In this document: in pieces, positions 1 to 64,000 of the stretch
Numbering within the stretch: position 1 is the stretch's first letter
Layout of the letters: each line of letters begins with the position of its first letter
NCBI GenBank assembly: GCA_963693365.1
Contig: CAVNZM010000013.1
Location: forward strand, 2,880,722 to 2,944,721
From: Amoebidium appalachense
Lineage: Eukaryota; Protista; Ichthyosporea
Direction of reading: 5' to 3'
DNA length: 64,000 bases
Program-made: the position numbers and the translations under genes
Notes under the pieces: generated by a model
Database searches by the model: none
What the model was told of the DNA's origin: nothing
The model's input: the letters and a program-made list of their open reading frames with translations, nothing else

Positions 1-55
1 TTTACCCACACAAAATAACAGCAAGGGCTTCTCCGTTTACCCACACAAAATAACA
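1..55 (+). mobile_element. 3' end of an LTR of a second copia copy of the same family (element extends left of the window), with a 35-bp tandem duplication of the LTR/host junction
   Basis: CTTCTCCGTTTACCCACACAAAATAACA (28-55) matches the LTR end at 1261-1288 with one mismatch. The unit ...AAAATAACA-GCAAGG repeats with period 35. Confidence 0.8.
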
Positions 56-574
56 GCAAGGGGGGCGACCTCCAGGCGCTCGGGTAGGGTGGGCCTGGTT
101 GGGGGGGGGAAGGAGAGGGGTTTGGACGTTGAAAGTGGGGGGGTAGGTGGGGTACTGGGGGAAGTGAGGGTAGGTCTGGTAGGGGAAGGGGGGCATGCTG
201 TTGGGGGCCGGTGGGGGGGGGACGGGATGGTAGGGGTTGGTTTGAGGGGGGTGGTAGGTCGGGTTGGTGGGAGGAGGGTAGTGGGGGTGGGTGGTAGGGT
301 TGGAGGTTGGGTTAGTGTTGACGTTAAACAGTGCCGGGGCGGCGCCGGTGGGACGGGCGAACGCATTGCCCACGCCCGGGAGGTGTGCGGTCAGCTCCGG
401 GTTGAGAGGCATCGAACGTGCTTGCGCCCATGTCTGCCACAGCAGGGCAAAGTTGGCGCAGTCGGTGCCGGCTTCGCTGAACAGTCGGCGCCCGTGTTTG
501 AGCTTTTTGCCGTCGTTCATGTTGACGTCCACCGCGTGGGCTGCCAGCTCGAACACCTGTGTCCATGTCTGGGG
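56..574 (-). pseudogene. gag: 3' part of a Ty3/Gypsy-like gag ORF interrupted by the copia insertion
   Basis: Removing 580-6969 plus one TSD copy joins 7346-6970 in frame to 574 downward: ...FKYDPTVDN|PQTWTQVFELAAHAVDVNMNDGKK..., followed by a proline-rich tail. Cut again at 55 by the second LTR. Confidence 0.7.
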
Positions 575-579
575 GTTGT

Positions 580-1288
580 TGTCATCTTCACTTGATTCTC
601 AGCAAGACTTAGAAGTTGAGTTTTGTATTTATTTATTAGTTGTTGTAGTTTGTTTCCTTTTCCTTTCTTCATTTCTTTCTTTCTTTCCCGTTTCCGTGTA
701 CACGACATCTTAGATCTGTGTACGTATCGACATACTTAGCTCGCGCACACGTATTGTCGTTTGCGTCAAAATCTATATATGTCATCCAATCATATCTCGT
801 TTGTATTTTCCCAAATATAGTAACTTACATTCCTTTCTCATTCCTTTCCCACGACGTAGCATTGTGCTATGTTCTTCAACTATTAGGAATAATTATATTT
901 AGACGTGTTATGATAAGAACATGTATAAATGTATGTTATGAATTAATAGTTATATAAGTGGTTTCATTTTGTTAAATGTTTCCGTGCTTTTATTAGAAGT
1001 TTCTTTCATTAGAGGATTGAGTTTTATATTCTATGTGTCGACAGACATTTTAATCGATATATTTTACACTCATAGTTTTCGTCCTTTTGATTGGTTTATC
1101 GTTTCACATTCCCAAGTATAAAAGGGACCTCATCTTGAAATAAATCATAAGCAGTCGTATTCATTTCCTATGGTTCCAGAAATCGTACCTCCTCTCCGGT
1201 TGTGTTTTTTCCCGTGTGTCTCTGTGTTGTGTATATCATAACACCCATCTGTGCTCTCTGCTTCTCCGTTTAACCACACAAAATAACA
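580..1288 (+). repeat. 5' LTR (709 bp)
   Basis: Begins TGTCATCTTC, ends AATAACA. Direct repeat of 6260-6969. TATAAAA at ~1117. Confidence 0.95.
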
Positions 1289-1300
1289 GGTTTACGGCCC
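1289..1300 (+). promoter_or_regulatory. Primer-binding site, copia half-tRNA type variant (GGTTTACGGCCC)
   Basis: Directly follows the LTR. Same layout as the copia-type GGTTATGGGCCC half-tRNAiMet PBS, but with TAC in place of ATG. Confidence 0.6.
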
Positions 1301-1363
1301 CTTTGCACGCTAACACACAATCTCGTTACAACCGCGACATTCCTCAGTCTAACTGCTTCAATC

Positions 1364-3790
1364 ATGACTGACAAACCGTCGTATATCAACCTTCCAATAT
1401 GGAATCCGTCCGAGAAACGAGACGAGAAACGTCTTAATTATTTCGAGTGGGAGCCACTCATTCACCGGTTCATTAGAACAACCATTGCCGAGAAATTCGT
1501 TGACGCTATCAAGAGGCCACAGTGGGTTGATGGCGCTGAAGCCAACCAGTGGCTAGGCTACACCACCAAGGACTCCTACAAGAAAGCTTCCGACGTCCTC
1601 GACCAGATCCTCAACCAGTCCGTCCACCCGACCGAGCTCTACGACTCCGGCCGGATGCAAGACGGTGTCCACGGTGGTGAAGTCTTCCACAACCTACGTA
1701 TGGCGTATGTAGCAGAGAAGGAGGCCCGAGTCACCCAGATCCAAGTCACCTTCGAGGAGCTTGAACTACGAGACTACCCCAACGTCACAGCATACCTCAC
1801 CCGTCTCCAACGTCTGGCTACGACACTTGCCTCCCTCGACGAGCCCGTCCAGCACAAGGATGTCGTACGTAAGTTCTTCCTTCACCTCAGGAAGAACACG
1901 GCCCTGGTCTGCTCCGACATTGAACGTCTCTGCTCCGACTACTGGATGAACAACAAGGCCTACCCGTCCTTCAACCAGCTCATCAGTGACATCCGAGGAG
2001 CTGAAATCCGTGCCGGCCTCATCGACGCAGGCACAGGTGCAACCGTCAACAACCGTCCCCTCCGTGCACTCCAGAGCAGAGTGCTTCCCCCCGGTGACCT
2101 CCGTAACCGTATTCCTCGACGTGAGCATACACCTCACCGTTCCCCATCCCGTTCCCGTGATCCTCGTCCTTCCTCCAAGTCACCAGGCCCCCGTTCAACT
2201 TCCCCTTACCACCGTGGTAACAGGGACAACCGTAACCGACAGCACAACACCAAGAAGGTGGAGTGTTCCTACTGCCATGAGCCCCACCACATCACAGCAT
2301 GCCCGGAGCCTGGCTGTACTGTTGCTCGTCGTGCCAAGCAGGAGAAAGGCGACAAGAGTGTGAAATTTGCACTCATCTCCTCCACCGGCACACCAGACAA
2401 TAACGACCCCGTCTGGGACAGTGCTTGTAATGCACATATCTGCCCCATCAAGGAGTATTTCTCCTCCCTTACCCCGTGTCCTCCCACCCCCATTCACGGC
2501 CTCGGCACTGTCAATGCCAAACAACGTGGCATCATCAACATGACACTGCACTACAACGGCCACCCAACACCGTGCAGCATCAATGCTTACTACGTACCCG
2601 AGTCACCGTCTTTCCTCGTGTCTACCTCCATGGCCTCAGCTGCCGGCCTCCTAGGTCATTGTGACGATACAGACAACCACCCGTCGTTCCTCTACAGCCG
2701 TAATGGTGACATCATTTCAGATCTCACCCCCCTCGACGGTCTCTACTACATCACTGACTATGTGATTGAGACTCCTAAACACCCGGGGGTCCAAGCCTAC
2801 ACAGCAAGGACTCAACCCCCCGCCGACCTCACCCTTTGGCACAACCGTCTCGGCCACCGTGCCCTCTCCACCGTCACCAGGATGGCCAAAGATGAGCTTG
2901 TCTTCGGCATGCCCACCTCCCTGAAGTCACCCGACAACAGTGACTGCTTCGGCTGCATGGCTGGCAAGACCACCAAGGCCCCTTTTACCGGCACCCGTTC
3001 CAAGTTCACCATTCCCGGTGCTAAGTGGCACCTGGACTTCTTCGAAGCTCCCTGTGCTTCCTACGGAGGCTACAAGGTTGCTCTGGTGTGTGTTTGTGAT
3101 GCCACCGGATACACCACCGTGTTCCCCCTCTACAACCGTGGTGAAACACTCAGCTACATTCAGTCTCTCGTTGAAACCATTGAACGTCAGACACCTGAGA
3201 TCGTCACCCATCTTCGGTTTGACTCCGGCTCTGAGTTCACCGCCAAGGACACCGAGGCCTACTGCAAGCAGAAAGGCATCATGATGGAGTTTGCCCCCGT
3301 CGACACACCACAACACAACGGTGTTGTTGAACGGAAGATGAGAGAACTGCAAGAGACAGTCCGTTGCTTCCTCCATGCCGACAAGGACCAACCTCTCTCT
3401 CCCAAGTTGTGGGTTGCTGCTCTCAAGCATGCTGGCTACATCATCAACGTCACACCGTCATCTGCTGCCAACGGCAACACTCCCTTCGAGGCCTTCCACG
3501 GCTTCAAACCCGACGTCTCCCAGCTCCACGTGTTCGGCTCCCCTGCCTATGTGCATGTTCCCCGGTCAAAGAGGAACAAGCTGGCATCAACCGTCAGAGT
3601 CGGCACCTACGTCGGCTGGGACCTGCCCTCCAAGGCACACAAGATCCTCGACCATGCCAGCAACCAAATCAAGATCTGCCGTGATGTGATCTTCGACGAG
3701 TCCAAATTCACGAGCAGCACCAATCAGGTCTCCGTTCCCCCCAAACCCGATCTGCCGACATTGGACCCCCCCCTCCGACGACGACGATGA
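1364..3790 (+). CDS. gag-pol: Copia polyprotein N-part: Gag, zinc knuckle, aspartic protease, integrase
   Basis: Knuckle CSYCHEPHHITAC; protease VWDSAC; integrase zinc motif WHNRLGH...CFGC; DDE in WHLDFF / RFDSGSEF / NGVVERK; DVIFDE end motif. The frame is broken only in C-runs at 3766-3910. Confidence 0.93.
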   Translation: MTDKPSYINLPIWNPSEKRDEKRLNYFEWEPLIHRFIRTTIAEKFVDAIKRPQWVDGAEANQWLGYTTKDSYKKASDVLDQILNQSVHPTELYDSGRMQDGVHGGEVFHNLRMAYVAEKEARVTQIQVTFEELELRDYPNVTAYLTRLQRLATTLASLDEPVQHKDVVRKFFLHLRKNTALVCSDIERLCSDYWMNNKAYPSFNQLISDIRGAEIRAGLIDAGTGATVNNRPLRALQSRVLPPGDLRNRIPRREHTPHRSPSRSRDPRPSSKSPGPRSTSPYHRGNRDNRNRQHNTKKVECSYCHEPHHITACPEPGCTVARRAKQEKGDKSVKFALISSTGTPDNNDPVWDSACNAHICPIKEYFSSLTPCPPTPIHGLGTVNAKQRGIINMTLHYNGHPTPCSINAYYVPESPSFLVSTSMASAAGLLGHCDDTDNHPSFLYSRNGDIISDLTPLDGLYYITDYVIETPKHPGVQAYTARTQPPADLTLWHNRLGHRALSTVTRMAKDELVFGMPTSLKSPDNSDCFGCMAGKTTKAPFTGTRSKFTIPGAKWHLDFFEAPCASYGGYKVALVCVCDATGYTTVFPLYNRGETLSYIQSLVETIERQTPEIVTHLRFDSGSEFTAKDTEAYCKQKGIMMEFAPVDTPQHNGVVERKMRELQETVRCFLHADKDQPLSPKLWVAALKHAGYIINVTPSSAANGNTPFEAFHGFKPDVSQLHVFGSPAYVHVPRSKRNKLASTVRVGTYVGWDLPSKAHKILDHASNQIKICRDVIFDESKFTSSTNQVSVPPKPDLPTLDPPLRRRR

Positions 3791-3934
3791 AACTCCGTCT
3801 GTGGTCATCTCCCAACCGTCCTGGCACAACCAACCAGCCCCGGTTGAACCCGTGCCTCCCCCGAGCCCCCCCCCCCACTGGCCAACAACCCTTGCTGCCG
3901 GCCCCCCCCCGTTGCTGTACATCAACCCGGCTAC

Positions 3935-5737
3935 ATGACTCCGGTTCGTCCTGGGTCCCCCACCTTCCACTCGGCCTCGAGCAGCCCTGTGGACACCGAT
4001 GCCCCCCTCACCACCGGTCCTATTCCTGGCTTCCATGCCCCTATCCCGGCCTCCACCACCTACCCGGCCACCACCCCCCTCAAGGACCCCCCCAAGCCCA
4101 ACCTTCGTCGGTCTACACGTCTCACCAAGACTCTAACGGCACTGGTCAGCATCATAGCACCGACCATCAACATTGACCAGCTCCCCAAGGGCATTCAAAA
4201 GCTTTGCAACGGTCCCAACGGTGATGCCGTCATAGCTGCCCTCACCTCCGAGTACCAAGCCTTCATCACCAAGGATGTCTTCACCATTGTTGATCCCCCC
4301 CCTAGTGCCAACATCATCAAGTTCAAGTGGATTGTGACTGAGAAAGTCCTCAACTCAGCCGGTGACACCAAGATCAAAGCTCGTGGTGTTGCAAAGGGCT
4401 TCACTCAAGTCTACGGTGTTGACTACGGTGACACCTCTTCCCCCGTGGTGATGTCCTCCTCCGTCCGTGCCCTCCTTGCCATCGGTGTGGACGGCAACCA
4501 TGAGATTCATCAACTCGACGTCTCAACTGCCTTCCTCAACAGTCCTCTTCACGAAGACATCTACATTGAGCCACCACCTGGCTTCATCACCCCCGGCAAC
4601 GAACACAAGGTCTGGAAACTTAAGAAGGCACTCTACGGCCTCAAGCAAGCATCACTGGCCTGGTATGAGTACTTCGACAAGGTCCTCCTTGCTCACCGTG
4701 ACGGTCTTGAACGTCTCCGTTCAGATCCATGTGTCTACATCAAGACCTTACCCAACGGTGACATCATCCTCACTGGCAACTATGTGGACGACGTCATCAT
4801 CATCTGCACGGCCAACTCTTCCCACACCAAGGATCTAGTAGACCACATCATGAAGTCAGCTCTCTGCAAGGTTGACCTTCCCGACATCTTCCTTGGCACC
4901 CAGCTCATCCACACCCCCGGTCACCTCAAGCTGCTTCAACAATCCTACATCAACGACATCGTCAGAGACTTCAACCTCAACGATGCTCACCCCAAGGCTA
5001 CTCCCATTCCCGTCGGCACCGTCATCACCATCAACGAGAACGACTCACCACCCATCAAGGTTCCCTACCGTGAACTACTCGGCCGTCTTTTGTGGGTTGC
5101 TCGTTGTTCCCGGCCCGACATCTCCTTTGCCATCGGCTACCTCGGTAGATTCAGTGCCAACCCCACCAAACTTGCATGGGAATGTCTACTCCGTGAAGTT
5201 CGGTACCTCATCGGCACTTCCAACCTCGGCCTTCACTACGACAAGTCTGCATCCGACGACAACGTCCCCTTGCTGGAGTGTTATTCTGATGCTGACTTTG
5301 CCAACTGCCCCAACACCCGTCGTTCAACCACCGGATACGTCATCTTCTTCAAGGGCATACCCATCACATGGTATTCGAGGCTGCAGTCCATCACGGCAAC
5401 ATCCACCACCGAGGCTGAGCTTCTAGCCATCAATGCTGCTGTTCAAAACGTCATCTGGCACCGTGATCTCCTCCGTGAACTCGGCTACCCGATGACCGAC
5501 CCCACCCCCGTCTACTGTGACAACCAGTCCACCATTGCCCTCCTGCACACCAACAGCATCAAACACCGGACCAAACACATTGCAGTCCGGTACCACAACA
5601 CGAAGGACTACATCAAGAGTGGGGATGTGGTTGTCACCTACGTGTCCAGCAAAGACAACGTGGCTGACATCTTCACCAAGCCCCTGCCCGGGCCCTCCCA
5701 CGAGCAGCACCGTGATTCACTCAGTCTTCATGACTGA
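3935..5737 (+). CDS. pol: Copia polyprotein C-part: reverse transcriptase (RVT_2) and RNase H
   Basis: KARGVAKGF, QLDVSTAFL, LKKALYGLKQA, YVDD, SRPDISFA, YSDADFA, TKHI, ADIFTK. Same frame as 1364-3790. Confidence 0.95.
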   Translation: MTPVRPGSPTFHSASSSPVDTDAPLTTGPIPGFHAPIPASTTYPATTPLKDPPKPNLRRSTRLTKTLTALVSIIAPTINIDQLPKGIQKLCNGPNGDAVIAALTSEYQAFITKDVFTIVDPPPSANIIKFKWIVTEKVLNSAGDTKIKARGVAKGFTQVYGVDYGDTSSPVVMSSSVRALLAIGVDGNHEIHQLDVSTAFLNSPLHEDIYIEPPPGFITPGNEHKVWKLKKALYGLKQASLAWYEYFDKVLLAHRDGLERLRSDPCVYIKTLPNGDIILTGNYVDDVIIICTANSSHTKDLVDHIMKSALCKVDLPDIFLGTQLIHTPGHLKLLQQSYINDIVRDFNLNDAHPKATPIPVGTVITINENDSPPIKVPYRELLGRLLWVARCSRPDISFAIGYLGRFSANPTKLAWECLLREVRYLIGTSNLGLHYDKSASDDNVPLLECYSDADFANCPNTRRSTTGYVIFFKGIPITWYSRLQSITATSTTEAELLAINAAVQNVIWHRDLLRELGYPMTDPTPVYCDNQSTIALLHTNSIKHRTKHIAVRYHNTKDYIKSGDVVVTYVSSKDNVADIFTKPLPGPSHEQHRDSLSLHD

Positions 5738-5738
5738 G

Positions 5739-5777
<39 letters not shown>

Positions 5778-6250
5778 TTTCATCTACAGTGGTCTTCAAG
5801 TAGGTTGGGGCACTGGCCAGTGGTCTACACATCACCGTGTAGAGACACCTCCCAACGAAAGTCTACTGCTGTCTTCATCGATCTTCAGTGGGTGCATCTT
5901 CAGTGGGGATTTCTTCTCCACCATCCGTCGTTTATTTATATACCATCATATATATAATGTATAAATCATTTGCCACCAACACGTCAAACATACACTAGTT
6001 GTTTTCTTCTATATATATTTATATATCGTCATTGGCTACCGTCATGTTCCGAGTCTTCAGAGGCAACCGTCGTTGTGTGCTTCTCCCGTTTTGGTTTTCT
6101 TCACCGGCTTGCACCTTCAAGTCTTCTCCATTGTCTTCTCGAGTGGGGAAACTTGACTGTGACTTCACGGCACCTACTTCTACATGTGTGAGAGTCTTAA
6201 CATCAACAGTCACATCAACAAACTTCACGAGAACCCAACTTCCAACCCTT

Positions 6251-6259
6251 GAGTGGGGA
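6251..6259 (+). promoter_or_regulatory. Polypurine tract
   Basis: GAGTGGGGA immediately 5' of the 3' LTR. Confidence 0.75.
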
Positions 6260-6969
6260 TGTCATCTTCACTTGATTCTCAGCAAGACTTAGAAGTTGAG
6301 TTTTGTATTTATTTATTAGTTGTTGTAGTTTGTTTCCTTTTCCTTTCTTCATTTCTTTCTTTCTTTCCCGTTTCCGTGTACACGACATCTTAGATCTGTA
6401 TACGTATCGACATACTTAGCTCGCGCACACGTATTGTCGTTTGCGTCAAAATCTATATATGTCATCCAATCATATCTCGTTTGTATTTTCCCAAATATAG
6501 TAACTTACATTCCTTTCTCATTCCTTTCCCACGACGTAGCATTGTGCTATGTTCTTCAACTATTAGGAATAATTATATTTAGACGTGTTATGATAAGAAC
6601 ATGTATAAATGTATGTTATGAATTAATAGTTATATAAGTGGTTTCATTTTGTTAAATGTTTCCGTGCTTTTATTAGAAGTTTCTTTCATTAGAGGATTGA
6701 GTTTTATATTCTATGTGTCGACAGACATTTTAATCGATATATTTTACACTCATAGTTTTCGTCCTTTTGATTGGTTTATCGTTTCACATTCCCAAGTGTA
6801 AAAGGGACCTCATCTTGAAATAAATCATAAGCAGTCGTATTCATTTCCTATGGTTCCAGAAATCGTACCTCCTCTCCGGTTGTGTTTTTTCCCGTGTGTC
6901 TCTGTGTTGTGTATATCATAACACCCATCTGTGCTCTCTGCTTCTCCGTTTAACCACACAAAATAACAG
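6260..6969 (+). repeat. 3' LTR (710 bp)
   Basis: Direct repeat of 580-1288, followed by TSD GTTGT. Confidence 0.95.
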
Positions 6970-7346
6970 TTGTCGACCGTGGGGTCGTACTTGAAGCCCT
7001 TAAAGGCCGACTTATACTGTTTTTGACGGATAAGGTCGTGGAAAACGTCGAGGAAGTCTTGTTTCAACAGGGGCCAGTTGTTGTTGTAGTGTCCCTGCAG
7101 CAAGCGTGGTTGAATGGTGCTGTGGAACAAAGGGGTGGCGGTGGTGCCTAGACACTGTGGGAGCATAGTGTGGCGGTGGTTGCCTGCATAGGCTGCTCCG
7201 CTGGTCGCCTGCTCGAACGACTCAATCCACAGCGCGGCATTCTGGCTCGTTTCGTACTTCGGGAGTGCTACGGGTGGGGCCTGTGCTAGCTGCATAGCCC
7301 GCAGCGTTGTCGACAACTCGGTGATAGCTTGAGCGGCAGCTGCCAT
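6970..7346 (-). pseudogene. gag: 5' part of the Ty3/Gypsy-like gag ORF, interrupted by copia
   Basis: MAAAAQAITEL...LPKYETSQNAALWIESFE...WPLLKQDFLDVF resembles a retrotransposon capsid N-terminal domain. It lies downstream of a candidate LTR + PBS. Confidence 0.7.
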
Positions 7347-7651
7347 GTTGACAACAAATTTTCGTAGGTCGGGGGGAATCCGTTGTGTATCCGATGGTTA
7401 TCCTAGTAATCCGATGTGGTCCATGTAAACTATTAAGTATATCTCTATTTTGGGCTATCTTTTGATTGCTTCATAGTGTGTGGGCTAGACGTGAGGCCTT
7501 GGTCACGCGGTCAAGTTGATATGTGGAATGTGGTGTTGTAGCAGGATCCAGTTTGAATCCGCGTGAATCTGTACTGTGTTTGATGGTCTCACCGTGCGGG
7601 CTCCCTGCAAAAAACGTGGGAAGCGTACTGGGCACCACAGAGGGAGACCTT

Positions 7652-7866
7652 CCTACCCTGTTACCATGTAACAACGTAATGAACGGGATGGCCTCGACAC
7701 CGGGGACACGAGTTTGGTTTGTGTTTATGTGAAGGAAAAAAACTGAAGCTCCTGGCTCCGGCCCCCCCTTTTATACTGCCGTCTTTATTGTGACGGGGGG
7801 GCTCTACGTTCCGGGGGGGTTCTTCACATATAGGGTTGCTAGGGGTGGTCGGTATTTTACGTCACA
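7652..7866 (-). mobile_element. Candidate 200-bp 5' LTR (7866-7667) plus PBS (7666-7652) of the host Gypsy-like element
   Basis: The minus strand reads TGTGAC...TATAAAA(7775-7769)...GTTACA, then TGGTAACAGGGTAGG, similar to a tRNAiMet PBS (TGGTA[G/T]CAGAG). The second LTR is not in the window. Confidence 0.6.
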
Positions 7867-8648
7867 TCTACACAGGTCTATACATGCAGATGCCATTCAA
7901 AAACAACTCCCACCTGAATTACAAATATAATAAGATGCTTAACAATCCACACATATATTTCATGAGGCTATACTCACACCTCTTTTCGGCAATGTTAAGT
8001 GTATGCCTGTATGTATAATAGCAAGTTGGTACCCACACGGATCGGTCCAAATAGTTTTGGAATGCAATTCAATTCCATAGCTCGTGTTGAATGGTTGAGC
8101 CTATCCTTTGAGAATTCCACACCAAATAGCAGAGAATAGGGCTCACATGACTCGATTGATGGTTTGAAACCAAAACTCGTGATTATGATGTCGAAAAAGA
8201 AATGTAGATCTACATATTGTTGGTTTATATGGGGAGGCATTTCACATATGAATACATGTCTAAGAGTGTTTCCTTTTTTCCCCCCTCTATGTTTTTCGTG
8301 GAATCTTTTCCTATCATATTCCCATTCCATTCTTTCGATACATTGAACCTGCCCCATTCATGAGCTCACGTCTCAGCGCACGCGTTCATGAACACTGACA
8401 AACACAACATCGCGAATAGGTCTGAGTAAGCATAATGCTCAAGTCACAAATATGCCATGCATGGGTCCTAAGTTTTAAAGCAATATTTATAACACGTGTG
8501 TGTGTTTTGTGTATGTGTGTGTGTGTGTGTGTGTGCGTGTGTGTGTGTGTGTGTGTGTGAACCCACGCGTGTGTGTGCGCGTGTGTATGTGTGTGTGCAC
8601 CCGTGTGTGTGTGTGCGCGCGCGCGTGTGTGTGTGTGTGTGTACGTGT

Positions 8649-8747
<99 letters not shown>

Positions 8748-9504
8748 CACGTGTACATGTGTGTGTGTGTGTGTGATACATACCCGCACACACACACACA
8801 AAAACACGGTGTCTGATCACCAGTGCCAGTGATGACATTCGGCACCACAGTCCTAAGATTGCAAAAATTCCCAATACACCGGCAGCAGCCCACGGCAAGT
8901 CCTGACGCTACATAGTGACGGTGTGTATACCTGGCTCTCTATAGCCATGAGTTACCAAAGTGCGAAGATACTGTAGCTAAGGCTAAGCTGGAATTTAACT
9001 AAGCTGAAATTCACTGGCTAACTAGCCTGAGGGCCATGCATATGTATACATGTTAATATCAAAAAGGTGTAGAATACGAACCCCCAAAAAGTGTACCCAG
9101 AACTACAGTCCACCCTTTCTTCTCCATTCATCATTGAAACAACATCGCACCGATATACCAGATTGGTCATTGGCACACACACATTTGAATTTTAAAATTT
9201 TGAACGTGGCAGAGCATGTGACATATTTGAGCCTCTTACAAAGTCCCCCATGAAAGGCCATACGCCGTCGGGGCAAGGGAGCAAGATCATTCACGCACGC
9301 ACGCACACACACACGCACGCACGCACACACACACACACACATACACACACACACGCACGCACGCACACACCACACGCACGCACGGTGTCACTGATTGCGA
9401 TTTGGATATGATTTATGAAAACAAGCTTGGCCCAACACATTGTTGTATGAGACATATTATTATTCACGAGTGGAAGGTGCCACCTTGCGAAAAACAAAAA
9501 ACAT

Positions 9505-9550
<46 letters not shown>

Positions 9551-9551
9551 G

Positions 9552-9587
<36 letters not shown>

Positions 9588-9863
9588 GTCATTCAATTTG
9601 CAGAATTTTTCCAATCAACGAAACCAGAGATACTGCACATGTATGTGTACCCCTGATAAATGTGCATTCGAAAACTCTGTTACGTAACATTCAACGTTTT
9701 TTTTTACAATCTAGCGTTTCAGGGGGTGAATTAAACCTTGCTGTTAAGCACATACAAAAAGAACACATGTAAGTAGGAATCAAAATCAAAGGGAGTGTGC
9801 TATAATAATTCCTGAATTGCAATAGACTAAGCATTCACCAACCTCCCTGCCCCAATATATAGT

Positions 9864-9981
<118 letters not shown>

Positions 9982-10322
9982 ATGCGAACGCATGCGTGCG
10001 GAGCGAGGGTTGGGGGGGGGGGGGGGAGGGGGGGGAGGGAAGGGTTGTGTTGTGCAATAGCACACACAAACAAGTTCGGAGAGAAGAACAATTGGTGTGG
10101 AAGGACATGCATACAGAAGAGTGTACTCCTGGACCGACAGAGTCTAAACTAACTTACGTTGAAGAGATCACAAATAGTAGAACTTTACATATATACTAAG
10201 GGACAGAGCGAGAGAGCAAAAGATTAGAAAAGGCCTTAGGGGGACCAAAAAAGAAAGAGAGAAAGCAAGCCCTAATAATATTTCAGTCCCCGTTTTCAAA
10301 CCACAACCATGATTTCACAATT

Positions 10323-21276
<10,954 letters not shown>

Positions 21277-21392
21277 CTTGGCGGCTTGCCTCGTGAATTA
21301 ATTCAAATCATTGGTCAAACTCTACAGTTTTACCTCTATCTAAACGATATAATTGCTAATGGAAAGATTTGGTTGTTGTTGGGTGGGTGGGT

Positions 21393-21445
<53 letters not shown>

Positions 21446-23081
21446 AAGGATGCAAAAGGCGCCAACCACCCTAACAGCGCCTGACGCACACCAACGAGCT
21501 TAGTAAACCTTTGCTAACGAACCAAACAGTGAGTGAGATAAAAAACAGTAAGGCCTCCTTTGCTCAATAACTGCTCCGTATTCAACTCTGATCAGAATGC
21601 ACTATGCGTAAATCTGTAAATAAATACATACAGACCAATTTAGATTTACTAAAATGTGTTTGCTTCGCTCTAGGGAGATCCAGCCAGCCGAACTGTCGAA
21701 ATGAAGGGCTGAGTGATAGGCGGTCATATACCAAATCCTGCTTATAATGCTTAAAATCAATAATTTGAATAGAAAAGGGGTTTTGCTCCATTAATAAATA
21801 ACTTGATAAACAGAGCGACAAGCAACTCTTGTATAAGTAACATGGGGTGTCCGGCGCCTATTTCGTAGCGAAAACAGGCAAAAACCATAATTTCATCATA
21901 GACCATCGACCTCGAGGCAAGGTGGTAAGAGGCTATGCAAGACGGGTTTTGATGATTTTAGCGATGTAGGCGTTGTCGGAGCACCCCGACTGCTTGTATC
22001 ATTTTTGCGCGCCTTTTTATATCCCAAAACTTTTTCTTATGGACGAAAACCAACTTTCTAAGTAAAATCGGGGCCAAACTGCTTTTGAGAGGCTGTCGGT
22101 CTGAGATTTTGGCCTGTCACACCGCCTGAGCGGCCCTTACCTTGGCCCTTACTTTTGGCGCAACCAATCACAAGATTCGGATTGTTCCGGTGAGCCAGGT
22201 TACTAAATTTGAGCCGTATGGACCACTTTGGATCTATAATAGGCCGATCTGTGGAATGCGGCTCTGGAGCCATAGGGCCTTCCCGTGTGCAGACTGCGCA
22301 GCCGCGGCGCCATGGTTTTCCGTGCGAAACTTACAACACCTACAAGAACTGAAGCGACTCTATCTAACCTACTTTAAGCTAGTATAAGCGCATTTTTAGA
22401 GTAGTGAGTAATTGTATATGACACAAATAACAACAGTTTAAAATATTGGTTAAACAATCAAAAGCCCCGCACGCACATGCCTGCTCATCAGTAGAGCTGC
22501 AGTCTACCTCCGGAGTCTAGATCTGTGGACGTGGTTGTATGGTGTGTGGTTCACGGAACTATGGTTAGAAGACGCCGTGACGTGGCCCAGTAGAGTGAAA
22601 AAAGAACCTATAAGAGCCAAAGGTTATGCAGAGACCACTTTATCCCGGTCACTGCAACTTTTTTTGTGTCATCGACAACAAGCCACTACACCTCAAACCT
22701 GTTACCGGAGCTTTTCCCACTGTACGCCCGTTCTGAAGGTGCAAACAGTGGGGTTTTGGTGCTACCACTCAGAACAAGCCAAATAAACATGACTTGGTTG
22801 TTCAGGCATAGGCTCAAGTTTGTCCCACCCCCATCATGCTCAACTTATACACTGCCCATAACCACCCACCTGCCCGCCCCTGACTGCATGGGAAGGCCCG
22901 CCCGTACTAGTCCCCCCTCTACACAACTAACTTAGGCAAGAACACCGGGCCGTAAGAAACACACACACACATACAAACAAAAATACACACAAACACACAC
23001 GCACACACGCACACACGCACACACGCACACACACATGTCGTACACACACACACACACACAGACACACACACACACCAGAGT

Positions 23082-23123
<42 letters not shown>

Positions 23124-23132
23124 ACGAGAGAG

Positions 23133-23193
<61 letters not shown>

Positions 23194-23352
23194 CCGTGAC
23201 ACACACACACACATAAACACACAAATAACTACATGTAAAAAAGGCAGCTTGACCTCGCTCACTTCAACACTTCTTACACAGATCTGCTACCTTCTCCATA
23301 TCGACCCCACCTTCCCCAGCCGCCCCACCCAAACCCCACTTTTGCCCGCCAG

Positions 23353-23392
<40 letters not shown>

Positions 23393-23765
23393 TTTCCGAA
23401 GTTCCTTATGCCTTCCTTCCTCCCCCTTCCTCCCTCCCCCACCACCACCTCCCTCCCTAGGCACCTACAAGAGAGGCGGGGCAACAAGGTGCCCCTGGCG
23501 AGGGAGGGGAAAGAGAGGGGGGGGGGGGGGGGGGGGGGGGGAAGGGTCCCGGGAGGGAAGGCTAGGAAGAGGACCGTGAGAGCATAACAACGTACACCTT
23601 CACTGACGTCGACATACACTCACACCTCAACGCGTGTGCGTGCGCGTGCGCGCGCGCGCGCACACACACACACACACACACAAACACACACAAACACACA
23701 CATACAGACAAACACGTGACACATACTCTAACAAACACCCACCCACGGGATTGAAACACACACAA

Positions 23766-23797
<32 letters not shown>

Positions 23798-23870
23798 ACA
23801 CACACAGACAAACACACGACACATACTCTAACAAACACCCACCCACCGGATTGCAACACACACAAACACA

Positions 23871-23935
<65 letters not shown>

Positions 23936-24141
23936 CACACACACACACACACACTTGACACACATATACGCACACACAAAGAATACACACACAGACGTGT
24001 GCATACACACACGTGCACGCAAGGGCACACACACACACACACACAAGCATATACAGACGCCTAAGTGTACGCGTGCACAAATACACACGCAAACGTGACA
24101 CAATCACTCACACACACACAAACACACACACACACACTGCG

Positions 24142-24238
<97 letters not shown>

Positions 24239-25387
24239 GTCTCATCTTAATGTCACACACAGTACACACACATGCGCAATACACACACACACTTACCCTG
24301 TGTAACGTTATAACAAACGACACACTGGCACAGTATATTAACCGGCCTCTTTTGGTGCAGTGGCGGTTTGCAAACACGCACGGTCCGGGTTAGTGCTAGC
24401 CCAAGACAACGTAACGTTAGATATAATTAGCAGCTTCTGCGCAGATCTTGTGTAGGGAGAGAACAAACGGGTAGATGTACAAAGACTTAGAATAGAAAGA
24501 GAGCTGCCGGGTTTGCATTTCTTTTATCCGTGAGCAAGAGAAAGAAAAACAATACAGTTAAGTAGCAAGCATCTAATTCGACTTGTTTCATGTTAGTGGC
24601 AGTACATAGTGGGCTCGTACCGATACTAGTGCTACCTCTGCACACTGCACTGTGCAACAAAACACGTTGCACTCAAGTGACCTTTGGATGCAAGGGATAC
24701 TTGACGAGACGATATATGCAACAAGTAATTTATTACAAAAAGAACAACAGGGTGTCTGTCAGAGTCTGCTGGTTGCGTTGGACGGTGTGGAAAACAGTCA
24801 TGATGTGTTTTCGACCGAAACGCCTTCCCGTTGTCTGTATGTGTATGGCTGACAGGGCATTCCACAAAAAGGTGGACTGAATGATCACGCTGTACGTGTG
24901 TATAATGTTCACACGCCATGCCTACTCTACCCCCAGAGAGTGTATTTGGCAGAAACGCACCATGCAGGCAGTAAATGTTCAACACCCGTAGTACTTGTGC
25001 ATATGTTTAACTACGGTGCATGTGTGATGCCCTCATGATCACGAATGGCTGTGAAAAACGCCCAACGCAACAAACCTGCAAACCCCAAAATAACTAAGAC
25101 GATAGAAATTATCATCTATAATAAAAAGCATCTGTGTAGCATTTTGAGGAAAAAGCAAATATTGTTACGTAAAGGGGTTTGTCTTTGCCAGAAGTAGCTT
25201 CTACGTCGGGCAGCTGGAGCCGCTGCCAGGCAGCCCGACAAACGACGGCCCTATGGCGGCCAACCTCGGGTGTTGGAGCGAAGCAAACAATTGATCGATT
25301 TTTGAATAGTAGATCCAAAGTGGTCCATAGCTACACAAATGCCTCTCCCCCACCAGTACTATACAGCCCGGGGCTGCATGCCCCTCA

Positions 25388-25444
<57 letters not shown>

Positions 25445-26034
25445 AGAAAAGTTTTCTTCCCGCCGGGGGGCCCGGGGGAGATGGGGTTTATGTATTACGT
25501 CACATGATCATCATGATTGACTCGTCATATATCTGCGTGGGGCCGACTACAGCTATCTGATTCATCAGCCTGCCGGTCAGTGATCCCCCCCCCCCCCCCC
25601 CCCCCCTCTCCCCCCCGCGCCCGGTGATCACCGTCGACGGGGGCCCGGCCTCCCCCTTCCTGAGCTCAGGCTCCCCTCCCGTACAGTATCCCTCCCCCGC
25701 GCCCGCAAATTCCGGATCCTGCCGCAGGCCCTGGGTGCACATCTGATTGTCACTTGGCAACCAATTTGTAAGGTGCGCTCCAAATATTAAAAAGTCTGTC
25801 ATCTTACCTTTGGTGCTCCTTTTGATGGCATATTCGTTTGGGGGTTTACGCTGTTTACTCGAGGCAAAGAGAACCAGTCTCAGGTATGGGGGGGGGGGTT
25901 TGCTCGGAATATCCCCTCAGCGGTATATCATGATCACGTACATAGATGTCGGGTGGTGACTATATATCAGGGTTTACTATCTCTACGAGACACCATAAAG
26001 ACTACAAGGAGAAATCAATTAGTTGGGGTTCCCC

Positions 26035-26077
<43 letters not shown>

Positions 26078-26109
26078 GGGCTCCCCTCGGGACACTCGGT
26101 ATCAGCTGG

Positions 26110-26176
<67 letters not shown>

Positions 26177-26180
26177 TGCG

Positions 26181-26740
26181 CTATAATTTTGTAGTGATGT
26201 GTTTCTCAAGCCAATCAATACATCTAATAAACAGGTCGTAGTTACGCGTGTTTAGTATAAAATCAAGGATGTTGTAATTTACAGGTAGGCTATCTTTCTG
26301 GGTGTCTGTTGTGAATGTGACGTGTGTGTGTTGCGGTATTATGTGGTCTATCAAACTACATTTGGCGATACATGACCGGTTAAACTGGTGTGTGTGTGTG
26401 TTGTTTGGGCATGCAAATGATGCCACCTTATACTTATTAGATCTCCACAGTATAGCACGTGTACAGTAAAAGCGTGGTAATTGATCAATAATACCATCAG
26501 CTAGAGAAAGACCAGTTCTACAGGAAGGTAATATGTATTTAGGTGTTATACACTTGCGAGTGCCATATTTGGCAATATGGTTGAGGCGGTCAGTATATAT
26601 AAAACGAGACATAAGGCTTAGTTTTTCAAGGTGTATGCTTTCATCGGGTCTAGTGTCGTGTGGTATCTTTTTCCATTTGTTATATTGCGTGATTATCTTG
26701 TGATTGTGTACATGTTTAACAAGTAAGTGGCAGTCCAAAG
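26181..26740 (-). mobile_element. 3'-terminal fragment of a LINE ORF2 (5'-truncated non-LTR retrotransposon)
   Basis: ILPSCR..LADGI..LWRSN..CP..FNRSCIAKC..ILDFILN parallels the C-terminus of the LINE at 59284 (ISPAVR..LVDKS..QWRCN..C..FNRKHVDRC..TLDFLLN). The stop is followed almost directly by (CA)n. Confidence 0.7.
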
Positions 26741-27225
26741 TCACACACACACTATTGCGGGGTTTATTTGTATTTGTGCCCAGGGGAGAAGGGGAGAGAG
26801 AGGGGAGGAAAGAGGGGAGAGGTGAGGAGGGGACAGGTCGGATAGAGAAGAGAGGGTGGGTCGCATGCAATTTATCCAAAACAGGTAAGTACCATACCAT
26901 ATTTAGGCAAAGCCAACCATCCCCTCTGACGGCCAATGGCTATTGGAGATGGGAAGTTCGGTCTAGATCTGTGTTCGAGTGAACATTTTATTCAGAAGTC
27001 TACTTAGGGCCTAATATACACAGGTCTTTTCGAGAGGGTTTAAAGACTTTATTTAGACTTTCAGCCTTCAGAATTCCACACATGCATATGGTTCTTTCGT
27101 ACATGAATTAGAGTGATGTCACTGGCTAACAAAATCAAAACTACAATATATAGGGCCTTTGCCCCATGCATTACATCTCGGACCATTATATCTTTACACC
27201 CTTAATGAGCAAAGGTTCACAGCAT

Positions 27226-27394
27226 ACTACGTACCCCGGCAGACTACTGAAATCAGCTAACTGCCTTCTGACCCTCAGTCTGAAATGACGTCACGTTATT
27301 TACTACCGTTATGACAGTAAATAATTTGGCATCATTTCAGATTGAAAACCGCCCGGCAGCCAACTAATCTCAGTAGTCTGCCAGAGTCCGTAGT
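27226..27394. mobile_element. Foldback / MITE-like imperfect palindrome (~170 bp)
   Basis: ACTACG..GGCAGACTACTGA..TCTGAAATGA..TTATTTACT / AGTAAATAA..TCATTTCAGA..TCAGTAGTCTGCC..CGTAGT. Confidence 0.7.
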
Positions 27395-27620
27395 CTGTTT
27401 TGAATCATTAGTCTAGGACCATTTCCTATTTTGGATATAACACCACCTTACAAAGACTTTCCGCCTTTATTCATACCTGCCGCCATCTGCCACTTGAAAA
27501 ATTGACCGCAACAACAAAAGTTACCACCATCTATATATGGCAAGTGACAACCTAAATTTGGGAAGTGACCACCTCCTATATTTGGCAAGTGACCACCCAA
27601 ATTCGGCAAGCTTCCACCTT

Positions 27621-41247
<13,627 letters not shown>

Positions 41248-42353
41248 GTTGGTAGAAAACGGCTGTCTGCTGTATTATTTATGTGCTGTAGTGACCTGTG
41301 CGTAATTTTTGGCACCAACTACCTGTGATTTTCGGAAGAACTGTGCAATAATAGAGCTCGAGTGGGTGAAAAAGATCTTTAAAAGGGTGTGTGTCGGTGA
41401 TGATTGAAAGCCAAACCTGTGCCCTCACCCGCGCCAAATGAGGGGCACAAGGATGTTCTTAGAGCGAGTGTGTGTGTGACTTTTGGGGCACCTGTATTTC
41501 GACTTTTGTAGGTAACCTGCGGATACCTATATGTTTCTACGTGTCCCCCTGGATTTATCATACAGTGTGTTGCGGAGAAGCTGAGAAGCTGTTCGCCCGG
41601 CACACACTCACCCTCGAGGCACAGACAGACACAGCTGGCACAGACACACTGACACAGACACACCAGCACGCAGATACGTGACGTGACGTCGACTGTGACA
41701 CCCCAAATTTTCGCAGGATTGGCTAAAACAGCACCAAACGCTATCCAACCAATCAAACTTCATTTTCATTAGCTATATTTAGTCCTGTTACGCAATCCTT
41801 CGGTTCTGTCCAGGGTTCGAAGGACGGTGGAGCCCATTAACGGAAGTCGAAATCCCGTTTCGGAAAACCTCTTCGAAAATCGGAATGCTCCGTCAAAGCA
41901 GGCCCACCAAAAATCGTAATCGTCGCGCATCAGTAAACTAGGGCATGCTTATTTGTGCCTATAATGCATCAAAATGTTATTATAATGCATACTCAAAACC
42001 CCTGTGGTCATTAGAGGCCTTCCTGGTGTTGGCAGTTGAAGCTTTGAAGGAATAAAAGGGAAATATGAAGTGCATTCATTAATGCACACACTATATATAT
42101 ACATTTTGTCTACGTATATACGTACGGTCACGTCCTCTTACACATATGTGCGGCAGTCCCAGTGTATATGAGGATATATACTATGTGTGCATATGTATCT
42201 AGTTCCTGCGTGTGTCACTGTGTCCGTGGCCTTATTTTTTCCCAGTGCACGCATTTTCTTTTATTTGATGAACATATGCATGATCATGAATCATGTTACG
42301 AATAGACGTATTATGCGATTTGTGCCTTCCCCGATTCGGATTGGGTCCCTGAA

Positions 42354-42391
<38 letters not shown>

Positions 42392-42592
42392 AGAAGAAAA
42401 TTACGTTGGGTGGTTGTGTTTGTGTTTGTGTGTGTGTGAATATTTTTCTTAGCAATTGTGTGTGTGTGTGTGGTGGGTATGTATGCACGGTGTGTGTGTC
42501 TGTGTGTATGTGTACAGGTGTGGGTGTGTGTATTTGTGTCAGCGGTAATCGGTGTGTGTGTGTGTCTATGTTGCGTGCATGTGTGCACATGT

Positions 42593-42623
<31 letters not shown>

Positions 42624-43769
42624 CATGACATTGTGTGCATGTGTGTGTGTGTTTTGTGTCAACGGTTATGGTATGTGTGTATGTATGTCCAGTGTGTGTA
42701 TGTATGTGTGTGTGTGTGCAGTGTGGTGTGTATGTATGCAGGGTGTGTGTGTCTGTGTATGTGTGTGTACATGCCAGTGTGGGTGTGTGTGTTTGTACCA
42801 ACGGTTTCTTGACAATGTGTGTGTGCGTGTGTTTGTGTGTGTGTGTGTGTGTGCCACGGGGTGTGTGTGCGTGCGCCGTGGACATGGTGTGTGCGTGCGG
42901 TGTAAGTGTGTGTGTGTGTGTGTGTGTGTGTTTGTGTGGGTGGGTGGGTGCATAGCATGTGATTGTGGGTGGATGCATGTGCACGTTTGTAATACAGTTA
43001 TCATGCATGATCTGAGATAGTATGTGCCTGTGCACGTGTACTAGCCTAGGTCACATGTGTGGTGGCACAGGTGTGCATGTATGTGCATGTGTGTCTTTGA
43101 ACGGAACACAGTGGTGCACAGTGTGTGTATTGCCTGCCATTTGAGACGCGTGCCACTGATCGTGATACACGTGGCACCTGCACCTGGTGTCCGTCGACTC
43201 TGAGCATCTAGATCCATTCCATGTCTAGGCCTTCCTGGGGAGGAAGGGGGGGGGGGGGGGGGGGGGGAGTACTAGTAGGGGGGGGGGGGGATTCCTGGAG
43301 AGGGGGGGGAGGGGAGGGGGAAGGGGTGAGGCCGGAGCGGCGTGGGGGAGAAGGAGGGGCAGCATTGGTGGAGGGAACGGTGGGCAGCGGAGGAGGGGGA
43401 ATGGGGTTCGATTTCTGGGGGGGGGAAGTTTTGAAGTGGAGGCCGGCCTAGCCTATAGGCATGCGCAGGCATATGCATTGTATGCTCATGTGGCCATGCA
43501 TGGCTATGATGCATATATGGTGTCACGGCTGTGTGTGTGTGAATGTTTGTGTGTGTGTCTGTCTGTGTGTGTGTGTGTGTGCGCGCGCGTGGGTGTGCAT
43601 AAATGTGTTTGGTGTGACAACATGTACATGTGCTAGGCTGGCGCTGTAGTTAGGGTCTGCCATTGAACATTCTACAGGGACAGGGAGACACGTACGTACG
43701 TGTGCAGCTTGTGTGGGCGGTGTATGCCCCGTGTATGATGAGACCTGCGAAGTCATGAGAAGCTTCCCC

Positions 43770-43822
<53 letters not shown>

Positions 43823-43980
43823 CTCTCGGGCGTTCCGATTCGGCCGGGACGATTTTCGGAACTGTGTTTTCAAATATCGGAAATTCCGATTTTTTTTCGT
43901 AACTTCGAACCCTGGTTCTGTCATTTCTGTGGCACGGTGCCGGGGTAAAAACTTTGGACTCTGCAACTCGTTCAAAAGTC

Positions 43981-44258
43981 AAAACTCTTTGTTGTGTTAG
44001 CCTCCCAAAAGCTCTAAGAAAAGGTATCTTTGCCAAAGCAAAACCCAAGAGAATAGTCCCAGTTATAACTCCATAATTTTGGAGGCGATCGGCAGATGTA
44101 ACCCCGAACTTTCTTGTTCGAAAACTCTTGTTTTGTTAGCCTCCCAAAAGCTCTAAGAAAAGGTATCTTTGCCAAAGCAAAACCCAGGAGAATAGCCCCA
44201 GTTATAACTCCATACTGTTGGAGGCGGTCGGCAGATGTAACCCCGAATCTTTTTGTTC
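43981..44258. repeat. ~140-bp tandem duplication upstream of the PGAP4-like gene
   Basis: AAAACTCTT...GCCTCCCAAAAGCTCTAAGAAAAGG...GGCAGATGTAACCCCGAA starts at 43981 and again at 44121. Confidence 0.85.
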
Positions 44259-44397
44259 TGCATCCACTGTAAAGAGTTTTCTCTCGACTCTGTCCCCATC
44301 CTTTGTCATTCACGTTTCCTCACACACAAGATACAGTTAGACATGCGAATGTTAATGGCCTTACAAAGAAGCAACCTTTTCCGCTATCGCTACCAAA

Positions 44398-45755
44398 ATG
44401 GTTAGGAGTTTAGGTGCAAGTGAGAGCAAACGAAGGCATATATGCCACGCAATACTGCTACTCATACTAGTTCTAGATCTTGCTGCAGTGTTTTATGCCT
44501 CACAAAACTTCGGTTTTTCGCTACTTTTTTCCGGAGAAAATAGGACTGATATACAGCAGCTGAGGGAAAAACTTGTTAGAGAAAATGAGGAAATTTCGCG
44601 GAATTCTAAAGAAACCATCTCTTCTCTGAAAAGAGAAAGAGGGGTGAATGTGCGGGATGAATTCCTCAGAAGGTGGGTGTTATAGGCGGTGTAAGTGTGT
44701 GTGCACATCTGGGCGGATCTGTGATTGTGCGAGTATTTTTTTACGTATTTATGTGTGTATACGTGGGTGTGAGGGAATAGAGTAGGCAAGGGATAGGATA
44801 AATGCCATTGTGTTCCAAAGTGTGTTTTTGAGTTTTGTTCTTCGTCTTCTCTCTCCCCCTCCTCCCCCTCCCCCCCCCTTTTTTTTTGTGTGTGTGTGTG
44901 TGGGGAGGGGAGGGGGGGGGGGGGGGGGGGGGGGGAGGGTGGTGGTGGTGGGGGGTGGGGTGGGGAGTGGGGGGTGGGGGGAAAGGGGGGAGGGGAGGGG
45001 AAGCTAGTGTCCGGATGTCACGGTGCCCAACAAAGGAGGGTAAAGGAGAGGGGGGTTGGGGGGGGGGGGGGGGGGGAGGCATGTTTTTTTTTTTTGGGGG
45101 GGGGGGGGAAGGGGGGGGGGGGGGGGAGGAAGGAAAGGGCCTCGGGGGGAACGGGGAATGGGGGGGATGGGGGGGTGTTGACCGAGCACTTGTGTTTCCA
45201 ACCAGACGTCAAGACATCGGGGGCCGGGGGAGGGGGGGGAGGAGGGGGGGGGGGGGGGCGGAGGGGGGGGGGGGGGGGGGAGGGGAAGCACGAACACGCC
45301 TGTATTCTTGTCGACACGGATTTTGTTCACTTGGACTATTTCCACTTCAAAACCCCCAGCTGTACTTTATCGAAGACACCCTGTGACTATGGTACCAATT
45401 TGGCTCCTACTCTTCAACCTCTTCCACAATCCGGCTCTGTGTATACCCTTATTTCTAGCCCCCTCTCCCCCAACCCTCAACACTCCTCCCCCCCCCCCCC
45501 CCCCCCCCCCCCTCTTCAAACCCCCCTTCCTCCAAACACACAAACACACACACTCTTGCACATTTCCAGCTCTCTCTCTTTTGATTTTTCTGCCTCTCTT
45601 CTTCTCCCTCCCCTAACCTCCCTCCCTTCCTCTCTTTCTCTTAGTTCCTTCCCCCTAATCTCTCTCGTCTTCTTTCTCTCTTGTCTCTCTCATTTTTTCA
45701 ACTTGCATATATACACACACATTCTCTCTCTCTCTCTCTCTCTGTCGCTCTCTCT

Positions 45756-45804
<49 letters not shown>

Positions 45805-46019
45805 ATCCTCCCTCCCCTCCCGCTCTCCCGCCCTCCCCCCTTTTGGTGCACATAAAAAACAACGGCACACTCAAGTGTCCACTTACACCATAGCCCTATC
45901 TTGCACACTCGCTCAAGGTGCACTCATTCACTGGTTTCCTTACTGTCTTACCTACACCCACACTCACTCTTTCACATTTAGACGTGCACATGCGCGCGTG
46001 CGGGCACACACACACACAC

Positions 46020-46090
<71 letters not shown>

Positions 46091-48183
46091 AACGCGACCG
46101 GAGATCTGGAATTCTGTTTTGTGATTTTGACCACCAGGCGCCCCCAACAAACACACTACCTCACCCGGACAACGGGTCGACTCATACCCCAACTCATATC
46201 CGACCCCAAATCTACCGGTTTTCTCTTTATCGCACCACCAAATACCCCGGATTTTGATTCGGGAAATACGACAAGCCTGGCAGGAGCCGAAGGACAGCGG
46301 CCGACATTAGATGTATCGAATGACGAGTGGGACGATTTTGAGCTGTTGGAAGGATTGGTACCGATGATTCAACCAACACGGGAAATGTATTCCGGTTTTC
46401 CGAAAGGCTTTGCTGTTGGTAAAGAACCGATTAACAATGCGATCAAAGGTGGGGTTGATTACGCTAATGCCATGAAAGTTTGCGAATTTACGAATGCGAA
46501 AAACGTTGTTGTTGTTGAAGATGACGCTGAACCTTCCGGCCATTTGCTCCAGCGACTGAGAAATGCAATCGGAAAAGTCGGAGGAGAATATTCGGTGTTG
46601 AAGTTGTATTTCAATGAAAAGTAAGCACCTCCCCCCTCCCCTCCCCTCCCTCCTCCCCCTCCCCTCCTCCTCCCCCCCCCCCCCCCCCCGCCCCCCTACC
46701 CCCCCCCCCCCCCCCCCGCCGCCCCGGCGGCCGCCCTACCTAACCACCCGCCCCGCTCCTCAACTCTCTCTCTTGTAACGATAATGTGGTAAACCTGATG
46801 ATGACAGTTCTCCCTATTCCTCCTCCCCCCCCCCCCCCCCCCCCCCCCGCCTCACTCTCTACCGAAAAAGGGAGAAGGAAGATTGAGATGTAGGGAAAAC
46901 CAGTCGTCCTTACTTCCATAATACCCCCCCCCCCCCCCCCCCCCCCCCCGCCCTGTCCCCCGGCCCGCTGTCCCCCTATGGTACTCCATTCCCCCCCCCC
47001 CTCAACCTCGCATCAAACTGTGTCCGATGCCCCTTTATTCCTCTTCCCCCCCCCCCCCCCCCCCCCCTACTTCCATGCAACCGGGCATGGTTGCTCTGTG
47101 TCGTGCATCTGTAAGCACATACGCGTTTGTCGCTGCACTGCATTAGTTTGCACATACATCTTCACCGTTTTGCTCACCTTGCTTGCATAAGCAACCCTGC
47201 TCGTCTTTGATCAAGACGGGTTGACCCACCCAAGTTCAGTTGATGCTGCTGTCTGAGTTGGAGCGTCGTATATACGCGGGCTAAGGGGTCGAAACTCAGA
47301 CGCAATTGATGACTTGGGCCCTCCCTGAGGATGGGCTCTGCTTATGACGCATACTGTGCGCATGGCTGATGCTGCATACTTGAATGGTTGCCTTTGCATG
47401 TGTCCTGCACCATGCTTCTCATCGTGTATGCGTACTTCGTACTGTGTTCCGCATTCAACCCCCCCCCCGAGTGAAATGCGGCAGCCATTGCGGTATTTAT
47501 GCCTTCGGCGTTTAGCAAAAGGCGTGTTTCGATTGGAGACATCTGACTATGACAGACAAGTCCCCCACTGCCGGCCCCAGGCAACATGCATATGTACATG
47601 TATTTGTTCCTTGATTCAGAATTCTTTCAATGAACACAATAATGGTAATACGTAGCGTGCACATATTTCAAGATGTATTTAAGTAGCTGCGATACTTATT
47701 TAGCCTACCGGCCAATCATTCCGCGGCGCGGCGGGGGCCGGTGATGTCACTGATGTGACCAAATGTTACGTAATATCTTGTAGCCACTCAGAGCGCATCG
47801 CTGCTTACTATATTTGGTGTCGTCATCCCACAGATTCCAATCGTCATCCCACATGTCTCAGCCACTGACTGAAAGTCTCGAAGGTGGAAGTTGAAGCCTT
47901 GCCACCCTTGCGGCCCCTCCCCCCTCCCCCCTCCCCCCTCTCCCCCAAAACACCACCACCACCTCCACCTCTGCAACCACTCACCCACCCACTCACCACC
48001 GTTGTCGCTTTCTTTCCAGATATTGTTTGTGAATGGGGCACGTGTTAACAGTATTCAGTTCAGTGCAGCACACAAACACACAGTTACCTTTCTAGCGTGT
48101 ACATCCACAAGTATACACCTATTTGTTCTTCGTAACTAGTATCCCCAAGGACAGAAATGCACCGAAATCCTCCCTCCCTCCCC

Positions 48184-48215
<32 letters not shown>

Positions 48216-48409
48216 AAAAAAAGAAAAAAGAAAAGAAAGAAAAAACACCCTCTTGCTCCCTCCCTTCACCTCCCCGTCCTCTGTTCCATCCAGCTGCCCC
48301 TCCCGTCCCCCCCCCCCCCCCCCCCCCCCCTCCCCCCTCCCCCCCCCCCCAAAAAAAAATAGGAATGGGAATAAAGAAAGACACTATTACCACAATCCCC
48401 CCCCCCCCC

Positions 48410-48442
<33 letters not shown>

Positions 48443-48486
48443 CACTTAGACACTCAGAAACACACGCACACTCACTCACTCATTCA

Positions 48487-48543
<57 letters not shown>

Positions 48544-49190
48544 ACACACTCACGCACGCACGCACACACACGCACACACACGTACACACACGTACACACA
48601 CACACACACACGTACACACACACACAACCACCAGATGGGACGGGGCCGGGTTAGACACCATCATGCACACAGTCATTTCCAGCGTGTTCTGGGGCCTTCT
48701 ATTCCACGTGGCATATCACGTGACCGTCATCTACACGTGGCCCTTAAGGCAGCTTCCTAATATGGCAACTTGGAGGATTCACGTGTCTGCTCACCCATTG
48801 GCCAATCTCTGTGTGTTTGCCCTGGGGGCATGCCAGGTATGGTTGGGATGCTACGTGATCGGAAAGCAACATTTGGATCAGATCTTGAAATTTCATTTCG
48901 GTTCGTGGTTTTATGTCGGCGTCGAGAGGTTTCTGAACGTCAGCACGGTTGGGCAGGCATATACGAAGGAATCGGCGGTACGGATAGCCGATGAAATTTT
49001 GAAAAATTACGCGAGCGGGAACGTTGAGCGATATGATATTATGATGATGGAGGTGGTTAGGAATTTAGGTTGGACGGATATGGTGTGGAGGGTGATTCCT
49101 AATTTGTTTATGCACGTGGGTATGATTTCGGTGGGGTCTGACTACAAGGTCAAGAATGTGAGGGAGTTTATGGGGATTTGGAATCCGTGA
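44398..49190 (+). CDS. PGAP4: PGAP4/TMEM246-like GPI N-acetylgalactosaminyltransferase, 3 exons, ~453 aa
   Basis: Exons 44398-44672, 46090-46620 and 48635-49190 join in phase. N-terminal TM anchor; FVILTTRR..HYL; DYANAMKVC; VVEDDA; LKLY; two internal hydrophobic helices; PNLFMHVG. This is the PGAP4 layout of a GT-A fold split by tandem TM segments. Confidence 0.8.
47068..47458 (+). mobile_element. 5'-truncated (~390 bp) copy of the 450-bp structured repeat family (PGAP4 intron 2, sense to host)
   Basis: Near-identical to the array unit. C runs on both sides. Ends GCATTCAA-C(n). Confidence 0.92.
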
Positions 49191-49733
49191 CTCGACGATT
49201 GGTTTGTTGGGTCCTAGCTGTGATTTTTTTTTTTTTTTTTTTTTGCCCCTTTCTCGGGGGTTTGTCTTTTAAAGTTTTTAAAACGGCTAAGGGATACCCT
49301 TTTTGTTTTGGTTTCAATAGGGTTTCTTTTCCTTAAGAAAAAGTTATAGAGATAAAGGAAGGAAGAAGCCTTTTTTATGTGCGTATATGCAATTGTGTTG
49401 CAACGGCTTTGCAAGCTGCCCGCACATCATCCAATAAGTTTGGGATGTCCTTTTTGATTTGTGAAATAGTTTGACACACTATCCATCTTGTACTTTTATA
49501 TCCAAATATTGTTTATCAAATACCCCGTTGTATTTATGTTATGTAGTTATGTAAGTAAAATCAATTATTTAATTAGAGCACTCATTTTATATATTAAAGG
49601 TATGTCGGCCCTTCTAGAGCGGCTGAACTTAGTAGTACTGGCATGGCCACTACTACTCTACTACTACTACTACACCACGTTGGCATCAGCAAAAAGCGAG
49701 CTCAGTACACACACACTGTGACACACACACTGT

Positions 49734-49856
<123 letters not shown>

Positions 49857-50080
49857 TCCCGGAGGCTCCCCGTCCTCCCCCCCTCCCCCCTACCACCACC
49901 ACCAACACCACCACCATGGCGGCCTCTGCAGCTGCCCTTGTGCCCCCACCGAGTCCGACTCCCCAGCGGCCACGGCCCCTTCATCCGACAGCCAGCTGCA
50001 GCCGCTCTCCTCTCTCTCTCTCCTCTGTCTCTCTCTAGGCTCTCTCTCTCTCTCTCTCACTCTCTCTCTCTCCCCCCGAG

Positions 50081-50136
<56 letters not shown>

Positions 50137-50138
50137 CG

Positions 50139-50172
<34 letters not shown>

Positions 50173-50194
50173 CCCCCCCCCCCCCCCCCCGAGT

Positions 50195-50226
<32 letters not shown>

Positions 50227-50246
50227 TCTCCTCTCTCCCTCTCAGA

Positions 50247-50449
<203 letters not shown>

Positions 50450-50907
50450 GTGCACGCGATGTGCACGCGATGTGCACGCGATCTCTGATGTGCACGCGAT
50501 GATGTGCACGCGAACTTATCATGCTGCCTCTTGATCAAGCTAAATTTATCGCAATTCCTTGTACTCAGGAATCCGATTCGATTGCTTAGGGCCTTAGGGT
50601 TTAAATTTTTTAAAAGCTCTCCTTGTACAACAGAAATATCACTTAGCCACGTTTGTCAAACTCTGCACCACATATTTAATATAAAGCACATGCATACACA
50701 TGTGACACTTGATTTAATTTCGTATTCTAAACCTATGCAAATACAGCACAAATTAAGTCTTATTGGAACATTGCTGATTATAGTGCATCAACGATTCAAC
50801 AGATGGGCGAATCCGATATCGATCAGCGAACAGCTGGGGAACCTTTCAAGCCCCGGTATATTGAATGGTGTCGGCGGTGCTACCCTCAATTCCCAAGCTC
50901 CTAGGGT

Positions 50908-51068
50908 GTGACGTAATATTTGGCACGAAATTTATTTGGCACGAGCCTGCAAAACGGTGAAAATGGGGCAGGATGTCGCCCAGGCACCGACAGGAGCTTG
51001 GGGATACCCCTGGATGTGCTCCGCTAGCGGGCTGGTGCCAAATAAATTCGTGCCACATTTTACGTCAC
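50908..51068. mobile_element. MITE-like element with ~40-bp terminal inverted repeats and repeated TTTGGCACGA motifs
   Basis: GTGACGTAATATTTGGCACGAAATTTATTTGGCACGAGCC ... GGCTGGTGCCAAATAAATTCGTGCCACATTTTACGTCAC. Further motif copies continue to ~51110. Confidence 0.7.
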
Positions 51069-52345
51069 CAGGTTCGTGCCAAATTATTTGGTGCCAAATT
51101 TATTTGGGGCATAAATGGGTCGGTTCGAACTATTATGGGTCGAATCAGCTCGAATCGTTCCTGACCCGTTTTCTGACCCGTTTTTGTGGCTCATCGTTGG
51201 TGGCGTCTGATTCGAGGAATAAACTCGAAAGGCGGGCTAAGCAAGACCACGTCAACCACGTGCAGGTGGTGGCGTACTTGAACGGGCAGTCACAGCCTGG
51301 ACTGGCAGTTGACAGGTGTGACACAGCGCTAGCATCCTTATCATATTGCAGTAGGCTCATATAAAAATAATAAAAACAGACAACACCCTTTAATGCTCGA
51401 TCATAACTGACAGTACATATTTTGTGTGAGCATGGGTTACAAACATGCTCGCGTCCGCATTGGACGTGGGCAAGGCCATTGGGCTTTGCTGAGGATTCTC
51501 GTTCATGTTATCCTCGCCTTTTGTCTTTTGGCTGCAGCGGGTTCAACAAACAACCCAGATGGGGTGAACAAAAAAGTCATTAAGGAAAACAAATCTTGGT
51601 CTAAAGATCATGCCAAGCTGGAACAGCCATTCGTTGCACGGTACATTGATTATTGCATAGCGGATCATGAGGACTCTGTCGAAGCTGGCACGTGCCCCCC
51701 CCAGCCCTTCCTCAGGGATTGGGTGTGGCATCAAACCCGTCATGGCGGCCGGATAGATGCATCTACAGCGGAGGGAGTCCATCAGGTGATTCCCCCCTTC
51801 CCCCCCCCCCCCCCCCCTCCCCCCTCTCTCCCCACCACCCCCTGCCTCTTTTCCACTTTTTCTCTCCCCTCCCCTGTCTCTCTGTTCTGGGCCTTACAGG
51901 TGGTTCCTCCGTTTTAGAAGTTGTTTTTTATGTAATACGTTAGGTGTGTCCTTTTGCATCTTGTGGATACCAATGCCTTCACCGCTCAGGCCTTCCCTTG
52001 CACTTAATCTTATGGACCTTTGTGCCTCTCCCATGATCTGTTTGGCATGGCATGCTGCCTTTTCTGCTTTGGCTTGCCTCTTATATGTTGCTATCACCCG
52101 ATAGGGTATGTGTGGCAACGTGTTCCATATGTTTTGTGTGACCATTCTGTGCAGTGTACCCACTTAAAGCCCACTCCTCCGCTTTTCCCCCTTCCCTCCC
52201 TTCCCCTTTAAGCATACAATTAGTCAAGAGGCAGTACAGGATAGTGGGTAGAGAGTTTCTGTGTGTCACGGTGTATGCCTGTGGGTGTGTGCTTGTCTGT
52301 GTGTGTATGTGCCTGTGTGTGTGTAGTGAGTGTGTGTGTGTGTTG

Positions 52346-52396
<51 letters not shown>

Positions 52397-52932
52397 TTGT
52401 GTGTGTAATGTGGGTGGGTGGGTGGGTGGGTATAGAGAAGGGGAGAGGGGGGGGGGGGGGGGGGGGCGTGTATGTGTGTGCCTGTGTGTGTATGTTAAAG
52501 ACAGGGGAGGGGGGGAAGGGGGAGAGGTCAGGGTAGGGAGAAAGGGAGGGAAGGATGGGTGGGTGGGAGGGTTGGAGGGAAGGAGGGAGGGGGAGAAAGG
52601 GTAGAGGGAGGGATGGCGGAAAAGACAGAAAGAGAGGGGCAAAGAGAGGAGGGCAGTCGGTAAAGAGGAAGGGCGGGAGGGTGGGACGGAGAGGGAGAAG
52701 GGGGGAAGTGGAGAATTAGGCAGGGGGGGGGGGCCGAGAGCAAGAGGGGGGGGTGGGGAGGGTGTGGGCGGTGTGTGTGTGTGTATGTGTGTGTGTATGT
52801 ATGTTGTGTGTGTGTGGGGGGGGGGGGGGGGGGGGGGGTTGGATGGGGGATTCGGTTGGGAGTGGGTTCTTTATAGACCTGGCAACCATTGACCAGCTAT
52901 TCTCTCACCCTGTCTTTGTGTTCACTCTGCAG

Positions 52933-55717
52933 CTTATGGCAATAATGGCAACCGTTCCTTGCCTGAGTGTGGTATGGAGGTTGGGTCTTTCGACAGTGAT
53001 GGCTCTGACGATGACGATGAGGGGTCAAGTGACGAGAGCCCCGGTTCATTCAACGTGTCAACATGTGTGCGCCTAGCAGGCCGCAAGCTTAACGCCCGGC
53101 GTGCGATGCGCAAGCTGATTGGGTCTGTGCACAGCTCCGAAGGGTTTGCTTTAGCAGCACAGGACCCGGATCATCTGCTCTTCACTCTAGTGTTCTTTGA
53201 CGAGGCCGTGGCAGCAGACATACAGCTTGCCAGGTGCTTCCTGCCGAACCCCCCCCCCCCCCCCCCCCCCTTCCCCTCCAACGCCCCCCGCTCCTCCCTC
53301 TCGCCTCTCCCCCCCTTTCCCTGCAGGGCCTCCTCCCCTTTCCCCCATCCCCCTTTCCCCTCCCCCCCCCCCTCCCCCCCCCCCCCCGCCCCCTTTTCTG
53401 CATCCCCCTCCCCCTCTCCTCCTTCCCACAATTCTTCCTCCCAACTGCTCCACCTCCTTACTTCCTTGCACGTATCAATCCATCTCTCCTTCCAACCCAA
53501 GTGACACCAGTTTTTTGTCAGACAACCTGCCTCCCCAGGCCCACTTATTATGCCTGTCCTGTTCCCCTCCCCCCCCCCCTCTCCCCCCTCAGGAGGGCCT
53601 CTGCCCATTCGTCCCTCCTTTTCAAGTCCTCCATTACCTCTTACCTCCCCTAATTCTCATTATTCTCTAATAGTATACCTATATCTTCCATCCTACCTTT
53701 TTGGAAGCTCCCTGCTTCTCTTCCACCTATTTGAAAGCATCTGCATCTACCCCCCCCCCCCCCCCCCCGGGTTGACCCACCCAAGTTCAGTTGATGCTGC
53801 TGTCTGAGTTGGAGCGTCGTATATACGCGGGCTAAGGGGTCGAAACTCAGACGCAATTGATGACTTGGGCCCTCCCTGAGGATGGGCTCTGCTTATGACG
53901 CATACTGTGCGCATGGCTGATGCTGCATAGTTGAATGTTTGCCTTTGCATGTGTCCTGCACCATGCTTCTCATCGTGTATGCGTACTTCGTACTGTGTTC
54001 CGCATTCAAACCCCCCCTGTCTTCTTTCAGAGGTGTCCTTTCAGGACAGACCACTGTGTGGAGACATCTTTACTTCCATGCAACCGGGCATGGTTGCTCT
54101 GTGTCGTGCATCTGTAAGCACACGCGTTTGTCGCTGCACTGCATTAGTTTGCACACACATCTTCACCGTTTTGCTCACCTTGCTTGCATAAGCAACCCTG
54201 CTCGTCTTTGATCAAGACGGGTTGACCCACCCAAGTTCAGTTGATGCTGCTGTCTGAGTTGGAGCGTCGTATATACGCGGGCTAAGGGGTCGAAACTCAG
54301 ACGCAATTGATGACTTGGGCCCTCCCTGAGGATGGGCTCTGCTTATGACGCATACTGTGCGCATGGCTGATGCTGCATAGTTGAATGTTTGCCTTTGCAT
54401 GTGTCCTGCACCATGCTTCTCATCGTGTATGCGTACTTCGTACTGTGTTCCGCATTCAAACCCCCCCTGTCTTCTTTCAGAGGTGTCCTTTCAGGACAGA
54501 CCACTGTGTGGAGACATCTTTACTTCCATGCAACCGGGCATGGTTGCTCTGTGTCGTGCATCTGTAAGCACACGCGTTTGTCGCTGCACTGCATTAGTTT
54601 GCACACACATCTTCACCGTTTTGCTCACCTTGCTTGCATAAGCAACCCTGCTCGTCTTTGATCAAGACGGGTTGACCCACCCAAGTTCAGTTGATGCTGC
54701 TGTCTGAGTTGGAGCGTCGTATATACGCGGGCTAAGGGGTCGAAACTCAGACGCAATTGATGACTTGGGCCCTCCCTGAGGATGGGCTCTGCTTATGACG
54801 CATACTGTGCGCATGGCTGATGCTGCATAGTTGAATGTTTGCCTTTGCATGTGTCCTGCACCATGCTTCTCATCGTGTATGCGTACTTCGTACTGTGTTC
54901 CGCATTCAAACCCCCCCTGTCTTCTTTCAGAGGTGTCCTTTCAGGACAGACCACTGTGTGGAGACATCTTTACTTCCATGCAACCGGGCATGGTTGCTCT
55001 GTGTCGTGCATCTGTAAGCACACGCGTTTGTCGCTGCACTGCATTAGTTTGCACACACATCTTCACCGTTTTGCTCACCTTGCTTGCATAAGCAACCCTG
55101 CTCGTCTTTGATCAAGACGGGTTGACCCACCCAAGTTCAGTTGATGCTGCTGTCTGAGTTGGAGCGTCGTATATACGCGGGCTAAGGGGTCGAAACTCAG
55201 ACGCAATTGATGACTTGGGCCCTCCCTGAGGATGGGCTCTGCTTATGACGCATACTGTGCGCATGGCTGATGCTGCATAGTTGAATGTTTGCCTTTGCAT
55301 GTGTCCTGCACCATGCTTCTCATCGTGTATGCGTACTTCGTACTGTGTTCCGCATTCAAACCCCCCCCCCCCCCCGTTCATAGCCCCTCCTTCATCAGTA
55401 CTCCCTTACACCTGCCCGGCCCCCTTCAGAGTGCCTAACCCCCTCCCCCCCCCCACACACACACCCCTCCCCTTTCACACACCTGCACACACGAACGCAC
55501 ACATGCATGCACGCATGCACCCTCCCTCGCAGCCACGAGCGCACACACTCTTATTCACTTATAGAATTGTTAATAATCTAATGCCCCCCCCCCCCCCCCC
55601 CCAACCCCCCCCCCAACCCCAACCCACCCACACACGCACACACACACACACGCCAAGGTTTCCCTTGTTCTGCTCCTCGGCCTTTCCGCCTTCCCCATAA
55701 TCTGTCTTTCTCTCTCT

Positions 55718-55754
<37 letters not shown>

Positions 55755-58254
55755 CCCCACCCCACTGTCACCCACCCCACCACCACTGCCCTACGTCACC
55801 CTCCCACTTCTTGTCTTTGCTTATTCTTCCTTGTGATGTGCAACACAGGGACATATCCGGGCCACCTGAGGTCCAGCAACAACGCCTTCTTCAAATTCTG
55901 GGTGCCTGGAGAATGGAGCTTATGGAAACACCCGCTGACGGCAACTGTTTGTTTCATTCGGTGTGGCATTATATCAATCAGTATCTACAAAGCGGTCATG
56001 TAGCTACCCGTGAACACCTCAACACATTGGGGTTTACAGCTAATATGGAGCCTATAGAGGCGATTGGACGGCTACGCGAACTAATGGTAAACGAATGGCG
56101 GCGAAATCTAGCAGAATACCAAGGATTCCTTTCAAGGGTGACCCTCGCATACGTAGCTGATGATTTCCGCTGTCCTCGGCGCGCCCATTTTGCTTCTGCA
56201 GCCGGTGACGCGATGGTGCTGGGCTTAGCCAACGCACTCCGCATACCAATAACCATTTTTAGCACGATTGCCAATCACGGTGTAGTTGCGGTCACTCCAC
56301 CCACCGTCATCGAACCCAACATTGCCATACCCGTATCACTTAACGGTGCAGCAGATCATTACTCAGTGGTAATACCTCGCTTGTCGCATGCGAACAAAAT
56401 CTCGGACAACAACCAAACACAAACATCACACTCAGTTGACACGGAAAACTCGACGGAGTTGGCGTCTAACGCTAACACAACTGACACGTTCGGTGGGTTG
56501 CCCGCCAAGGGCTGCAGCTGTAATAGAAACAGTAAGGATAGAACACGTTTTTTTTGTGGTTTTAAGAACGGCGGGGGAAAAGTGCAGGCATACGATGGGC
56601 ATGAGCGTTGCATATGCGCAAAGAACAAGCGGGCATGCACCCAGGCATGCAGGTGTGAGAATTGTGGCAACAGGTGAGCCGTATGATATGCATTTGCTAC
56701 TTTTCTTCTTTTGCATCCTCTATTTGCCCACACTTGGTACTTTATAATCGAAACCTTAACTTGGCCAAATCCAGGTATTTCTGCTTGTCCCTCTCTTTAT
56801 TCCCCCCCCCCCCCCCCCCCCCCCTTTCCCCCCCCCCCCCTCCCTCCCCCCCCCCCCCCCCCCCCCCCGGGAGGGGAAAGAAAAGCCCCCTCTCCCAATC
56901 CCCTCCCCCTCCTGTATCCGTCGTTTCATGATGTCTAACCCCTCCTCCTCCCCCCCACCTTCCCCACTGCTCACCACCTGCACACCCGCACACCATACAC
57001 AAACTTAAACACACACACGCATGCACGTGTGCACGCACACACACAGCCCCTCCCCCCCCCCCCCCCCCCCCAACACACACACACACACACACACAATGCA
57101 TCCGCGCATCATGGTCCATGCATACACGTGTGTGGATAGATGCACAGGTGCACGAATCCACGCACGCACGCACCCACAGAGCACGTGTGCGCACGCACAC
57201 ACAAACACACATGTGTACACGTGGGCGCGCATTCACACGCACACACAAACGCACATACACATGCAGTCATGGACAGCGGCCAGAGCCAAACCGTCCAGGT
57301 CGCCCGTCTACCATGCAGCTTCATTTATCCGGCGAAGGGGGGAACCTTTCCCTGAGAAGTGGTGATGGGTCCACCACCACCCATACGGCCAACACAACAG
57401 CCACCAGGGGCAAGGCCACTGCCACGGTTCCAACGCAAAGGCGGCGCGCACGATTCACGCAAACACGAACCACAGATCAGAATGGTTTGGAGTATTATGT
57501 GTCTGTGGGCGAGGAGGTACGTTCGGGTAGATGGTCGGATGCGGAGACCGCGTTGATTGAAAGTATTGTTATTTCGCTTGCGGAACAAAAGTTGCCGGCA
57601 ACAGAGGAGGACATATTTGCACATTACCATGCAGCATTGGAGGGCAACGAGGAGGGTGTGGGGCTGGATGCCATCCTTTCCAAAGCATTGAAACAAATCA
57701 AGTCAAAAATAGAACACATTGAGAAGGAAAGACGTTTGCGTAGTCAGGTGGCCGCCGAGGTGAGGGAGGAAATCGCGAGGGCTAAGGAAGCCGCTGCTAG
57801 GACAGTTACGGAGAAAGCAAGCGAGAGAGCACGAAACACGAAACGTGGGCTGAAGTCACAGAGTAATTCACAGACTGCCCCGTCAAAGAAGGCCAAGCCC
57901 AGCGGCCTTTCACGTGCAAGCACCAACACAGGTGTTGCCCCTCAGGAGCATGATCCCACCAGTTCGTCAACCGATTCGGCGGATGAATTCCAAAGCACCC
58001 AACAGTCTGGGGTGATTCCCCCTAGCCAGCACCCGCACCATCCGCAAGCGTTCCACCCCAGTTATTATCACACATACCCGAGCACGATAGCCAGTGCACA
58101 ATGTAGCGTCTGTCAACTGACTTTAGCAATCCCTCCCCATCTGTGTCATACTTACATGCAATGCTGTAGGTGCAAGGCCATGTTGTATGCTCTGGTCACC
58201 GCTTTTGGCATCCGCCTGCTCAGTTTTAGTGTCACGGATAATAGGTGGAAGTGA
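52933..58254 (+). CDS. Spliced gene: acidic segment, OTU cysteine protease, CXC/CRC-like domain, Myb/SANT-like helix, coiled coil, C-terminal C4 zinc ribbon; 5' part (51538-52105) degenerate; probably DNA-transposon derived
   Basis: Exons 52933-53233, 55849-56673 and 57267-58254 join in phase 2. Motifs: TPADGNCLFHSV...DHYS (OTU Cys/His); CSC..C..RCICAKNKRACTQACRCENCGN; GRWSDAETALI; CSVC...CCRC. Confidence 0.72.
53768..55360 (+). repeat. Tandem array of the 450-bp structured element: one 5'-truncated unit plus three apparently identical full units, intronic
   Basis: Exact period of 450 (54011-54460, 54461-54910, 54911-55360). Units are joined by C7 and flanked by long C runs. Confidence 0.97.
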
Positions 58255-59195
58255 GCCAATCCCTCCACGTAGTTTTTTATTTTTCTAATTGTTATTGTGG
58301 CTGCCAGCTGCTTTGGGGTCAGGTGGCAAACGTAGGGCATGTCTAGTAGGTTCGATTAGTATGGGATTTGGCATCATGATGCCAAGACTTAGTCAATACA
58401 GTAACTTAAGAATCAGTTTGTTAGGTGTTAGTTGTAACATTTAACTTCCAGTAATGTTCAGCATGTCAGAGTGGTAGTTTATGATTGTAATGTTACTTAC
58501 AGTTTAACTGTAATGTCACGGTGTATGTAGAGTATGCTATCACATTCAATGCACACACACGGCACACACACATGAACATGCACACACGCAACCACATACA
58601 CGTCAAGCACACACTACGTATACATCCATGCATGCGACATTCGCCTTTTTAATACCTATGATATCATTACGTAGTCAAAATACCATAATAATAATGTGTA
58701 GAAGTGATTGCAGGTCACTTTCACATGCTGCAGCTGTTTTATTAATAATGACACCGTAAATTAATGGCAAGCACACTGCAGACTCGGATTCCCCCCCCCC
58801 CCCCCCCCCCCCTCCCCCCCCCCCCCCCCCCAAAAAAAAAAAAAAAAAAAATCCCCCCCCCCCCCCCCCCCCCCCCCTTCCCACCTCGAAATTTTTGGGC
58901 GGGGGCGGGGGGCGGGGGCGGGGGCGGGGGGCGGGGGGGGGGGGGGGGGGGGGGGAGCTTGGGAAACGAGGGTGCAACCGTGTCGGCTGTGTCCGACAGT
59001 GTGTCGCCGAATTGGCGTGATTCGATTGGCTGTATTTTAACGGGAGAATACATCGCGTTCAATGACAGGGTACGTGAAACCCTGTTTTTAGCTGGGGTTG
59101 TTACAGGTGCCATTTTAGTAATCATAATATGTTCCCTACCCTGGATGGCCCTAATATGGCTACCAATCTTTTAGGGGGGCTTATTATCTTGTATG

Positions 59196-61265
59196 TTTTT
59201 CTTTTTTTTTTTCTTTTGACTGGATTTATTCGACGGAAAGATATGACAAGTATGCACGGCATACTGAGAAGACAATAAAAACTTCACGAGTTATCCAGTA
59301 ACAAGTGCAGACTGAGATACCTGAACACTGTGTGAAAATCATATAAATACTCAATGTGACGACCAACAGAATTCAACAAAAAGTCTAAAGTGTTCACATT
59401 GCCAGCTAGTGTAGCAGATACCCGGAGGGAAAGAGGTAAAACGCAACATAAAAATTCACACCTATCAACATGCTTGCGATTAAAAAGGTCAGCACAAAAG
59501 TGGCACCAGCGGCGATGAAAACAAGAATTACAGCGCCACTGCACAACTTCCCAGGCAATATCAACATCAGAGCACCATACAGACTTATCTACTAGGGTGG
59601 TATCCATACGTACAGCAGGAGAAATGTAACCTGCCAAAGCTCCCAAAAAGCGATAATGATCAGTACGGTGTTGCCTAAGGAACATAACACATGCCGACTG
59701 AGTTTTACCTTTGATTTCTCTATCAGAACGAGAAAGAAACTTATACTGCGTATGGTAATAACGCAAAAAGGCAGAAAAAACAGGAAGAGAAAAGAAAGAG
59801 GGAGTGAGATAGCGAGAGGAAGAATCAGGTGGAAAGAGGGTAGGCTGAGGACATTCAGAAGTAGCGTTGGTGAATCGGGGGGAAGAGGGATGGAGGGAGG
59901 GGGGGGAAAGAAAGCATAAAGAGGGTGACCATCAGGTAGCCTAACTAAATGAAAACAAAAACGAAGAGACAATTCCTCCATACGACAAACAGCAGACGAC
60001 AATCCAAACATACTGATTAAGGGAGGCACGAACCGAGTACGAAACAAAGTGCGTAGCGCAGTACCCTGAAAATCGTCGAACTCGTTCAGCGCCATTGCCG
60101 CCTCGCGAGGTGGGGCGCAGGCCAATAGCGGAAGTCCATATTCGAAAGTCGGCCGTAAAAAAGCTTTATAGTAGAGAAGAAGGTTCGCAGGATGGATCAC
60201 AGACTCCTGTTGAAACATATTTGACACGATGTGAAGCTTACCCTTTGCACGAGCGATCCGTGCTGTGAGGAGCTTGCGGAAATCAATACCCCGTGCAGTA
60301 AAAGATGATACCCAAATAGTCATAGGTGCTCTGAACAGGAATAGGAAGGCCGGCCAATCGAAAGGAAGTGTTCTTCGAAAAAGTAGCACACTTTGCAATT
60401 CCGACTGTCATGAAATTCTCGGTGCACCATTGATCCACCTGACGAAGCATCTGGTGCATGACATCTTCGGTTAAGGAACAATTTGAAAGAACAATATCGT
60501 CCGCAAAAAGGAGACCCGGTACACGACGGGTATGCAGTTGGCCAAAGGGTTCGAGGGCGCAGGCTAAATCGTCAATGAAAACGTCAAACAACAACGGACT
60601 CAGGAGGGACCCCTGCAGAAGACCCCGGGAACGGGAAAAACCGGGTGTTAATGTTCCATTGACCGCCGCGCGTCCGCGAGTGGTATCGAACAACGCTTGC
60701 AGAAGACGGCCAAAGGGGGCTGGTAAGCCCCGCATAGCTAGCTTATGCCATAACAAACCAGTGGGTACGGTGTCGTAGGCGTTCTTAAGGTCGATGAAGA
60801 CAACGTGTGGAGAGCCAGAAGTAATGGATTCATGGAGTAACAGACTGTGAGTATAACACGAATAGGCATGACGAAAGCCCCCTTGAAGGGAAGAAAGACG
60901 GAACACGGCGTTTAAAGAATCGTCGGTGTTAAACGCGCGAAGCATGCAACCCTCGAAGAGCCGACGAAAAACGTTGGTAAGTGTGACGGGACGAAAGTCG
61001 TTAATGACCCCCTGCGATACCTTCTTACGAACGGGCGTAACGATTGTGTCAAGCCAGGAATTTGGAATAAACCCGAGTTCGAAAAAAAGCCGAAAAAAAC
61101 TCACTAAGAAGGACAGCAAAAGGCGGGGGCGGGGGGGACTTTGCACGATTACGGGGCGGAAGCACGGGAGAAAGAACCTTGAAAAGGACGGGAGGAAGAG
61201 CATCCGGCCCGCACGCCTTGCGGGGTTTTAACGCCCGTATAGCACCAAAAACAGCCGAAGAGTGG
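59196..61265 (-). mobile_element. 5'-truncated LINE (non-LTR retrotransposon) with frameshifted RT ORF and poly(A) tail
   Basis: KACGPD, NDFRPVTL, QGGFR, FIDLKNAYD, GLLQGSLLSP, LFADD, YDYLG, Cys/His C-terminus. AATAAA at 59230-59225, A-tail at 59217-59196. Confidence 0.92.
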
Positions 61266-61404
61266 TTTTATTTGTGGAAATTATTGACATAAATATTTTT
61301 CTGGGTAAACACGTAGGATGGGTGTTCGATACCAACATAACCATGTAGGCTTCATTTCGTGTTTTAGCAGTTCGCGGTTGGCTGCCCGCACACGGGCACC
61401 TATT

Positions 61405-61525
61405 AGCCAATCAAAACATCAGATACCACAGATCACTAGACCGAGTTATGATTGGCTCGGATCAGATTTCACATATTGCTAGATCGATTTTGATTGGCTC
61501 AGATCGGTAGGCTTAGGTATATAAG
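61405..61525 (+). promoter_or_regulatory. Pol II promoter-like region of the Ngaro/DIRS element
   Basis: Three CCAAT/ATTGG boxes (~61407, 61451, 61493), then TATATAA at 61518, ~130 bp before the gag ATG. Confidence 0.55.
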
Positions 61526-61647
61526 CACGACAGTTTTTAGCAGATCAGCAACTTGAAGCTACAAACACATCTTCTGTGTTTAGCATCCACAGCCTTACAG
61601 CTATATATTCCTTTTCACTCTCCCTATCTTTCCCTACGCCGGTCAGC

Positions 61648-62817
61648 ATGCCGCCGAAAAAGCGCCAGGCCTCAGCCACCGCCCCTGCCGCGGCACCTAA
61701 GCGCCTGACCCGCAGCGACCTCCGCCACAGGCTGACCAACGCTCCCGCGGACACTGACGCGCCTCCAGCGGCCCATACCACCACGGACCCGGACCCGCCG
61801 GCTACTCTCCCCTCCACTCCTGAAGTCCCCCCTCAGGCCCCGCCGTCCCCGCAGATGACTTCTCAAGACGCCGTCCTTGCCGCCCTCACCGCCATCAGCA
61901 CCCAGATGGCTGGCGTCCTGGCTGCCCTCACCAACCGCGACCCTCCCGCGCCCCCCGCCGCGCCCTCCGCACCCGGGGAGGTTTCCCCGGGGCTGCATCT
62001 CGGCCCTGACCTAGACCTACCTGCCCTGCCCGCGCCCCCCATCACAGGTGAGAACACTGGCGACATTCAGCCGGGCACACTCCCGCTTCCCCCCGCGGAT
62101 GTGCTGGCAGATTTGCGCGCCAATCGTTTCGTCGACCTGTATAAGTTCACCCCCGCCGCCCTCCTGGCCCCATCCAAGAAAGGTCAGCATCTGCGCATGG
62201 CCGACGACGGCAGCATCGAGACTTTTCGCCAAGACAAACCCGTTCCCCTGCGTTCACTCGTCATTTGGATCCAAGCTTGGACCCATTACATGGCCGCCAA
62301 GCACCACCTCGGCCTCCCCACGGACAAAGACGTACTTTGGACTCAGCACATCACTCGCCTCAGCACCCGATACCCGTGGGCCCAGATCCACAACTATGAC
62401 GTATACGCCCGCACCGTTGCCCACCAGCAGGGTCGGGCTCCGATCGAGTGTCCCAACCTGCTCGCCCAACTCCACCAGGATCTCCTCCTGCCACCCACTC
62501 TGCTCATCCCGGACGCATGTCAGCGCTGTGGCTTCCCCGACCACCCCAGCGCGGCCTGCCCCATGTACCCCAAGCCCGGCTGTGGTCTTGACGGCTTTAA
62601 GCCGCCCCACAAGCCCGGCGGGGGTCAAACCCCTAACCGCCCTGGCCCGCAACCCGGCCCGGCAAAACCGGCCCGACCCGTGGATCTACCCGCGACGCAC
62701 TGCAGGAATTTCCACATTAACGGTCGGTCCTGCGCTAAGCAGCCCTGCCCCTTCTCCCACGTGTGCCCGCTCTGCTCTGGCACACACCCCCGCAAAGACT
62801 GCAAGCACAATGCCTAG
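61648..62817 (+). CDS. gag: Gag-like ORF1 of a tyrosine-recombinase (Ngaro/DIRS) retrotransposon
   Basis: FVDLYKF, W.QAW..Y, W..I.NYD..R; CCHC (CQRCGFPDHPSAAC); C-terminal CRNFH..C..C.FSHVC..C...H....C cluster. Confidence 0.85.
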   Translation: MPPKKRQASATAPAAAPKRLTRSDLRHRLTNAPADTDAPPAAHTTTDPDPPATLPSTPEVPPQAPPSPQMTSQDAVLAALTAISTQMAGVLAALTNRDPPAPPAAPSAPGEVSPGLHLGPDLDLPALPAPPITGENTGDIQPGTLPLPPADVLADLRANRFVDLYKFTPAALLAPSKKGQHLRMADDGSIETFRQDKPVPLRSLVIWIQAWTHYMAAKHHLGLPTDKDVLWTQHITRLSTRYPWAQIHNYDVYARTVAHQQGRAPIECPNLLAQLHQDLLLPPTLLIPDACQRCGFPDHPSAACPMYPKPGCGLDGFKPPHKPGGGQTPNRPGPQPGPAKPARPVDLPATHCRNFHINGRSCAKQPCPFSHVCPLCSGTHPRKDCKHNA

Positions 62818-63209
62818 TCTACGCGCACACCCACACACACAGCTAGAACATAGGGGTTAGGAGCTAGGACACACGAGTACAGGGAAACGGAGCTCGGGAG
62901 AACGGGCCAATAGGGCTGAGTACAAAATTTCGCAGGCCAACTACGGCGCCCGCGCGCGTCAAGAATAAATGTCCCTACACAAAGACGTTTATTCTGGCCA
63001 CTGCACATAATTTTACTCCCCCCCCCCATCCCACGAGCCTCCCCCCCCCTTACACTCACCTAGCACTCCCCCCCCCCCCCCTTCTTCTACCTCTGTGTCC
63101 GCCCACACCCCCGCGTGCTCGGGCACATTCCCCTGCACAGGGCCCCGCTGCCCTCCCTGCCAACCCTCACTTGGGCCCAGCTGCCCTACTCTAACCCCCC
63201 GGGGCCCTG

Positions 63210-63261
<52 letters not shown>

Positions 63262-63279
63262 CTGCCGGGATCTCCCTGA

Positions 63280-64000
63280 GGGTGCCCCACCCTTGCTAAC
63301 CACCCCTTCCCCCGAGGCTCAGACCCGGCGGCCCGCCCGCTGCCCCAGCACCACATTGACACCTCCCGCCTCCGGGAACTGCTGGCCTCCTACCCAGACC
63401 AATCATTCGCCGCACAACTCCTCCACGATGTCGAATTCGGTGTCGACATCGGCTATCGCGGCCCCTCCACCTCTCGGGTGGGCCCCAACCTACCCACCAC
63501 CCCGGAGGCAGCTGCCGCTATCACGGCGGATATTGCCAAAGAAGTCGCCCTCGGCCACCTGCGCGGCCCCCTCTCCCCGGCCCAATTCTTTGACGAATTT
63601 CCGGTCCACCGTTCCTCCCCCATCGGCGCCGTTACCAAGAAAGGGAACCCCCCCAAGTACCGTCGAATCCACCACCTCTCCTGGCCCCGGGGTAGCAGTG
63701 TCAATGACAGCATCACCTACCCCGACGAACTTCAGTACATTCGCGCCCGGGATGTCACCCAGCTCATTCTCGACGCAGGCCCCGGCTGCTACATGGCCGT
63801 GGCAGATGTGCAGGCTGCCTTCCAGCACATGCCCATCCGACCAGAAGACCATCACTTAATGGCATTCAAATGGCAGGGGCATTTTTACGTTGAAACCAGA
63901 CTGCCCTTCGGCCTGAAATCTAGCCCAGCCATCTGGGAACGGATCGCGGCCACCCTACAGTGGCTGGCACACCAGCACGGTATTACCCTCATCCGCCACT
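63280..64000 (+). CDS. pol: Reverse transcriptase of Ngaro/DIRS retrotransposon (partial; runs off the window; missing from the ORF track)
   Basis: The frame of 63901 reads GVDIGYRGP..N..I.KEV..G...GP..SPIGAVTKK..KYRRIHHLSWPRGSSVND..ADVQAAF...PIRPEDHHLMAFKWQG.FY..RLPFGLKSSPAIW. Confidence 0.92.

Follow-up and report, generated by a model that had tools for sequence, protein, structure and literature searches.

The closest described counterparts of the repeat reported here belong to the Naiad/Chlamys clade of Penelope-like elements. In the available sections of Craig et al. 2021 (PMC8557442), Chlamys elements are described as targeting (C)n and (CA)n and as frequently truncated at the 5' end; non-autonomous Chlamys forms such as MRC1 occur as insertions with multiple copies joined head to tail, and Chlamys-1 and Chlamys-2_cRei, both of which target (C)n, terminate in AA followed by a C run. 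Naiads and most Chlamys elements are reported in the same sections as being without canonical hammerhead ribozymes, some of them carrying core letters that fit no descriptor. Hammerheads with their three core blocks in the orders SGC and CSG are known to cleave, in a scheme that assumes uninterrupted blocks, and according to the available text of Eckert et al. 2023 (PMC10085705) ribozymes of these two orders come from metatranscriptomes or metagenomes only, and from the genome of no known organism. Metazoan non-LTR retrozymes are non-coding tandem units of about 150-300 bp in animal hosts, with one type I hammerhead per unit, a proposed Penelope-like partner and a circular template, and no C-run target is reported for them in the available parts of the literature (PMC7761336; bioRxiv 10.64898/2026.07.22.740005). 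In the endonuclease-less Athena/Coprina elements, which attach to telomeres, a C-rich RNA stretch near the hammerhead is thought, in the sources available, to pair with G-rich DNA ends.

The repeat lies in a 64-kb window, by which we mean the whole stretch of DNA that was analysed (64,000 nt). It is best explained, at a probability of roughly 0.55, as a non-coding, C-run-flanked, tandem-forming and likely non-autonomous Penelope-like passenger of the Naiad/Chlamys clade, each unit of which carries a rearranged hammerhead core predicted to cut after position 54260 and to release 450-nt monomers. The array is on the plus strand, between a C19 run at the 5' junction (the target, 53750-53768) and a C15 run at the 3' junction (55361-55375), both read directly from the sequence. 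A 5'-truncated first unit (53769-54018), comprising the 3' 250 nt and identical to the full units by BLAST and alignment, is followed by full 450-nt units at 54019-54468 and 54469-54918 and by a third at 54919-55360 that stops at the fixed 3' end. When the array was compared with the window by BLAST, the period was 450 nt and the 250-nt piece and the three units were 100% identical; the C7 junctions are located at 54011-17, 54461-67 and 54911-17, in agreement with the partial unit and three identical units joined by C7 that the preliminary description had reported. That description was also correct in finding no credible open reading frame, as all three unit frames (scanned from 54215-54574) fell below the Pfam cut-off, and no poly(A) in the repeat. 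Rfam returned no match to 54000-54950 at E-values up to 10. The hairpin richness noted earlier stands insofar as folding exceeds that of shuffled sequences, but for the whole unit it does so only modestly (z -1.46), so that hairpin richness alone is weak evidence.

Both the 100% identity of the units and the fact that the whole array was spanned by none of the contigs aligned to it, from four runs, would suit a dispersed repeat that had been duplicated at the DNA level or misassembled into an array. However, the C7 junction, including an adjacent T>A variant, is covered by contigs from all four runs aligned to the array (two of which, X1 and X5, are possibly a source of the same DNA) and is thus not peculiar to the assembly. 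It is found with sequence variants on many contigs, and a 468-nt contig from a different coded organism (record 9 of run X16) wraps round the unit. Duplication or artefact is the least likely of the alternatives considered here.

Four further copies were found by BLAST within the window, which together with the array make up the five loci described previously. Two of these belong to the main subfamily: a 5'-truncated copy at 47068-47458 (plus strand), 98.5% identical and situated between C22 and C10 runs, and a 5'-truncated copy at 12817-13081 (minus strand), 99.3-99.6% identical and located in an intron of an NRBP-like kinase gene, on the gene's own strand. The copy at 38582-38856 (minus strand) represents a second subfamily (81% identity over 179 nt), in which the motif described below is intact and shows compensatory changes, and that at 31373-31685 (minus strand) a third, more diverged subfamily (72% over 150 nt), in which the core letters are kept and stem I is lost from register. 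The proposal that the copies are 5' truncations of a single unit therefore applies to 47068 and 12817 but not to 38582 and 31373, which have the 3' part alone in common with the unit and, because their upstream sequence differs, are not truncations of it.

At all five loci the 3' end is TTCA plus 0-3 more A, abutting a C run of 10-51, and the 5' start lies directly after a same-strand C run of 14-37 (1 nt after it in one case). Runs of seven or more C or G account for 6.5% of the window, and target-site duplications are unreadable inside C runs. The fixed 3' end against poly(C) described earlier is thus present at 5/5 loci, and these loci and the array support the original identification of a concatemer-forming retroelement that targets poly(C) and has a constant 3' end. 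The insertion pattern itself is not new: non-autonomous Chlamys elements have already been described with a fixed 3' end, with 5' truncation, with (C)n as the target and with copies arrayed head to tail. As in non-autonomous members of the Naiad/Chlamys clade, the head-to-tail insertions carry a 5'-truncated upstream copy, and all five loci have microsatellites, here (C)n, as their insertion sites. The likeness to MRC1 and similar forms extends to the absence of coding sequence and to the AA-plus-C-run end of Chlamys-1 and Chlamys-2_cRei. The differences are the host, a green alga there and holozoan-looking here; the hammerhead-core motif, which was seen by eye in neither of the two Chlamys elements examined in the available supplement; and the partner, which was not found here. 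The repeat adds a new member to a kind of element already known.

The unit was present in 20 of the 24 public runs listed. Contigs matching the array numbered 4,887 in X1, 11,353 in X5, 260 in X15 and 12 in X13, and those matching the 38582 subfamily 8,162 in X5, 16 in X13, 14 in X9 and 2 in X16; such counts do not give copy number, and the DNA analysed here possibly derives from X1 and X5. Among the array-matching contigs are ones that cross the junction, ones that differ in C-run length and many in which a C run is joined to an internal position; the counts show a large, varied family. X13 and X15 are RNA by guess only, and their contigs were left out as proof of expression.

A LINE or Penelope partner had been suggested for the repeat. 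A Penelope-like element is the best fit, on the traits of non-autonomous Chlamys elements, but no autonomous partner was found in the window (80 frames scanned of the 93 picked). A search with one Naiad RT derived from a prokaryote genome bin gave no protein attributable to the host lineage among 120 of the 260 Naiad-like proteins listed. Alternatively, an autonomous Penelope-like element might have spread truncated copies of itself, of which the repeat would be merely the 3' UTR or pseudo-LTR. The upstream part of the 38582 and 31373 subfamilies, unlike the main unit, is pyrimidine-rich, as are Naiad 3' UTRs, and these copies could be such ends; the main unit, however, is closed on itself, in that its own C7 precedes its 5' end at three places in the array and again in contigs of four runs, and we consider this origin quite unlikely. 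A LINE-dependent SINE with an unusual tail is less likely still. Its fixed 3' end and 5' truncation would fit LINE-type priming, and there is a LINE-like RT at 60286-61227, but the repeat has no similarity to that element, no tRNA, 5S or 7SL head and no LINE-related or A-rich tail. The lack of poly(A) and of any Rfam match at E up to 10 (54000-54950) also speaks against a SINE, while the tandem arrays and the Naiad-type motif indicate Penelope-like elements.

The evidence for a hammerhead core in the proposed Penelope-like passenger comes from the subfamily alignment, in which three conserved blocks correspond to the three hammerhead-core strands: G-U-U at the site, C-GAAA-C, and CUGAGGA. The hammerhead-like domain of unit 1 occupies 54187-54347 on the plus strand and is repeated at 54637-54797, at 55087-55247 and, in part, at 53774-53897. 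Every unit has the blocks in the order site, GAAA (54292-95), CTGAGGA (54326-32), that is, S-G-C, which is not that of circular types I, II or III. By analogy with the hammerhead core, self-cleavage is predicted after U17, between 54260 and 54261, and likewise after 53810, 54710 and 55160. The 16 core positions are all invariant across the three subfamilies, against 59% of the other columns (p about 2e-4, with positions picked after the alignment had been seen). A descriptor built on the motif matched seven of its eight copies and no other site in the window; among 5000 shuffled versions of the unit none gave an equally good match, and two passed a loose cut. The earlier comparison with retrozymes thereby gains a concrete basis in a hammerhead-core motif present in every unit, but the host is not animal-looking.

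Canonical hammerheads of types I-III and other intact block orders had no match in 736,972 bases (the window plus 50 loci with a Naiad RT). The absence of a canonical hammerhead reported for Naiad and Chlamys elements is thus found here as well, Rfam being negative and none of the six block orders matching when the blocks were required to be intact with no more than one extra nucleotide. The motif pattern had no match in viral contigs, and a 19-nt version had three in metagenomes, with no similarity outside the pattern. HDV-like, twister, SECIS and tRNA T-loop readings, assessed by eye against consensus features, were dropped because the letters that they require vary between subfamilies.

Stem I (54261-64/54322-25) has 4 bp in the main subfamily and 3 bp in the 38582 subfamily, and stem III (54252-59/54295-302) has 9 and 13 bp, respectively. 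Stem II (54224-28/54287-91) is best paired with a strand upstream of stem III, about 100 nt from CUGAGGA, with five Watson-Crick pairs in the main subfamily and six in 38582. Compensatory changes between these two subfamilies convert one C-G to U-A in stem II, one A-U to G-C in stem I and, at least once, G-C to A-U in stem III. With its stem II strand upstream, the core would have a backbone break between A9 and G10.1, an arrangement not among the six permutations published. The stretch linking stem I to stem II contains a perfect 10-nt palindrome in both the main (54268-54277) and the 38582 subfamilies, different in sequence, which could pair two RNA molecules.

The pseudoknot helices were assigned from pairing and conservation. 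The minimum-energy fold computed for the main subfamily contains the closing helix P0 after A9 (54187-98/54334-47), hairpin A before G10.1 (54201-21) and the long stem III, and its apical loop and CUGAGGA loop are filled with other small hairpins. In the three subfamilies stem III extends through tandem G-A pairs beside a 3-nt bulge (about 54236-46/54306-14), features that we take to fit the K-turn consensus; a K-turn-like bend, suggested by pairing and conservation, would return the flanking strands to the loop. The window copies also offer a rival GU-rich stem II of 4-6 bp, directly after A9 plus 2 nt (-5.1 vs -7.1 kcal/mol for the upstream option). The upstream option is more stable, covaries and is the sole option seen in four Naiads checked by eye. 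We infer a split topology, in which stem II would be formed with a strand upstream of the K-turn-bent long stem III and the rest of the RNA would enter the core between A9 and G10.1. The out-of-register stem I of 31373, the short stem I of 38582, the rival stem II and the small hairpins in both loops speak against this topology.

The same rearranged architecture was recognized by eye in 6 of 15 Naiad 3' regions in the available parts of the published supplement, representing five independent families and three phyla: Naiad-3_Chem, Naiad-2_Movir, Naiad_Anas, a near-identical record before Naiad_Anas, Naiad_Plae and Naiad_EuTe. All six have the closing helix after A9, the hairpin before G10.1, the upstream stem II, the extended stem III and stem I, in sequences that are all different; the record before Naiad_Anas has one mismatch each in stems I and II. 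Among the remaining regions, seven are without the motif, one is ambiguous and one has the uninterrupted CSG order. These are by-eye readings of a non-random sample, four of the five supplement parts having been picked via search hits. Complete type-CSG hammerheads (CUGAnGA, site, GAAA) with 5-bp stems I and II were read by eye in the records before Naiad-2_Nbra and before Naiad_Lpol (PMC8557442 File S5), one of the two being the CSG region just counted. In the available sections of the same paper just two of the six motif families carry an HHR_core flag, and no structure is drawn. The repeat thus shares its motif architecture with the 3' UTRs of these Naiads, which are autonomous, come from animals, prefer (TA)n and are reported as lacking canonical hammerheads (PMC8557442). 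The motif is patchy in the clade, because the descriptor has no match in any of the 50 loci retrieved through a Naiad RT pattern. Those loci (L004-L053) lie in prokaryote genome bins, and many represent Naiad RT genes of eukaryotic appearance that probably stem from host or bystander DNA; they include 3.8-kb tandem arrays with Naiad RT genes (L007, L017 and neighbouring loci) and an open reading frame of 1022 aa that combines GIY-YIG with RT and ends in (CA)n (L024). The Naiad RT pattern had no match in viral contigs.

If it cleaves, the motif is a new hammerhead variant; a hammerhead opened between A9 and G10.1, or rearranged hammerheads in Naiads, are nowhere described in the available parts of a largely open-access literature (including PMC3088659 and PMC13159263). 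With type-SGC and type-CSG ribozymes it shares a non-circular block order, a stem I strand linked to the stem II strand and all core letters, in the SGC order of site, GAAA and CUGAnGA. In the published ribozymes CUGAnGA stays joined to the stem II strand, whereas here the best strand lies about 100 nt upstream, and the stem I-II linker, about 3 nt in type SGC, is about 18-22 nt in the window and 3 nt in Naiad_Plae and Naiad_EuTe as read by eye. Cleavage would mean that the hammerhead core tolerates a strand break where continuity was assumed, and would place non-circularly rearranged hammerheads in nuclear genomes, beyond environmental RNA. The view that Naiads are without hammerheads would then need revision, and the failure of standard descriptors to pick them up would be explained. 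Like the metazoan non-LTR retrozymes, the repeat is tandem and non-coding with one predicted hammerhead-like motif per unit, and a Penelope-like partner and a circular template are proposed; it differs from them in its S-G-C order, its 450-bp unit, its C-run target and a host that looks like a unicellular holozoan. The C-rich stretch near the hammerhead-like motif, proposed to pair with G-rich DNA, is a likeness to Athena/Coprina, with the difference that the repeat is found at internal C runs.

The fold predicted for the monomer places the two cut ends next to each other and leaves five of the seven C of the C7 unpaired at 0.88-0.96, so the monomer could circularise and offer its C7 to a nicked G strand, much as the preliminary description had proposed. 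Transcripts of the array would be cut once per unit, after 54260, giving 450-nt monomers whose ends would be held by stem III and possibly rejoined into a circle. The GIY-YIG endonuclease of the partner would nick the G strand of a C/G run, the nicked 3' end would pair with the exposed internal C7, and reverse transcription starting there would produce the fixed 3' end. Early drop-off would leave 5'-truncated copies, and copying round the circle or along an uncut multimer would yield identical arrays. All five loci extend 5' beyond the predicted cut site, and a cut linear monomer would template only 200 nt; the templates would thus be rejoined circles or uncut multimers. We consider it possible, at somewhat less than even odds, that the motif is an active hammerhead with a K-turn-bent topology opened between A9 and G10.1 and outside the six permutations, that it is the missing ribozyme of many Naiad-clade elements from animals to their unicellular relatives, and that the element is a retrozyme making a 450-nt circle whose exposed C7 primes insertion at C/G runs.

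The passage of all five loci through the predicted cut site would also suit a motif that serves as a protein-binding or priming structure, or a ribozyme irrelevant to mobility, in an element of the same Naiad/Chlamys-type origin; the arrays would then arise, with no circle, from uncut read-through transcripts, from template jumping or from new insertions into the C tail that the element already carries. In the available text on the Poseidon element (PMC11167929), whose protein is the one Penelope-like protein studied in vitro, reverse transcription begins at an internal site that lacks homology to the cut DNA, ribozyme cleavage is dispensable, and no RNA-seq reads ended at the ribozyme site. 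The start site and the dispensable cleavage also speak against the model preferred here. Many Naiads and both Chlamys elements examined in the available supplement spread without the motif, and one contig carries a truncated copy directly behind the C tail of another copy (loose end at 54942). Re-insertion alone, however, would not easily account for units that are identical and share an unvarying C7 and an unvarying, complete 5' end, and the conservation of catalytic letters, beyond the helices, across subfamilies and phyla argues against this reading as a whole. We regard this alternative as unlikely, yet the most serious of those considered. The proposed passenger itself is short, high-copy and apparently young and has a defined target besides its predicted cut site, so that it would permit a direct test of the role of ribozymes in Penelope-like transposition.

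The NRBP-like kinase gene that holds the 12817 copy extends over 10326-21276 (minus strand), with 11 exon matches to protein P0001 and long introns full of C runs and CA repeats. Animal sequences rank behind its closest relatives, which are EukProt CFRG3893T1 (56%) and, at 39%, a Colp12 transcript; we take the CFRG3893T1 and Colp12 prefixes to denote unicellular holozoans. On this one gene and these labels, the host appears to be a unicellular animal relative and not an animal. A Copia-like LTR element at 580-6969 has long open frames and 710-bp LTRs that are 99.7% identical, and is probably very recent. Just after the array, two long open reading frames at 55577-58254 (plus strand) are possibly another mobile element; the first has a weak OTU protease match, a cysteine cluster and Atlas leads below 0.9, and the second has no Pfam match. 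Further downstream are an RT with broken frames at 59284-61227 (minus strand), presumably LINE-like, and a gag-like open reading frame followed by an RT fragment, presumably DIRS-like, at 61525-64000 (plus strand). Tandem repeats occur at 34508-34970 (51 bp, 9.1 copies, 98%) and at 30101-30508 (about 115 bp, 3.6 copies).
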